A stretch of DNA of 64,000 bases from an uncultured Candidatus Rokubacteria bacterium (GTDB lineage: Bacteria; Methylomirabilota; Methylomirabilia; Rokubacteriales; CSP1-6). Location of the stretch: contig CAVYTA010000002.1 of the NCBI GenBank assembly GCA_963771355.1, positions 66,481-130,480 on the forward strand, given 5' to 3'. The first letter of the stretch is position 1. Every line of letters starts with the position of its first letter. The position numbers and the translations under genes were made by a program. Below the pieces are notes generated by a model that did no database searches, was not told where the DNA came from, and was given only the letters and a program-made list of their open reading frames with translations. Shown piece by piece: positions 1 to 64,000 of the stretch.

Positions 1-1
1 G

Positions 2-49
2 CCCGCCGACGCGCCGAAGGAAGCCGCGCCGGGCTGGTCGTCGCGGTGA
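2..49 (+). CDS. 3' end of an upstream gene truncated by the window edge
   Basis: Open frame PADAPKEAAPGWSSR* whose TGA overlaps the amidase GTG start (GTGA). Confidence 0.35.
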   Translation, partial: PADAPKEAAPGWSSR

Positions 50-1461
50 GCGACGAGCGGCTCGCCTTCCTCTCCGTCGCCGAGCTGGGCCGGCTCATCC
101 GGACCCGCGAGGTCTCGCCGGTCGAGGTGATCGAGACGCAGCTCGGGCGCATCGAGCGGCTGAACCCGCGGCTCGGCGCCTACGTCACGGTGGCCGCCGC
201 GGAGGCGCGCGCGGCGGCGCGGGAGGCGGAGGCCGAGATCGCCCGCGGCGGCTGGCGCGGGCCGCTGCACGGCGTGCCCGTGGGCGTCAAAGACATCTTC
301 GACACCGCGGGCATCCGGACCACTCATGGCTCGTCTTTCTACCGCGATCATGTCCCCGCGGAAGACGCGGAGTCCATCCGGCGGCTCAAGACCGCGGGCG
401 CGATCGTGGTGGGGAAGTGCAACACGCACGAGTTCGCGGCGGGCTCCACCACCAACAATCCCTGGTACGGTCCGTCCCGGAACCCGTGGGATCTCGCGCG
501 CTCCCCGGGCGGCTCCAGCGGCGGCTCCGGCGCCGCGGTGGCGGCCTTTCTCTGCGCGGCGGCCACCGGCACCGACACCGGCGGCTCCATCCGGAGCCCC
601 GCCGCCTGCTGCGGCGTGGTGGGGCTCAAGCCCACCTATGGCCGCGTGAGCCAGCGGGGCATCTATCCCAACGCGGTGAGCCTGGACCACCCGGGACCGA
701 TCGCGCGGAGCGCGCGCGACGCGGGGCTGCTGCTTCAGGGCATGGCGGGCTTCGACGCGCAGGATCCCACCACCGAGGACGTGCCGGTGCCCGACTTCAC
801 CGCGGGGATCGAGGCCGGCGTGAGCGGGCTGCGGCTGGCCCTCTGTCCCGACCTCCACTACGGCGAGCTCGACTCGGCGGTGGCGACGGCGATGGAGGCG
901 GCGGTGAAGACGCTGGCCGGCCTCGGTGCGCGCATCGAGACGGTGGCCTTCCCGCTGCGCGAGGCGCTGCAGTTCGCGCGCAAGGCCATCGCCCAGGCCG
1001 AGTTCCTCGCGCTCCACCGCGAGCGGCTCGCGGCCACCCCCGAGGGCTATGGCGCCGACGTGCGCGAGCGCCTCCGGGAGGCCGCCGCCACCACGCTGGA
1101 CGACTACGTGCGCGCCTGCCGCGAGCGCGAGCGCGTGCGCCGCGCGATGGACGGGCTCCTCGCCGAGGTGGACGGGCTGATCCTGCCCGTCTCGCCCTGC
1201 GAGGCGCCGCTCCTCGCCACCGGCACCTCGCGCATCAATGGCCGGGAGGTCACCTTCGGCGCGGTGGGCGTGCCCATGCGCGGCCCCCTCAACGTGCTGG
1301 GCCTGCCCGGGGTGGCGGTGCCCACGGGCTGGGCGCCCAGCGGGCTGCCGCTGTCGCTGCAGATCGTGGGCCCGCGCTGGGGCGAGGCCAAGGCGCTGCG
1401 CATCGCGCATGCGTTCGAGGAGGCCACCCCCGCCCTCCGCGACCGCCGCCCGCCGGAGTAG
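46..1461 (+). CDS. Amidase signature family protein (GatA-like)
   Basis: GVKD, GGSSGGS and GTDTGGSIR motifs (Lys-Ser-Ser triad). Confidence 0.92.
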   Translation: MSDERLAFLSVAELGRLIRTREVSPVEVIETQLGRIERLNPRLGAYVTVAAAEARAAAREAEAEIARGGWRGPLHGVPVGVKDIFDTAGIRTTHGSSFYRDHVPAEDAESIRRLKTAGAIVVGKCNTHEFAAGSTTNNPWYGPSRNPWDLARSPGGSSGGSGAAVAAFLCAAATGTDTGGSIRSPAACCGVVGLKPTYGRVSQRGIYPNAVSLDHPGPIARSARDAGLLLQGMAGFDAQDPTTEDVPVPDFTAGIEAGVSGLRLALCPDLHYGELDSAVATAMEAAVKTLAGLGARIETVAFPLREALQFARKAIAQAEFLALHRERLAATPEGYGADVRERLREAAATTLDDYVRACRERERVRRAMDGLLAEVDGLILPVSPCEAPLLATGTSRINGREVTFGAVGVPMRGPLNVLGLPGVAVPTGWAPSGLPLSLQIVGPRWGEAKALRIAHAFEEATPALRDRRPPE

Positions 1462-1526
1462 CGGGGAGCGGGATCGTGCAGAGTCACTCTGCGGGACCCG
1501 TCGCGCCCGCGCCCGGAGGTTACGTC

Positions 1527-1649
1527 ATGCATCTCCTGACCAGGCTGTTCAACTACTTCAGAGCGGACGGGATTCATCCGTGGGCCCTCGATGATGAGAC
1601 CGGTCACCTGACGCGATCGCGACATCGCCGGCCGTGGCGCATGAGGTGA
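1527..1649 (+). CDS. Small hypothetical peptide (40 aa, Arg-rich C-terminus)
   Basis: GGAGGT RBS at 1515-1520, ATG at 1527; stop lies next to the RBS/ATG of the following gene. Confidence 0.35.
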   Translation: MHLLTRLFNYFRADGIHPWALDDETGHLTRSRHRRPWRMR

Positions 1650-1651
1650 CC

Positions 1652-2910
1652 ATGGCCTTCGATGTCATCACGATCAACCCCTATTCGCTTTTGGATATCG
1701 TTGCTCTTGCGTTCGCGGCGCCCCTCGCCGTCGCGATCTACGGGGTCATGGAAGGTAACGGACGACGTGTGGACTCGCCTTCGCTCACCTACTCGCGTGC
1801 ACCGCCATGGTCGCCTTTGCCGACCTGATGATCGTCAACGCGACCGCGCCGTCAAGGCTCTCGTGTGGCGCGTGGAATATACGTCGTCGGAGCGATATCA
1901 CTTCCCCTGGTCATCCACTTCGTCTATGCCTTCGTAGACCACTACGCCAACGCGGGCGCCCGGGTGCTTGCTGCTTTCTGGGTCCTTGCCGGCATCCTGA
2001 TCGTACTCATAAGTCGCCTCTGTTCATACTTGTCTCCACGCGCGAGCGCGGCGCCGTGAGCTGGCGGAATGTCGCACCATACGTGCCGGATCTTGGCCCC
2101 CTTGCGGCGGTGTTTCTTCTTTTCTGGCTTTTCGTCATGACCTACGCCCTCGTGGCACTGTGGCGCCATCAGCGAACGCTACCGCCGACGGCGCGACCTC
2201 AACGCCGCCAACGCGGTTGAGAATCTGGGGCTGTTCTACGTGGTTCTCCTCTCCTCGAAGTGCCTGAGCGATGCATGATGTGCTCGTCCCGATCTCATCG
2301 GCTCGGGAATCATGGCAAGCGCGGACGGGCATGGTCGCTTCATCGAGGATCGTCAAGGGGCGGCTGCTGAATGCCCTACCGAGCTACGTGGCACCGTAGT
2401 CAGGCGGTCATTCCCAGGAAGGCATGCACCTCGCCGGAGTGACCCGAAACCTCGGCTGCGTGTTCGCGGAAACATTCAGAGACTGCACCGAAGGTCCAAG
2501 CGGTTGCGACTCGCTCTCCTTCGTCAGGTTCTATCGGTTTCCCGGCGAGGCGCGGTCCTGTCCGAGCCGAAGATCTTCGAGGACATCGCATTCGATGCCG
2601 CACCTGAGCTCCAGAATAGCCGGCAGCTCCGCTTCGAGATCATGCGCGACGGCCAATTGCGAGGCGTCTGTTTCTTCATCCGGCTTCACCTCGACGAGAC
2701 GAATTGTGTCGACACCTGGAAGCACCGCACGAACACTGGTCCATTCCCTACGTCAGGTTGAAAACGGCGACGTCGGTGAAAAAGGGCGATCTCGTCGAGG
2801 TCAGCGTGCGCGCGGACATCTCGGGCAATCCGACGTACTCTCTCCGACTGACCCACACGAGGGGGACCACGACCCGAGAGATCGGGACGGATTCGTGGTC
2901 AGGATCCTAG
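1652..2910 (+). pseudogene. Multiply frameshifted HisKA_7TM-like membrane domain followed by a partial PRMT-like SAM methyltransferase core
   Basis: Fragments join across frames: NPYSLL...AFAHLLACTAMVAFADLMIVNA...ALVWARGIYVVG..LPLVIHF...GPLAAVFLLFW, then ENLGLFY..LEVPERC-DVLV-DLIG...FIED-VKGRLL...VIP...GQLRGVCFF...DTW..HWSIPY..VKKGD. Confidence 0.6.
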
Positions 2911-2968
2911 CCGGGTTACTCGGCGACGGCGTCATCGGCAACCTGGGACCAGGATCCCCCACGGAACG

Positions 2969-3253
2969 CTAGATCTCGGTGAGGCGGGCGACGTCCGCGC
3001 GCCCGTCCATGTACTCGCCCATCTGGCGGCCGAGCGCCTTGAAGTAGTCGGTGGCCCGGTGGGCTTCCACCGCCGCCTGATCCACGTAGCGCTCCATGAA
3101 GACGTAGGTGCCCGCGGCCTCGTTCTTGTGGAGCGCGTAGAGCTTGCAGCCGGGCTCGCCGGCATTGACCTTGGCCACGAGCTCCTTGGCCACGGCCTCG
3201 AACTCCTTCTCCATCCCGGGCTTCACCTTGATCGTTGCGACGACGCCGAGCAT
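2969..3253 (-). CDS. Antibiotic biosynthesis monooxygenase (ABM) / putative quinol monooxygenase
   Basis: EPGCKLY, FMERY, AHRATDYF motifs; ATG overlaps the upstream TGA. Confidence 0.88.
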   Translation of the reverse strand: MLGVVATIKVKPGMEKEFEAVAKELVAKVNAGEPGCKLYALHKNEAAGTYVFMERYVDQAAVEAHRATDYFKALGRQMGEYMDGRADVARLTEI

Positions 3254-3762
3254 CACGGTCTCCGTTCCGGGCCCGCGGGGGCCCCCTGGGTAGTGGACAC
3301 CTGCTGCACGTAGTTCCGAAAGGTGATGGGATCGCGCACGCGCCGGAACACCTCGCGGGTGCCGCCGGTGCCGATCACGGTGAGGTCGCCATAGTCGAGG
3401 ATGCGGCCGGTCAGGCTCTGCTGGACCGCGATGGACTCGACCTTGCTCAGGAGGAGCTCGGTGGTATAGCGCGCCACCAGCCCCACCTTGAAGATGACGC
3501 GGGTGGTGGTCACCGCGAACTCGCTGGTGCGGAGCTCCACCCAGTGGACGAAGCCCCAGAAGAGGCCGATGGCCATGATGCCGAGCCCGATCCAGCCGGC
3601 CCAGCGCGCGGCCTCCGGCTGCGCTTCCATGTAGCGAACGGCGACGGTGAGGCCGGCCCCGATCAGGAAGACCAGCGCGGGCCGGGCGAACAGCACCCAG
3701 TGCAGGCGCGTCTTGTAGAGCACGCGCTCGCCGGGCAGGAGGTGCCGCTCGACATAGCCCAT
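3253..3762 (-). CDS. Bacterial PH domain (bPH_2) membrane protein
   Basis: LLPGERV..RLHW, two TM helices, FAVTTTRVI, GRILDYGDL. Confidence 0.85.
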   Translation of the reverse strand: MGYVERHLLPGERVLYKTRLHWVLFARPALVFLIGAGLTVAVRYMEAQPEAARWAGWIGLGIMAIGLFWGFVHWVELRTSEFAVTTTRVIFKVGLVARYTTELLLSKVESIAVQQSLTGRILDYGDLTVIGTGGTREVFRRVRDPITFRNYVQQVSTTQGAPAGPERRP

Positions 3763-3781
3763 CGGCTCAGTGGCCCATGGG

Positions 3782-4558
3782 CTAGAAGAGGACGTACCCG
3801 CCGTCGAGGACGAGCGTGTCGCCGGTGTGGTAGGCGGAGAGGTCGCTGGCCAGGTACACCGCGATGCCGCTGAAGTCTTCGCCCACGCCCCAGCGGCGGA
3901 GCGGCACTCGCGGCAGCACCTTCTGGGTGAAGGCCTCGCCGTGCAGGGCCACTTCCGTCATCGGGGTGTCGATCCAGCCCGGCACGATGGCGTTCACCCG
4001 CACCTGGTGCCGCGCCAGCTCCACCGCGAGGGCCCGCATGAGCGAGATCACCGCGCCCTTGGTGGCGGCGTAGTGCTGGCTGCGCGGGGCCCCCATCATG
4101 GCGGAGAGCGACGAGGTGACGGCGAGCGAGCCACCGCCGCCGCGCTCGATCATGTGACGCGCGGCGGTGCGCAGGGTGAAGAAGGCCCCGTCGAGGTTGA
4201 CGCTCATCACGCGGCGCCACTCCGCGGTGGCCATGTTGGCGAAGCCGGCCGCGCCGCCGCGCCCGCTCACGCCGGCATTGGCGAAGCAGGAGTCCACGCG
4301 GCCGAAGGCGCTCACGGTGTCCGCGAAGGCGCGCTCCACCGCGGCCTCGTCGGCTACGTCGCAGCGGAGCGCCATGGCCTTGCCGCCGTGTGATTGGAGC
4401 TGCTTCAACGCGGCCGCGTTCTTGTCCTCGTTGGTGCCCCACACGCAGACGGAGGCCCCGGCCCGGGCCAGTCCCTCGGCCATGCCGAGGCCGATGCCGC
4501 TATTGCCACCGGTCACGAGCGCCACCTTGCCGGTGAGATCGAATCCAGGATGCGCCAT
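3782..4558 (-). CDS. SDR family oxidoreductase (KduD/FabG-like)
   Basis: TGGNSGIG, ANAG, YAATK motifs. Confidence 0.92.
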   Translation of the reverse strand: MAHPGFDLTGKVALVTGGNSGIGLGMAEGLARAGASVCVWGTNEDKNAAALKQLQSHGGKAMALRCDVADEAAVERAFADTVSAFGRVDSCFANAGVSGRGGAAGFANMATAEWRRVMSVNLDGAFFTLRTAARHMIERGGGGSLAVTSSLSAMMGAPRSQHYAATKGAVISLMRALAVELARHQVRVNAIVPGWIDTPMTEVALHGEAFTQKVLPRVPLRRWGVGEDFSGIAVYLASDLSAYHTGDTLVLDGGYVLF

Positions 4559-4625
4559 GGCTCCCCTTTCTCGCGAGAGGCTGACTATACTACGCGGGCT
4601 CGAACGAGTGCTCGGGGGGCCGGCT

Positions 4626-5858
4626 TCACTGCTTCGTCGGTGGCCGCCGGCCCGCCTCACCGTAGCCGACGAGCTCCACGTAGCCGTGGCCCGCCACGGG
4701 CTGTCCGCCCTCGGTGCCGCGCACCTCCACCGCGCCCTCCCAGTAGCGCGGGCTCACGTCCAGCTCCTGGTCGGCCAGGCGCGGCGTGATGGTCAGCTCG
4801 AGGCGCCCGGCGGTGTCCGTGAGCCGCCAGCCGGCGGGATACTCGACCCCGCTCCGCCGGCTGCGCCAGACGCCGGTAGCCTCGAGGCGCACCCCGTCGC
4901 GCGTCAGCGCCCGCGCCCCCCCGCGCGCGTCCACTACCACGCCGGCGCTGAAGGGATCGGCGGTGCCGTCCCGCCGGCGGAGGCGGTAGTACATCAGCTC
5001 GCGCCCGTCCTCGAGCTGCAGCGCGAACCAGTCCCAGCCGGCCAGGTCCTTGCCCACCGCGGCGGTGCTCCACTCGCGGTCCATCCAGGCGAGCCCCTCC
5101 ACCTCGAACCGCTCGGTGCGGAGCCGGATGGTGCCGCGCACGGGCATGCGCGTGAGCGAGTAGTAGTACGAGGCGTTGCCGAGCTCCGGTCCCTTGCGCG
5201 AGAGCCCGCGCTCACCCTGCAGCACCGGCGGCTTGGCGCTCTCCAGCTGGAGGTCCAGCGCCATGTCCTCGTCCTCCGCGCGCAGGTGCAGGGGAAAGGT
5301 GGAGGTCCCGTCGCTCCGTGCCTCCCAGTCCTCCACGAAGACGCGGAAGGGCTCCGCCTGGGCGCCGGCCAGGCCGAGCGCGCCACGGCTGGTCCGCGTC
5401 CCGAAGTGGAAACGGCCGCCGCGCGCGTCCGTCACCGCCAGGTGCGCCAGATAAGCGTGGCTGGCGCCCCAGTCCGAGCCACGGCCCGGCGCGTCCGGCG
5501 TCAGCGCGCGGCGGAAGAACGTGAGCTGGAAGCCGAGGTGTCGCCCGTCGGCGCTCCGGAGATTGCCGGTCCAGTACCACCACTCGACCCGGAACTCCGG
5601 ATGGGGCCCGTGGTCGCGGGGAAAGACGAAGGCCCGCGGCACCTCCGCGCGGGCGAAGCCCTCGACCCGGCCCCCGGACAGTGCCTCCGCCACGGAGAGC
5701 GTGGCGACCACGGGCCCGCGCGCCGGCCGGAACGGCCCCTCGGTCAGCGTGAGCAGCACCGCGAGGACCAGTACCGCCGCGCCCGCCACCAGGCCCGCCG
5801 CCACGGCCACCCGGCGGGCGCCGCGCCGGAACGCCCCCGGCCCGCCGGGCTCACTCAT
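4626..5858 (-). CDS. AttH/CrtC-like secreted lipocalin-fold protein
   Basis: DHGPHPEFRVEWWYWTG, SYYYS, WMDREW, GWDWF, YWEG motifs. Confidence 0.88.
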   Translation of the reverse strand: MSEPGGPGAFRRGARRVAVAAGLVAGAAVLVLAVLLTLTEGPFRPARGPVVATLSVAEALSGGRVEGFARAEVPRAFVFPRDHGPHPEFRVEWWYWTGNLRSADGRHLGFQLTFFRRALTPDAPGRGSDWGASHAYLAHLAVTDARGGRFHFGTRTSRGALGLAGAQAEPFRVFVEDWEARSDGTSTFPLHLRAEDEDMALDLQLESAKPPVLQGERGLSRKGPELGNASYYYSLTRMPVRGTIRLRTERFEVEGLAWMDREWSTAAVGKDLAGWDWFALQLEDGRELMYYRLRRRDGTADPFSAGVVVDARGGARALTRDGVRLEATGVWRSRRSGVEYPAGWRLTDTAGRLELTITPRLADQELDVSPRYWEGAVEVRGTEGGQPVAGHGYVELVGYGEAGRRPPTKQ

Positions 5859-8403
5859 CGCGCAGCGCCTCCGCGGGCACCGCCCGCGCCATGCGCAGCG
5901 CGGGGTAGAGGCCGGCCAGGAGCGCGGCCACCACCGCGAGCAACAGGCCCTGGAGTAGCACCTCGGGGCGCACGTCGAGCGGCATGGTCCAGCCGAAGGA
6001 CCGGCGATTGATCACGAAGACGAGGACGGCGGCCAGGAGCACGCCCATCGGCAGCGCGAGCAGCCCCGCCACCAGCCCCATGAGCCCCGTCTGCGCGGTG
6101 ATCACGCCCCAGACCTGGCGCGGCGTGAGGCCGAGCGCGCGCTGGAAGGCCACCTCGCGCGTGCGCTCCAGCGCCTGCGCCATCAGCGCGGACAGCACGC
6201 CCACGAAGGCCACCACCACGATGAGGAGCCGGAGCACACGCGTCACCGCGAAGGTGCGGTCGAAGATCTCCAGCGACGCCTCCCGCAGCGCCCGGTTGGA
6301 GCGGATGACCACCTCGGCGGGCGGCGTGCCCTCCGCCGTGCGCGCTCGCAGCGCGGCGATGAGGGCGTCGGGGTCGGTGCCCGGAGCCGTGTAGAGCGCG
6401 ATCGCCGACACCGCGCGGTCGTCCCAGTGGCGCTCGTAGGTCGCGCGGCTCATGACGACCACCCCGGCGCTCGAGCCGTAGTCGTAGAAGACGCCGGCGA
6501 TGGGGAACGCGTGGGGGCCGCGGTCGGTGGTGAGATGCACCCGGCGGCCCGGGTTCAGCTCGCGGCGATAGGCGAAGGGCTCGGAGACCATCACCGCGCC
6601 GTTCTCCACCGCGGCCCAGACGCGCTCGAGCCGCCCCTCCTTCATGGGAAAGCTCGGCGCCCGCCCGGCCGCGACCCCCAGCGCCACCACGTGCACCGAC
6701 CCGCGCGGACTCGCCACGGTGGCCCCGCGCGACGTGCTCACCGCCGCGACGCCGGGGGTGGCGGCGAGCCGCTCGGCCAGCCCTGCGTCGAGCGCGGCGT
6801 CGGGGCGGCTGCCGATGAGACTCGGCGGCGAGATGTACACGTCCGCGCGCAGCGTGCCCTCGAGCCACTGTTCGACCGCCTCCCGGAACGACGCGATCAT
6901 GATGCCCACGCCGATGGTGGCGGAGACGGCGATCATGAGCGCGGCGATGGCGATGCCGGTGCGCGAGAGCGCGGCATGGATGCCGCGCGCGGCCATTCCC
7001 CCCAGGAGACCCCCGATGCGCCGCGCCGGCCATTCCAGGACCCGCAGCAGCGCGGAGGCGGCCAGCGGGGTGGCGAGCGCGGCGCCCATGAGCAGCGCGA
7101 AGAGCCCGACGAAGCCCCACAACGCGCCGCCCCGCGGGAGGAGCAGGAGCCCGCCCACGCCGGCCAGCGCCACTCCCGCGAGCGCGGCGCGCGGCGCCGT
7201 CCGGCGGGCCCGCGCCTCGAGGAGCGAGCGCAGCAGCGCCTCGCGCGGCCGCGTCCCCGCCGCCTCGCGCGCGGGGGCAAGCGCGGCCAGGAGAGTGGCG
7301 CCCATGCCGAGGCCCACCGCCTTGAGCACCGCCGCCGGGGTGAGCCAGACCTCGCGCACCGACAGCACGAAGTAGAGGTCGTTGATGGTGCGCGTGACGA
7401 GGCCGAGCAGGCCCTGGGCCAGCGCCAGGCCGAGGCCGATGCCCAGCAGCGTCCCCACCGCGCCCACCGCGAGCGCCTCGCCGGCCACCAGGGTGAACAC
7501 CTCGCCGCGGGTGACGCCCAGCGCGCGAAGCGTGCCGATGAGGGGCCGGCGCTGCACCACCGAGAACGTCATGGTGTTGTAGACGAGGAACATCCCCACC
7601 ACCAGCGCCAGCAGCGAGAGCGCGCGCAGGTTCAGCGAGAAGGCGGCGGTCATCGAGGCCGCGGTCTCGGCCTGCGCCCCGGCGCGCGTGAGCTCGGCGC
7701 CCGGGGGCAGCGCGGTGCGGATACGCTCGAGCAGGGCCTGGTCCTGCGCTCGGAAGCCCACGATGAGGTCGATGCGGGTGAGCCGGCCCCGCGTGCCCGC
7801 CAGCTCCTGCGCGGTGGCGATGTCGGTCACGAGCAGGCCCTCCAGCGCGCGCGTCGAGAGGCGGTCGGCGGGCTCGAAGGTGCCGATGAGGGTCAGCGAG
7901 CGTCGTACCCCGGCCACGCGCACGCTGAGGGGGGCGCCCCCCTTGAGGCCGAGCGCGCGGGCGGTGGGCCCGGACATCAGCGCAGTGCCCGGCCGTCCCA
8001 CGAGATCGGCGAGCGTGCCGAGGGGATCCCCCCCTGCCAGGTGCGGCCGGAACGCGGACTCGGCGAAGGGATCCACGCCCAGGAGCTGGAACGTGCGCCC
8101 CGGGTGGTCCGGCGCCGCCACGTCGAACGCCACCACCGGCGCGGCCCGGCGCACGCCCAGGTCCAGGCGCAGGGTGCGATAGAAGGCCTCCGGCAACCCG
8201 GCGGGCCCCCCCACGATCTGATGCGTGGCCCGCCCCGTCACCGCCTCGGTGGCCAGCGCGAAGGCTCGGCGCGCGCTCTCGGTGGCGAGATCGATGGACA
8301 GGGCGACCGCCACTCCCAGCGCGATGCCGAGCACGCTGAGGCCGATCTGACCCGGGTGGCGGAGGAGATGCCGCAGGCTCGCCCGCCAGAGCAGCCGGCT
8401 CAC
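5851..8403 (-). CDS. FtsX/MacB-like ABC transporter permease (double domain, AttFG-like)
   Basis: Two permease repeats ([14 protein letters not shown]), many TM segments; operon with ATPase and AttH-like gene. Confidence 0.9.
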
Positions 8404-9098
8404 GCGCGTTCCGCGACCCGCTGCTCGACGAGCTGGCCCTGCTGGATGAGGAATACGCGGTCCGCCACCCCGATCACCTCGCGGCTGTGGGTGGCCATCA
8501 CCACCGTCTTTCCCAGCTCGCGCGCGAGCCCGTCCAGGAGGTCGAGCACCACCTCGGCGGCGTCGGCGTCGAGATTGCCGGTGGGCTCGTCGGCCAGCAC
8601 GAGGGCGGGATCGTGCACGAGGGCCCGCGCCACCGCCACGCGCTGCTGCTCGCCGCCGGAGAGCCGGTCGGGGTAGGTGCGGGCCCGATCGGCCAGGCCC
8701 ACCCGCGCCAGCAGGGCCAGCGCATGCGCCCGCCCGCGCGCGTCGGCCCGCCCCAGCAGCTCGAGCGGCAAGAGCAGGTTCTCCTCCACCGTCAGCAGCG
8801 GGACCAGGTTGAAGAACTGGAAGATGAAGCCGATGTGCTCGCGCCGGAAGCGCGTGCGCGCGCCCTCGTCGAGCGCGGTGAGGTCGGTGCCGTTGACGCG
8901 CACCGTCCCCTCGGAGGGCCGGTCGATCCCGCTGATGAGGTTCAGCACGGTGGACTTGCCGGAGCCGCTGCGCCCGACCAGCACGCCGATCTCGCCGATC
9001 CCGACGGTGGCGCCGGCGTCGCGGAGGACGACGCGCTCGCCGTCGCCCTCCCGGTAGAACTTGCTGAGATGGCGGAGCTCGACGGCGGGGAGGAACAT
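8400..9098 (-). CDS. ABC transporter ATP-binding protein (LolD/AttE-like)
   Basis: [27 protein letters not shown]. Confidence 0.93.
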
Positions 9099-9265
9099 GG
9101 CGACGCGGCTATTGTAGCAGGGGCGGAAAACAGGAAACTTTAGGGGGTGACACTTTCATTGACCCCGAGAAGGAGAAGGCCCAGCGCGAGCCGGAGGGCG
9201 GAGTGGCGCATCGCGCGACTATACCGGGAACCGGGCCGCCCCGGGAGTGGATCCGGCGAGGAGGA

Positions 9266-9973
9266 CTAGGCGGGGAGCGCGGAGTCGCGCGCGCTGCGCG
9301 AGAGCACGCCCGCGAGCATCTGGCCCAGCGCCGGCGTGTAGCGCGGACGGACCGGCTTGGCCTCGATCAGCGAGAGGAGGTCCGAGAAGCGGACCACCGG
9401 CGCCCAGGACCGATCCACCTTCACGCGGCAGAGCGGATGGGTGAGGACCACCACGCCGTCCACCCAGCGCAGCAGGGAGCGGCCCAGCTCGGGATGGGCG
9501 CGGCAGAGAAACTCCTTCACCGCGATCGCGCCCTCGGTCACCTGGCGCGCGACGTCGCCGCGGGGAATGCCGTTCACCCGCCAGCGGTTGTTCCGCACGC
9601 GGATGCTCCCGCCCCAGCGCTTGGTCTCGATCGCCATGATCCCGAAGGGCCCGATGAGGACGTGGTCCACGTTGCCGCGGTAGTAGGGCAGCATCAGGTC
9701 GTTGACCAGGAAGTAGTCGTCGGAGAGACGGCCCAGCAGCTCGGTCACGTTCTCCTCGCCCACCCGGCCGGAGCGGACGCTCCGCAGCCGGCCCAGCGCG
9801 GAGCCCGCCATGGACCCCGCGGCGAGACCGGCAACGAGCCCGACGAGGGGATTCACCGCGACGCCCGCCGCCACCGAGGCCACCAGGCCCGCGCCGGCGA
9901 AGCCCATCAGCTCGAGCTGGTGACGACGCTCGCGCGCCGCCAGATACGCGCCCCCTGCCCGCTCGAGCTTCAT
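9266..9973 (-). CDS. NERD (nuclease-related domain) protein with N-terminal TM segment
   Basis: GRVGEENV, NVDHVLIGPFGIMAIETK (PD-(D/E)xK-like). Confidence 0.85.
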   Translation of the reverse strand: MKLERAGGAYLAARERRHQLELMGFAGAGLVASVAAGVAVNPLVGLVAGLAAGSMAGSALGRLRSVRSGRVGEENVTELLGRLSDDYFLVNDLMLPYYRGNVDHVLIGPFGIMAIETKRWGGSIRVRNNRWRVNGIPRGDVARQVTEGAIAVKEFLCRAHPELGRSLLRWVDGVVVLTHPLCRVKVDRSWAPVVRFSDLLSLIEAKPVRPRYTPALGQMLAGVLSRSARDSALPA

Positions 9974-10189
9974 GACCGAGAGCAATTGCACGGAGCGGGC
10001 CAGCGGCCTGGTGGGCGAGGACACCCAGGCACGGGCTCCCGTTCGCGTTCACGTGCGCGGACTTACGGGCCTCGCGCAGAGGTTGCGCGGGTCGGCGGTG
10101 GACCAAAGCCGTCAGCGCCGCCGGCCAAAATCGGAAGCGCTGAGGGGCACTGCGCGCGAGCCCGCCGCGGCGGCCGGGCCACCGCACCC

Positions 10190-10580
10190 CTAAAGGTGAG
10201 CGACTGCCTCGATCTCGACCAGCGCGCCGGCGGGAAGCGCCACCACCTGCACGGTGGAGCGGGCGGGCGGCTCGGCGCCCGCGTGCTTCTTGTACACCTC
10301 GTTCATCGCCGCGAAGTCGGCCAGGTCCTTCAGGTACACGGTCGTCTTGACGAGGCGGTCCAGCCCGCTGCCCGCCTCCTCCAGGATGGCCCGGAGGTTG
10401 GCGAGGACCTGCTCCGTCTGCTCGGTGATGGTCTTGCCCACGAGCTCGGCTCGAGCCGGGGCGCAGCGGGATCTGCCCCGAGACGAAGACCAGGTCCCCC
10501 ACGCGGATGGCCTGGGAGTACGGCGCGCCCGCGAAGGGCGCGGGAGCCTGCGTGCTGCGGACCACCGATTTCTTGGCCAT
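10190..10580 (-). CDS. RidA family reactive intermediate deaminase, +1 frameshift near 10448
   Basis: APYSQAIRVGDLVFVSGQIP in one frame and NEVY..PPARSTVQV..LP..ALVEIE in the next. Confidence 0.85.
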
Positions 10581-10583
10581 GGC

Positions 10584-11768
10584 CTAGCCCCGCATCGAGG
10601 TGAGCATGACCTCGAGCCCCACGCGCAGGCCCACCGGCAGCCCGTCCTCGTTCATCTCGAACTCGGGGGCATGGTGCGGCCGCGCCGGCCCGGTGGCGGG
10701 CGCGATGCCCACGCGGAAGTAGCAGCCGGGCCGCTCGCGGAGGAAGAGGCTCATGTCGTCGGAGGCCATCACGCGCCGGCCTTCGTCCACCGCGGCTTCG
10801 CCCATGGCGGTGGCGGCGCAGCGGTGCACGAAGTCGGTCTCCTTCGCGTGATTCACCACCGCGGGGCAGGAGCCCCCATCCATCAGCAGCCGCGCCTCCG
10901 CCCGGAAGGCGCGGGCCTGATGGGCGACGAAATCGCCGAGGCGCTGGATGAGCTGGTCGCGCACCGACTGCTCGAAGGCGCGGATGGTCCCCTTCATCAC
11001 CGCCCGGTCCGGAATGATGTTGCCCTTCGTCCCCGACGTGATCTGACCCACGGTGAGCACCGCGGTCTCCTGCGCCGGCACCTCGCGCGCCACCAGGCTC
11101 TGCATGCCGAGGAGGATGCTGGCCGCGGCGGTGATGGGGTCGATGGAGAGATGCGGCATCGCGCCGTGGCCGCCGGCACCCTTGATCTCCACGGTGAAGG
11201 CGTCGGCGGAGGCCATGGTGGGGCCGGGGCGCACCTGCACGTTGCCCACCGCGTTCAGCGTGGTGAGGTGGAGGCCGTAGACCTCGTCCACCCGCGGGTT
11301 GTCGAGCACGCCCGCCGCGATCATGGGCCGCGCCCCGCCCAGCACTTCCTCCGCGGGCTGGAAGAGGAACACCGCGATGCCGGGCATCTCGCCGCGCCGG
11401 GCGGCCAGGATCTCGGCCATGGTGATGGCGATGGCGGTGTGGCCGTCGTGGCCGCAGGCATGCATCACGCCGGGAGTGCCGGAAGCGAAGGGAGCCTCCA
11501 GGACCTCGGTGAGCGGCAGCGCGTCGGTGTCGGCCCGCCAGGCCACCGTCTTGCCGGGCAGGTCGCCCCGCAGCACGCCCACCACGCCGGTGCCCGCCAC
11601 CGCGCGCACCTCGAGCCCCGCCGCCTGGAGCCGCTCCGCGATGATCTGCGCGGTGCGCTGCTCCTGGAAGGACAGCTCCGGATGCCGGTGGAAGTCCCGC
11701 CGCAGCGCCACCAGGGCCTCGCGCCGCTTGTCCGCCTCCTGCGTCCAGTCCAGCCGCGTCTTGCTCAT
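10584..11768 (-). CDS. M20 family amidohydrolase
   Basis: HRHPELSF, RADTDALP, MHACGHDGH, FQPAEE, HHAPEF. Confidence 0.93.
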   Translation of the reverse strand: MSKTRLDWTQEADKRREALVALRRDFHRHPELSFQEQRTAQIIAERLQAAGLEVRAVAGTGVVGVLRGDLPGKTVAWRADTDALPLTEVLEAPFASGTPGVMHACGHDGHTAIAITMAEILAARRGEMPGIAVFLFQPAEEVLGGARPMIAAGVLDNPRVDEVYGLHLTTLNAVGNVQVRPGPTMASADAFTVEIKGAGGHGAMPHLSIDPITAAASILLGMQSLVAREVPAQETAVLTVGQITSGTKGNIIPDRAVMKGTIRAFEQSVRDQLIQRLGDFVAHQARAFRAEARLLMDGGSCPAVVNHAKETDFVHRCAATAMGEAAVDEGRRVMASDDMSLFLRERPGCYFRVGIAPATGPARPHHAPEFEMNEDGLPVGLRVGLEVMLTSMRG

Positions 11769-11829
11769 GATGCGTCCCCCTCAGGTTGGGTGCTCGGCCG
11801 CCACAAGGTAGCAGAGGCCGCGGGCGCTG

Positions 11830-13038
11830 TCACTCCGGGTCCGACCGCCACCAGAAGGTGATGAGGACCAGCGCGGCGACCCCGCTGACGCCGGCGCCGA
11901 GATAGGCGGCGGACACCGAGCTGCGCTCCGAGATCCAGCCCACCATGAACGAGCCGAGGGGAAAGGTGCCGCCGAAGATGAGGGTGTAGAGGCTCATCAC
12001 GCGGCCGCGCAGGGCATCGGGAGCGGCCAGCTGCAGCGCGGTATTGCACGAGGCCACCAGCATGATGCCGGACACGCCGATCACGAACAGCATCACCACC
12101 GCCACCCAGAAGTGCACCACCGCGCTCATGGCGATGAGGCTGCCGCAGGCCAGGAACCCGGCGGCGAGCACCTGCGGCAGCGGCAGCTGCGGCTGGCGGA
12201 GACTGCCCAGCGTCAGTGCGCCGGTCACCGCGCCCACCCCCACCGCCGCCATGAGGAAGCCGAAGCCGGCGGCGTCCACGCGCAGCACGTCGCGCGCGAG
12301 CAGCGGCACGTAGACGGAGAAGTTGAACACGGTGAGGCTCACCACGAAGAGCAACAGGAGGAGGAGGCGGATGCGGCGCACGGACAGCGCGTACCGGAGG
12401 CCTTCGCCCACATCCGCCAGCATGGAGCGCCCGCGCGCTCCCCGGGGCAGGCCCTCGGTGCGCATGCGGGCCAGCGCGACGATCACCACCGTGAACGACA
12501 GCGCGTTCAGGAGGAACGCGATGTCCACCCCGAAGCGGGAGATGAGCAGCCCCGCCACCACCGGGCCGATGATGCGCGCGGAGTTGAAGGCGGCGGAGTT
12601 GAGCGCCACCGCGTTGACGATGTCCGCCTTGCCCACCAGCTCGGCCACGAAGGACTGGCGGGTGGGCATGTCCACCGTGTTCACGCAGCCGAGCAGCAGC
12701 GCGAGCACGCAGACGTGCCAGTACTCCGCGTGGCCGAAGCGGACCAGGAGGCCGAGGGTCAGCGCCAGGAGCGAGATCATGATCTGGGTGAAGAGGAGCA
12801 CCCGGCGCTTCGGCAGGCGGTCGGCGAGGGCGCCGGTGAACACGGAGAAGAGCAGCACGGGGGCGAACTGCAAGGTGCCGATGAGCCCCAGCTTGAGCGG
12901 CGAGCCGGTGAGCTGCAGCACCAGCCACGCCTGCCCCACCGACTGCATCCACGAGCCAACCTGCGAGACCACCTGACCGATGTAGAACCGCCGGTAGTCC
13001 GGATGGTTCAGCGCCCGCAGCCCAGCCGGAAATTGCAT
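11830..13038 (-). CDS. MFS transporter (MFS_3)
   Basis: About 12 TM helices, GALADRLPKR, LRGRVMSLY. Confidence 0.92.
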   Translation of the reverse strand: MQFPAGLRALNHPDYRRFYIGQVVSQVGSWMQSVGQAWLVLQLTGSPLKLGLIGTLQFAPVLLFSVFTGALADRLPKRRVLLFTQIMISLLALTLGLLVRFGHAEYWHVCVLALLLGCVNTVDMPTRQSFVAELVGKADIVNAVALNSAAFNSARIIGPVVAGLLISRFGVDIAFLLNALSFTVVIVALARMRTEGLPRGARGRSMLADVGEGLRYALSVRRIRLLLLLLFVVSLTVFNFSVYVPLLARDVLRVDAAGFGFLMAAVGVGAVTGALTLGSLRQPQLPLPQVLAAGFLACGSLIAMSAVVHFWVAVVMLFVIGVSGIMLVASCNTALQLAAPDALRGRVMSLYTLIFGGTFPLGSFMVGWISERSSVSAAYLGAGVSGVAALVLITFWWRSDPE

Positions 13039-13065
13039 CTAGTCCCCGGTGGCACAGGCCGCCGG

Positions 13066-13182
13066 CGGCCGAGAAGGGTCCAGCTGCGAGGCGGCGCCCG
13101 ACGGCCGTACGCGAGGCGTACCCCTGGTACGTTGAGCGTGCGGCCGAGGGCGCCGACGAAGCAGATGGGCCCTTATCGGCCG
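13066..13182. mobile_element. ~117-bp palindromic MITE/REP-like element
   Basis: 22-bp terminal inverted repeats (19/22 match) at 13066-13087 and 13161-13182; nested stems ggcgccc/gggcgcc, cggccgtacgc/gcgtgcggccg, cgtac/gtacg; related half copy at 56901-56951. Confidence 0.7.
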
Positions 13183-13553
13183 TCGGCCAGTGCGATGCAG
13201 GCGAAAGCAACCTTGGCCGTGGTCGGCACCCCAAAGCGCGCGGTGTGACGCGCGGGCAGCCCGCCGGGGAAATGCTTCACGTATTCCGCGTTGATCTCGC
13301 GATAGTCGGCGGGATCGGTGATGAGGAGGGTCATCTGCACCACCCGCTCGAGCGAGGACCCCGCCGCGCGCAGGATGGCGGAGACGTTCTCCAGCGCCTG
13401 CCGCGTCTGCTCCGCCGCGGTGCCGGTGGGGGCGGCGCCCCCGGTGTCGTTGCCGGCCCCGGTGCCGGAGACGAAGACGAGGCCGGCCGCGCGCGTGGCC
13501 CGGGAAAACGCGCCGGGGGCCGGCGCGGCGGGCGGATTGAAGAACTCGATCAT
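13173..13553 (-). CDS. RidA/YjgF family protein
   Basis: GLVFVSG, EQTRQALEN, INAEY, LPARHT. Confidence 0.85.
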   Translation of the reverse strand: MIEFFNPPAAPAPGAFSRATRAAGLVFVSGTGAGNDTGGAAPTGTAAEQTRQALENVSAILRAAGSSLERVVQMTLLITDPADYREINAEYVKHFPGGLPARHTARFGVPTTAKVAFACIALADGR

Positions 13554-13617
13554 GCGCGCGTCCTCCTTGACGTACGGCCGGGTCTGGCCGATGATTCGGG
13601 CTGCGTCCAACCCTACC

Positions 13618-14052
13618 ATGCAATCGACATCCGACGACTTCCTCGCCGCCGTCCGCGAGCGCGCGCACGCGAACCTCTACTGGCGGACGCTCGGCGTCCA
13701 GGTGGAGGACGCGCGCGAGGGCTGGGTGCGGCTGCGGGTGGCGGCGCGGGACGAGCTGCGTAATGCCGCCGGCGCCCCCGTGCACGGAGGCGTCCTCTCC
13801 GCCCTGGTGGACATGGCGGTGGGCGGCGCGCTGTCGACCCTCCACGCGTCCGCCACCGGCGGCGTGGGGCAGTCCACCCTCGACCTCAACGTGAGCTTTC
13901 TCGCCGCCGCGCGCGGCGACGTCGTCGCGGAGGGCCGTATCCTCCGCCGCGGCCGCACCATCGCCTTCGGGGAGGCGTCCATCTCCGACGACGAGGGCAC
14001 CGTGGTCGCGGTCGGCCGCGCGACCTACATGATCCTGGCGCCGAAACCCTAG
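13618..14052 (+). CDS. PaaI family thioesterase (hotdog fold)
   Basis: N..G..VHGGVLSALVD motif. Confidence 0.9.
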   Translation: MQSTSDDFLAAVRERAHANLYWRTLGVQVEDAREGWVRLRVAARDELRNAAGAPVHGGVLSALVDMAVGGALSTLHASATGGVGQSTLDLNVSFLAAARGDVVAEGRILRRGRTIAFGEASISDDEGTVVAVGRATYMILAPKP

Positions 14053-14082
14053 ACTGATCCCGCACCAGAAAAGGAGCGTCCC

Positions 14083-15054
14083 GTGCCCACCAAGATCGTC
14101 TTCTCCCCGCCGATGCCCAAGGACATCATGGACGAGTGCCGCGCCATGGTCCCGCAAGGATACGAGCTGGCCGTGGTGGAGCGCGGGGTCGGGGGCGGCA
14201 TCGAGGCCCACCGGGACGCCGAGTACTTCATCGGCTTTGCCCGCGGGGACATGGGACCGAACTTCTACCAGGCACTGCCGAAGCTCAAGCTCGTCCAGCT
14301 CATCAGCGCGGGCTATGACCGTCTCGACGTGGCGGCGGCCAAGCAGGCGGGCGTGCCGGTGGCCAACAACGGGGGTGCCAACTCCACCGCGGTGGCCGAG
14401 CACACCTGGCTCCTCATCCTGAGCGTGCTCAAGCGCCTGGCCTGGCAGCACAACAACGTGGTGGCCGGGAAGTGGCGCATCGGCGACCTCGCCGAGAACC
14501 GCCTCTACGAGGTGGAGGGCAAGACGCTCGGCATCGTCGGGCTCGGCACCATCGGCAAGAAGGTGGCGCGCCGGGCCCACGGCTTCGACATGCCGGTGAT
14601 CTACTACGACACCGTGCGCCTCACCGAGGACCAGGAGAACGCGCTCGGCGTCCGCTTCGTGCTCCTCGACGAGCTCCTGCGCACCGCGGACGTGGTGAGC
14701 CTGCACGTGCCGCTCAACGCGGCAACGAAGAGCCTCATGAGCGCGCGGCAGTTCGGCCTCATGAAGCCGTCCGCGGTGCTCATCAATACCTGCCGGGGTC
14801 CGGTGGTGGACGAGACCGCATTGCACCAGGCGCTGGTGAGCGGCCAGATCGCGGGCGCCGGCCTCGACGTGATGGCGGAGGAGCCGGGCAAGCCCGGGCA
14901 TCCCCTCTACGCCGCCCCCAACATCACCATCACCCCGCACATGGCCGGCCCCACCTGGGAGAACTGGCCCAAGGCCTTCCGCAACGCCTTCGACAACGTC
15001 CAGCGCGTGGCCCGGGGCGACCGGGCGATGTGGATCATTCCGGAGCTCCGCTAG
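14083..15054 (+). CDS. D-2-hydroxyacid dehydrogenase
   Basis: AVAEH, GIVGLGTIG, INTCRG, GLDV, ITPHMAG. Confidence 0.93.
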   Translation: MPTKIVFSPPMPKDIMDECRAMVPQGYELAVVERGVGGGIEAHRDAEYFIGFARGDMGPNFYQALPKLKLVQLISAGYDRLDVAAAKQAGVPVANNGGANSTAVAEHTWLLILSVLKRLAWQHNNVVAGKWRIGDLAENRLYEVEGKTLGIVGLGTIGKKVARRAHGFDMPVIYYDTVRLTEDQENALGVRFVLLDELLRTADVVSLHVPLNAATKSLMSARQFGLMKPSAVLINTCRGPVVDETALHQALVSGQIAGAGLDVMAEEPGKPGHPLYAAPNITITPHMAGPTWENWPKAFRNAFDNVQRVARGDRAMWIIPELR

Positions 15055-15083
15055 TGGCCGGAGCTCCGCTAGTGGCCGGAGCT
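15040..15083 (+). repeat. 18-bp tandem repeat (ccggagctccgctagtgg x2 plus partial) spanning the stop codon
   Basis: Copies at 15040-15057 and 15058-15075, partial at 15076-15083. Confidence 0.9.
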
Positions 15084-15091
15084 GCGCGAGC

Positions 15092-16522
15092 ATGACGTCC
15101 TTCCCCGAGTACGAGCAATACGACGCCCTCGGCCTCGCCGAGCTGGTGAAGTGGGGGAAGGTTTCCCCGCCCGAGCTCCTCGAGGCGGCGATCGAGCGCG
15201 TCGAGGCGCGCAATCCGATCGTCAACGCGGTGGTGATGAAGCTCTACGACTACGGGCGCAAGACCATCGCGGACGGGCTTCCCGAGGGGTCTTTCCGCGG
15301 CGTGCCGTTCCTGATGAAGGACCTCACCGCCTCCCTGGCCGGCGTCCCCATGACCCGCGGCTCGAAGTTCTTCGCCGACTCCCCGCCCGCCGCCGCCGAC
15401 AGCGAGCACGTCAAGCGGCTCAAGCGCGCGGGCCTCGTCATCTTCGGGCGCACCAACACCTGCGAGCTGGGCCTCTCGCTGACCTGCGAGCCGCGGCAGT
15501 ACGGGCCCACCCGGAACCCGTGGGACCCCAGCCGCATCTCCGGCGGCTCCAGCGGCGGCGCCGCGGCCGCGGTGGGCTCGCGCATGCTGCCCATGGCCCA
15601 CGCCACCGACGGCTTCGGGTCGATCCGGGCGCCCGCCGCGTGCTGCGGGCTGGTCGGCCTCAAGCCGACGCGCGCGCGCAATACCATGGCGCCCTTCACC
15701 GGCGAGGGGCTGGGCGGACTCTCGGCCGAGCACGCGGTCACGCTCTCGGTGCGCGACAGTGCCGCGTTGCTGGACGCGACCGCCGGACCCGGCCCGGGCG
15801 ATCCCTATCAGACGGTGGCCGCCACGCGTCCGTATGTCCGGGAGGTCGGCGCCGATCCCGGCAAGCTACGCATCGCTTTCACGTCGAAGACGCCCAATGG
15901 CGCACCGGTGGAAGCGGAGAGCCTCCGCGTGCTGCAGGAGACGGCCCGCCTCTGCGCAGAGCTCGGCCATACCGTGGAGGAAGTGGATCCGGAGATCGAT
16001 GGCGCCGCCGTGGTGCCGACCTTCCTCACCCTCGCCGCCGCCAATACCGTGGTGAACCTCGGCAGCCACCCCACCGCGGGCCGGCCCGCGCGCGAGGACG
16101 AGGTGGAGACGGTGACGTGGGCCACGGGCAAGCTCGGCGAGAAGGTGACGGGCGCCGAGTACGTGCGGGCGACGCAGACCGCGCATCGTCTGGGCCGGCA
16201 GATGGCCGCCTTTCACCTGCGCTGGGACGTGCTGCTCACCCCCGGGCTGGCCACCCTGCCCCCGCGGCTGGGCTGGATCGACATGATGCTGGACGACGTG
16301 CAGGAATACTGGCGGCGCGTCTTCCACATGTCGCCGTTCACGGTGTGGTTCAACCTCACCGGTCAGCCCGCCATGATGCTGCCGCTGGGCGTCAGCGACG
16401 CGCTTCCGGTGGCGGTGCAGCTGGTGGGCCGCTTCGGCGACGAGGCCACGATGTTCCGCCTCGCCTCCCAGCTCGAGAAGGCGCGTCCCTGGTTCGACCG
16501 GCTCCCGCCGATCGCGCGCTGA
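15092..16522 (+). CDS. Amidase (NylA-like amidase signature family)
   Basis: FLMKD, GGSSGG, ATDGFGSIR. Confidence 0.92.
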   Translation: MTSFPEYEQYDALGLAELVKWGKVSPPELLEAAIERVEARNPIVNAVVMKLYDYGRKTIADGLPEGSFRGVPFLMKDLTASLAGVPMTRGSKFFADSPPAAADSEHVKRLKRAGLVIFGRTNTCELGLSLTCEPRQYGPTRNPWDPSRISGGSSGGAAAAVGSRMLPMAHATDGFGSIRAPAACCGLVGLKPTRARNTMAPFTGEGLGGLSAEHAVTLSVRDSAALLDATAGPGPGDPYQTVAATRPYVREVGADPGKLRIAFTSKTPNGAPVEAESLRVLQETARLCAELGHTVEEVDPEIDGAAVVPTFLTLAAANTVVNLGSHPTAGRPAREDEVETVTWATGKLGEKVTGAEYVRATQTAHRLGRQMAAFHLRWDVLLTPGLATLPPRLGWIDMMLDDVQEYWRRVFHMSPFTVWFNLTGQPAMMLPLGVSDALPVAVQLVGRFGDEATMFRLASQLEKARPWFDRLPPIAR

Positions 16523-16549
16523 CCGCGGGGCGGCGGCACCCCGGCCCGG

Positions 16550-17392
16550 TCAGCGCGCCATGAGCCGGCGCCCAGCCTCACGGATCTTGCCGACGTCGTA
16601 GGGCGGCTGGACGAGCAGGATGAGCCGGGCCACGCCGAGGGCTTCGAGCCCCGCGCGCGGAGCCGAACCCGCACTGAGCCAGCCGTCGGCCAGCCCCGTG
16701 AAGACGGTGACGAGGAAGCCCGCCGGGTCGCGCCCCGACTCGCGATGCGCGTCCCGCGCCACCCGCACCAGCTCGGCCAGCTGCGGATGCCGGGCCTGGG
16801 TATTGAACCCGTCGGCCCAGCGCCCCGCGATGCCGGCCATGCGCGGCCCGAAGCCGCCCACCACGATGGGCGGCGCGCCGGCCGGCGGCCCCGGGTGGAG
16901 AAATCCATCCGGGCGCACGAGGCGATAGTGCGTCCCGGCGAAATCCGACGGGTCCCCCGCCCAGAGTCGCTTCATCACCTGGCACGCCTCGGCCACCCGC
17001 GCCGCACGCACGGCGTCGGGCTCGACCCTGAGCCCGATGGATTCGTGCTCACGCGCGTAGGGCAGGCTGCGATTGCCGCCCGCGCCGATGCCGAGCAGCA
17101 GGCGGCCGCCGGACACCTGCTGGAGGGTGGCCGCCATGTTGGCGAGAAGGCCCGGATGCCGGCTGCCGACATTGAGCACCAGCGAGCCCAGCATGATGCG
17201 CCGGGTGGCCTCGGCCAGCGCGGAGAGCACGGTCCAGACCTCGGGCACCGGCGAGTCCCCTCCGCCATCGGGATCGCGGAGGTGATCCCAGGTCCAGAGG
17301 CCGTCGAAGCCCGCCTCTTCCGCGGCCACCGCCGCCGCCCGGATACCGGCCCACGTCGCGCCCATTGGAATGAGGAGGAGATCGGTCTTCAC
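16550..17392 (-). CDS. LLM class flavin-dependent oxidoreductase
   Basis: GFDGLWTWDH, SGGRLLLGIGAG, PIVVGG; GTG start with GGAGG RBS. Confidence 0.88.
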   Translation of the reverse strand: MKTDLLLIPMGATWAGIRAAAVAAEEAGFDGLWTWDHLRDPDGGGDSPVPEVWTVLSALAEATRRIMLGSLVLNVGSRHPGLLANMAATLQQVSGGRLLLGIGAGGNRSLPYAREHESIGLRVEPDAVRAARVAEACQVMKRLWAGDPSDFAGTHYRLVRPDGFLHPGPPAGAPPIVVGGFGPRMAGIAGRWADGFNTQARHPQLAELVRVARDAHRESGRDPAGFLVTVFTGLADGWLSAGSAPRAGLEALGVARLILLVQPPYDVGKIREAGRRLMAR

Positions 17393-17417
17393 GCGGGTTG
17401 CCTCCAGGCGGGGCGGG

Positions 17418-18656
17418 CTAGAAGAACGTGTAGTACATGCTGACAGAGAAAGTGTCCATCGATCGCGCAGTGGGCGCCAGCACGTGGCTCTCGTCGTAGC
17501 GTGCCCGGAACACCTTCTCGTCGGCCTGGTCGTGCCGGTACTCGACCCGGCCCACCAGCCCACGCCACAGGCGGTACTGGAGCGTCACCGTGGTGGACCA
17601 GAGCGAGACCTTGTTGTCGAGCCCGGTGCGCGCGCCCTGCGCATCCTTGAAGTATTCCTGGCGCAGGGCCACCCGGAAGCGCTCGGTGAAATTGTAGGCG
17701 CCCCAGAGCCCCCAGCCCCACCAGGTGGCGTCCGTGTTTTGCCGGTTGCCGGCTGCCACCTCGGAGGCCTCGCGCGTCTCCTTGCCTCCGGTGAGCTCGG
17801 CGGCAAGCGTCACCTTCTCGATGCCGGTATAGACCGCTACCGCGTCGAGGATCCAGCGCTGGTGGGTGTCGTTGTTGGTCTGCTCAGGACCCACGATGGT
17901 GCCCACAGCGACATAGAACTCCTTGCTCGGCGTGATGAGGAATCCGCCCCCGAAAGAGGGGCTGCGGTTATTGTCCTCGCTGGTATCCGAGCCCGTGGCC
18001 GCACCCACCTGGACGGTGAGCCAGTCCGTGAACGAGTAGTTGACGACCCCGCCGGTCTGGGTGAACGGACCGGCCAGATTGAAGAGGTAGCCGCGGGAAA
18101 AGTTGAGATTGTTCGGCGACTCGATCACCTCATAGCCCAGAAGGCTCACCCACTTGCCGCCCTTGATCGTGATCCCCGAGCCCAGCGGGATCTTGACCGA
18201 GAAGTAGGCTTCCTGGACGTCGAAGTAGGATGTGTTCCGGAAGGGAAACTGGTCGTCCTCGTCGCGGAAAATGCCCAGCGAGTGATTTTTCTGCGAGTCT
18301 TGCCCGGCCGTCACCACCAGCCCGAACCCGAACGGGTAGCGCTCGGACGGGTCCTTCTTGATGGAGAATTCCGCGATATTGAACGTGAAGCCCTCGTAGT
18401 AGTCGTAGACGCGCAGATCGTTCACCCCGCCACGGCTGGCGCCGGTCAGGTTCCACGTGAAGCTCTGCTCGAGATAGGCGAAGAGCTTGAGCTCGTCACG
18501 GAATGACGGCGGCTTGTCGTCCGGCACCCTGGGGGAGACGGCCGGCGGGGCGGCCTCGGACGGAGCCGCGGGGGGCGACTGGGCCAGGGTCGGGACGGGC
18601 GAGAGGACGTACAGTCCGGCGAGGAGCCCGGCGAGGCGCATCGGCCGCATCCTCAT
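17418..18656 (-). CDS. Outer-membrane beta-barrel porin (BBP2/DUF1597-like)
   Basis: Signal peptide, QEAY, GYEVIES..N.NFSR..LF, RVEYRHD, C-terminal Phe. Confidence 0.85.
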   Translation of the reverse strand: MRMRPMRLAGLLAGLYVLSPVPTLAQSPPAAPSEAAPPAVSPRVPDDKPPSFRDELKLFAYLEQSFTWNLTGASRGGVNDLRVYDYYEGFTFNIAEFSIKKDPSERYPFGFGLVVTAGQDSQKNHSLGIFRDEDDQFPFRNTSYFDVQEAYFSVKIPLGSGITIKGGKWVSLLGYEVIESPNNLNFSRGYLFNLAGPFTQTGGVVNYSFTDWLTVQVGAATGSDTSEDNNRSPSFGGGFLITPSKEFYVAVGTIVGPEQTNNDTHQRWILDAVAVYTGIEKVTLAAELTGGKETREASEVAAGNRQNTDATWWGWGLWGAYNFTERFRVALRQEYFKDAQGARTGLDNKVSLWSTTVTLQYRLWRGLVGRVEYRHDQADEKVFRARYDESHVLAPTARSMDTFSVSMYYTFF

Positions 18657-18716
18657 GATGGTTGGGGGATTCTACCGTGGCCGGAGCCGACACGAAGTTG
18701 ATACTCTGCACGTGCC

Positions 18717-19673
18717 GTGATCGCCCCCATCAAGTTCGGTTTCTCGCTCACCGGGCGCGGCGCCCTGGCCAACCGCGAGGCCATCACCCGCCTCGCTCAG
18801 CGTGCGGACACGCTCGGGTTCGACTCCATCTTCGTGACCGACCGCATGCTCATTCCCGTCTCGCCGACCTCCGGCTACCCCTACTCCCCCACCGGCGCCT
18901 TCCCGCTGGGCCCCGACGAGCCCTGGCTCGAGGCGCTCACCGCGGTGAACTACCTGGCCACCGTCACCCGCCGCATACACGTCGGCACCAGCGTCCTGGT
19001 GGTGCCGTATCGCAATCCCGTCTTCACCGCCCGCGCGCTGGCGACGGCGGACTATCTGTCCGGGGGGCGGATCATCCTCGGCGCGGGGGTCGGCTGGTGG
19101 CGGGCGGAGTTCGCCGCGCTCGGCGTGCCCTTCGAGGAGCGCGCGGCGCGCACGGACGAGGCGCTGCGCATCATGAAGGCGGTGTGGACCCGGCCGCGCA
19201 TCACCTACAAGGGGCGCTTCTGGCAGATCGAGGAGGCGGGCGGAGTGTTCCCGCAGCCGGTACAGCGCCCGCACATCCCCATCTGGATCGGCGGCCACAC
19301 CGACGCCGCCCTCCGCCGGGTGGTGGCGCTGGCCGACGGCTGGCACCCCCTGGGCCTGCGGCCGCCGGTGGCGCTGCATCCGCCGGAGATGGGCGCGGCG
19401 GTGCGGCGCCTCCGCGACATGGCGTCCGCAGCCGGACGCGATCCCGGGAGCATCGTGGTCACGTTCAAGGGCCCCGTGAAGTTCGATCTGGCCGCACCCG
19501 TCGAGCGCCCGCCGCTCACCGGCTCCGCCGACCAGATCGTCGAGGATCTGTGCCTCTACGTCGCCGCCGGCGTGGAGCACTTCATCCTCGACTTCTCGGT
19601 GCCGACGGTGCCGGAGATGCTCGACGTGCTCGAGCGCATCACGGCCGACGTCCGCCCGCGCGTCCGCGCCTGA
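18717..19673 (+). CDS. LLM class (F420-dependent-like) oxidoreductase
   Basis: GFDSIFVTD, SGGRIILGAGVGW, PIWIGG, DGWHP. Confidence 0.9.
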   Translation: MIAPIKFGFSLTGRGALANREAITRLAQRADTLGFDSIFVTDRMLIPVSPTSGYPYSPTGAFPLGPDEPWLEALTAVNYLATVTRRIHVGTSVLVVPYRNPVFTARALATADYLSGGRIILGAGVGWWRAEFAALGVPFEERAARTDEALRIMKAVWTRPRITYKGRFWQIEEAGGVFPQPVQRPHIPIWIGGHTDAALRRVVALADGWHPLGLRPPVALHPPEMGAAVRRLRDMASAAGRDPGSIVVTFKGPVKFDLAAPVERPPLTGSADQIVEDLCLYVAAGVEHFILDFSVPTVPEMLDVLERITADVRPRVRA

Positions 19674-19816
19674 GCGGAGCGCCCCTGGCGCCGCCCACCG
19701 CCGCCGCGACGCGCTCGCTGGCCGCCACCTTCGGGGCGTCGGACGCGGCCGGCCGGCCTCGCCCACGCCGGGCGCGCGAAGTTGAAGCGGCGGCGCGAAC
19801 CTGGGACAATCCCCTC

Positions 19817-20164
19817 ATGAGATACCTCTACGCCGCACTCCTGGCGATCGCGCTCTCGCCGGGCCCCGCCTTGGCCCATCACGGCTGGAGCGGGTACGAC
19901 AGCGACAAGACCCTCAACCTCACCGGCACCATCCGCGAGGCCGGCTACGAGCACCCGCACGGCTACATGAGGCTCGAGGTGCCCGGCAAGACCTGGCTCG
20001 TCGTCCTGGCCCCACCCTCGCGCATGGAGAACCGCGGACTCCAGCGGGCGGCCCTCACACCGGGCAAGACCGCGACGGTGGTCGGGTACCCGAACCGCAC
20101 CGACCCGAACGAGCTGCGGGCGGAGCGAATCACACTGGACGGCAAGACCACCGAGCTCCGTTGA
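19817..20164 (+). CDS. DUF6152-like secreted protein
   Basis: Signal peptide followed by HHGWSGYD, EHPHG, RAERIT. Confidence 0.8.
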   Translation: MRYLYAALLAIALSPGPALAHHGWSGYDSDKTLNLTGTIREAGYEHPHGYMRLEVPGKTWLVVLAPPSRMENRGLQRAALTPGKTATVVGYPNRTDPNELRAERITLDGKTTELR

Positions 20165-20658
20165 TCCACGACCCGCAGGCGGCGGCCTGGCTGGTCTGGC
20201 TGGAGTCCAGCGCGCTCGCGGTGGCGATGCGGAAGTGGATGTGGCTATACCCCGCCGTGGAGATCGTCCACATCACCGGCATCGTGGCCCTGGTGGGCGG
20301 GGCCATCTTCTTCGACCTGCGGCTCCTCGGCCTCTCGCGCGGCCTTCCCGTCGCCACGCTGGCCCGGCACCTCCTGCCGTGGTCGCGCGTGGGCCTGGGC
20401 CTGATGGCCGTTTCCGGCGCGCTCATGTTCACCGCGCACGCGACGGAGTGGGCGGAGAACCCCGCCTTCCGCGTGAAGATGCTCCTCATCATCGCCGCCG
20501 GTCTGAACGCGTGGGCCTTCCACCGCTGGCCCTTCCGCAGCGTGGCCCGCTGGGACCGCGAGATGCCGGCTCCGCCCCGCGCCCGTGTCGCCGCGGTTCT
20601 TTCCATCGCGCTCTGGCTGTCCGTGATCACCTGCGGCCGCCTCCTCGCCTACCTCTGA
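20161..20658 (+). CDS. DUF6644/DUF2214-like 4-TM membrane protein
   Basis: YPAVEIVH, DLRLLG, NPAFRVKM, SIALW..V..CGRLLAY. Confidence 0.8.
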   Translation: MIHDPQAAAWLVWLESSALAVAMRKWMWLYPAVEIVHITGIVALVGGAIFFDLRLLGLSRGLPVATLARHLLPWSRVGLGLMAVSGALMFTAHATEWAENPAFRVKMLLIIAAGLNAWAFHRWPFRSVARWDREMPAPPRARVAAVLSIALWLSVITCGRLLAYL

Positions 20659-21518
20659 CCTGGTTCGCGCTCGCCCTCGGCGCCGCCCTCCTGCAGGCGG
20701 CCCAGATCACCTTCGTCAAGGGCCAGGCCCGCGGCATCCCGCCGCTGATCATGGTGTTCTGGACGCAGGCGGTGGGCGTCGCCGGCTGGGCCCTCGGCAT
20801 CTGGCTCACCGGGACGGCGATCCACGTGCCGCCGCACATGTGGGGCTGGATCGCGCTCGCCGCGCTGTGCGCCGGGGCCTACTCCTATCTCCTCACGCGC
20901 GCGAGCAGCCGGGGGGACATCTCCATCGTGGGCCCGGTGCTGGCGCTGGCGCCGATCTTCTCCATCCTGCCGGACTGGTGGCTCACCGACACGCTGCCGC
21001 GCGGCGTCGGCTGGATCGGGGTGGGCCTCTCCGTCGTCGGCACCGCCGGGCTCAGCCGCACGCCGACCCGGCGCCTCGACCTCCGTGCCTTCTTCTCCCG
21101 GGGCGACGCCCTCGACGCCCTGGGCTCCGCCGTCTTCCTGGGCGTGCTGGCGGCCGTCGACCGGCGCAACGTGCTCGCCATGAGCGTGCCGTCCTACTTC
21201 GTCGTCGCCTACGCGGTACTCGCCGTCCCCCTCCTGTTGCTCGTCCTGGTCCACGCCCCCCGCGCGCTCGCCGACTCGCTGCGCCCCGCCCAGCTCGCGC
21301 GCGTTCTGGGCCACGCGCTGATCGTGCTCGCGGGCACTGCCTTGCAAGTCCTCGCTCTCGTCCTCGCGCCCGCCGCCTACGTCTCCTCCATCCGCCGCAC
21401 CTCGGCCGTCTTCACGGTGCTGCTGGGCAGCGCTCTCTTCAAGGAGGAGGGCCTGGCCGGACGGCTCGCCGCCGCGCTGCTGACCGTGCTCGGCGCGGTG
21501 TGCCTGGTGCTGGGGTAG
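20655..21518 (+). CDS. EamA/DMT family transporter (start uncertain, possibly CTG)
   Basis: About 10 TM helices, GDISIVGP, YVSSIRRTS..F..LLG..LFKE. Confidence 0.82.
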   Translation: MTWFALALGAALLQAAQITFVKGQARGIPPLIMVFWTQAVGVAGWALGIWLTGTAIHVPPHMWGWIALAALCAGAYSYLLTRASSRGDISIVGPVLALAPIFSILPDWWLTDTLPRGVGWIGVGLSVVGTAGLSRTPTRRLDLRAFFSRGDALDALGSAVFLGVLAAVDRRNVLAMSVPSYFVVAYAVLAVPLLLLVLVHAPRALADSLRPAQLARVLGHALIVLAGTALQVLALVLAPAAYVSSIRRTSAVFTVLLGSALFKEEGLAGRLAAALLTVLGAVCLVLG

Positions 21519-21649
21519 CCAGAGGCTCGGCTGCGGTTGCGTGGGGCCGGCCCTTCGCAGTACCCTGCCCGCGACCCGACGGACCGACCTATGGTCGGCA
21601 ATGTGTCCGCGGCCCCCGCCGCGACCACGTCACGTGACCCGGGGAGACG

Positions 21650-23599
21650 ATGAGCTCGAGACAGGTGCTGAAGAAGGTCATCCCGGTCGAGGACGCGGTC
21701 TCCGTGCTGCAGGACGGCGAGGTGCTCGCCACCTCCGGCTACGGTGGCCACGGGATGCCCGAGCAGCTCCTCGTCGCGCTGGAGCAGCGGTTCCTCGCCA
21801 CGGGTCGGCCGCGGGACCTCACGCTCATCCACGCCACCGGCCAGGGCGACGCCAGGGAGAAGGGACTCAATCTCCTCGCCCACGAGGGGCTGCTGCGCCG
21901 GGTGATCGGAGGCTACTACGGGCTCACCCCCAAGATCGGCCGGCTCGTCCAGGACAACAAGATCCAGGCCTACAACCTTCCCGAAGGCGTGATCACCAAC
22001 CTGTACCGCGACATCGCCGCCGGCAAGCCGGGCACCGTGTCCCGGGTGGGGCTCGGGACATTCGTCGATCCGCGGCTCGAGGGCGGCAAGATGAATCGCG
22101 CCACCGTCGAGGACCTGGTCGAGGTGATCGTGATCAATGGCGAGGAGTACCTCTTCTACAAGGCGCTGCCCATCAACGTGGCCTTCATTCGCGGCACCAC
22201 CGCCGATCCGGACGGCAACATCACGATGGAGAAGGAGGCCCTCCAGCTCGAGACGCTGGCGCTCGCCATCGCGGCACGGAATTCCCGCGGCTACGTGATC
22301 TGCCAGGTCGAGCGCATCGCCGCGGAGGGCTCGCTCGACTCTCGGCATGTGCGCCTGCCCGGCGTGCTCGTGGACGCGGTGGTCGTCGCCGAGCCCCAGT
22401 ACCACACCCAGACTTACGGGACGGCTGCCTACAACCCGGCCCTGTCGGGGGAAGTCCGCATTCCCGTGCAGACGGTACCGCCACTTCCCCTCGACGACCG
22501 GAAGGTCATCGCCCGGCGCGCGGCCATGGAGCTCCTCCCGAACAGCGTGGTGAACCTCGGCATCGGGCTCCCCGACGCGGTGGGCCGCGTGGCGAGCGAG
22601 GAGCGGATCTTCGATCTCATGACGCTCACCGTCGATCCCGGGGTGATGGGGGGCATTCCCGCCGGTGGCGAGGACTTCGGCGCCGCCATCAACTTCCAGG
22701 CCCTCATCGACCACTGCTCGCAGTTCGACTTCATCGATGGCGGCGGCCTCGACTGCGCCTTCCTCGGCTTCGCCGAGTGCGACCGCCTGGGCAATGTCAA
22801 CGCCAGCCGCTTCGCCGATCGCATCGCGGGATGTGGGGGCTTCATCAACATCACCCAGAACGCCAAGCGGCTGGTGTTCATGGGGAACTTCACCGCGGGC
22901 GGCGCGCAGTTCGCGGTGGAGGAGGGAAAGCTCCGGATCGTCCGGGAGGGCAAGGCGAGCAAGTTCGTGGAGCGGGTCGCGCAGGTCACGTTCAACGGTC
23001 CCGCCGCGGCGACGCGGGGCAAGGACGTCCTGTTCGTCACCGAGCGCTGCGTGTTCCGGCTGACCGGCGCGGGACTCGCGCTCAGCGAGGTCGCTCCCGG
23101 CATCGACATCGAGCGGGACATCCTGCGGCATCTCCCCTTCCGGCCGCTGGTGGAAGGCGTGACGGTGATGGACACCGCGCTCTTCGAATCGAAGCCGCTC
23201 GGTCTGCGGGACCGCATGCTCGATATCCACATCGACCAGCGCCTCGCCTACGATCCCGCGACCAATACGGTGTTCATGAACTACGCCGGCATGCGGGTGC
23301 GGAGCGTGGAGGACATCGACGCCATCATTGCCGCGGTGGACCGCCTGCTCGGCCCCCTGGGCAAGCGCGTCAACTCGATCGTCAACTACGAGGGGTTCTC
23401 CGTCGACGACGACGCGATGAATGCCTACATGGACGCGGTGAGGTACGTCGAGACGACGTACTACCTCAAGGTCTCGCGCTTCACCAACAGCGGCTTCCTG
23501 CGCCTCAAGCTCGGCAAGGAGCTCGGGAAGCGCGAGGTGTCCGCCCACGTCTTCCAGACGCGCCACGAGGCCGAGCGGAACCTCTCGAGTGGCCCGTAG
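21650..23599 (+). CDS. Family I acyl-CoA:acetate CoA-transferase (YdiF/Pct-like) with C-terminal extra domain
   Basis: AYNLPEG, VGLGTFVDPR, NLGIG, DGGGLD, GNVNAS, GCGGFINI, VTERCVF. Confidence 0.9.
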   Translation: MSSRQVLKKVIPVEDAVSVLQDGEVLATSGYGGHGMPEQLLVALEQRFLATGRPRDLTLIHATGQGDAREKGLNLLAHEGLLRRVIGGYYGLTPKIGRLVQDNKIQAYNLPEGVITNLYRDIAAGKPGTVSRVGLGTFVDPRLEGGKMNRATVEDLVEVIVINGEEYLFYKALPINVAFIRGTTADPDGNITMEKEALQLETLALAIAARNSRGYVICQVERIAAEGSLDSRHVRLPGVLVDAVVVAEPQYHTQTYGTAAYNPALSGEVRIPVQTVPPLPLDDRKVIARRAAMELLPNSVVNLGIGLPDAVGRVASEERIFDLMTLTVDPGVMGGIPAGGEDFGAAINFQALIDHCSQFDFIDGGGLDCAFLGFAECDRLGNVNASRFADRIAGCGGFINITQNAKRLVFMGNFTAGGAQFAVEEGKLRIVREGKASKFVERVAQVTFNGPAAATRGKDVLFVTERCVFRLTGAGLALSEVAPGIDIERDILRHLPFRPLVEGVTVMDTALFESKPLGLRDRMLDIHIDQRLAYDPATNTVFMNYAGMRVRSVEDIDAIIAAVDRLLGPLGKRVNSIVNYEGFSVDDDAMNAYMDAVRYVETTYYLKVSRFTNSGFLRLKLGKELGKREVSAHVFQTRHEAERNLSSGP

Positions 23600-23649
23600 T
23601 GGTTGCGAAGCAGGGACTGACCGAATGCTGTCGGGAGGACCACGCGTCA

Positions 23650-24672
23650 ATGCCTGATCACACTCGCCCGGGTCTCCCGTGGCTCATCACACGATTCGCG
23701 TTCATTGCTTTCGTGGCGATGGGCATCCTCTCGCTGCCGTTCCTCGCCGCCTCCCAGCCGACCCGGACGGTTTTTCGAGTCGGTCACCTGGCGGGGGGCG
23801 GGCGGACACCCGACGGGGCACCGCCGGGTCTGCTTCGCCAGGGTTTGCGGGAACTCGGCTATATCGAGGGCCAGAACATCACCTACGAGGCCCGCTTTGC
23901 TGAAGGCAAGATGGAGCGCCTTCCCGCCATGGCCTTGGAGCTCGTGCGGATCAAGGTCGACGTGATCGTGGCGCAAGGTGGGGCGGCGGCGGCGGCGGCG
24001 AAGCAGGCAACTTCGACCATTCCGATCGTCATGGCGCCGGCCGCCGGGGACGCCGTGGCCACCGGGTTGATCGCGAGCCTTGCGCGCCCGGGCCAGAACA
24101 TCACCGGGCTGACCGACGAGTCGATCCAGCTCAGCGCGAAGCGGATGGAGCTCCTCAAGGAAGCGGTGCCGAAGGCAGCGCGGATCGCCGTCGTCTGGAA
24201 CGCGACCGATCAGGGGATGACGCTGCGTTACCGTGAGATCGAGAAGGCGGCGCGGCTCCTCCACGTGGAGGTGCAGGCGCACGGCGTGCGCGAGCCCGAT
24301 GATTTCGAGGTCGCGTTCTCCGCGATGGCCCGGCAGCGTCCGGATGCCATGTTCTTGGTGGCGGATGTGATGACGATCATGAACCGCAAACGGTTCATCG
24401 AATTTGCGTCGACGCAGCGCATTCCCGCCATGTACGAGACCGACCTCCACGTCCGCGATGGCGGGCTGATGTCGTACGGGCCCAGCTCCGAGGACGATTT
24501 CCGTCAGGCTGCGCTCTATATCGATCGCATCCTCAAAGGCGCGAAACCGGCCGACTTGCCGGCGCAGCAGCCGGCGAGGTATTACCTCACCGTCAATCTC
24601 AAGACGGCGGCGGCGCTGGGACTGACGATCCCGCCCTCCCTGCTGCTCCGAGCAAACGACGTGATCCAGTAA
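23650..24672 (+). CDS. ABC transporter substrate-binding protein (ABC_sub_bind type)
   Basis: SLARPGQNITG, GGLMSYGP, KGAKPADLP, NLKTAAALGLTIPPSLL. Confidence 0.9.
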   Translation: MPDHTRPGLPWLITRFAFIAFVAMGILSLPFLAASQPTRTVFRVGHLAGGGRTPDGAPPGLLRQGLRELGYIEGQNITYEARFAEGKMERLPAMALELVRIKVDVIVAQGGAAAAAAKQATSTIPIVMAPAAGDAVATGLIASLARPGQNITGLTDESIQLSAKRMELLKEAVPKAARIAVVWNATDQGMTLRYREIEKAARLLHVEVQAHGVREPDDFEVAFSAMARQRPDAMFLVADVMTIMNRKRFIEFASTQRIPAMYETDLHVRDGGLMSYGPSSEDDFRQAALYIDRILKGAKPADLPAQQPARYYLTVNLKTAAALGLTIPPSLLLRANDVIQ

Positions 24673-24713
24673 GCGCGGTGAGCAGCCGGAGAGGCCGCGG
24701 CTGGGCAGCAGCC

Positions 24714-25523
24714 CTAGCGAACCACCCACGCCCCGATCTTCGCCACCACCTCGCCCTCGATCCCCGCATAGCCGTGGTGGGCGAAGGCCTCGCAGGGGTC
24801 GCCCTTGCTGGTGCCGCCGTCGAAGCTCAGGAGCTCCTTGCGCGGGGTGGCGGTGAGCCGGCCCATCAGGGCGTTGATGTCCGCGTAGCGGCACAGGGCA
24901 CAGCCGTCCAGCTTGTGGTGGACGACGAGGACCGGCACCTTGATCCGGTCGATGGGCATGTCCGGCACCGGGCGCCCGCGCGGGTCGGTGAGAATGCTGG
25001 AGGTCAGCACGATGCCGTCGGGCCCGCCGTCCGCGAGCGGCAGCGCGGTGGCGAGGCTCGCTGCGGATTGCGTGCCACGGCTCGTACCGACGAGCCAGAC
25101 CGGCACGCTCGCCTCCTTCCTCAGCCACGCGATCACCGCCTTGACGTCGGTGGCGTGCTCGCGAGTCTGACGGAAGCCGGAGAGATAGGGCGGGGTCTGG
25201 TGGTCCGATGGCGAGTCGAGCACGGCCACCAGGAGGCCTTGCTGGGCGAAAAGCGCGCGCGTGCGCACGAGGAAGTTCCCCTTGCCCCAGCCCATCTCGC
25301 CCTGCGGCGTGAGCATGAGGCCGCCGTGACCGCCTGCGAAGAGGATGACGGCCGCCTTCGGCTTCTCGGGGCCGAGCACCAGAATGCGCTGGGTGACGCC
25401 GGGGCGTGTGGGAATGTCGACCACGCGCTCGGTCTGCGCCCAGGCCGGCGCGGCCGCCATGCAGAGCAAGACGAGAACCGCGCGCACCAATCGCCCCACC
25501 ACGATACCTCCTGCCAGTGACAT
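24714..25523 (-). CDS. Secreted alpha/beta hydrolase
   Basis: GNFLVR, WLVGTSRG nucleophile elbow, DGC, HHGY. Confidence 0.85.
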   Translation of the reverse strand: MSLAGGIVVGRLVRAVLVLLCMAAAPAWAQTERVVDIPTRPGVTQRILVLGPEKPKAAVILFAGGHGGLMLTPQGEMGWGKGNFLVRTRALFAQQGLLVAVLDSPSDHQTPPYLSGFRQTREHATDVKAVIAWLRKEASVPVWLVGTSRGTQSAASLATALPLADGGPDGIVLTSSILTDPRGRPVPDMPIDRIKVPVLVVHHKLDGCALCRYADINALMGRLTATPRKELLSFDGGTSKGDPCEAFAHHGYAGIEGEVVAKIGAWVVR

Positions 25524-25592
25524 AATCCCCTCGGCGAGGTACTTATACCGCGTCCCGACCTGACCCCGCAGCACCTGCAAGGAGGCCGACCA

Positions 25593-26484
25593 ATGAAGTT
25601 CGGCGTGGTGATCCCGATCTGGCGGTTGACGATGGCGGATGCCGAGCGCATCACCCTGCGCGCGGAGGAGCTGGGCTGGGACGGCGTCTTCGTGCCCGAC
25701 CACATCATGGCCAAGCCGGCGACAACCCAGCACTACGGGCCGACCTGGCCGGACCCCTTCGCGCTCCTGGCTTTTCTCGCGGGGCGGACGCGGCGGATCC
25801 AGGTGGGGGCGAGCGTCATCGTGCTGCCCTACCGCAATCCCCTCGTCGCCGCGAAATCGGCGGCCACGGTCGATCAGGTCTCGGGGGGCCGCTTCATCTG
25901 CGGCATCGGCGTGGGCTGGGACGAGGCGGAGTTCAAGGACCTGGGCCTCCCCTTCCGCGAGCGCGGCGCCATGACGGATGAGTACCTCAAGATCATGAAG
26001 ACCGCGTGGGCGGCGGACGTGCCGGAGTACAAGGGGCGCTACATGAGCTTCAGCGGCGCCACCTTCTCGCCGCGGCCACGGCAGACCCCGAATCCGCCCA
26101 TCTGGGCGGGCGGCGCGCCGGGCGCGCTCTCGGCGCCCGCGATGCGGCGGGCGGCCACCCTCTGCGACGGCTGGCACCCGCTCGGGCTCGGCCTGGGCCG
26201 ATCTCGAAAAGGGCATGGCCACGGTGAAGGAGCTGGCCAAGAGCGCGGGCCGGTCCGCGGGCGCGGTGCGCATCTGCCCGCGCAATGGGCTCGCGCTGGG
26301 CGCCAAGGCCGGCGGGGAGCGCGCGCCCTACGAGGGTGCGCCCGATCAGGTGGCGGCGGACGTGAAGCGGGCGGCGGAGCTCGGCTGCGAGTGGCTCACC
26401 TTCGACATGCCGAAGGCGGACGTGCCGGGCATGCTCGCGGTGATGGAGCGCTTCGTGAAGGAGGTCAAACCGGCGGCGGCTTGA
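25593..26484 (+). CDS. LLM class oxidoreductase, +1 frameshift near 26196
   Basis: WDGVFVPDH...DGWHPL in one frame; C-terminus (GAPDQVAAD, MERFVKEVKP) in ORF 26215..26484. Confidence 0.85.
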
Positions 26485-26509
26485 AGGGGATCGGAGGTGG
26501 AGGTCACCG

Positions 26510-26866
26510 ATGATACTTGCCGCGCAGGCTGCCGTGGTGCTCGTGGCCCTGCTCCACTTCTATTTTCTCGTGCTGGAGATGTTCATCTGGGAGAAGCCCT
26601 ACGGACTGCGCACCTTCGGCAATACGCGGGAGCGCGCGGCGATCACGAAGGCGCTCGCCGCCAATCAGGGGCTTTACAACGGGTTCCTCGGCGCGGGGCT
26701 CCTGTGGGGTCTCAGCCTGGGGCCCGCGGGCCGGCACATCGTGATCTTCTTTCTCTGCTGCGTGGTGGTGGCGGGCGTCTTCGGCGCCCTCACCGCGAGC
26801 CGCAAGATCCTCTGGGTGCAGGCGGCGCCGGGGGCGATCGCGCTCCTGCTCGTGCTCTTTTCGTGA
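26510..26866 (+). CDS. DUF1304 membrane protein
   Basis: LHFYFLVLEM, LAANQGLYNGFL, VQA. Confidence 0.9.
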   Translation: MILAAQAAVVLVALLHFYFLVLEMFIWEKPYGLRTFGNTRERAAITKALAANQGLYNGFLGAGLLWGLSLGPAGRHIVIFFLCCVVVAGVFGALTASRKILWVQAAPGAIALLLVLFS

Positions 26867-26890
26867 GGCGGGCGCCGGCGCGGGTCCGCT

Positions 26891-27778
26891 TCAGGTCCGG
26901 GCGGCGCGCTCGGTCTCGGTGGTCAGCGTGAAGGAGCGGCGCGCCGCCGTCTGATTCTCGTAGATCGAGCCCTGATTGCGCGCGGGCGGCAACGGCAAGC
27001 GCACCGGCACCGGCGTCACGCGGGGCTCGATGGTCCCGCTCCCCGCCACCAGACGCTTGTCGAAGTCCTCGAGGGACGGCGCGTTGAGCAACGGCCAGGC
27101 GTCGGCGGCGGCATACTCGAAGAGCAGCAGCGACCGCGGCAGGCTCGAGACGTTCTGCGCGGAGCCGTGGAGCAGGCGCACGTGGTGGAAGGACATCGAG
27201 CCCGCGCGGCCGGTCATCGGCACCGCGCGCGCCACCTCATCCTTGACCGCCGCCGGATCCACCGCGCCGCAGAAGTAGCCGTCCGCGTGATGGTCGAAGA
27301 TGGGGCCCCGGTGGCTCCCGGGCACCACCATGAGGGGGCCGTTGTCGCTGGTGGCGTCGTCCAGCATGATGCCCACCGCCAGGATGTCGTCATTGGTGTG
27401 CGGGTAGAACGCCCAGTCCTGATGCCATTCCACCGGGGATCCGTACTTCGGCGACTTCATGTTGAGCTTGGAGCCGTGCAGCCGCACCCCCGGGCCGAGC
27501 AGGGCCTGGAGCACGGCGAGCAGGCGCGGATGGCGGGTGAGACGCTCGAATGCGGGCAAGAACTTGTGCGGAGTCTTGATGCGGCGCACACGCGGATCAT
27601 CGGCGCGATGGCCGGGCTCGAGGTCGTAAACGTCCGTATGCGAGGTCACCGCGCGCGCACCCTCGAGGATCACCGCCAGGTCGCGGCGCAGGACGCCGAG
27701 CGTCTCCGGCTCGAGCACGTCGGGGACGACGAGATAGCCTTGCTCACGGTAGAACGCCACGTCGCGCTCACTGATCAT
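26891..27778 (-). CDS. Phytanoyl-CoA dioxygenase (PhyH) family Fe(II)/2OG dioxygenase
   Basis: WHQD, NGPL..VPGSH, LHGS..N. Confidence 0.92.
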   Translation of the reverse strand: MISERDVAFYREQGYLVVPDVLEPETLGVLRRDLAVILEGARAVTSHTDVYDLEPGHRADDPRVRRIKTPHKFLPAFERLTRHPRLLAVLQALLGPGVRLHGSKLNMKSPKYGSPVEWHQDWAFYPHTNDDILAVGIMLDDATSDNGPLMVVPGSHRGPIFDHHADGYFCGAVDPAAVKDEVARAVPMTGRAGSMSFHHVRLLHGSAQNVSSLPRSLLLFEYAAADAWPLLNAPSLEDFDKRLVAGSGTIEPRVTPVPVRLPLPPARNQGSIYENQTAARRSFTLTTETERAART

Positions 27779-27946
27779 CGGGGTCTCCCGGGCGGTTCGC
27801 CATGCCGAATGCGTCGCGCTTCTGCTTCCAGCGTACCATGCCGGGCCGAACCGGGCGCTTGACAGGCCGCCGCCGCTGACCGACATTCAAGGCGCACCGA
27901 TGGTCCCAGGCACGCCATGATCAACGCAGATCAAGGGAGACCCACC

Positions 27947-29299
27947 ATGCCGTCTCGCCACCTCAGCCGCCGCACCGTCCTCGCCGGCGCCCTCGGCGCC
28001 TCCGCCGCCCTGGCCCTGCCCCGCCTCGGCTTCCCGGCGGTGAAGAAGGGCACCAGCCTCCGGCTCTGGATCCTCAAGACCTATGTGGAGCCGACCAACA
28101 AGGCCATCGAGGCGAGCGCCCAGCGCTGGGCGCAGAAGCACGGCGCCGCGGTGACCGTCGAGTACTTCACCTTCGAAGACATGCAGACCAAGTACGTGGC
28201 GGCGATCGAGAGCAACAGCACGCCGGACGTAGGGCAGCTCGAGACGAGCGCGCCCTCGCGCTTCGCCGGCATGGGCCAGCTCCTCGACCTCACCTCCTTC
28301 TCGAAGCAGATCGAGAGCCAGGCGGGCAAGGCGCCCGCCAACGTGGCGCCGGTGACCATGATGGACGGGAAGGTGTACTCGATCCCGTGGTATGTCATGG
28401 GCGCCTTCTGGTACGTGTGGCGCGACGTGTTCGAGAAGGCCAAGGTCAAGCTCCCCAGCAGCTTCGCCGAGGCCAAGGAAGCGGCGCAGGCGCTGACCCG
28501 GCCCAAGGACAACTTCTACGGGATGGGGCAAAGCTGGAACCGCACCGCCGACGGCTACGGCGTCATGCAGAGCCTGATGTACTCCCACGGCGTGGGCTGG
28601 GCGGGCAAGGATGGCAAGTACAAGTCCATCAAGACCCCCCAGATGCAGACGGTCATGAAGTGGGCCACCGACATCTACACGAACCAGCTCCAGCCCGCCG
28701 ACACCCTGACCTGGACGGGCTCGGGCAACAACGAGAACTTCATCGCCAAGAACATCGCGCAGACCTCCAACGGCCCCAGTATCACCTTCGCCATGGAGAA
28801 CGCGGTGGCCAAGGCCACCGACGCCAAGGACAAGAAGATGAAGGAGGACGCGCTCGCGAATCACGTGGCCCTGCCACACCTGGGCGGGCCGGACGGGCGC
28901 CGCATGCAGGCCATCGCGATGTCCATGGGCGTCTTCAAGGGCAGCAAGGACCCGGAGGCCGCCATGAGTCTGATCGCCCATCTCGTCTCCCCCGAGGAGA
29001 CGGTGATGGTGATGAAGGATTCCTACGGCCAGTTCGCACCGGTGCTGGAGAAGGCCAAGACCGCCTCCAAGGACTACTTCAACAAGAATGACAACTACCG
29101 GACGTTCGGGCGCGCGGCGGAGTGGTTCGCGCCCACCGGCTGGCCCGGGCCCGTCACGGCGGCGGCGGCGGAGGTGCAGGCGAGCAACCTCCTCACCGAC
29201 GCGCCCGCCAAGGTGATCGTGGACAAGTGGTCCGTGGATCAGGCCATCGAGTGGGAAGACAAGAAGATCAAAGAAATCTACGATACCCTTCGCGCGTGA
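27947..29299 (+). CDS. Carbohydrate ABC transporter substrate-binding protein (Tat signal)
   Basis: SRRTVL Tat motif, DGKVYSIPW; precedes two permeases. Confidence 0.9.
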   Translation: MPSRHLSRRTVLAGALGASAALALPRLGFPAVKKGTSLRLWILKTYVEPTNKAIEASAQRWAQKHGAAVTVEYFTFEDMQTKYVAAIESNSTPDVGQLETSAPSRFAGMGQLLDLTSFSKQIESQAGKAPANVAPVTMMDGKVYSIPWYVMGAFWYVWRDVFEKAKVKLPSSFAEAKEAAQALTRPKDNFYGMGQSWNRTADGYGVMQSLMYSHGVGWAGKDGKYKSIKTPQMQTVMKWATDIYTNQLQPADTLTWTGSGNNENFIAKNIAQTSNGPSITFAMENAVAKATDAKDKKMKEDALANHVALPHLGGPDGRRMQAIAMSMGVFKGSKDPEAAMSLIAHLVSPEETVMVMKDSYGQFAPVLEKAKTASKDYFNKNDNYRTFGRAAEWFAPTGWPGPVTAAAAEVQASNLLTDAPAKVIVDKWSVDQAIEWEDKKIKEIYDTLRA

Positions 29300-30243
29300 C
29301 GCGGGACGCGGGAGCGCTCGCCCTGGGCGCTCCCGCGCCGCGCCGTCGCCGGCGCGGCCGCCAGCGGAATCGCGACCTCGGCACCGCCGCCCTCTTCCTC
29401 CTCCCGCTCTTCGTCCTGGTGCTGGGGCTGATCTTCTACCCCTTCTACCGGGCGGTGTGGCTGTCCTTCACCGACAAGCTCGTGGGCTATCCCGAGCGCT
29501 TCGTGGGCCTCCGGAACTACGAGTACCTGGCCCAGGACGATGCCTTCCATCAGGTCATCCGCAACAGCTTCGTCTTCACCGTGGTGTCGGTGGGGCTCAA
29601 GATCGTGACCGGGATCGGAATGGCCCTCGTCCTCAACAGCATCATCCGCGGGCGCAACTTCTTTCGCGGCCTCTTCCTCCTGCCGTGGATCACCTCCACC
29701 GTCATCATCGCGCTCACCTGGCGCTGGATGTTCGACGCCTTCCCCGGGCGTGGCTTCTTCAACAGCGTGCTGCTGGACACGGGCATCCTCAAGCAGCCCA
29801 TCGCCTTCATGGCCACGCCCGAGGGCGCCATGATGGCGGTGATCGTCGCCAACTGGTGGCGGGGCTTTCCCTTCTTCGGCGTGTCCTTCCTGGCCGGGAT
29901 GGCCAGCATCCCGCGCGAGACCTACGAGGCGGCCTCGGTGGACGGGGCCGGCGCCGGGCGGCGCTTCTGGCACATCACCCTGCCCGGGCTCAAGCACGTG
30001 ATCATCGTGACCACCCTGCTCTCCTTCATCATGACCATCAACGACTTCAACATCATCTATGTCATGACCCGCGGCGGGCCGGGCTCCGCCACCCAGGTGT
30101 TCGCGACCTACTCCTACCAGGTGGCCTTCCAGCAATTGCGCTGGGGCCGCGGCGTGACCATCTCCATCTTCCTGGTGCCGCTGCTGGTGGTGGGGATCGC
30201 CCTGATCAGTCGCTATCTCCTGCGCGAGGGGCGGGGCAAATGA
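29296..30243 (+). CDS. Carbohydrate ABC transporter permease
   Basis: FVGLRNY, YEAASVDGA..RF.HITLP, TRGGPG. Confidence 0.92.
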   Translation: MTRDAGALALGAPAPRRRRRGRQRNRDLGTAALFLLPLFVLVLGLIFYPFYRAVWLSFTDKLVGYPERFVGLRNYEYLAQDDAFHQVIRNSFVFTVVSVGLKIVTGIGMALVLNSIIRGRNFFRGLFLLPWITSTVIIALTWRWMFDAFPGRGFFNSVLLDTGILKQPIAFMATPEGAMMAVIVANWWRGFPFFGVSFLAGMASIPRETYEAASVDGAGAGRRFWHITLPGLKHVIIVTTLLSFIMTINDFNIIYVMTRGGPGSATQVFATYSYQVAFQQLRWGRGVTISIFLVPLLVVGIALISRYLLREGRGK

Positions 30244-31055
30244 CGCGCGCCCTGACCATCGCCGGCCTGGTGCTCTTCCTGCTCGTGATCCTGGTGCCTT
30301 TCTGGTGGATCGCCAGCATGTCGTTCAAGACCTACGAGCAGATCCAGTTTGCCAGCAGCATCTACGTGCCCAAGCCCTTCACGTGGGAGAACTATACCGG
30401 CCTCTGGTCGGAGACGCGCTTCCCGCTCTGGCTCCGCAACAGCGTCGTCACCGCCCTGGTGGTGACGCTGATCTCGACGGTGGTGGCGGCCCTGGCCGGC
30501 TACGCGGTGGCCCGCATCCGCTTCCCCGGGCGCGAGGCGGTGGCCAGCATCATCCTCATCGTCTATCTCATCCCGCCCGCGCTGCTCTTCATCCCGCTCT
30601 ATCGCGTGCTGGCCGAGCTGGGCGCCACCAACAGCCTGTTCGCGCTGTTTCTCTCCTACCCGACCTTCACGGTGCCGTTCTGCACCTGGCTTCTCATCGG
30701 CTTCTTCAAGGCGCTGCCCGACGAGCTGGAGGAGGCGGCGCTGATCGACGGCGCCGGACGCATCACCGCCTTCGTGCGCGTGCTGCTGCCGCTGGCCGCG
30801 CCGGGGCTGGTGGCCTCGGCCATCTTCGCCTTCACGCTGTCGTGGAACGAGTTCCTCTACGCGCTGGTCTTCATCCAGGACGAGAAGGCCCTCACGGTGC
30901 CGGTGGGGCTCAACCTCCTCATCTACGGGGACGTGTTCCACTGGGGCCAGCTCATGGCGGCCTCGGTGATCACCACCATCCCGGTGGTGGCGCTCTACAT
31001 GTTCATCCACCGCTGGATGGCGGAAGGCCTGGTGGCGGGCGGCGTGAAGGGCTGA
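30240..31055 (+). CDS. Carbohydrate ABC transporter permease
   Basis: LEEAALIDGA, SWNEF, WGQLMA. Confidence 0.92.
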   Translation: MTRALTIAGLVLFLLVILVPFWWIASMSFKTYEQIQFASSIYVPKPFTWENYTGLWSETRFPLWLRNSVVTALVVTLISTVVAALAGYAVARIRFPGREAVASIILIVYLIPPALLFIPLYRVLAELGATNSLFALFLSYPTFTVPFCTWLLIGFFKALPDELEEAALIDGAGRITAFVRVLLPLAAPGLVASAIFAFTLSWNEFLYALVFIQDEKALTVPVGLNLLIYGDVFHWGQLMAASVITTIPVVALYMFIHRWMAEGLVAGGVKG

Positions 31056-31061
31056 GCGCGT

Positions 31062-31289
31062 CTAGCGCTCGAGCCGGCGCAGCGCCTGCGTGACCGCGAC
31101 ATACTCCTGATCGAGGCGCTCCAGACGCCGATATACCTCATCGAAGTGGCCGAGCGCTTCACGGTGGTTCCCGTCGAGCTGCCCCTGCATCGCGTCGAAG
31201 CGCCGATCGACCCCGTCGAACCGGGCGGCGATGGCCTCGAAGCGCTGTCCGAGGAACTCGATGAGGTCCTGAAACTCCGTGGGCGACAT
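31062..31289 (-). CDS. Small coiled-coil hypothetical protein
   Basis: Heptad repeats RFEAIAA/RFDGVDR/RFDAMQG. Confidence 0.6.
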   Translation of the reverse strand: MSPTEFQDLIEFLGQRFEAIAARFDGVDRRFDAMQGQLDGNHREALGHFDEVYRRLERLDQEYVAVTQALRRLER

Positions 31290-31382
31290 GGCCCCATGTC
31301 TACTCCAGCGTGAGGGCGGCTTCAAGTGTCTCCCCGCGGAGACACGGATGGCGTATCATCCCCTGTGCCAAGGAGAGGCTCG

Positions 31383-31664
31383 ATGACCCCCCGCACGCTC
31401 GTCCGTCTTGTCGCCGTCGTCCTGCTCCTCGTGCTGGCTGGCTGCGGCCCGCCGACCAAGGAGGATCTGCTGAGCAAGGCCCGCGACGTCAAGACGCGCG
31501 CCGAGCTGGAAAAAGCCCTCGGCAAGCCCACGGACCTCTCCAAGATCGGCCCCCTGGAGACCTGGACCTACAAGGCCTCCAACGGCTCCGTGGTCTTCGT
31601 GGTGGTGGGCGATACGGTCACGCTCCAGGCCACCGGCGCCGCGCCGCCCAAGGAGACGAAGTAG
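31383..31664 (+). CDS. Small lipoprotein (SmpA/BamE-like fold possible)
   Basis: Lipobox LAGC, TRAELEKALGKP, ETWTY; GGAGAGG RBS. Confidence 0.75.
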   Translation: MTPRTLVRLVAVVLLLVLAGCGPPTKEDLLSKARDVKTRAELEKALGKPTDLSKIGPLETWTYKASNGSVVFVVVGDTVTLQATGAAPPKETK

Positions 31665-31674
31665 GCACGCCGCC

Positions 31675-32559
31675 ATGCCCACACACCACTACGCGGACGT
31701 CAACGGCGTGCGGCTGCACTATGCGGCGGAAGGCCAGGGGCCGCTCCTGATGTTCGTCCACGGCTTCCCCGAATTCTGGTACGCGTGGCAGGGCCAGCTG
31801 GCCGAGTTCGGCCGCGACCACTTCGCGGTGGCGCCCGACATGCGCGGCTACAATCTCTCGTCCAAGCCCGCGGAGCTCGACTCCTACGCCGTTCCCCTCC
31901 TCGTCGAGGACCTCGTCGCCCTCGCCGACCACCTCGGCCACCGCCGCTTCACCCTGGTGGCGCATGACTGGGGCGGGGCCATCGCCTGGGCGGTGGCGCT
32001 CCTGCATCCCGACCGGCTGGAGCGCCTGGTGATCGTGAACGCGCCGCATCCGGCCATCTTCCAGCGCCTCCTCGCCGAGCACCCGGGCCAGCAGAAGGCC
32101 AGCCAGTACATGCTCTTCTTCCGCGGCGCGGAGGCAGAGGCCACCCTCGCCGCGGATAACTTCGCCCTGCTCCGGCAGATGGTGCTGGGCGAGGGCCAGC
32201 CCTGGGGCTGGGCCACCGAGGCGGACCGGATCGCCTATCTGGAGGCGTGGGCCCAGCCGGGCGCGCTCACCGGCGGCCTCAACTTCTACCGCGCTGCGCG
32301 CGTCGGCCCGCCCGCGCCGGGGGAGACGCCGCGGAATCTCGCGGGGGACCTCTCGGGGTGGGTGGTGAAGGTGCCGACACTCGTGATCTGGGGCGAGAAA
32401 GATACCGCGCTGCTGCCCGAGAACCTCGACGGGCTCGACCGCGTCGTGAGCGATCTCACCATCCGCCGCGTCGCCAACGGCACCCACTGGGTCGCGCACG
32501 AGCAGCCGGCGCTGGTCAACCGTCACATCCGCGAGTTCCTGGCCGCGCGGCCGTCATGA
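31675..32559 (+). CDS. Epoxide hydrolase-like alpha/beta hydrolase
   Basis: HGFPE, HDWGG, WGEKD, HWV. Confidence 0.92.
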   Translation: MPTHHYADVNGVRLHYAAEGQGPLLMFVHGFPEFWYAWQGQLAEFGRDHFAVAPDMRGYNLSSKPAELDSYAVPLLVEDLVALADHLGHRRFTLVAHDWGGAIAWAVALLHPDRLERLVIVNAPHPAIFQRLLAEHPGQQKASQYMLFFRGAEAEATLAADNFALLRQMVLGEGQPWGWATEADRIAYLEAWAQPGALTGGLNFYRAARVGPPAPGETPRNLAGDLSGWVVKVPTLVIWGEKDTALLPENLDGLDRVVSDLTIRRVANGTHWVAHEQPALVNRHIREFLAARPS

Positions 32560-33441
32560 GCGACGCGATCTCCGCAACCGATCCGCACCCGCGCCGGCGC
32601 GCCCGCGTCCTCGACACCGAGATGGCCTACGTGGACGTGGGGTCGGGCCGGCCGGTGGTCTTCCTCCACGGCAATCCGACTTCCTCGTATCTCTGGCGGA
32701 ACATCATCCCCCACGTGGCGTCCACGCATCGCTGTCTGGCTCCTGATCTGGTGGGCATGGGCGACTCCGGGAAGGCGCCGGCGGGGTCCTACCGCTTCGT
32801 CGATCACGCCCGCTACCTGGACGGCTGGCTCGACGGCATGGGGCTCGCGCGGGACGTCACCTTCGTCGTGCACGACTGGGGCTCGGCGCTGGGCTTCCAC
32901 TGGGCGCGGCGGCATCCCGAGCGGGTGCGCGCCCTCGTCTACATGGAAGCGCTGGTGCAGCCGGTGACCTGGGCGGACTGGCCGGAGGCAGCGCGGAAGA
33001 TCTTCCAGGCCATGCGCTCGCCCGCCGGCGAGGAGCTGGTACTGAGCAAGAACGTCTTCGTCGAGCGCATCCTGCCCGCGAGCGTGCTGCGCGGGCTGAC
33101 CGAGGCGGAGATGGCGGTGTACCGCAAGCCCTATCTCGAGGGGGGCGAGTCACGCCGTCCCACGCTGACCTGGCCGCGCGCAGATTCCCATCGAGGGCGA
33201 GCCCGCCGACGTGGTCGACGCCGTCACTCGGTACGGGCGCTTCCTCTCGCAGAGTCCCCTGCCCAAGCTCTTCATCAACGCGGAGCCGGGCTCCATCCTC
33301 ACCGGCGCCCAGCGCGAGTTCTGCCGAGCCTGGCCGAGCCAGGAGGAGATCACCGTCAAGGGGAGCCACTTCATCCAGGAGGACTCCCCGCACGAGATCG
33401 GCGGCGCCATCGCGGCCTTCCTCGCCCGCCTCGCCCCGTGA
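32556..33441 (+). CDS. Haloalkane dehalogenase (DhaA/LinB-type), +1 frameshift near 33180
   Basis: [36 protein letters not shown]. Confidence 0.88.
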
Positions 33442-35912
33442 CCGCCGTCGGCGGCGCGCTGGCGCCGTATCGGGTCCTCGATCTCACCGGCGCGCTCGGC
33501 CCGCTCGCCGGCAAGATGCTCGCCGACCTCGGCGCCGACGTGGTCCGCGTGGAGCCCCCGGAGGGCAGCGCGCTGCGCCGGCGGCCGCCGTTCGCCGACG
33601 GCGTGGCCGATCCGGAGCGGGGCCTCGCCTGGTGGACCTACGCCGCGGGCACGCGCAGCGTCGCGCTCGACCTCGCCGCTCCGGCGGGACGCGCCGACTT
33701 CCTCGCCCTCGCGCGCGCGGCGGACTTCGTGCTCGAGTCGCTGCCGCCGGGCACGCTCGAGGGGCTGGGCCTCGGCTGGCCCGTGCTCGCGCGCGAGAAC
33801 CCGCGCCTGATCCTCACCTCGGTGAGCCCCTTCGGCCAGGCGGGGCCGCACGCGGGATGGCGCGCGCCGGAGCTGGTGCTCCAGGCCATGGGCGGCATGC
33901 TGCATCCGGTGGGCGATCCGGACCGGGCGCCGGTGCGCGTCGGCGGCGCGCAGGCCTCCTGCCAGGCCGCGGGCCAGGCGCTGCTCGGCACCCTCGTCGC
34001 CCACTTCGAGCGTCAGCGAACGGGCCGCGGCCGCTGGGTGGACACGGCCGCCCAGCACGCGCTCACCTCCTGTCTGCTGAGCGAGACGGCCCTGCCGGTG
34101 CTCCACGGCTTCACGCCGACGCGCGAGGGCTCGGCGGTGCGCACGTCGGGGTTTCGCCGGCGTATCCTCTTCCGCTGCCGGGACGGCTTCGTGGCGCTCA
34201 CCGTGGGCGGCGGCGCACTCGCCGGCGCCATGATGACGGCGCTGGTCGCGTGGATGGCCGCCGAGGGCCAGGCGCCGCCGTTCATGCGCGAGCGCGACTG
34301 GCACCAGTGGGACAACGCCTACCTGATCGCGGCGGGCGCGCGCGGGCAGGAGGACATCGACCGGGTCGGGGAGGCAATCGCGGCCTTCACCGTTACCCGC
34401 ACCAAGGCCGAGCTGTACGAGGCGGCGCTGACGCGGGGGCTCCTCATCGCGCCGGTGGCCGACATGGCCGACCTCGCCGCGGACCGCCAGCTCACCGCGC
34501 GCGGCTTCTTCGTGCCGGTGGCGGAGCCGCGCGTCGGTCGACCGGTGCGCTTCCCCGGCGCCTGGGCGAAGCTCTCCGCGACGCCGCTGCGGCCCCCCCG
34601 CCCGTCGCCGCGGCTGGGCGAGCACACGGCGGAGGTGCGGGCGGAGTGGCGGCCGCGCGCTCCGGCCCGGCCGGAGTCGCCCGCCGCCGCGCCGCCTCCG
34701 AGCCTCCCCTTCGAGGGCATTCGCGTGGTGGACTTCGCCTGGGTGGCCACCGGCCCCCTCACCGGGCGACTCCTCGCCGAGTTCGGGGCCGACGTGATCC
34801 GCCTCGAATCGGCCCGGCGTCTCGATCCCGGGCGCACGCTCACCCCGTGGGCCGACCAGAAGGCCGGTCCCAACCGGAGCCAGGGCTTCGCGAACTACAA
34901 CGCGGCCAAGCGGTCGGTGGCGCTGGACCTGGCCAGACCGGAAGCGCGCGAGATCGCGCGACGGCTCATCGCCACCGCCGACGTCGTCGTCGAGTCCTTC
35001 AGCGCGGGCACCACCGCGCGCTGGGGGCTCGACTGGGCCACGCTCTCGAAGGACCGGCCCGACCTCATCTACCTCTCCTCCTGCCAGCAGGGACAGACAG
35101 GGCCCCACGCCCACTATCGCGGGTATGGCTCGCTCGCCGCCGCGCTGGCGGGCTTCTACACGCTCACCGGCTGGCCCGACCGCGAGCCGGCCATGATCTA
35201 CGGCGCCTACACGGACTTCGTGGCCCACTACTTCGCCTCGGCCGCGGTGCTGGCGGCGCTGGATCACAAGCGGCGGACGGGGCAAGGCCAGCACGTGGAT
35301 CTCTCCCAGCTCGAGTCGAGCCTGCACTTCCTCGCGCCCGAGATCCTCGACTACACCGTGAACGGGCGCGTGCCCGGCTCGCACGGCAATGCCGACGCCG
35401 TCGTCGCCCCGCATGGCGTGTATCCGTGCGCGCCCGCGGGCGGCGAGCGCTGGTGCGCCATCGTCTGCGAGACCGACGCGGAGTGGCGCGCGCTGGTGGC
35501 GTATCTTGGCGCCCCCGACTGGGCGCGCGATCCCGCGCTGGCGGAGGCGGCGGGACGCAAGGCGCGCGAGGCCGAGCTCGACGCGCGGCTGGCGGCCTTC
35601 ACCGCGACCCAGGAGGCGAGCGCGCTGGCCGCCCGGCTCCAGGCGGTGGGGGTGCCGGCCGGCGTGGTGCAGTCCTGCGCCGATCTCCACGCGGACCCGC
35701 AGCTGGCCAGCCGCGTCGCCTTCCCGCTGGTGGACCATCCCGAGATGGGGCGCACGCCCTACGAGACCTGGGCCTTCCGCCTGGGCCCGGACCAGGCGCC
35801 GCCGCGCCGCGCGCCGCTGCTGGGCGAGCATACGGAGGAGGTGCTCCGGGGGATACTCGGCATGTCGCGCGAGGAGATCGCACGCCTCACCGCGGCGGGT
35901 ATTCTGTCCTGA
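33438..35912 (+). CDS. Family III CoA-transferase (tandem CaiB/BaiF domains)
   Basis: Two repeats of RV.D...GADV.R.E, each ending P.LGEHT. Confidence 0.9.
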
Positions 35913-35946
35913 GGCCGGCATGACACCACCGCGGAATCCGCATCCC

Positions 35947-35971
35947 GCTGTTCGGCTAAGCTGTTCGGCTA
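35947..35971 (+). promoter_or_regulatory. 12-bp direct repeat upstream of the yjbQ RBS
   Basis: gctgttcggcta at 35947-35958 and 35960-35971. Confidence 0.4.
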
Positions 35972-35987
35972 GAGGAGGAAGCGAGCC

Positions 35988-36428
35988 ATGAACGCCATCA
36001 CCGTCAAGAGTCTGGCGCACGAAGAGGTGATCGACATCACCCAGGAGGTGGCGGCGCTGGCGGCCGGGCGGGGCGACGGGGTCTGCAGCCTCTTCACCCA
36101 GCACACGACCTGTGCCCTCACCGTCCTCACCAACGAGGAAGGCATCGCCGAGGACTTGCTCAACGTGCTCCATGGCCTGGTGCCCCAGACAACGGCCTAC
36201 GTCCATGATTCGGCCGACCACGTTCGCGCGCATGTGCTCAGCGCGCTCGTCGGGCCCTCGGTGTCGGTGCCAGTGCGCGAGGGCCGGCTCGGATTGGGAG
36301 CGTATCAACGCATAGTCCTGGTGGAGTTCGAGGGCCCGCGGCAGCGCACCATCGAGGTCGACTTCGCGCCTGGGGCGGCCGATTTGACCGGGAGAACGTC
36401 CCTTGATAGGGTGAGGCTCACGCCATGA
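35988..36428 (+). CDS. yjbQ: YjbQ family protein (secondary thiamine-phosphate synthase-like)
   Basis: HTTCAL..NE, H..AHV, LG.YQ.I..VEFEGPR. Confidence 0.88.
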   Translation: MNAITVKSLAHEEVIDITQEVAALAAGRGDGVCSLFTQHTTCALTVLTNEEGIAEDLLNVLHGLVPQTTAYVHDSADHVRAHVLSALVGPSVSVPVREGRLGLGAYQRIVLVEFEGPRQRTIEVDFAPGAADLTGRTSLDRVRLTP

Positions 36429-37834
36429 ACGGAATCGTCAGCTACGGCAGCTATATTCCCTACTTCCGGCTGGACCGCAAAACCATCGGCGAGTCCCTCG
36501 GATCCTCCGCCGGCAAGGGCACGCGCGCCGTCGCCTCCTACGACGAGGACACCACGTCCATGGGCGTGGAGGCCGCGCGCGCCGCGCTGCGCGGCGCCCC
36601 GCGCCTGGCCCCGGCGGCGCTGTACTTCGCGACCGCCGACCCCGCTTATCTCGACAAGACCAACGCCACCGCCATCCACGCGGCGCTCGACCTCGACACC
36701 TCCGCGATGGCCTACGACATGCTCGGGGCCATCCGATCTGGGTCGGCGGTGATTCGGGCGGCGGCGGACGCGAGCCGGCCCACGCTGGCCGTGATCTCCG
36801 ACATCCGCACGGGGCTGCCCGGCGGCGCGGACGAGCGCGACGGGGGCGATGCGGCGGTGGCCTTTCTCTTCGCGGGCGGCGACGCGGACCATCCCGTGCT
36901 GGCGGAGCCGATCGGCGCCGGAGCGGCGACGGCCGAGTTCCTCGAGCGCTGGCGCGTGCCGGGCGATCCCGCCTCGCGGCAGTGGGAGGAGCGCTTCGGC
37001 GAGCACGTCTACGTGCCGCTCGCGGAGGCCGCCATCACCGAGGCGCTGAAGCAGGCCGGCATCACCGCGCCGGCGCTCGCGCACGTGGTGGTGGCGGGCT
37101 CGCATGGCCGCGCCAACAAGCGCGCGGCGGCCGGGATGGGCGCGAAGACGGGCGCCTTCGCCGACGATCTCACCGGCACGGTGGGAAACGCCGGCACCGC
37201 GCACGCCGCGCTCCTCTTCGCAGATGCCCTCGACCGCGCCCAGGCCGATGACCTCATCGCCGTGGTCACGCTGGCCGACGGCTGCGACGTGACGCTGTGG
37301 CGGGCGACGGCGGCGCTCGCGAGCCGGCGCCAGCGCACGCCGGTGGCCGCGCAGGCCGCGGGCGGCGCGCGCGTCGCCTACCCGACCTTCCTCACCTGGC
37401 GCGGCTTCCTCAAGCGCGAGCCGCCGCGCCGGCCCGATCCGGTGCCGCCGGCCGCCCCGCCCTCGCGCCGGTCCGAGGCGTGGAAGTTCGGCTTCACCGG
37501 CAGCCGCTGCCAGGCCTGCGGCTCGCGGCATCTGCCGCCCGCGCGCGTCTGCCTCAAGTGCCATGCGGTGGACAAGATGGCACCCGAGCGCATGGCCGAC
37601 GTGCCCGCGACCATCGCGACCTATACCGTGGACCGGCTCGCCTACTCGCTCTCGCCGCCGGTGGTGGTGGGCGTGCTGGACTTCGAGGGCGGCGGCCGCT
37701 TCACCTGCGAGCTCACCGACGTGGATCCGGCGTCGGTCAAGATCGGCGATCGCGTGGAGATGACCTTCCGCCGCCCGATGACCGCCGCCGGCGTCCACAA
37801 CTACTTCTGGAAAGCCCGTCCTCTCCACACCTAG
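36425..37834 (+). CDS. HMG-CoA synthase-like domain fused to DUF35 Zn-ribbon/OB-fold
   Basis: YGSYIP, DEDTTSMGVEA, GGDAAVA, VGNAG; C-terminal CxxC..P.R.CxxC and Y.WKARP. Confidence 0.88.
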   Translation: MNGIVSYGSYIPYFRLDRKTIGESLGSSAGKGTRAVASYDEDTTSMGVEAARAALRGAPRLAPAALYFATADPAYLDKTNATAIHAALDLDTSAMAYDMLGAIRSGSAVIRAAADASRPTLAVISDIRTGLPGGADERDGGDAAVAFLFAGGDADHPVLAEPIGAGAATAEFLERWRVPGDPASRQWEERFGEHVYVPLAEAAITEALKQAGITAPALAHVVVAGSHGRANKRAAAGMGAKTGAFADDLTGTVGNAGTAHAALLFADALDRAQADDLIAVVTLADGCDVTLWRATAALASRRQRTPVAAQAAGGARVAYPTFLTWRGFLKREPPRRPDPVPPAAPPSRRSEAWKFGFTGSRCQACGSRHLPPARVCLKCHAVDKMAPERMADVPATIATYTVDRLAYSLSPPVVVGVLDFEGGGRFTCELTDVDPASVKIGDRVEMTFRRPMTAAGVHNYFWKARPLHT

Positions 37835-37849
37835 AAGGGGAGATCACAT

Positions 37850-39046
37850 ATGGCCAGCAACGGCATCCGGGACCGCGTGGCGATCGTCGGCATGGGCTGC
37901 ACCACCTTCGGCGAGCACTGGGACAAGAGCGTGAGCGATCTCCTGGTGGACTCGTCCCAGGAGGCCCTCAACTCCGCCAACGTGCCGATCGACATGGTGG
38001 ACGCCTTCTGGCTCGGCACGCTCTTCTCCGGGCAGAGCGGCCTCACGCTCTCGCGCCCGCTCAAGCTCAACTACAAGCCGGTGAGCCGGCTCGAGAACTA
38101 CTGCGCCACCGGCTCCGAGGCCTTCCGCAACGCCTGCTACGCGGTGGCCTGCGGCGCCTACGACATGGCCATGGCCATCGGCGTGGAGAAGCTGAAGGAC
38201 TCCGGCATCTCCGGCCTGCCCAGCATCGGCGCGCCGGAGGACGGGACCCGCGCGGGGCTCACCGCCCCCGCCACCTTCAGTCTCTTGGCGCCGGCCTACG
38301 CCAAGAAGTTCGGCGTGGACCCGGCCACCTTCAAGGAGGCGATGACCCGCATCGCCTGGAAGAACCACAAGAACGGGGCGCTGAACCCGCGCGCCCAGTT
38401 CCGGAAGGAAGTGGCCAAGGACGTCATCGCGTGCTCACCCCAGGTGGCGGGCGCGCTCGGCATCTTCGACTGCTCGGGCGTCTCCGACGGCTCCGCGGCG
38501 GCGGTGATCGTGCGCGCCGAGGACGCCTACAAGTACACGGACAAGCCGCTCTTCGTGAAGGCCTTGTCCTTCATCGCCGGCCCCGCCACCGGCCCCATCG
38601 ACCCCGACTACGACTACACCACCTTCCCCGAGGTGGTGGCCTCGGCCGCCGACGCGTACGCCCAGGCCGGCATCAAGGACCCGCGCGCGGAGCTGGCCAT
38701 GGCCGAGGTCCACGACTGCTTCACGCCCACCGAGCTGGTGCTGATGGAGGATCTCGGGTTCTGCCAGCGCGGATCGGGGGTCAAGGAGGTTCTCGCGGGG
38801 ACCTTCGACCTCGAGGGCGAGCTGGCAGTGAACCCGGACGGCGGGCTCAAGTCCTTCGGGCATCCGATCGGGGCCTCGGGCCTGCGCATGCTCTTCGAGG
38901 CGTGGCTCCAGCTCCGCGGCGAGGCGGGCAAGCGCCAGATCGCCAGCGTGGCCCGCGGCCGCAAGCTCGCGCTCACGCACAATCTGGGCGGCGCGCCGGG
39001 CGAGTGCGTGTCGTTCGTCTCCGTGGTCGGCTCCGAGAAGAGCTAG
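37850..39046 (+). CDS. SCP2-type thiolase / acetyl-CoA acetyltransferase
   Basis: ENYCATG, EVHDCF, NPDGGLKSFGHPIGASG, HNLGG. Confidence 0.92.
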   Translation: MASNGIRDRVAIVGMGCTTFGEHWDKSVSDLLVDSSQEALNSANVPIDMVDAFWLGTLFSGQSGLTLSRPLKLNYKPVSRLENYCATGSEAFRNACYAVACGAYDMAMAIGVEKLKDSGISGLPSIGAPEDGTRAGLTAPATFSLLAPAYAKKFGVDPATFKEAMTRIAWKNHKNGALNPRAQFRKEVAKDVIACSPQVAGALGIFDCSGVSDGSAAAVIVRAEDAYKYTDKPLFVKALSFIAGPATGPIDPDYDYTTFPEVVASAADAYAQAGIKDPRAELAMAEVHDCFTPTELVLMEDLGFCQRGSGVKEVLAGTFDLEGELAVNPDGGLKSFGHPIGASGLRMLFEAWLQLRGEAGKRQIASVARGRKLALTHNLGGAPGECVSFVSVVGSEKS

Positions 39047-39054
39047 GCGCGGCG

Positions 39055-39966
39055 ATGGCGGCGGCGGGCGGAGCCTTCGCGCACCCGGAGTATCTCGTCG
39101 ACACGGAGTGGCTCGCCAAGCATCTGGACGACGCGGACCTCCGCGTCTTCGACTGCACGACCGTTCTGGTGCCCGATCCGGTCACGACGTTCCGGGCCGA
39201 GAGCGGGCGGCCGAAGTGGGCCGAGGGCCATGTCCCCGGCGCGGGCCATCTCGACCTGCAGGGTGAGCTCTCCGACACCACCAGCGGGCTGCGCTTCACC
39301 ATGCCCTCGGCGGCGCAGTTCTCCGCCGCGATGTCCCGGCACGGCGTGGGCGACGGCACGCGGGCGGTCCTCTACAGCATCGGAAGCCAGATGTGGGCCA
39401 CGCGCATCTGGTGGATGCTCCGCGCCTTCGGCTTCGACGCCGCCGCGGTGCTCGACGGCGGCTGGGAGAAGTGGGTGGCCGAAGGCCGCCCCGTCTCGAC
39501 CGCGCCGCCCAACCATCCGCCCGCGCGCTTCGTGGCCCGCCCCCGCCCCGAGCTGATCGCCACCAAGGCAGAAGTGCAGGCCAAGATCGCGGACCAGGGC
39601 GCGTGCACCATCAATGCGCTGTCGACGGTGCAGCATACCGGCGAGGGCGGCACCAGCTATGGCCGGCCGGGCCGGATCGCGGGCAGCGTCAATGTCGTGT
39701 CGAGCCGGCTCCACGAGCCGAAGTCCAGCGTCTACCGCTCGCCGGAGGCGCTGCGCGCCCTCTTCGCCGAGGTGGGCGCCACGCCGGACAAGAAGATCAT
39801 CACCTACTGCGGCGGCGGCATCGCCGCCACTGACGACGCCTTCGTGCTCACGCTCCTCGGCTACCCGCAGGTGGCGGTCTACGACGGCTCGCTGGGCGAA
39901 TGGGCGGCCGACCCCGCGCTGCCGATGGAGACCGGGCGCGAGGGCACCCGCATCGCGGCAAGCTAG
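39055..39966 (+). CDS. Tandem-domain rhodanese / sulfurtransferase (SseA-like)
   Basis: GHVPGA, VLDGG, YCGGGIAA, YDGSLGEW. Confidence 0.92.
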   Translation: MAAAGGAFAHPEYLVDTEWLAKHLDDADLRVFDCTTVLVPDPVTTFRAESGRPKWAEGHVPGAGHLDLQGELSDTTSGLRFTMPSAAQFSAAMSRHGVGDGTRAVLYSIGSQMWATRIWWMLRAFGFDAAAVLDGGWEKWVAEGRPVSTAPPNHPPARFVARPRPELIATKAEVQAKIADQGACTINALSTVQHTGEGGTSYGRPGRIAGSVNVVSSRLHEPKSSVYRSPEALRALFAEVGATPDKKIITYCGGGIAATDDAFVLTLLGYPQVAVYDGSLGEWAADPALPMETGREGTRIAAS

Positions 39967-39976
39967 CGGGAGACGG

Positions 39977-41041
39977 TCACTTCCGGAAGTGCGGCATCAC
40001 TTCCGTCGCGAAGAGCTCCATGGAGCGGCGGATCTTGTCCTGGGGGAGCCCGCCGAAGTTCATCCAGCAGAGCACGTGGCCCACGCCCATCTTCTGCATG
40101 GTCTCGATGTGGCGCGTCACGGTCTCCGGCGAGCCGAAGGCCACCGTCTCCGCCACCAGCCCTTCCCACGTCACCTTCTTGAAGCGCTCGGCCGCCGCGC
40201 GAAAGCCCGGCTGAAGGCTCGGGTGCGTGTCCTCGATGCGCTCGGGCACCTGGAAGCGGCGCAGCGAGTCCTGGTACCACATCTCGTGCTCCTTGGCCTC
40301 GGCCAGCGCCTGCGCGTCGGTGGCCGCCACGTAGATCTGGCGCGATACTCCCCAGTCCCGCATGAGCGCGGCGATCTCGGCCTCGCCGCGGCCGTGCTTC
40401 CGTAGCGCCGTCAGGTAGCTGTCGCGCCGCTTGACGAGCTGGTCCACGGGGCCGGTGAGGATGGAGTTCAGCATGGGCCAGCCGCGCGCGGCCGAGCTCT
40501 CGATGCCGTCGTCGCTGCCGCACACCTGATAGATGGGCGGGTGCGGCTTCTGCCAGGGCTTGGGGATCACGCGGGCCGGGCCCAGGTTGAAGAAGCGGCC
40601 GGCGTGGGTGAAGGATTCCTCGGTCCAGGCCTTGAGGAGGATGTCGCAGGCCTCGTCGAAGCGCTCCCGGTTCTCCTGCTGCGGGACCTGATAGCCGGCG
40701 AACTCCGCCGGGCGATTGCCGCGCCCCACCCCGACGTCGAGCCGGCCCTTGGAGATGATGTCGATGAGGGCGAGCTGCTCGGCCAACCGGAGCGGATGGT
40801 GAAAGGGCAGGATGGCGGCCGCCAGCCCGATGCGCACCCGGCGGGTGCGGGCGGCGGCGGTGGCAGCCAGGCTCGCCGGATCCACCGCGAGGCCATAGTC
40901 GATGAAGTGGTGCTCGGTGAGCCAGATCTGGTCATAGCCCAGCGCCTCCGTCCACTCCATCTGCTCGAGCTCGCGGTGCACGACCTCCGCGTGGGTGAGG
41001 CCGGGCGCGGCCTGGAAGAAGTAGAAGGTGCCGAAGCGCAT
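39977..41041 (-). CDS. LLM class flavin-dependent oxidoreductase
   Basis: IWLTEHHF, SKGRLDVGVGRG, SMELFATEVMP. Confidence 0.92.
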   Translation of the reverse strand: MRFGTFYFFQAAPGLTHAEVVHRELEQMEWTEALGYDQIWLTEHHFIDYGLAVDPASLAATAAARTRRVRIGLAAAILPFHHPLRLAEQLALIDIISKGRLDVGVGRGNRPAEFAGYQVPQQENRERFDEACDILLKAWTEESFTHAGRFFNLGPARVIPKPWQKPHPPIYQVCGSDDGIESSAARGWPMLNSILTGPVDQLVKRRDSYLTALRKHGRGEAEIAALMRDWGVSRQIYVAATDAQALAEAKEHEMWYQDSLRRFQVPERIEDTHPSLQPGFRAAAERFKKVTWEGLVAETVAFGSPETVTRHIETMQKMGVGHVLCWMNFGGLPQDKIRRSMELFATEVMPHFRK

Positions 41042-41107
41042 CGCGGGATTATCACACGCGCCGTCGGCCTTGTCGCGCCTCCGGCGACGCGCTATCCTCG
41101 ACCTCCC

Positions 41108-41602
41108 ATGGCCTCGGACGCGACCGGCTTCGATCCCCTCACGCACCGCTTCGGCGAGCCGCGCTACTTCGAGGAGATGAAGGTGGGCGAGACCTTCTAT
41201 CTCCCCTCGCGCACGCTCTCCGACGCCAACTTCGCCGCCTTCCAGACCGTGTCGGGCGACAATCACCCGATCCACTACGACCTCGAGTACTGCCGGCGCC
41301 AGGGGCATCCCGGCCTCCTCGCCCACGGCTTCCAGGTGCTGGCCCAGACCGCGGCGGGCGCCGGCATCTTCCCGCACGTGGTGGGCGAGTCCCTCATCGG
41401 CTTCATCGAGCAGTCCTCGCGCTTCCTCAAGCCGGTGTACGCGGGCGACACCGTCTATCCCCTCCTCACCGTCACCGCGCTCACCCCGGGCCGCACCACC
41501 GGCGTGATCACGTTGCGCTCCACCGTCCACAATCAGCGGCGCGAGCTCTGCATGGAGGGCGAGCAGAAGTACCTCGTCCGGAAGCGCCACCCGGGCGCCT
41601 GA
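41108..41602 (+). CDS. MaoC family dehydratase
   Basis: SGDNHPIH, LAHG, KPVYAGDT. Confidence 0.9.
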   Translation: MASDATGFDPLTHRFGEPRYFEEMKVGETFYLPSRTLSDANFAAFQTVSGDNHPIHYDLEYCRRQGHPGLLAHGFQVLAQTAAGAGIFPHVVGESLIGFIEQSSRFLKPVYAGDTVYPLLTVTALTPGRTTGVITLRSTVHNQRRELCMEGEQKYLVRKRHPGA

Positions 41603-41606
41603 GCCC

Positions 41607-42101
41607 ATGGACGCCTACCGGGCGGTGGTGGACAAGCGCGACCAGCGCGCGTTCCTTCCCCGCCCCCTCCCCGAGGACTCGCTGCGCCGCATCCTCCAGG
41701 CCGCGCGGATGACCGGGAGCAGCAAGAACGTCGAGCCCAATCGCCTGGTCGTCGTGCGCGACGCCGAGCGGCTGGGGAAGGTGGCCGCGCTGAGCCCCTT
41801 TGCCAAGTTCCTCGGGCGCTCCGCCGCCACCATCGTCATCTGCCAGACCGAGAAGCACGAGTTCGACGCCGGCCGCTGCGCCCAGAACATGATGGTGGCC
41901 GCCTGGGCCGAGGGCATCGGCTCCTGCCCCGCCCATCTCCCGGAGAGCGCGCTCGCGAAGCTCCTGGGCATTCCATCCGAGATTGTCGTGAACCGCGTGA
42001 TCGGCTTCGGCTACGTGGATCCCGCGCGGGCGGCCGCCCCCGCGTCGGTGGCGCGTCCCCGGCGGCCGCTCACCGAGCTGGTGCACTGGGAGACCTGGTG
42101 A
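41607..42101 (+). CDS. Nitroreductase family protein
   Basis: KRDQRAF, GSSKN.EP, QNMM.AAWA.GIGSC. Confidence 0.88.
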   Translation: MDAYRAVVDKRDQRAFLPRPLPEDSLRRILQAARMTGSSKNVEPNRLVVVRDAERLGKVAALSPFAKFLGRSAATIVICQTEKHEFDAGRCAQNMMVAAWAEGIGSCPAHLPESALAKLLGIPSEIVVNRVIGFGYVDPARAAAPASVARPRRPLTELVHWETW

Positions 42102-42940
42102 TGCCGACCGCGAAGCTGGGCGACGTCGAGCTCTACTACGAGATCACCGGCGAGGGTACCCCGCTGGTGTGGAGCCACGAGTTCGGCGGCGACCACCGCT
42201 CGTGGGAGCCGCAGGTGCGCTACTTCTCGCGGCGCTACCAGGTGGTGACCTACAACCACCGCGGCTACCCGCCCTCGAGCGTCCCCAAGGGCGCCGCCGG
42301 CTATTCGCAGGACCACCTGGTGCAAGATCTCCACCGGCTGCTCGAGCACCTGGGGCTCGGGCCCGTGCATCTGGGCGGCTGCTCCATGGGCGCCAACGTG
42401 GCGCGCGACTTCGCGCTGGCGCATCCGGAGAAGCTGCGCAGCCTCATCATGGTGGGCGCCGGCGCGGGCGCGGTCAACCGCGAGCAGTTCCTCGCCGGCC
42501 AGGCGGCCATCGCGGACGGGCTCGAGCGCGAAGGGCAGGCCCACCGCGTGCGCGGCTTCGAGACGCTCGCCACCCGCACGTCCTTCAAGGCCAAGGATCC
42601 GCGCGGCTTCGCCGAGTTCGCGCGCCAGGCCGGCGAGCACGACGCGCAGGCCTGCGCCCACCTCGCCCGCGAGGTGATGTCCAAGCGGAAGACGGTGCCG
42701 GAGGTGGCGGCGGGGCTCCGGGCGCTCCGCGTTCCCACCCTCATCATGGTCGGCGACCTGGACGCGCCGTGCGTGGAGCCCTCCCTCATGATGCGGGGAT
42801 TGATCCCGCACGCGGGCCTGGTGGTCTTCCCCGCCTGCGGCCACACGCCGAACATCGAGGAGCCCGGGCTCTTCAATCTCCACGTCACCGAGTTCCTCGC
42901 CTCCGTGGAGCGCGGGCGCTGGGCGGGCTGGTCGGCCTGA
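42101..42940 (+). CDS. Alpha/beta hydrolase
   Basis: HEFGGD, GCSMG, VGDLD, GHTPN. Confidence 0.9.
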   Translation: MPTAKLGDVELYYEITGEGTPLVWSHEFGGDHRSWEPQVRYFSRRYQVVTYNHRGYPPSSVPKGAAGYSQDHLVQDLHRLLEHLGLGPVHLGGCSMGANVARDFALAHPEKLRSLIMVGAGAGAVNREQFLAGQAAIADGLEREGQAHRVRGFETLATRTSFKAKDPRGFAEFARQAGEHDAQACAHLAREVMSKRKTVPEVAAGLRALRVPTLIMVGDLDAPCVEPSLMMRGLIPHAGLVVFPACGHTPNIEEPGLFNLHVTEFLASVERGRWAGWSA

Positions 42941-43034
42941 GATGACGCCGTCCCCGGCGGGCGTGCGCGTGGGCGCTCCGCGCCGGCCCGCCCGCGGCGC
43001 CCGGCCATCGGAGGCCGTGATAGGGTAAAGGTCC

Positions 43035-44195
43035 ATGCTCAACGCGACCCGCGACAAGATCCTGCCTACCACCGTCACCGGCTCCTATCCGCGCCCCGCC
43101 TGGTTCACCGAGGAGCTGCACGGCCGCTCCTTCAAGGACGCGCTGGGCCACGCCCGCTTTCGCGAGCAGTATCTCGACGCGGTGTCCTGCCTCCTGGCCG
43201 AGCAGCAGCGCGCGGGGCTCGACATCCTCACCGACGGCGACTCGCGCTTCGATCTCACCGTGGGCGGCAAGTCGTGGTTCTACTACCCGATCGAGCGGCT
43301 GCGCGGCATCACCGGGCATGCCGACGCCTCCACCGCGGGCGACTGGAAGGTGCTGCGTCCCGGCCGCATCCTCTACGAGGTGATGGAGGCGTATCAACCC
43401 TCCATCGTGGGAGAAAAGCTCGCCGCCGGCGATCTCGAGTACGCCGCGCTGTACAAGGCCGCGCAGCGCCTTGCCGACCGGCCGGTGAAGTTCGGCGCCA
43501 TCAGCGCCCAGACTCTCGTGAAGATGCTGGTGAACAAGCACTACGCCTCCGAGCGCGAGCTGATCATGGACGTGGCCGACATCTTCAACGTCCAGCTCCG
43601 CGAGGTGGCGGCCGCGGGTTGCGGCGTCATTCAGGTCGAAGAACCGCGCCATCACATCTCGGCGGCGGCGGGCGCGGCCTCGGACAAGGACCTGCAGTTC
43701 TTCACCGACGCGGTGAACCGGGAGATCAAGGGCGTGGAGACCGAGGTGTGGCTGCACACCTGCTGGGGGAATCCCAATCAGCAGCCGCTGCACTGGGAGC
43801 GTCCCTCCTACGAGCGCGCCCTGCCCTATCTGCTCCAGACCGACGCCGACGCCATCGGGCTCGAGTGCGCGAGCACCAATGGCCGCGACCTGCCGCTGCT
43901 GGGGCGCTACCGGACCGACAAGAAAATCGTGATCGGCGTGGTGAGCCATACCGTCACCGCGGTGGAGCCGCCCGAGGTGGTGGCGGGCCTCATCCGCAAG
44001 GCGCTGGAGTACGTGCCGGTGGAGCGGCTCATTCTCTCGACCGACTGCGGCTTCGGCCGCGAGGGCCTCTCGCGCCGCATCGCCTTCTACAAGAGCGTGG
44101 CCATCAATCTGGGCGCCAATATCGTGCGGCGCGAGCTCAAGCTGCCCGAGGTGCCGATCCCGGCCGCCGACGCGCGCTTCACCTTCGCCGGCTAG
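43035..44195 (+). CDS. Cobalamin-independent methionine synthase II family protein (single domain)
   Basis: TGSYPRP, TDGD, HTCWGN, TDCGF Zn ligands. Confidence 0.88.
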   Translation: MLNATRDKILPTTVTGSYPRPAWFTEELHGRSFKDALGHARFREQYLDAVSCLLAEQQRAGLDILTDGDSRFDLTVGGKSWFYYPIERLRGITGHADASTAGDWKVLRPGRILYEVMEAYQPSIVGEKLAAGDLEYAALYKAAQRLADRPVKFGAISAQTLVKMLVNKHYASERELIMDVADIFNVQLREVAAAGCGVIQVEEPRHHISAAAGAASDKDLQFFTDAVNREIKGVETEVWLHTCWGNPNQQPLHWERPSYERALPYLLQTDADAIGLECASTNGRDLPLLGRYRTDKKIVIGVVSHTVTAVEPPEVVAGLIRKALEYVPVERLILSTDCGFGREGLSRRIAFYKSVAINLGANIVRRELKLPEVPIPAADARFTFAG

Positions 44196-44215
44196 GTTCG
44201 CCGGACATTCAGGAT

Positions 44216-44674
44216 ATGACGTCGCGACGCGGATTTCTCCGGAGCGCCCTCACGCTGGCCGGCGTCACCCTCATCGGCGGCCGCGCGATCGCCGCTCCGC
44301 GGCCGCCCGTCACCGTCCACCGATCGCCGACCTGAGGGTGCTGCACCGCGTGGGTCGTGCACCTGCGCAGCCACGGGTTCCCGGTGACGGAGCGCAACGA
44401 GACCGACCTCGCCCCGGTCAAGCGGCGGCTCGGCGTGCCCACCGCGCTGGAGTCCTGCCATACCGCGCTGATCGAGGGCTACGTGCTCGAGGGCCACGTG
44501 GCCGCCGACCTGATCGACCGTCTCCTCCGCGAGCGGCCGAAGATCGTGGGGCTCGCGGTGCCCGGCATGCCCGTCGGCTCGCCCGGCATGGAGTCGCCCG
44601 GCATGAAGCCCGAGCGCTATCAGGTGCTGACGTTCGACGGTAACGGGCGCACCGGCGTCTTCGCCACGCGCTGA
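44216..44674 (+). CDS. DUF411 family Tat-exported metal/redox protein, probable selenoprotein (TGA at 44333-44335 = Sec40)
   Basis: MTSRRGFL Tat signal; HRSPT*GCCTAW matches the family SPxCGCC motif; frame continues with SCHTA, EGHV, GLAVPGMP.GSPGME. Confidence 0.82.
44336..44374 (+). promoter_or_regulatory. Candidate bacterial SECIS hairpin
   Basis: Stem gcgtgggt (44348-55)/acctgcgc (44361-68), loop cgtgc starting 20 nt after UGA with G at loop position 2. Confidence 0.55.
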
Positions 44675-44689
44675 AGCGGCACGCGTCCC

Positions 44690-44759
44690 CTACCGAAGGA
44701 TCTGATCCGCTCGCTCCAGGATCGCCGGCGAAGCGTCAGTCCGATGGCCTTCCCCTTGA
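44690..44759 (-). pseudogene. 3' remnant of an ABC_sub_bind substrate-binding protein gene
   Basis: Reads KAIGLTL-PAILERADQILR* with one indel; resembles the C-terminus of 23650..24672 (ALGLTIPPSLLLRANDVIQ*). Confidence 0.6.
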
Positions 44760-46121
44760 TCACGTCGCGGTCACCGCGGAGGGTTGCCCGGCCCGCGCCC
44801 GCATCAGCCACGAGTACAAGCCAACCAGGAGCACCGCGGCCAGCGCGAGCGCGATCGACTGCATCAGCCACATCCCGGTGATGCCCCAGGGAGGCCCCGC
44901 CGCTCCGCGAAGGGCGAGCTGGTAGCCGCCGAACACTCCCACCCCCCAGAGGGTGACGGCGTAGATCACCGTGGGCGGGACCACGATCTTGTGCGCGCGC
45001 AGCACGAAGCCGGCCACCGTCTGGATGGCGTCGAAGAAGTGGAACGCGGCCAGATACGGCACCAGGGTCAGGGCGATCGCCGCCACCGCGGGGTCGCTGG
45101 TATAGAGCCCCACGATCGCGTGGCGCAGCGTCCAGACCACGAGCACCGTCGTCACCGCGACGGCGGCGCCGATGCGCATCCCGGTGGCCGCGGTCTTCCG
45201 CGCCCGCGCGGGCTCGCCCGCCCCGATCGCCTGGGCGGTGAGCGTCGCGGTGGCGACGGAGAGCGAGAGCGGGAGCATGAAGCAAAGCGCGGCGAGGTTG
45301 GCCACGATCTGATGCCCGCCCATCACGGTGGTTCCCAGCCGCGCCGCCAGCAGGGTGATGACGGTGAAGGACGTCGCCTCGAGCGTGTACGAGAGGCTCA
45401 TGGGGATACCGAGGTGGAGCAGCTCGCGCAGGATGGACCACCGCGGCCAGGCCCAGTGGATGTCGAAGCGCCGGTAGAAGGGGTTGAAGCGCATGTATGC
45501 GAGCCCCGCGAGGAAGAGCGCCCAGAACACGATGGCCGAGGCCAGCGCGCCCCCGAGCGCGCCCAGGCGGGGCAGCCCGAGCTGGCCGAAGATCAGGGCG
45601 TAGCTCAGCAGCACCTTGAGCACGAGGCCCCCGAGCTGCATCGTCATCACGACATGCGGGCGCGACACCGCGGCGTTGAGCGAGTAGATGACGCGGAACA
45701 TGAGCGAGGCGGGCAAGGCCAGGCTCAGGATTCTCAGGTAACGCGCCACCAGCGGCTGGACCTCGGGCGGTGAGTCGAGCCAGGGCAGCCAGACCTCGGG
45801 GAAGACGAGCACGAGGCAGCCCCCCGCCGAGAGCAGGAGCGCCATCCAGAGGCCCTGGCCATAGCTGGCCCCGATGGCGGCGAGACGACCCGCGCCAAAA
45901 TGCTGCCCGATGATGGGATTGAGCGCGCTCACCGCGCCCATGAGGCCGACGAACACCGTGGAGTAGACGCTCAGCCCCAGCCCCAGCGTGGCGAGATCGA
46001 CGGCGGAGGCGTGCCCGGTGAGCACGGTGTCCACCACCGCGAACAGCATCACCGCGACCTGGCCGACGAGGAGAGCCCGCGCCTGGGCAACGATGCCCCG
46101 TGTGATCGACGGCCCGGCCAT
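44760..46121 (-). CDS. MATE family efflux transporter (NorM-like)
   Basis: VDTVLTGH, IFGQLGLPRLG, HQIV, FFDAIQ; about 12 TM helices. Confidence 0.9.
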   Translation of the reverse strand: MAGPSITRGIVAQARALLVGQVAVMLFAVVDTVLTGHASAVDLATLGLGLSVYSTVFVGLMGAVSALNPIIGQHFGAGRLAAIGASYGQGLWMALLLSAGGCLVLVFPEVWLPWLDSPPEVQPLVARYLRILSLALPASLMFRVIYSLNAAVSRPHVVMTMQLGGLVLKVLLSYALIFGQLGLPRLGALGGALASAIVFWALFLAGLAYMRFNPFYRRFDIHWAWPRWSILRELLHLGIPMSLSYTLEATSFTVITLLAARLGTTVMGGHQIVANLAALCFMLPLSLSVATATLTAQAIGAGEPARARKTAATGMRIGAAVAVTTVLVVWTLRHAIVGLYTSDPAVAAIALTLVPYLAAFHFFDAIQTVAGFVLRAHKIVVPPTVIYAVTLWGVGVFGGYQLALRGAAGPPWGITGMWLMQSIALALAAVLLVGLYSWLMRARAGQPSAVTAT

Positions 46122-46129
46122 GGAATTCG

Positions 46130-47131
46130 CTAGGACGCGATGACGCGCAGCGCCTCGCGCACGATCGCCTGCTTGCGCTGGGGATCGGGCTCCGTGGTCG
46201 AGAGCGCGAGGAAAGCGGTCTCGAGCCCCGCGTCGAAGTAGCGAAGCAGTCGCTTCCGGATCTCGGGCAGCGGGCCCCGCGTGAAGAGGTCGTCCAGCAA
46301 CGTCTGCGGGATGGCCGCCAGCGCGGCCTTGCGGTCGCCCGCCTCCCAGGCGCGCCACATGGCGGCGAGCGCCTCGGTGCGCCCGAGCCACTCCTGGAAG
46401 TGACGGTAGACGGGCACGTTGAGGTAACCGGCGACGTGGCGCCGCACCGCCGTCTCCGACTCCGGCGTGATGGGGTCGAGGTTCACGAAGATGCGCGCGG
46501 TGATCTCGATGGATTTGGGATCGCGCCCCGCACGCTCGGCCGCCTCGCGCACCACCTTCACCGACTTCGGCACGTCCTCCGGCGCGAGCCAGTTGAGGAT
46601 GACGCCGTCGGCGACCTCGCCCGCCACCTTCAACATGCCGGGGCGGAGCGCGGCCACATAGATGGGCACCGGCCAGGACGGCGGCTTGGTGAGCCGGAAG
46701 CCGTCCACCTCGAACGTCTTGCCCTTGAAGACCACGCGCTCGCCGGTCAAGGCCTGCCGCACGAAGAGCACCGTCTCGCGCACCCGGGTGGCGGGCTTGT
46801 CGAAGCGGCCGCCGTTCCACTTCTCGATGATGACCTGCGACCCGGAGCCCAGCCCGAGGATGAAGCGGCCGGGCGCGACGTCGGCCACGCCGGCGGCCGA
46901 CTGGGCGAGCGTGGCCGGCCCGCGCGTGTAGACATTGGCGATGGCGGTGCCGAGCCGGAGCCCGGTACTCGCGCCGATGACGGCCAGCGGCGAGAAGCAA
47001 TCGATGCCGTCCGACTCGAAGGACCAGGCATCCGTATAGCCCCAGGCCTCGGCCTCGCGCGCGAGCGCGACATGCTCGGCGAGCGTGAAGCCATCCTGGG
47101 GTACCGACAGCGACCAGCGCGGCTGGGCCAT
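46130..47131 (-). CDS. LLM class (F420-dependent-like) oxidoreductase
   Basis: GYTDAWSFE, PGRFILGLG, PIYVAAL, ADGVILN. Confidence 0.9.
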   Translation of the reverse strand: MAQPRWSLSVPQDGFTLAEHVALAREAEAWGYTDAWSFESDGIDCFSPLAVIGASTGLRLGTAIANVYTRGPATLAQSAAGVADVAPGRFILGLGSGSQVIIEKWNGGRFDKPATRVRETVLFVRQALTGERVVFKGKTFEVDGFRLTKPPSWPVPIYVAALRPGMLKVAGEVADGVILNWLAPEDVPKSVKVVREAAERAGRDPKSIEITARIFVNLDPITPESETAVRRHVAGYLNVPVYRHFQEWLGRTEALAAMWRAWEAGDRKAALAAIPQTLLDDLFTRGPLPEIRKRLLRYFDAGLETAFLALSTTEPDPQRKQAIVREALRVIAS

Positions 47132-47197
47132 GCCTTCCTCCGGCGGGGTTGTGAGGGGGTTGCGATTCGGGTAGAGTCGCCCCACAGTCTAGCGGAT

Positions 47198-47599
47198 ATG
47201 GCCTCCCCCATGATGGGCGACGTGATCGAGCTGACCGTGGTCGTCAAGGACCTCGACGCCGCGGTGGAGCGCTATGGCCGGCTCTACGGCCTGCGCGAGC
47301 ATCATCGCCTCGAATCGAAGGAATTCGGCTTCAAGAGCGCCATCCTCCCGCTGGGGGCGGGGCACATCGAGCTGCTCCAGCCCACCGATCCCGACAAGCC
47401 CGCCGGCCGCTTCCTGGCGAAGAACGGCGAGGGAGTCTACCTGGTCGGCTTCGAGACCAAGGACGTCGCCGGCGCCGCCGAGCACCTCAAGAAACAGGGC
47501 GTCAAGGTGGATCAGAGGGGCGACAAGATCGCCTGGGTGCACCCCCGCGAGAGCCACGGCCTCTTCGTCGAGCTGCGCAAGCGCGAGTCCTACGACTAG
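47198..47599 (+). CDS. VOC family protein (methylmalonyl-CoA epimerase-like)
   Basis: VVVKDLD, IELLQP, FLAKNGEG, VHPRESHGLFVEL. Confidence 0.85.
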   Translation: MASPMMGDVIELTVVVKDLDAAVERYGRLYGLREHHRLESKEFGFKSAILPLGAGHIELLQPTDPDKPAGRFLAKNGEGVYLVGFETKDVAGAAEHLKKQGVKVDQRGDKIAWVHPRESHGLFVELRKRESYD

Positions 47600-47662
47600 T
47601 GCCGGCCCGATCAGCGCTCTGGCTCGCTGCTCGCGCCGGCACGTAGCCGCTCGGAGCGCTGC

Positions 47663-48826
47663 ATGCCTTCCTTTCCCGGGTTCGCCCTTCCCGATGAATT
47701 GCGGATGCTGGGCGAGCAGATCCGCCGCTTCGTGCAGGAGGAGATCATCCCCGCCGAGCAGCGCGTGGATCCGGACGCGGAGGAGCTGGCCGACGACGAC
47801 CACAAACGGCTCTCCGACCTGACGCGGGCCGCCGGCCTCTGGGCGCTGGGCGCCCCCGAGGAGTACGGCGGCGGTGGGCTCGACACCTTCGGCATGTGCG
47901 TGGCGCTGGAGGAGATGTCGCAGCACCGCATGGGCCTCTACGTCCCCGGCTGCGGTGTCTTCGGCCGCTATCCCCCGCCCGCGATCTGGGCCGGCACCAA
48001 GGCCCAGATCCAGAAATACGCGGTGCCCACCATTCGCGAGGGGTGGCAGACCTTCTTTGCCATCACCGAGCCCTCGGGCGGCTCCGACCCCGCCGGCGCC
48101 ATCCAGACGCGCGCCGAGAAGCGCGGCGACAAGTGGGTCCTCAACGGCCGCAAGGTCTTCATCTCGCGCGCCCATGACGCGCCCTGGGGCGTGGTCTTCG
48201 CGCGCACCGACAAGGGCAAGGGCCGCGCCGGCATCTCCTGCTTCATCCTCGAGCACGGCACCCCGGGCTTTCACACCAGCGAGATTCGCGTGATTCGCAC
48301 CGCCGCCCGGCCCAACGACGTGGTATTCGAGGACTGCGAGCTGCCGGGAGACGCCCTCGTCGGCGCCGAGGGCCAGGGGCTCGATCTGGCCTTCGATCTG
48401 CTCGTGAAGAACCGCTTCCCCTATTCCGCCTGCAATCTCGGGGTGGCGGTGGCGGCGCATCGCATGGCCATCGCGCATGCCAAGCAGCGGTCCACCTTCG
48501 GCCAGCCGCTGGCCCAGCGCCAGGCCATCCAGTGGATGCTGGCGGACGCGGAGGTGGAGCTCCGCGCCTGCCGCTGGATCATCTGGTCGGGCGCGTGGAA
48601 GGCCGACCGCGGCGAGGACGCGCGGGTGGAGGCCTCGATGGCCAAGCTCTACTCGAGCGAGGTACTGGGCCGCGTCATCGACGCCGCCGTCCAGATCCAC
48701 GGCGGGTACGGCGTGTCGAAGGAGTTCCCCCTGGAGCGCTGGTATCGCGAAGCCCGCGTCCGCCGCATCGGCGAGGGCCCCTCCGAAGTGCACCGCATGG
48801 TCATCGCCCGGCACCTCCTGCGATGA
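47663..48826 (+). CDS. Acyl-CoA dehydrogenase
   Basis: AITEPSGGSD, LNGRKVFIS, RSTFG, QIHGGYG, RIGEG. Confidence 0.93.
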   Translation: MPSFPGFALPDELRMLGEQIRRFVQEEIIPAEQRVDPDAEELADDDHKRLSDLTRAAGLWALGAPEEYGGGGLDTFGMCVALEEMSQHRMGLYVPGCGVFGRYPPPAIWAGTKAQIQKYAVPTIREGWQTFFAITEPSGGSDPAGAIQTRAEKRGDKWVLNGRKVFISRAHDAPWGVVFARTDKGKGRAGISCFILEHGTPGFHTSEIRVIRTAARPNDVVFEDCELPGDALVGAEGQGLDLAFDLLVKNRFPYSACNLGVAVAAHRMAIAHAKQRSTFGQPLAQRQAIQWMLADAEVELRACRWIIWSGAWKADRGEDARVEASMAKLYSSEVLGRVIDAAVQIHGGYGVSKEFPLERWYREARVRRIGEGPSEVHRMVIARHLLR

Positions 48827-48898
48827 CCAGACCGCCGCGCGCTGACGCGAAACGGGTGGGGGCGGCCTCTTGCGCTGAAATAAAGTGGGTGGGGGGGC

Positions 48899-48930
48899 CT
48901 GGGGGAGGAGCGGCCCTCGCTCCCCCCCAG
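48899..48930. repeat. G/C-rich intergenic hairpin (REP-like)
   Basis: ctggggg(a)ggagcg / cgctcccccccag 13-bp stem, 5-nt loop, preceded by G-runs. Confidence 0.55.
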
Positions 48931-48953
48931 CTCCAAACAATAGAGGGCGTCGC

Positions 48954-49730
48954 ATGACCGACGAGCTCCGACTGCAAATAGACGGTGGAATTGCCACGCT
49001 GACCATGAACCGCCCGGACCGGCGCAACGCGATGAACCGCGCCATGCTGACGGGGCTGGTCGAGCATTTCGAGGCGCTCGACGCGAATCCGGAGGTGCGC
49101 GTGGTGGTGGTGCGGGGCGAGGGCCCCGGCTTCTGCTCGGGCATGGATCTGCGCGAGATGCGCCAGCGGCAGGACGACCCCAAGGGCGATCCCGAGAGCG
49201 GCGTCACGCAGGTGCTCCAGAGGGTGGAGCGCTCCCGGCATCCCACCATCGCGATGGTCCACGGCGACGCCATCGCGGGCGGCTGCGAGCTGGCGCTGCA
49301 CTGCGACCTGCGCGTGGCCGCGGAAGGGGCGCGCTTCGGCATGCCGCTGGCGCGCATCGGCCTCCTGGTGCCCTTCGCGCTCGGCCAGAAGCTGGTGGAG
49401 ATCCTGGGCCCCGCCCATACACGACATCTCCTCTTCACCGGGCGCCCCATCGACGCCCGGCGCGCCTACGAGATCGGCATGGTGCATCAGCTCGTGGCGC
49501 CGTCCGAGATCGAGAACGCCACCTATACCCTCGCCCGACAGATCGCGGAGAATGCGCCCCAGTCGCTGGCGGGCATGAAGGCGGCGATCGCGCGCATGAT
49601 CTCGCTCCGCGAGCAGATCCCCCACGACGACATCGACGCCCTGGCGCGCCAGGCACACCGCAGTGAGGATGCCAAGGAAGGCGCCGCCGCCATGCTCGAG
49701 AAGCGCAAGCCCGCCTTCAAGGGCCGGTAG
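48954..49730 (+). CDS. Enoyl-CoA hydratase/isomerase
   Basis: NRPDRRNA, FCSGMD, GGCELALHCD. Confidence 0.92.
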   Translation: MTDELRLQIDGGIATLTMNRPDRRNAMNRAMLTGLVEHFEALDANPEVRVVVVRGEGPGFCSGMDLREMRQRQDDPKGDPESGVTQVLQRVERSRHPTIAMVHGDAIAGGCELALHCDLRVAAEGARFGMPLARIGLLVPFALGQKLVEILGPAHTRHLLFTGRPIDARRAYEIGMVHQLVAPSEIENATYTLARQIAENAPQSLAGMKAAIARMISLREQIPHDDIDALARQAHRSEDAKEGAAAMLEKRKPAFKGR

Positions 49731-49753
49731 CCCCGCCCCCAAGAGGACCCGCC

Positions 49754-50906
49754 ATGGCCACCTTCAACTTCGAGCTCCACGAGCTGCCCCCCGAGGCCGA
49801 GACCCTGCGGCAAGAGGTGCGCGAGTTCCTGCGCACCGAGCTGCCCAAGCTCTCGCCGGACGAGCGGCCACGCACCTGGGGCGGGCATAGCCCCGCGTTC
49901 TCGAAGAAGCTCGCCGCCCGCGGCTGGATCGGGATGACCTGGCCCAAGCAGTACGGCGGCCACGAGCGCTCCTTCCTCGACCGCTACGTGGTGCTCGAGG
50001 AGACCCTGGCCGCGGGCGCGCCGGTGAGCGCCCACTGGGTGGCGGACCGTCAGTCCGGGCCGCTCCTCCTCCGCTTCGGCACCGAGGAGCAGCGCGAGCG
50101 CTTCCTGCCTCCCATCACGCGGGGCGAGCTCTCCTTCGCCATCGGGATGAGCGAGCCCGACTCCGGCTCGGACCTGGCCTCCATCCGCACCCGCGCCGAG
50201 AAGGTACCGGGCGGCTACAAGGTCAACGGCACCAAGATCTGGACGAGCAACGCGCACCTCTCCGACTACGCCATCTCGCTCTTCCGCACCCAGGTGGTGC
50301 CGGACAAGAAGCACGAGGGCCTCTCCCAGTTCCTCGTGGACCTCAAGAACACCAAGGGAATGACGATCCGCCCCATCTACGACCTCGCGGGTGGGCACCA
50401 CTTCAACGAGGTGCACTATGAAGACGCCTTCGTGCCCGAGGAGCTGCGGGTGGGCAAGGAGGGCGACGGCTGGAAGCAGGTGACGACGGAGCTGGGCTTC
50501 GAGCGGAGCGGCCCCGAGCGCTACCTCTCCTCGATCCGGCTCGTCCTCGAGCTGATCAACGAGGTGGGCAAGGAGCCGGGCGAGCGCGCGGCGGTGCTGC
50601 TCGGCCGGCTCACCGCGCACCTCAACACGCTCCGGCAGATGTCCCTGTCCGTCGCCGCCATGCTCCAGGCGGGGAAGAGCCCGAACCTCGAGGCCTCCGT
50701 GGTGAAGGACATCGGGACCACCTTCGAGCAGGAGATCCCCGAGCTGGTGCACGCGCTGGTCGGTGCCGAGCCCCGGCTCGCCACGGGCAGCGAGTTCGAG
50801 AAGACGCTCGGCTATCTCGTCCAGCACGCCCCGTCCTTCTCCCTGCGCGGCGGCACGCGCGAGATCCTGCGCGGCATCATCGCCCGCGGCCTCGGGCTTG
50901 AGATAA
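49754..50906 (+). CDS. Acyl-CoA dehydrogenase (first gene of a pair; stop probably lost through a +1 error near 50898)
   Basis: GMSEPDSGSD, NGTKIWTS, GGTREILRGIIARGLGL; removing one T gives GLGLR*TAA at 50904-06. Confidence 0.82.
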
Positions 50907-50917
50907 GAGGACCTGAC

Positions 50918-51976
50918 ATGGCCACCGAAATGCGCAATCTCCTCGCCGACACCTGCACGCGCCTCTTCACCGATCGCGTCACCCCCGCCCTCATCGAAGC
51001 CGCCGAGAAGGGCCAGTGGCCCGAGGCGCTCTGGCAGGCGGTGGAAGAAGGCGGCCTCACCCTGCCGCAGATCCCGGAGCAGCATGGCGGCGCCGGCGGC
51101 TCCTGGGACGACGCGCATGTCGTCCTCAGCGCGGCGGGCCGCTTCGCCGTGCCGCTGCCCATCGCCGAGACCATGATCGGCGCCTGGCTCCTGTCCACGG
51201 CCGGCCTCGACGTGCCCATGGGGCCGATCACGGTGGCGCCCACCCAGGCCGCGGATCGGCTCTCCCTCCGCCGCGAGGGCGGAAGCTGGAAGCTCAGCGG
51301 CACCGCGGGCCGCGTGCCGTGGGGGCGTAACGCGAAGCACGTGGTCGTCCTCGCGGACCATGCGGGCAAGCCGACGGTGGCGCGGGTGGCCGGCGGCGCG
51401 GCCAGGGTCGAGCCCGACACGAATCTCGCGCTGGAGCCGCGCGACACGCTGACCTGGTCGGACGCGGCGGTGGCCGCCGCCGGCACCGCCGACAGCCTGC
51501 AACCGGACTCGCTGTGGCTGGCGGGCGCCATGGCCCGCGCCGCGCAGATGGCGGGCGGGCTCGAGTTCCTCCTCTCGCAATCGGTGAAGTACGTCAGCGA
51601 GCGCAAGCAGTTCGGCAAGCCGCTGGCCGCCTTCCAGGCCATCCAGCAGAACCTGGCGCTGCTCGCCGGCCACACCGCCGCGGCGGGCATGGCCGCGCAG
51701 GCGGCCTTCCACGCCATGGAGAAGGGCGACGCCGCTTTCGAGATCGCCTGCGCCAAGGTGCGCGTGGGCGAGGCGGCGGGCCTCGGCGCCGGCATCGCGC
51801 ATCAGGCGCACGGCGCCATCGGCTTCACCTACGAGCACACGCTCCACTTCGTCACGCGCCGGCTGTGGTCCTGGCGCGCCGAGTTCGGCGGGGAAGGCCA
51901 CTGGGCGGAGCGGCTCGGCCGCGAGGTCGCCGCCCGCGGCGCCCAGGCCCTCTGGCCGCTCCTGACTTCACGTTGA
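50918..51976 (+). CDS. Acyl-CoA dehydrogenase family protein (second subunit of a probable heteromeric ACAD)
   Basis: Own GAGGA RBS and ATG; ERKQFG, HQAHGAIGFT.E. Confidence 0.82.
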   Translation: MATEMRNLLADTCTRLFTDRVTPALIEAAEKGQWPEALWQAVEEGGLTLPQIPEQHGGAGGSWDDAHVVLSAAGRFAVPLPIAETMIGAWLLSTAGLDVPMGPITVAPTQAADRLSLRREGGSWKLSGTAGRVPWGRNAKHVVVLADHAGKPTVARVAGGAARVEPDTNLALEPRDTLTWSDAAVAAAGTADSLQPDSLWLAGAMARAAQMAGGLEFLLSQSVKYVSERKQFGKPLAAFQAIQQNLALLAGHTAAAGMAAQAAFHAMEKGDAAFEIACAKVRVGEAAGLGAGIAHQAHGAIGFTYEHTLHFVTRRLWSWRAEFGGEGHWAERLGREVAARGAQALWPLLTSR

Positions 51977-51995
51977 TCAACGCAAGAGGTCCATC

Positions 51996-52869
51996 ATGCC
52001 CATGACCCAGCTCGGCGAGGTGAGCATCACCCGCGTGGTCGAGATCGCGCGCTCGTTCAATCCGACCCCGTCCATGCTGCCCGACTCCAGCGCCGATGCC
52101 ATCGCGCGGCATCACGGCTGGCTCAAGCCGGACTTCTGGGACGACACCACCGGCGATATGGGCTCGCGCATCCAGTCCTACGTGGTGAAGACGCCGAAGC
52201 ACACGGTGGTCATCGACACCGGCGTGGGCGATGACAAGGAGCGCCACGAGGTGCCCGGCGTGGAACAAGAAGAAGGGCACCTTTCTCGACGACCTCCGGG
52301 CCGCGGGCGTGACGCCCGAGCAGGTGGACTTCGTCCTCTGCACGCATCTGCACGTCGATCACGTCGGGTGGAACACGCGCCTGGTGGACGGCAAGTGGGT
52401 GCCGACGTTCCCGAAGGCAAAGTACGTGATGGTGGGCTCGGAGCTCGAGTTCTGGAAGCGCGAGCAGCAGGAGGGACGGGACGCGTCCGGCTGCTTCACG
52501 GACAGCGTGGCGCCCATCATGGAGGCGGGCAAGGCCGTGCTCGTGGACGAGACCTTCAAGGTGGACGAGCACCTCCGCTTCGAGCCCTCCCACGGCCACA
52601 CGCCGGGCCACTCCTGCGTGCGGCTCACCACCCAGGCGGGCGAGGCCGTCTTCTCCGGCGACCTCATGCATCGCGTGGTGCAGGTGGCCGAGCCCCAGTG
52701 GTCGAGCCGCTTCTGCACCGACATGGCGCACGCCGCGCGCACCCGCAAGGCGTTCGTGGAGCAGATGGCCGACTCGAAGGTGCTCGTCTGCGCGGCGCAT
52801 TTCCCCCGCCCCGGCTTCATCGTCACGAAGGACGGCGGCCACCGTTTCACGCCGGCGCCGGAGGCCTGA
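51996..52869 (+). CDS. Metallo-beta-lactamase fold hydrolase, +1 frameshift near 52255
   Basis: IDTGVG in the first frame; THLHVDHVGWN, GHTPGH, GDLMH, AHF in the second. Confidence 0.87.
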
Positions 52870-52870
52870 A

Positions 52871-54013
52871 ATGGCCTTGCCGCTGGAGGGCATCCGCGTC
52901 ATCGAGCTGGGCGGGGCCTTCGCCGGCCCCTTCGCGGCGGGGATCCTCGCCCGCATGGGCGCCGACGTGATCAAGGTCGAGCGCCCCGAGGGCGACGACG
53001 CGCGCGGCTGGGGGCCGCCCTTCTGGAACGGCGTGTCCCCTGCCTATCTCGCCATGAACTCGGACAAGCGCGGCATCACCCTGGACCTCAAGGACCCGAC
53101 GGACGTCGCCTGGCTCATGGACGAGGTGGGCCGCTCCGACGTCCTCGTCCACAACATGCGGCCGGGCGTGATGGAGGAGCTGGGCCTCGGCTCCGACGTG
53201 ATGCTGGCGAAGAATCCGCGCCTCGTCTACGCGGCGATCTGGGCGCTGGGCCGCACGGGCCCGCTCAAGCTCAACCCCGGCTTCGAGCCCATGGTGCAGG
53301 CCTTCTCCGGCCTCATGGCCATGAACGGCGACGAGGACAGCCCGCCCACGCGCGTCGGCACCTCGCTCCTCGACTTCGGCACCGGCATGTGGGCGGCCAT
53401 GGGCGCGCTGGCCGGCATCATCCAGCGCGGCCGCACCGGCCGCGGCTGCGTGGTGGACGCATCGCTCCTGGAGACCGCGCTGGGCTGGCTCACCGGGCAC
53501 TACGCGTCCTATCGGATCTCGGGCGAGGTGCCGGTGCGCCACCGGACCGGCTCGAGCCGCCTCATCCCGTTCGAGGGGTTCGAGACCAAGAACGGCGAGA
53601 TCATCATCGCGGCCGGCAATGATCGGCTCTTCGCGAAGCTGGCCACGGCGCTCGGCCACCCCGAGTGGGCGACGGACCCGCGCTACGCCAAGAATACCGG
53701 CCGCTCCGCCCACAAGGAGGACATCCTGGGCAAGATCCGCGAGATCGTCGCCACGCGCACCAAGGGCGAGTGGGTGGACATCCTCGAGGCGGCCGGCGTG
53801 CCCTGCGCGCCGATCCATTCCCTTCCGGAGATCGTGGAGCATCCCCAGACCAAGGCGATCCAGATGCTCCAGCCCGTGCCGGGCGCCGAGAACCTGGAGC
53901 TGGTGGCGCTGCCGCTCAACTTCGACGGCGAGAAGCCCCGCATCCGGCGCGCGCCGCCCACGCTCGGCGAGCACAACGCGGAGATCCGCGGACACCAGGA
54001 GGGCCGACCATGA
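52871..54013 (+). CDS. Family III CoA-transferase (CaiB/BaiF)
   Basis: GADVIKVE, NMRPG, LLDFG, PTLGEH. Confidence 0.92.
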   Translation: MALPLEGIRVIELGGAFAGPFAAGILARMGADVIKVERPEGDDARGWGPPFWNGVSPAYLAMNSDKRGITLDLKDPTDVAWLMDEVGRSDVLVHNMRPGVMEELGLGSDVMLAKNPRLVYAAIWALGRTGPLKLNPGFEPMVQAFSGLMAMNGDEDSPPTRVGTSLLDFGTGMWAAMGALAGIIQRGRTGRGCVVDASLLETALGWLTGHYASYRISGEVPVRHRTGSSRLIPFEGFETKNGEIIIAAGNDRLFAKLATALGHPEWATDPRYAKNTGRSAHKEDILGKIREIVATRTKGEWVDILEAAGVPCAPIHSLPEIVEHPQTKAIQMLQPVPGAENLELVALPLNFDGEKPRIRRAPPTLGEHNAEIRGHQEGRP

Positions 54014-55041
54014 CCGCGGACCAGACCATGCGGGCGCAGTTCTACGGAGGCGCGCGGCAGTTCAATGCGGGCACCGCGCCCGTGCCCACGCCGGCGGCGG
54101 GCGAAGCCCTCCTGCGCGTGCGGCGCGTGGGCATCTGCGGGACCGACCTGCACATCTACGAAGGCCACCTCGACGCGCGGGTGGCCAAGGGGCGCATCAT
54201 CGGCCACGAGACCTTCGCCGAGGTGGTGGAGGCGCCCCCCGGCGCTCCCGTCCGCGCCGGGGACCGCGTGGTGATCAACCCGGTGGTGTCGTGCGGCGAG
54301 TGCCGCGCCTGCAAGATGGGCGCGTCGTACGTCTGCTACAACCTCAAGGTCCGCGGCGTGGATATGGACGGCGGCATGCGCGAGCTCTATCCGGTGCCGG
54401 TGGACCGGCTGCTCAAGGTGCCGGACACGCTCAGCGACGACCATGCCGCCCTCATCGAGCCGCTCGCGGTGGCCACGCATGACGTCACCCGCGCCCAGGT
54501 GAAGCCGGGCGATGCCGTCCTCGTCTTCGGCGGCGGGCCCATCGGCGCCCTCATCGCCATGGTCTGCCGCCATCGCGGCGCGCGGGTGGCGGTGGCGGAG
54601 ATCAATCCGTTCCGAGTGGACATGCTCCTGGGCCTCGGGCTCGAGGTGGTGGGCCCCGATCGCGAGGTACCCGCCTTCGTCAAGGAGTGGACGAACGGCG
54701 AAGGCGTGGACGTCGCCTTCGAGGTGACGGGCAATCCCAAGGCGGTGCGCCTCATGACCGAGGTGGTGCGCGTCTGGGGCACCATCAGCATCGTGGCCAT
54801 CCACTCCGAGCCCATGCCGGTGAATCTCCTCCAGATGTTCGCGCGTGAGCTCAACATGCACGCGAGCCGGCTCTACACCTGGGAGGCCTGGGAGGAGGCG
54901 ATCCGCCTCGCCGCCACCGGGGCGGTGACGCTGGGGCCGCTGGTGAGCCGCAAGATCCCGCTGGAGGGGCTCGGCGAGGGCATGGAGCAGGCGCTCAAGG
55001 GCGGGCCGGTGATGAAGGTGCTGGTGGACCTGACGCAGTAG
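54010..55041 (+). CDS. Zn-dependent alcohol dehydrogenase (MDR family)
   Basis: GICGTD, GHE, CGECRAC..C, GGGPIG. Confidence 0.92.
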   Translation: MTADQTMRAQFYGGARQFNAGTAPVPTPAAGEALLRVRRVGICGTDLHIYEGHLDARVAKGRIIGHETFAEVVEAPPGAPVRAGDRVVINPVVSCGECRACKMGASYVCYNLKVRGVDMDGGMRELYPVPVDRLLKVPDTLSDDHAALIEPLAVATHDVTRAQVKPGDAVLVFGGGPIGALIAMVCRHRGARVAVAEINPFRVDMLLGLGLEVVGPDREVPAFVKEWTNGEGVDVAFEVTGNPKAVRLMTEVVRVWGTISIVAIHSEPMPVNLLQMFARELNMHASRLYTWEAWEEAIRLAATGAVTLGPLVSRKIPLEGLGEGMEQALKGGPVMKVLVDLTQ

Positions 55042-55055
55042 CGCGAGCGGCGACC

Positions 55056-55685
55056 ATGCTGACGTGGAGGCTCGCCGGCGCGCTGGCGCTCGCCCTGATC
55101 GCACCGGCGGCGGCCGCGGCGCAGACGCCCGCGGCGGTCCCCCTCCGGGGCGCCGAGCTCCTCGCCGCCCTGCGCGGGGGTGGCTTTGTCCTCTACTTCC
55201 GCCACGCCGATACTGACTGGACGCAAAACGATACGCGCGGGATGAACCTCGAGGACTGCGCCGCTCAGCGAAACCTCTCGGATCGAGGACGCGAGAATGC
55301 GCGCGCCATCGGAGCAGCGATCCGCGCCCTGGGCATCCCGATCGGATCGGTGCTCGCGAGCCCGCTATGTCGCACCGTGGAGACGGCGATGCTCGCCTTC
55401 GGCGTCGCGGAGAAATCGATGGCGGTTCGAGAGGGCGGCCCCCTCCCGCCGGGTAGCCCGGGACGCTACGAGGCCTTGCGCGTGCTTCTCTCCACGCCGG
55501 TGGCGCCCGGCGCCAACCCGGTCCTGGTCGGCCACGCGTATCCCTACTACAGCCTGGTCGGCGGGCAATACCTCGAAGAGGGCGAGGCTGACGTGCTACG
55601 GCCCCGCGGCGCCGACTTCGAGGTGGTCGCGCGCGTCGGCCTCAAGCAGTGGCGCGAGCTCGCCGCCGCGCCGCCGAGCCGATGA
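55056..55685 (+). CDS. Secreted histidine phosphatase family protein
   Basis: Signal peptide, RHA, QRNLS, ASPLCRT, LVGH. Confidence 0.87.
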   Translation: MLTWRLAGALALALIAPAAAAAQTPAAVPLRGAELLAALRGGGFVLYFRHADTDWTQNDTRGMNLEDCAAQRNLSDRGRENARAIGAAIRALGIPIGSVLASPLCRTVETAMLAFGVAEKSMAVREGGPLPPGSPGRYEALRVLLSTPVAPGANPVLVGHAYPYYSLVGGQYLEEGEADVLRPRGADFEVVARVGLKQWRELAAAPPSR

Positions 55686-55701
55686 GCCGGTCGAGGCGCA
55701 C

Positions 55702-56880
55702 GTGAGCGTGACCTTCCCCACCGAGCGCGCGGCCAAGCGCACCGCCCTCCTCGCCGCGGTGGAGCGCATCCGCGACGTGGTGGCGGCCGGCGCGGAGGAA
55801 GGGGAGCGCCTGCGCACGCTGCCGCCGGAGACCGTGCGCGCGCTGGCGGAATCGGGCCTCCTCGCCCTCAAGGTCCCCGAGGCGCTCGGCGGCGCGGAGG
55901 CCGATCCCGTCACCCAGCTCGAGGTGCTGGAAGCGCTCACGCGCATCGACGCCTCGGCGGGCTGGTGTCTCATGGTGGCCAGCACGGCGGTGGGCCTGCC
56001 CGCGGGCTTTCTCCCCGACGAGGCCATCGGCAAGATTCTCGCCGGCGGCCGCATCCCGCCCGCCGCCATCGCCATCTTCCCCAGCGGCACCGCCACTCCC
56101 GTGGACGGCGGCTATCGGCTCAGCGGGCGCTGGCCCTTTGCCAGCGGCGTGCGACACGCGGAGTGGCTGACGGCCGGGGCCATGGTCCGCCGCGATGCGC
56201 AGGAGCCCGGCGAGCGCCACATCGTCGTCATACCGGCCGGCGCCGCCGAGATCCACGACAACTGGAAGGTGGCCGGGCTCGAGGGCACCGGCAGCAGCGA
56301 CTTCTCTGTCACCGACCTCTTCGTGCCCGCCGCCTTCGCGTGGAACGCCGCCACCGCGAGGCCCCGGCGCGGCGGCGCGCTCTTCCGGCTGGGCATGCCC
56401 GCCTTCGTGGCCTACGAGCATGTGGCCTTCGCTCTCGGGGTGGCGCGCCGGGCCATCGACGCGGGCCTGGAGCTCGCCCAGGGCAAGCGGCGGGGCATCG
56501 TCGTGACGTCGCCGCTGGCCGGACGCGCCGCGTTCCAGGCTCTGCTCGGCGAGAGCGAGATCCGGCTGCGCATGGTGCGGGCAGGAGCGCTCGAGCTCTT
56601 CGAGGCCGCCTGGGTCACAGCCAGCGCCGGCACGACGCCGGAGCGGCGCCAGCAGGCCGAGCTGCGGAGCGCCGCCACCTACGCCACCGACACGGCGGTG
56701 GACATCGTCACGCGCATATTCCGGGCGGCCGGCGGCGGCGCGCTCTACCGCGCCGGCATCCTCCAGCGCTGCCTCCGCGACATCCACGCGGGGGGGCAGC
56801 ACTTCATGGTGAGCGACTCGGCGTACGAGCGCCTGGGGCAGATCCTGCTGGGCGTCCCCGATGTCGATCCGATGGGGTGA
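55702..56880 (+). CDS. Acyl-CoA dehydrogenase-like flavin-dependent hydroxylase (HsaA/HpaH-like)
   Basis: SGRWPFASG, W.VAGL.GTGS, LQRCLRD.H...QH. Confidence 0.87.
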   Translation: MSVTFPTERAAKRTALLAAVERIRDVVAAGAEEGERLRTLPPETVRALAESGLLALKVPEALGGAEADPVTQLEVLEALTRIDASAGWCLMVASTAVGLPAGFLPDEAIGKILAGGRIPPAAIAIFPSGTATPVDGGYRLSGRWPFASGVRHAEWLTAGAMVRRDAQEPGERHIVVIPAGAAEIHDNWKVAGLEGTGSSDFSVTDLFVPAAFAWNAATARPRRGGALFRLGMPAFVAYEHVAFALGVARRAIDAGLELAQGKRRGIVVTSPLAGRAAFQALLGESEIRLRMVRAGALELFEAAWVTASAGTTPERRQQAELRSAATYATDTAVDIVTRIFRAAGGGALYRAGILQRCLRDIHAGGQHFMVSDSAYERLGQILLGVPDVDPMG

Positions 56881-56900
56881 CCGGCTGCCGCAGCCTTCCT

Positions 56901-56951
56901 TCGCGTGCGGCTCTCGGGCGCCGCCTCGCATCTGGACCTTTTTGAGCCGCC
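56901..56951 (-). mobile_element. Truncated (left-half) copy of the 13066-13182 palindromic element
   Basis: Reverse complement matches 13064-13114 at 43/51 positions by manual alignment. Confidence 0.7.
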
Positions 56952-56985
56952 GGCGAGCTTCCGCAGCCTGGTAAGCCTGCGCTTC

Positions 56986-58323
56986 TCAGGTCGGCTCTCC
57001 GGGGGGGACCCGCGAGCGCCGAATATCGGCCTGGACGTCCCGCACCACGTTGCCCTCGAACTCGATGGTCACTTCCTGGCGCTCCAGCTCGAGGTGTTGA
57101 ACCGAGGCGAGCAAGCCGAACAGCTTCCGCGTCGCCGGACGGACACGGCGGCCGTGGTAGACGAGGGTCCGTCGCTCGGCGGCCGGGAAGCGCTCCGCGA
57201 CCTCAGGGTCGGGCCCGCAAAGCCGCAGCACCTCGTCATAGGTGGTATGGCCGGGACGGATGCGCGCCAGCACGTCGTGCGAGAGCACCACCCCCGAGAG
57301 CTTCTCTCGCGGCGCGCCGTCCCATCCGGAGACGTGAAAGTGCCCCGTCAGCCGTTGCACGGCGGCCAGCGCGGCGCGCCCGACCAGGGGCCCGACTGCG
57401 TACCCCAGGAGGAGCAACACCACGGGCACCGCCACCACCGCCGCCGCCTGGGTGCGTGAGAAGTAGCCGTACTGGACGTTCAGGCGCTGGGGCGTGGAGC
57501 CCTCGCCGGTGTCGAGAAAGAGCGCGACGGTCTCCGTGCTCTCCGCCGTCTCGCTGAGGCCGCGGACCGCGGTCGTCGGGGCGATGGTGTCGATCTTGAG
57601 ATGGTCAGCCTCGCTGAAGCTCACCGTCATCTCGGCGGGCGCGTCGCCCAGCCGCACCACGCGGTCGCGGTGGGCGAGGTACATGCGCCGGAGCGGCCGC
57701 CCGCGGGCCTCGTTGAAGCTGATGGCCAGGAGCCGGCGCTCGCCGAGGAACCAGCGCTCGATCCAGGAGGTGGGCTTCGGCTTCACCACCGAGAGGCTCG
57801 GCACCTCGAGCGTCATGATCCAGTCCGCGTCGGTGAGCCGGGGCGAGGCGGGAATGCGGATCCAGGTGGCGGGCGCGCTCAGGCCGAGAGCACCGCCGGT
57901 CTGGACGAAAGTGACGTAGGGGGCGCCCCCCGGAACGGGCTCACGCGCGGCGGCGTCGCCTTCCCCGCTGACCTGCCGGGCGCGGAGGGGCAGCCGCCCT
58001 TCCTCCACGACGTCGAACCGAAGCGCCGTCACCGCCTGGGCGAGGACCGGATCACGGGCGCCGAGCGCGGGATCGCCCTTCACCTCGCCGGGCCAGAGGA
58101 GGTAGAGGTCGGGCACCGCGGCGCCCGGCGGCGCCGTCACGCTGAACAGGATCCGCACCTGCACCGGCCCCGGCGCCGGCGTCACCGCCGCGCGGATGGT
58201 GAGCGGCGCGATCCGGAGGTCGGGGCTCGGCGCGTCCGAGAAGAAGAGCTGGGCGCCCGCGGGGGCCGGCGCCGCGAGGACGAGCGCGCCGACGAGCAGG
58301 AGCCCGATGCGACGCAGGCTCAC
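56986..58323 (-). CDS. Hypothetical membrane-anchored protein
   Basis: Signal peptide, TM segment in the C-terminal third, C-terminal RPGHTTYDEVLRLCG (SmpA/OmlA-like). Confidence 0.7.
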   Translation of the reverse strand: MSLRRIGLLLVGALVLAAPAPAGAQLFFSDAPSPDLRIAPLTIRAAVTPAPGPVQVRILFSVTAPPGAAVPDLYLLWPGEVKGDPALGARDPVLAQAVTALRFDVVEEGRLPLRARQVSGEGDAAAREPVPGGAPYVTFVQTGGALGLSAPATWIRIPASPRLTDADWIMTLEVPSLSVVKPKPTSWIERWFLGERRLLAISFNEARGRPLRRMYLAHRDRVVRLGDAPAEMTVSFSEADHLKIDTIAPTTAVRGLSETAESTETVALFLDTGEGSTPQRLNVQYGYFSRTQAAAVVAVPVVLLLLGYAVGPLVGRAALAAVQRLTGHFHVSGWDGAPREKLSGVVLSHDVLARIRPGHTTYDEVLRLCGPDPEVAERFPAAERRTLVYHGRRVRPATRKLFGLLASVQHLELERQEVTIEFEGNVVRDVQADIRRSRVPPGEPT

Positions 58324-58691
58324 GCCCCCGCCAGCGGCACCAGCACCGACAGGCGCGGGGCGTCGCCCACCACCCGCGTGATGTGGCCCTGGCCGGTGAG
58401 GTCCTCCGCCAGCACCACGTCACCCGGCTCGATCCGCGCGATCGTGCCGTCGCCCACCTCGATCTCGGCCCGGCCCGACAGCGTGATGGAATATTGCCGG
58501 CGCGGGGCGCAGTGCCAGTGCAGGACGTAGCCGGGCGGCGCGACGCGGAAGGCGATGCCCGTGGCCGGCACGAGCGGGCTGCCCACGCCGTGGGCGCCCT
58601 CGGTGTCTTCGAAGGGCCGCATCTCCGGGGGCGCCTCCACGATCTTCGATTGTCCGTCGGTGCCGCTATAGACTCGCCAGAACTTCGCCAT
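58320..58691 (-). CDS. Cupin domain protein
   Basis: WHCAPRRQY, EIEVGDG, AED.TG.GH. Confidence 0.85.
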   Translation of the reverse strand: MAKFWRVYSGTDGQSKIVEAPPEMRPFEDTEGAHGVGSPLVPATGIAFRVAPPGYVLHWHCAPRRQYSITLSGRAEIEVGDGTIARIEPGDVVLAEDLTGQGHITRVVGDAPRLSVLVPLAGA

Positions 58692-58703
58692 CCTCACGCC
58701 TCC

Positions 58704-59177
58704 TCAGAGATAGAGCTCGAAGCGGATCACCTTCGGCCTGAATCCGATGCGCCGGAACGTCTCGTGCGCGTCCACGTTGAACGCCCACGAGCTCAGCTCG
58801 ATGTCCCGGATCCCGCGGCGGCCGGCCTCGTCCACCGCCGCCCCGATGAGCGCGCGCGCCGTGCCCCGCCGCCGCCACCGCGGGTCCACGGCGATCTGGT
58901 CGATCTCGCACCAGTGGCGCGCGTACGAGAACGGCACCGGGCCCCGCTCGCGGAAGTATGCCAGGACATAGCCCACTGGCGCACCCGCCTCCGCCGCGAG
59001 CCACACGCGAGAGGTCGGACCCTCCACGAGCGTGACGAACCAGGCGGCGAGCTCGTCCGGCGCGGCCACCCGGAAGAAGTCGGGACGAGCGGCCACATGG
59101 AGGCCGTGGACATGCTCGTTCAGGGTCGCCAGCGCCGGCGCGTCATCCGGCCCCGCCACCCGTATGGTCGCACTCAC
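58704..59177 (-). CDS. GNAT family N-acetyltransferase
   Basis: IAVDPRWRRRGTA, FN..A..TF...GF. Confidence 0.88.
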   Translation of the reverse strand: MSATIRVAGPDDAPALATLNEHVHGLHVAARPDFFRVAAPDELAAWFVTLVEGPTSRVWLAAEAGAPVGYVLAYFRERGPVPFSYARHWCEIDQIAVDPRWRRRGTARALIGAAVDEAGRRGIRDIELSSWAFNVDAHETFRRIGFRPKVIRFELYL

Positions 59178-59181
59178 GGTT

Positions 59182-60102
59182 TCACCTCAGTGGCCCCGCG
59201 TCGCGTATGGTACCGCGGTCCGCGCCGGCACGTCTTCGCGCAGGGCCGGCTTCGAGATCGTCCGCCAGCTCGCGCGAGATCTGCGTCAGCGGAAGCCGGC
59301 ACTCCGGCGACCCGATCAGGCCTTGCCGCCAGAGCGCGTGCTTGATGGGCATGGGATTGGCTTCCCGGAAGAGCAGCGGCACCAGGGACTCGAGCCCGGC
59401 CCAGACCGCGCGCGCGGCGCGGTGGTCGTTCGCCTGCATCCTCTCGTAGACCTCCACGAACCGCTCCGTGCGCAGATGCGCGGAGGCGAGGATGCCGCCG
59501 TCGCCGCCGTGGGCCAGCATGGTGTAGAGCGAGGCGTCGTCACCCGTCATGACCGCGAACCCTCCCGGCCGGTGCCGCAGCAGCTCGAGGGACTGGGCCA
59601 GATTGCCGGACGAGTCCTTGACGCCGACGATGTTGGGGAGCTCGGCCAGCCGGAGGAGGGTGTCATTGGCGAGGTTGACGCTCGTCCGGTACGGAATGTT
59701 GTAGATGAGGATGTCCCGCGGGGTGGCCTCGGCGATGCGCGTGAAGTGCGCGCGCAGGCCGTCCTGGCTCGGGCGATTGTAATAGGGGCACACGGAGACG
59801 ATGCCCGCGAAGGGATACCGCTCGAGCCGCGCGAGGGTCTTGAGCACCTTGGCGGTGGCATTGCCGCCGATGCCCACGAAGATCGGGACGCGGCCCGCGA
59901 CCACGGCCACCGTCCGGTCCACGATGGCCTCCATCTCGTCCTCGTCCAGCGTGGGGCTCTCGCCCGTGGTGCCGAGCGGGAAGATGCCCGTCACCCCGCG
60001 GGCCAGGTAGTGCGCGAGCAGCCGCTCGTAGCCGGCGAGGTCCACCGCCCCGTCCACGAACGGCGTGATGATCGGCAGCCAGATCCCCGAGATCTCCGTC
60101 AT
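59182..60102 (-). CDS. dapA: 4-hydroxy-tetrahydrodipicolinate synthase
   Basis: ITPF, GTTGES, PYYNRP, YNIPYRT, VGVKDS, EANPMPIK. Confidence 0.9.
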   Translation of the reverse strand: MTEISGIWLPIITPFVDGAVDLAGYERLLAHYLARGVTGIFPLGTTGESPTLDEDEMEAIVDRTVAVVAGRVPIFVGIGGNATAKVLKTLARLERYPFAGIVSVCPYYNRPSQDGLRAHFTRIAEATPRDILIYNIPYRTSVNLANDTLLRLAELPNIVGVKDSSGNLAQSLELLRHRPGGFAVMTGDDASLYTMLAHGGDGGILASAHLRTERFVEVYERMQANDHRAARAVWAGLESLVPLLFREANPMPIKHALWRQGLIGSPECRLPLTQISRELADDLEAGPARRRAGADRGTIRDAGPLR

Positions 60103-60126
60103 GCGCGTCTCCTCTCCGATGCCCGG

Positions 60127-60163
60127 AAAACACAAAGGCCCGCGACCGGGTGGTCGCGGGCCT
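60127..60163 (-). terminator. Rho-independent terminator in the dapA 5' leader (attenuator)
   Basis: Perfect 12-bp stem (60136-47/60152-63), 4-nt loop, U-rich tail TTGTGTTTT on the minus strand. Confidence 0.85.
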
Positions 60164-60188
60164 CATGAGTCCGGGGAATGTCGTTAAC

Positions 60189-60296
60189 TTACGACCGGGG
60201 CTCTCCTCCGGCGCGCGCCACCACCGTCGCTGGGCGTCCCGGATACCGGGACCCCAGCCGGCTCTTGTCACCGGCGCGCTTCATCCGTGCATACAT
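60189..60296 (-). CDS. Putative dapA leader peptide MYARMKRAGDKSRLGSRYPGRPATVVARAGGEPRS
   Basis: ATG 9 nt after the -10 box (alternative ATG at 60284); TAA about 25 nt before the terminator. Confidence 0.5.
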   Translation of the reverse strand: MYARMKRAGDKSRLGSRYPGRPATVVARAGGEPRS

Positions 60297-60305
60297 GCTT
60301 CGACG

Positions 60306-60335
60306 TTTATACGGGGGCACCGCCGCCGGTGTCAA
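60306..60335 (-). promoter_or_regulatory. sigma70-type promoter for dapA
   Basis: TTGACA (60335-60330), 18-bp spacer, TATAAA (60311-60306). Confidence 0.8.
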
Positions 60336-60422
60336 GGGCGCCGGCCTCACCGATCCTGAGAATCCGGGCGCGGTGAGGCACCTTGTGTCACGATCGGGGA
60401 GCGCAAGGAGGCGTCGACACGG

Positions 60423-62222
60423 ATGACCACCCCGACCGGGCGGATTCACGAGATGGAGCACCACACCGCGGAGCGGGCCACCACGCGCCCGGTCGTCTCC
60501 GGCACCCAGGGCGTGGTCACGGCGGGCCATCCCCTCGTCGCCATGGCCGGCCTGCGCATGCTGATGGCGGGTGGCAATGCCTTCGACGCGGCGGTGGCCG
60601 CCGGCTTCGCCGCCGCGGTGGTGGAGCCCACCGCGTCCTATACGCTCTGCGGCGAGTGCGTGGCGCTGGTGTACGACGTGCGCCGGGGCGACACGCGGGC
60701 GCTGAGCGGCCAGGGCACGGCGCCCGCGCTGGCCACCATCCCCTTCTTCCGCGGGCGCGGGCTCGACCGCATCCCGACCGGGCCGGCGGCGGACGCGCAT
60801 CTGTCCTTCACCGTGCCCGGCGCGGTGGACGCATATCTCACCTTGCTCGAGACCCACGGCACGCGGACCGTGAGTGAGGTGCTGGCGCCGGCGGTGCACT
60901 ACGCCGAGCGCGGCTTCCCCATGTACGAGTACATGCACCGCATGCTCGAGATGCCGGAGACGCGCGCCCAGTTCGACGTCTATCCGCCGGGCGGCCACGA
61001 CGTCTTCTACCCGGGCGGCCGCGTGCCACCGGTGGGCGCGCTCTTCACCCAGCCCGCGCTGGCGGGTACGCTGCGCCGGCTCGTGGAGGCGGACACGCAG
61101 GCGCGCGGCCACCGCGCCGCGGGGATCGCGGCCGCGCGGACCCGCTTCTATCACGGGGACGTGGCGGCCATGATCGGCGGCTTCTCCGAGCGGCTGGGCG
61201 GGCTCCTGCGCGCCGCGGACCTGGCCGGCTATCGCGCGCAGTTCGACACGCCGGCGCGGATCACCTTCGCTGGACGCGAGATCCTGGGCCAGTCGGTGTG
61301 GACACAGGGGCCCGTGCTCCTGCAGGCCCTCGGCATGCTCGACACGCTGGACCTGCGCGCGCTCGGCCACAACTCCGCGGCCTATATCCACACGGTGACG
61401 GAGGCGCTCAAGCTGGCGTTCGCGGACCGCGAGCGCTACTACGGCGATCCCCAGCACGCGAAGATCCCCGTCGCCGAGCTGCTCTCGCCCGCCTATGCGC
61501 GGGAGCGCGCCGCGCTGATCAAGATGGACCGCGCGGCGCCGGCGGCGCCGCTGCCGGGCGATCCGTGGCGGCAGGGAGCGGCGGGCTCGGGCGCGCCCGC
61601 GCCCGCACGCGTCGCGGAGACCGGCACCCCCGCGCCGGTGGCGGACGGCACCACCCACATCGCCGCCATCGACCGCGACGGCAACCTGATCGCGCTGACG
61701 CCCAGCGGCGGCGTCTTTCGCAAGTCCGCCTTCGCCCCCGAGCTCGGCTGTACGCTCAGCACGCGCAGCGAGATGTTCGTGCTCGAGGACGGCCACCCCA
61801 ATGCGCTCGCGCCGGGCAAGCGGCCGCGCACCACGCTGGTGAGCTATCTCATCTCCGAGCACGGCGTGCCCACCACCACCGTCGGCTGCCCGGGCGGCGA
61901 CGATCAGGCGCAGGCCGATCTCCAGATCGTGCTGAACCTCCTCATCTTCGGGATGAATCCCCAGCAGGCGGTGGAGGCCCCGCGCTTCTCGACCCAGACC
62001 CTGGTCAACTCGTTCTACCCGCGCGCGTACAAGCCGGGCGTGCTCAACGTGGAGCCCGGGATCCCGCCGGGCACCCGCGCGGAGCTGGCGGCGCTCGGCC
62101 ACACCGTCACCGAGATCGGCGCCTGCGGCGTGGGCGCGGTGGTGACGCGACGCGATCCGGAGACCGGCGTGCTGTCCGCCGGGGCGGATCCGCGCCGGCC
62201 GACCTACGCGCTCGCCTGGTAG
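60423..62222 (+). CDS. ggt: Gamma-glutamyltransferase family protein
   Basis: GGNAFDAAVA, VPGAV, AFADR..Y.GDP, TTH nucleophile, PGKRPRTT, GADPR. Confidence 0.9.
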   Translation: MTTPTGRIHEMEHHTAERATTRPVVSGTQGVVTAGHPLVAMAGLRMLMAGGNAFDAAVAAGFAAAVVEPTASYTLCGECVALVYDVRRGDTRALSGQGTAPALATIPFFRGRGLDRIPTGPAADAHLSFTVPGAVDAYLTLLETHGTRTVSEVLAPAVHYAERGFPMYEYMHRMLEMPETRAQFDVYPPGGHDVFYPGGRVPPVGALFTQPALAGTLRRLVEADTQARGHRAAGIAAARTRFYHGDVAAMIGGFSERLGGLLRAADLAGYRAQFDTPARITFAGREILGQSVWTQGPVLLQALGMLDTLDLRALGHNSAAYIHTVTEALKLAFADRERYYGDPQHAKIPVAELLSPAYARERAALIKMDRAAPAAPLPGDPWRQGAAGSGAPAPARVAETGTPAPVADGTTHIAAIDRDGNLIALTPSGGVFRKSAFAPELGCTLSTRSEMFVLEDGHPNALAPGKRPRTTLVSYLISEHGVPTTTVGCPGGDDQAQADLQIVLNLLIFGMNPQQAVEAPRFSTQTLVNSFYPRAYKPGVLNVEPGIPPGTRAELAALGHTVTEIGACGVGAVVTRRDPETGVLSAGADPRRPTYALAW

Positions 62223-62280
62223 CGTGCGGCCGCTCCCCCGCCGTTGAGAGACTCCCGCGGGAGCGGGTCGTCACCGACGG

Positions 62281-62309
62281 TTGACCCCATTCCGCGTCGC
62301 GGGTAGAGT
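62281..62309 (+). promoter_or_regulatory. sigma70-type promoter
   Basis: TTGACC, 17-bp spacer, TAGAGT upstream of the SBP gene. Confidence 0.55.
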
Positions 62310-62352
62310 CGCGTTGCTGTTTCCCACCTAAAGCGTCCGGGAGGACTTGGCC

Positions 62353-63999
62353 ATGCATCAGCACTCCTCCGCCGTGAGTCGTCGCGACCTGTTGAAGCTC
62401 GCCGGTGCCGCCGCGGTGGCGGGCGCCGCGGGCGGCGCCATCGATGTGCTGCGCCCCGACCCCAGCGCCGCCCAGACACCCAAGCGGGGCGGCGTCTTCC
62501 GCTTCCCCGGCTTCGACCCGCCGCATTTCGACCCCCACCAGACCCCACACTGGTGGACCTTCATCTTCACATCCCTGACGCATGGCGGGCTCGTCCGGCT
62601 CAAGGCCGGCCCCAGCGTCCAGCCGGGCACCATGCCGATCGAGCCGCATCTGGCCGAATCGTGGGAGCAGCCGAACGACACGACCTACATCTTCAAGCTC
62701 CGCAAAGGCGTCCGGTGGCACGCCAAGCCCCCCGTCAACGGGCGCGAGCTGACCGCGGACGACGTCGTCTTCACCTTCCAGCGGGCCCTCACGATCAAGG
62801 GCAACCCCATACGCGCCGTCTTCGAGGAGATCGATCGAGTCGAAGCCCTCGACCGATACACCGTGCGCTTCACCATGAATCAGCCCTTCGCGTGGTTCCT
62901 CCAGAGCCCCGCGCTCGCCTCGATCCTGCCCAAGGAGGCCGCCGACAAGGAAGGCCTGTTCAAGAGGCCGGAGACGGTGATCGGCACCGGCCCCTGGATG
63001 CTGGAGCGCTACGAGCCCAACGTGCGGCTGACCTTCGTCCGGAACCCTCACTACTTCCAGCCGGGCCTCCCCTACGTCGACGCCATCGAGGTGCGCATCG
63101 ACACGGACCCCGCCTCCAAGCTCGCCGCGTGGCTCAGTGGCCAGTACGACTTCGCTCCCGAGATCCACATGACCGTACAGCGCACCGATCTCGACGTCGT
63201 CCGGCGCCACAAGCCCAATCTACAGATGACGGAGTTCACCTGGCTGATCTCCACCTTCGCCGCGCCCAAGCTCGAGGTGGCGCCTTTCGGCGACGTGCGA
63301 GTGCGCCGCGCGCTGCACATGGCCGTCAACGGCACCGAGGTCATCGCGGTCAACCCGTTCGGGCACGGGCACGGCGCGTCCAACCCGATCGTCCCCGCGG
63401 CGCTGCGAGAGTGGGCTATCCCCATCGATCAGCTCCCCCCGGAGGGCCGGCAGCTATACGAGGCGAGCCCGGCGGAGGCCAAACGCCTGCTCGCCCAGGC
63501 CGGGCAGAGTGGGCTCAAGTTCCCCGTCGAGTCCACCGGCAGCTGGGGCCCCGCCTTCTCCGACGTCGTCCAGGCCATCCTGAGCCAGTGGAAGAAGGCC
63601 GGCATCGAGACCGAGCTCAAGCTCAAGGAAGGGAATGCCTTCATCGCCAGCAGCATGGCCCGCACCTTCGAGAAGATGATCATCACGCTACGCGGCGGGG
63701 CGACGACGCCCGATCCCTATTTGATGAACCTCCTGCCCGGGAGGCCGCAGAACACCGCGGGGGTGAATGACCCGAAGCTCAACGACATGATCCTGCTCCA
63801 GCGGCGGACTTTCGACGAGAGCAAGCGGAGGGAGATCATCTTCGACATCCAGCGGTACTTCTCCCAGCAGGCCTACCAGCTCTTCGTGAGCCCGGCGGCC
63901 CGCGTGGTTTCGGCCTGGGAGCCGTACGTGAAGAACTTCATGCCGAACATCGGCAACGACTACGGCGGGCGATTGATGAGCGCGTGGCTCGACCGGTGA
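62353..63999 (+). CDS. Peptide/nickel ABC transporter substrate-binding protein (family 5, Tat signal)
   Basis: SRRDLL, LAESWE, KLRKGV.WH, IGTGPW, DVRVRRAL. Confidence 0.93.
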   Translation: MHQHSSAVSRRDLLKLAGAAAVAGAAGGAIDVLRPDPSAAQTPKRGGVFRFPGFDPPHFDPHQTPHWWTFIFTSLTHGGLVRLKAGPSVQPGTMPIEPHLAESWEQPNDTTYIFKLRKGVRWHAKPPVNGRELTADDVVFTFQRALTIKGNPIRAVFEEIDRVEALDRYTVRFTMNQPFAWFLQSPALASILPKEAADKEGLFKRPETVIGTGPWMLERYEPNVRLTFVRNPHYFQPGLPYVDAIEVRIDTDPASKLAAWLSGQYDFAPEIHMTVQRTDLDVVRRHKPNLQMTEFTWLISTFAAPKLEVAPFGDVRVRRALHMAVNGTEVIAVNPFGHGHGASNPIVPAALREWAIPIDQLPPEGRQLYEASPAEAKRLLAQAGQSGLKFPVESTGSWGPAFSDVVQAILSQWKKAGIETELKLKEGNAFIASSMARTFEKMIITLRGGATTPDPYLMNLLPGRPQNTAGVNDPKLNDMILLQRRTFDESKRREIIFDIQRYFSQQAYQLFVSPAARVVSAWEPYVKNFMPNIGNDYGGRLMSAWLDR

Positions 64000-64000
64000 G

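Follow-up and report, generated by a model that had tools for sequence, protein, structure and literature searches.

A CopG (DUF411) gene with a conserved in-frame TGA at its metal motif, a likely selenoprotein of uncultured Rokubacteria

The window, by which we mean the whole stretch of 64,000 nucleotides analysed here (contig CAVYTA010000002.1 of the uncultured Candidatus Rokubacteria assembly GCA_963771355.1), carries on its plus strand a gene that opens with the ATG at 44216, runs for 39 codons to an in-frame TGA (44333-35, codon 40) and continues in the same frame for 112 codons to the stop TGA at 44672-44674. The read-through product of 44216-44674 has 152 residues with U at position 40, just as in the original prediction, which had read the locus from its letters as a hidden selenoprotein. 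The features referred to below are the following.

44216..44674, plus strand: CopG/DUF411 gene of 152 codons with one TGA predicted to be recoded (PF04214, 6WIS match, model fold)
44216..44293, plus strand: likely Tat signal peptide, with SRRGFL, a hydrophobic stretch and an A-I-A cleavage site (by eye)
44333..44335, plus strand: TGA read in frame, standing where the CxCC motif has its first Cys and predicted to encode selenocysteine 40 (homologue alignment, run contigs)
44333..44344, plus strand: U-G-C-C motif with U40, C42 and C43 (sequence and alignment)
44348..44368, plus strand: predicted bacterial SECIS upper stem-loop (homologue comparison; consensus model in section 5 of PMC13188914)
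44456..44497, plus strand: C81-H82 and H94, invariant family residues (alignment)
44567..44590, plus strand: M118-x6-M125 Met pair, reported copper ligands in CopG/CutG (alignment; available part of PMC8456105)
43035..44195, plus strand: MetE-like gene whose end lies 20 nt 5′ of the ATG, not conserved as a neighbour and given for context
44760..46055, minus strand: convergent MATE transporter gene, context only

Contigs from four of four sequencing runs, belonging to four studies, cover 44333-35 with no other letter listed, so that the read check proposed with the prediction returned TGA throughout and neither TGC nor TGT; three of these runs are listed as probable DNA and one as RNA, and the best DNA run is possibly the source sample itself. 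One RNA-library contig covers both the MetE-like gene and the CopG gene, but since contigs cannot show transcription or a shared transcript, nothing is drawn from it. The AGGA that had been noted 5′ of the ATG is present (44211-14), although at only 1 nt from the ATG it lies below the normal Shine-Dalgarno spacing and is unlikely to be a ribosome-binding site. No promoter-like site and no plus-strand terminator-like site were found in 42800-45000. Gene callers were expected to mis-annotate such a gene, and among 121 stored CopG/DUF411 sequences of the protein collection (120 matches and the query) 79 are full Cys forms, 40 begin past the motif, on its 3′ side, and 2 differ otherwise, with U in none of them.

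The read-through product matched Pfam DUF411 (PF04214) with an E-value of 2.8e-25 and 88.2 bits against a curated cut-off of 27, which secures the family that had been proposed for it, and the NCBIfam models returned 0 families at E <= 1. It is the only DUF411-like copy in the source genome, and its closest named relatives belong to Rokubacteria/Methylomirabilota. The sole sequence match to a solved structure was PDB 6WIS/6WJE (E 5.9e-35), whose title is copper resistance protein CopG. An AlphaFold model built on a 60-row alignment reached a pLDDT of 91.8, with low values over residues 1-20, and Foldseek placed it on 6WIS/6WJE with E ~1e-15, 1.4-1.6 Å and a TM score of 0.90-0.92 by target length; thioredoxins and glutaredoxins came next, with E above 0.01. 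Positions 40, 42, 43, 81, 82, 94, 118 and 125 are invariant over the 60 aligned rows, of which row 1 is the window protein with U read as C and the other 59 are Cys forms, and C42, C81, H82, H94, M118 and M125 are retained in 30/30 loci from the window's class, TGA forms included. Presumably C81, H82 and H94 are copper ligands as well.

In the available parts of PMC7558416 and PMC8456105, CopG is described as a periplasmic protein with a thioredoxin-like domain that holds a tetranuclear copper cluster through CxCC and two Met residues; roles as a Cu(I)/Cu(II) oxidoreductase and as a donor of copper have been put forward for it. In R. capsulatus, according to the same part of PMC8456105, CutO activity is independent of the CutG Cys motif, a point that counts against the copper reading proposed below. 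The reported Cys and Met copper-ligand positions are kept in the window protein, in agreement with what is available of PMC8456105. The "metal-binding or redox protein" of the original prediction can thus be narrowed to the copper-cluster family CopG (6WIS/6WJE), for which sequence and modelled fold suggest a copper role. As for the motif, the TGA does sit on the first Cys, whereas the family motif itself, which had been named CxxC or SPxCGCC, is CxCC and appears here as U-G-C-C.

Matches with one internal TGA were found in 104 genomes of three lineages, counting the search of the window's class and three follow-up searches. In that class 48/201 genomes gave a match, and 40 of the 48 had a match holding one internal TGA; two of these 40 genomes, G065 and G029, are unpublished; G065 contributes one locus to the 23 TGA loci that follow, and the conclusions stand without either genome. 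Among the best 30 class loci, codon 40 is TGA in 23 and TGC in 7. A partial scan of species genomes (9/64 parts) showed TGA at this codon in 9/80 loci, namely one Rokubacteria, six Chloroflexota and two deltaproteobacterial records, one of the nine possibly coming from a genome already in the class count. Because a phylum-wide Chloroflexota sample was sparse, with a match in only 2/301 genomes, Chloroflexota were searched by order, and TGA-bearing genomes made up 36/44 and 20/26 of the matching genomes in two orders (121 searched each); in the class of a deltaproteobacterial record they made up 8/14 (151 searched). When the loci of the follow-up searches were opened, TGA stood at codon 40 in 9/19, 18/25 and 19/25. 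In all opened loci the remainder have TGC or TGT there, and every stop within the aligned stretch is the TGA at codon 40. A metagenome scan, whose loci were chosen for TGA by the search pattern itself, yielded 120 loci, of which 106 are DUF411 homologues; the whole collection is estimated to hold ~1500 matching stretches. Homologues with TGA aligned to Cys, which had been named as a check, are therefore many.

The hairpin described in the original prediction is likewise present: a stem of 8 pairs (44348-55 with 44361-68) closes the loop CGUGC (44356-60), which has GU at loop positions 2-3 and starts 20 nt after the UGA, and the structure reaches -12.0 kcal/mol when constrained (own script). 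It falls within the bacterial SECIS model given in section 5 of PMC13188914, which has a loop of 3-9 nt with an early G, 16-37 nt past the UGA. Folding energy was no better than that of shuffled sequences (z 0.29 to 1.59 over 4 spans), and in the window gene a rival pairing beats the CGUGC-loop form by 2.3 kcal/mol, so support for the SECIS comes from the comparison of homologues and stability gives none. The loose published model was tried as evidence and set aside, since 7/7 class Cys loci and 35/71 distant Cys loci also pass it.

A stricter rule, written after the hairpin had been seen, called for at least 7 contiguous pairs and, 16-25 nt past the codon, a loop of 3-6 nt in which a G[G/U] starts at the first or second position. 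It was satisfied by 22/23 class TGA loci versus 1/7 class Cys loci, and by 3/9 distant TGA loci versus 1/71 distant Cys loci, against a background in the source genome of 8/1070 true TGA stops and 64/5182 internal Cys codons. When only distinct sequences are counted, a G[G/U] loop occurs in 28/30 TGA forms versus 1/85 Cys forms; since kin are not independent, none of these hairpin counts is to be read as a test statistic. Pairs 15-31 and 16-30 persist in 29 of the 30 distinct TGA sequences each and pair 18-28 in all 30, and at one pair G-C (26) gives way to C-G (3), at another U-G (24) to U-A (5). The residue encoded by the loop is mostly Gly or Val in TGA forms and mostly Glu, Asp or Ala in Cys forms. 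One TGC copy (L042), from genome G075, which carries a TGA copy as well, has a full SECIS-like hairpin with 7 pairs and a GGG loop and is possibly a recent Sec-to-Cys reversion.

The source genome, which is 99.8% complete, has selA, selB and selD over cut-off together with a tRNA-Sec, which settles the question raised about selA/selB/selC/selD in favour of a full machinery; selC, selA and selB are grouped on contig C7, and the only tRNA with a UCA anticodon reported by ARAGORN is the tRNA-Sec. We found selB in 32/37 class TGA genomes (a tally that left out G000, G065 and G029), in 8/9 distant TGA genomes and in 9/26 distant Cys genomes; it is present in 6/6 of the Chloroflexota TGA genomes tested. 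No selB match was found in 5/37 class and 1/9 other TGA genomes, all incomplete assemblies: of these six, three yielded only a selD that itself contains a TGA, one yielded selA and tRNA-Sec, a fifth, 78% complete, a partial selD, and the last no Sec gene at all. A clustered selCAB locus was likely lost from these assemblies. In one relative a second tRNA-Sec-like match (G183:C21:394561-394654) lies above the Rfam cut-off.

When the whole source genome was scanned under a relaxed version of the strict rule, which asked for a TGA flanked by coding signal and accompanied by a hairpin of at least 6 pairs, 34 sites came up, the CopG gene among them. Of the 33 others, 28 fall in catalogued selenoprotein families (Prx/AhpC, AhpD/CMD, DsbA, TlpA, UGSC, OsmC, FdhA, MoeB, ArsC-like, rhodanese and AhpF-N), one is a CoA-transferase subunit and four resemble ordinary stops or noise. 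The source genome (L323-L355) is thus rich in likely selenoprotein genes, with at least 28 further genes of this TGA-recoded kind, among them four UGSC and six AhpD/CMD paralogues. Taking the TGA, the hairpin and the machinery together, UGA-40 of the window gene is almost certainly decoded as selenocysteine (Sec), and the gene is very probably a real and functional selenoprotein gene, a Sec variant of the known CopG family.

In Chloroflexota the strict hairpin rule is satisfied by 2/37 TGA loci. Their codon for Cys43 is UGU in 36/37 TGA forms versus 7/13 Cys forms, and Gly44 occurs in 36/37 TGA forms versus 3/13 Cys forms. In the Chloroflexota Sec-CopG genes (L133, L154-L202) UGU-GGY-G is fixed at +7 to +13 past the UGA. 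The fixed UGU and Gly44 hint at another RNA signal in these sequences, possibly an atypical SECIS. A lipobox-like motif is found in 14/18 and 11/19 of the Chloroflexota TGA forms of the two orders.

The Sec/Cys site was masked for a quick tree of 110 rows, which leaves 56/106 inner branches open; it united the Chloroflexota forms in one group (97) and the Rokubacteria and deltaproteobacterial forms in another (94). One clade of Chloroflexota and Rokubacteria/deltaproteobacterial forms was not rejected by an AU test that used 46 of these rows (p-AU 0.378), and since a single origin is not rejected, we make no claim of independent origins. Within a branch at 95 of the same tree, L033 and L046, both of them Cys forms, sit among Sec forms, which suggests Sec-to-Cys reversion.

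Regarding export, a loose twin-arginine pattern occurs in 23/23 class TGA loci and tatC is found in the source genome. A scan of 114 hand-picked flanking ORFs showed no conservation of the neighbours. The MetE-like gene (43035-44195) is a single-domain gene (Meth_synt_2), and the same arrangement occurs in 1/3 same-genus relatives. Linkage to copper-resistance genes, frequent though not obligatory in the CopG family, is not seen for the window gene, which is flanked by the MetE-like and MATE genes, with the single CopA on another contig; a search of the source genome turned up no multicopper oxidase domain. Copper genes lie beside 1/23 class and 1/9 distant Sec forms (both the loci that supplied the queries) and 6/106 short metagenome Sec loci, or 2/25 of the metagenome Sec loci of at least 4 kb, and beside 5/7 class Cys forms (one clade) and 21/71 distant Cys forms, the locus lengths being unequal between the sets. 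This rarity of copper genes beside Sec forms weakens a copper role but does not exclude it. Among the metagenome Sec loci, five adjoin a multicopper oxidase or a CopA-like ATPase. The clearest copper context of any Sec form is seen at L054:131-4390, where Sec-CopG is clustered with a multicopper oxidase and SCO1/SenC. At L027 and L051, Sec-CopG adjoins MerB-like genes, and at L027 an RND transporter also.

We propose that the product is an exported Sec-CopG in which a selenolate takes part in the copper cluster and which serves Cu(I)/Cu(II) redox buffering, a copper function that is probable given the family, its fold and its kept residues. SelB with Sec-tRNA would bind the G[G/U]-loop hairpin 20 nt downstream, so that UGA-40 is read as Sec; the folded protein would very likely be exported by Tat, with the signal cut after A26. 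The mature part is predicted to take the CopG thioredoxin-like fold, which would bring U40, C42, C43, M118 and M125, and probably C81, H82 and H94, to the metal site. There the selenolate would probably take the place of one thiolate, bridging or terminal, in the multinuclear copper cluster. Section 8 of PMC13188914 gives a pKa of 5.2 for Sec versus 8.3 for Cys and states that Sec resists irreversible oxidation; with its low pKa and its resistance to over-oxidation, the selenolate would keep the site charged with metal and able to do redox chemistry under the oxidising conditions of the periplasm. Since the Sec copies mostly stand alone, their role is likely housekeeping copper redox buffering or hand-off, not that of an inducible resistance operon.

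The main competing explanation accepts that Sec is incorporated and holds that the Sec form has drifted away from copper to become a periplasmic selenol/thiol oxidoreductase working through U40-x-x-C43. This would agree with the thioredoxins and glutaredoxins that are the next-best fold matches, with Sec copies that are mostly orphan genes far from copper genes, and with the many Prx, DsbA, TlpA and AhpD selenoproteins of the source genome. However, C42, C81, H82, H94, M118 and M125 are kept in the 30 class loci and a plain disulfide enzyme needs none of them; the retention of the whole His/Met/Cys set in TGA forms argues against a copper-free UxxC oxidoreductase, as do the Sec copy at L054 with its multicopper oxidase and SCO1 and the five metagenome Sec loci beside copper genes, and we consider this explanation unlikely. 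It could also be that the Sec form binds or detoxifies another soft metal (Hg, Ag or Au) through the affinity of the selenolate, since MerB-like genes lie beside 2/23 class TGA loci (L027, which supplied the query, and L051) and, in the available parts of PMC13188914, several selenoproteins are tied to mercury and arsenic resistance. These are two loci only, though, no conserved mer context was seen, and the Met/His/Cys set matches the CopG copper site, which makes a role with another metal quite improbable.

Two further explanations dispense with Sec. That UGA encodes another residue (Cys or Trp), by way of an altered genetic code or suppressor tRNA, might be entertained for the Chloroflexota TGA forms, whose decoding route is less clear for want of the canonical hairpin, but the only tRNA with a UCA anticodon is tRNA-Sec, TGA ends 1070 long genes in the source genome, the codon aligns to Cys and never to Trp, and selB was present in all six of the Chloroflexota TGA genomes tested; such decoding is very hard to credit. 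Even less probable is that we are looking at a nonsense pseudogene or a mistake of assembly, or that translation yields just the 105-residue C-terminal ORF that starts with the GTG at 44357. Gene callers do annotate this short ORF, as the 40/121 stored proteins that begin past the motif illustrate, but it would be without signal and without the CxCC motif. Given a TGA codon kept in more than 100 genomes, opened loci that show no further stop where they align, a signal peptide and a downstream frame that are both kept, and independent runs that agree, the pseudogene or assembly-error explanation can be regarded as already refuted by conservation at the sequence level.

Returning to the copper-cluster reading, the closest known proteins are P. 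aeruginosa CopG (6WIS/6WJE; Hausrath et al. 2020, as reported in the available parts of PMC7558416 and PMC8456105) and R. capsulatus CutG. The window protein shares with them ~50% identity, the same predicted fold, CxCC and M-x6-M in register and a predicted export signal. It differs in that its first motif residue is TGA-encoded and likely Sec, with an internal SECIS that alters the residue after W-V in Sec forms, mostly to Gly or Val, and in that the Sec form is usually an orphan gene and not part of a cop, cus or cueO cluster. The bacterial UxxC selenoproteins of thioredoxin fold (Trx, Grx, DsbA-like, TlpA-like and ArsC-like; Table 1 of PMC13188914) have the same Sec-first UxxC, a thioredoxin-like fold and a SECIS loop 16-37 nt downstream with G[G/U], but CopG is another family, whose extra Cys, His and Met residues serve a metal cluster. 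The CopZ-family (2Fe-2S)-binding protein, SO_0444 Cu/Zn efflux transporter and E1-E2 ATPase with UxxC, which the catalogue has as predicted copper-related selenoproteins, likewise have Sec in a metal-handling protein; they stand there under other domain identifiers, and none is listed as an exported multinuclear copper-cluster protein. The catalogued enzymes in which Sec meets a metal, as given in section 7 of PMC13188914, bind Mo/W or Ni.

Whether the Sec form had already been catalogued was a question left by the original prediction: it is absent from the 119 families in Table 1 of the 2026 review PMC13188914, and a term search did not find DUF411 or CopG in the main texts of PMC13326102, PMC12013277 and PMC13745706. 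Our literature search found no paper on selenocysteine-containing DUF411/CopG and none on Rokubacteria selenoproteins; subscription journals and the BSepDB family table were outside its scope, and an earlier mention is possible.

With the Sec form the bacterial selenoproteome would gain a family that gene callers truncate and that is frequent among uncultured lineages abundant in soil and sediment. Should the CopG chemistry apply, a copper cluster would have Sec among its ligands in nature; sites with Cu-Se bonding are known to us only from engineered proteins such as Sec-azurin. We would give roughly even chances to the fuller proposal that Sec-CopG is a widespread natural selenium-ligated copper-cluster protein and the usual CopG form in Rokubacteriales and two Chloroflexota orders, using a Cu-Se bond for extracytoplasmic Cu(I)/Cu(II) chemistry, with decoding in Chloroflexota by a second, non-canonical SECIS near the UGA. 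The natural Sec/Cys pairs of 60-70% identity, including the apparent reversions, could serve as a direct test of the benefit of selenium at a metal site, and the Chloroflexota forms as a test case for atypical SECIS elements.

The CoA-transferase-fold subunit (PF01144) met in the genome-wide scan (L341, G000:C7:248274-249224) has its in-frame TGA within an H-[S/T]-U-P motif and is absent from Table 1 of PMC13188914. Its relatives are L356-L367, of which L363 is from the unpublished genome G029, and TGA stands at the same codon in 12/12 opened loci, each with a G[G/U]-loop hairpin.
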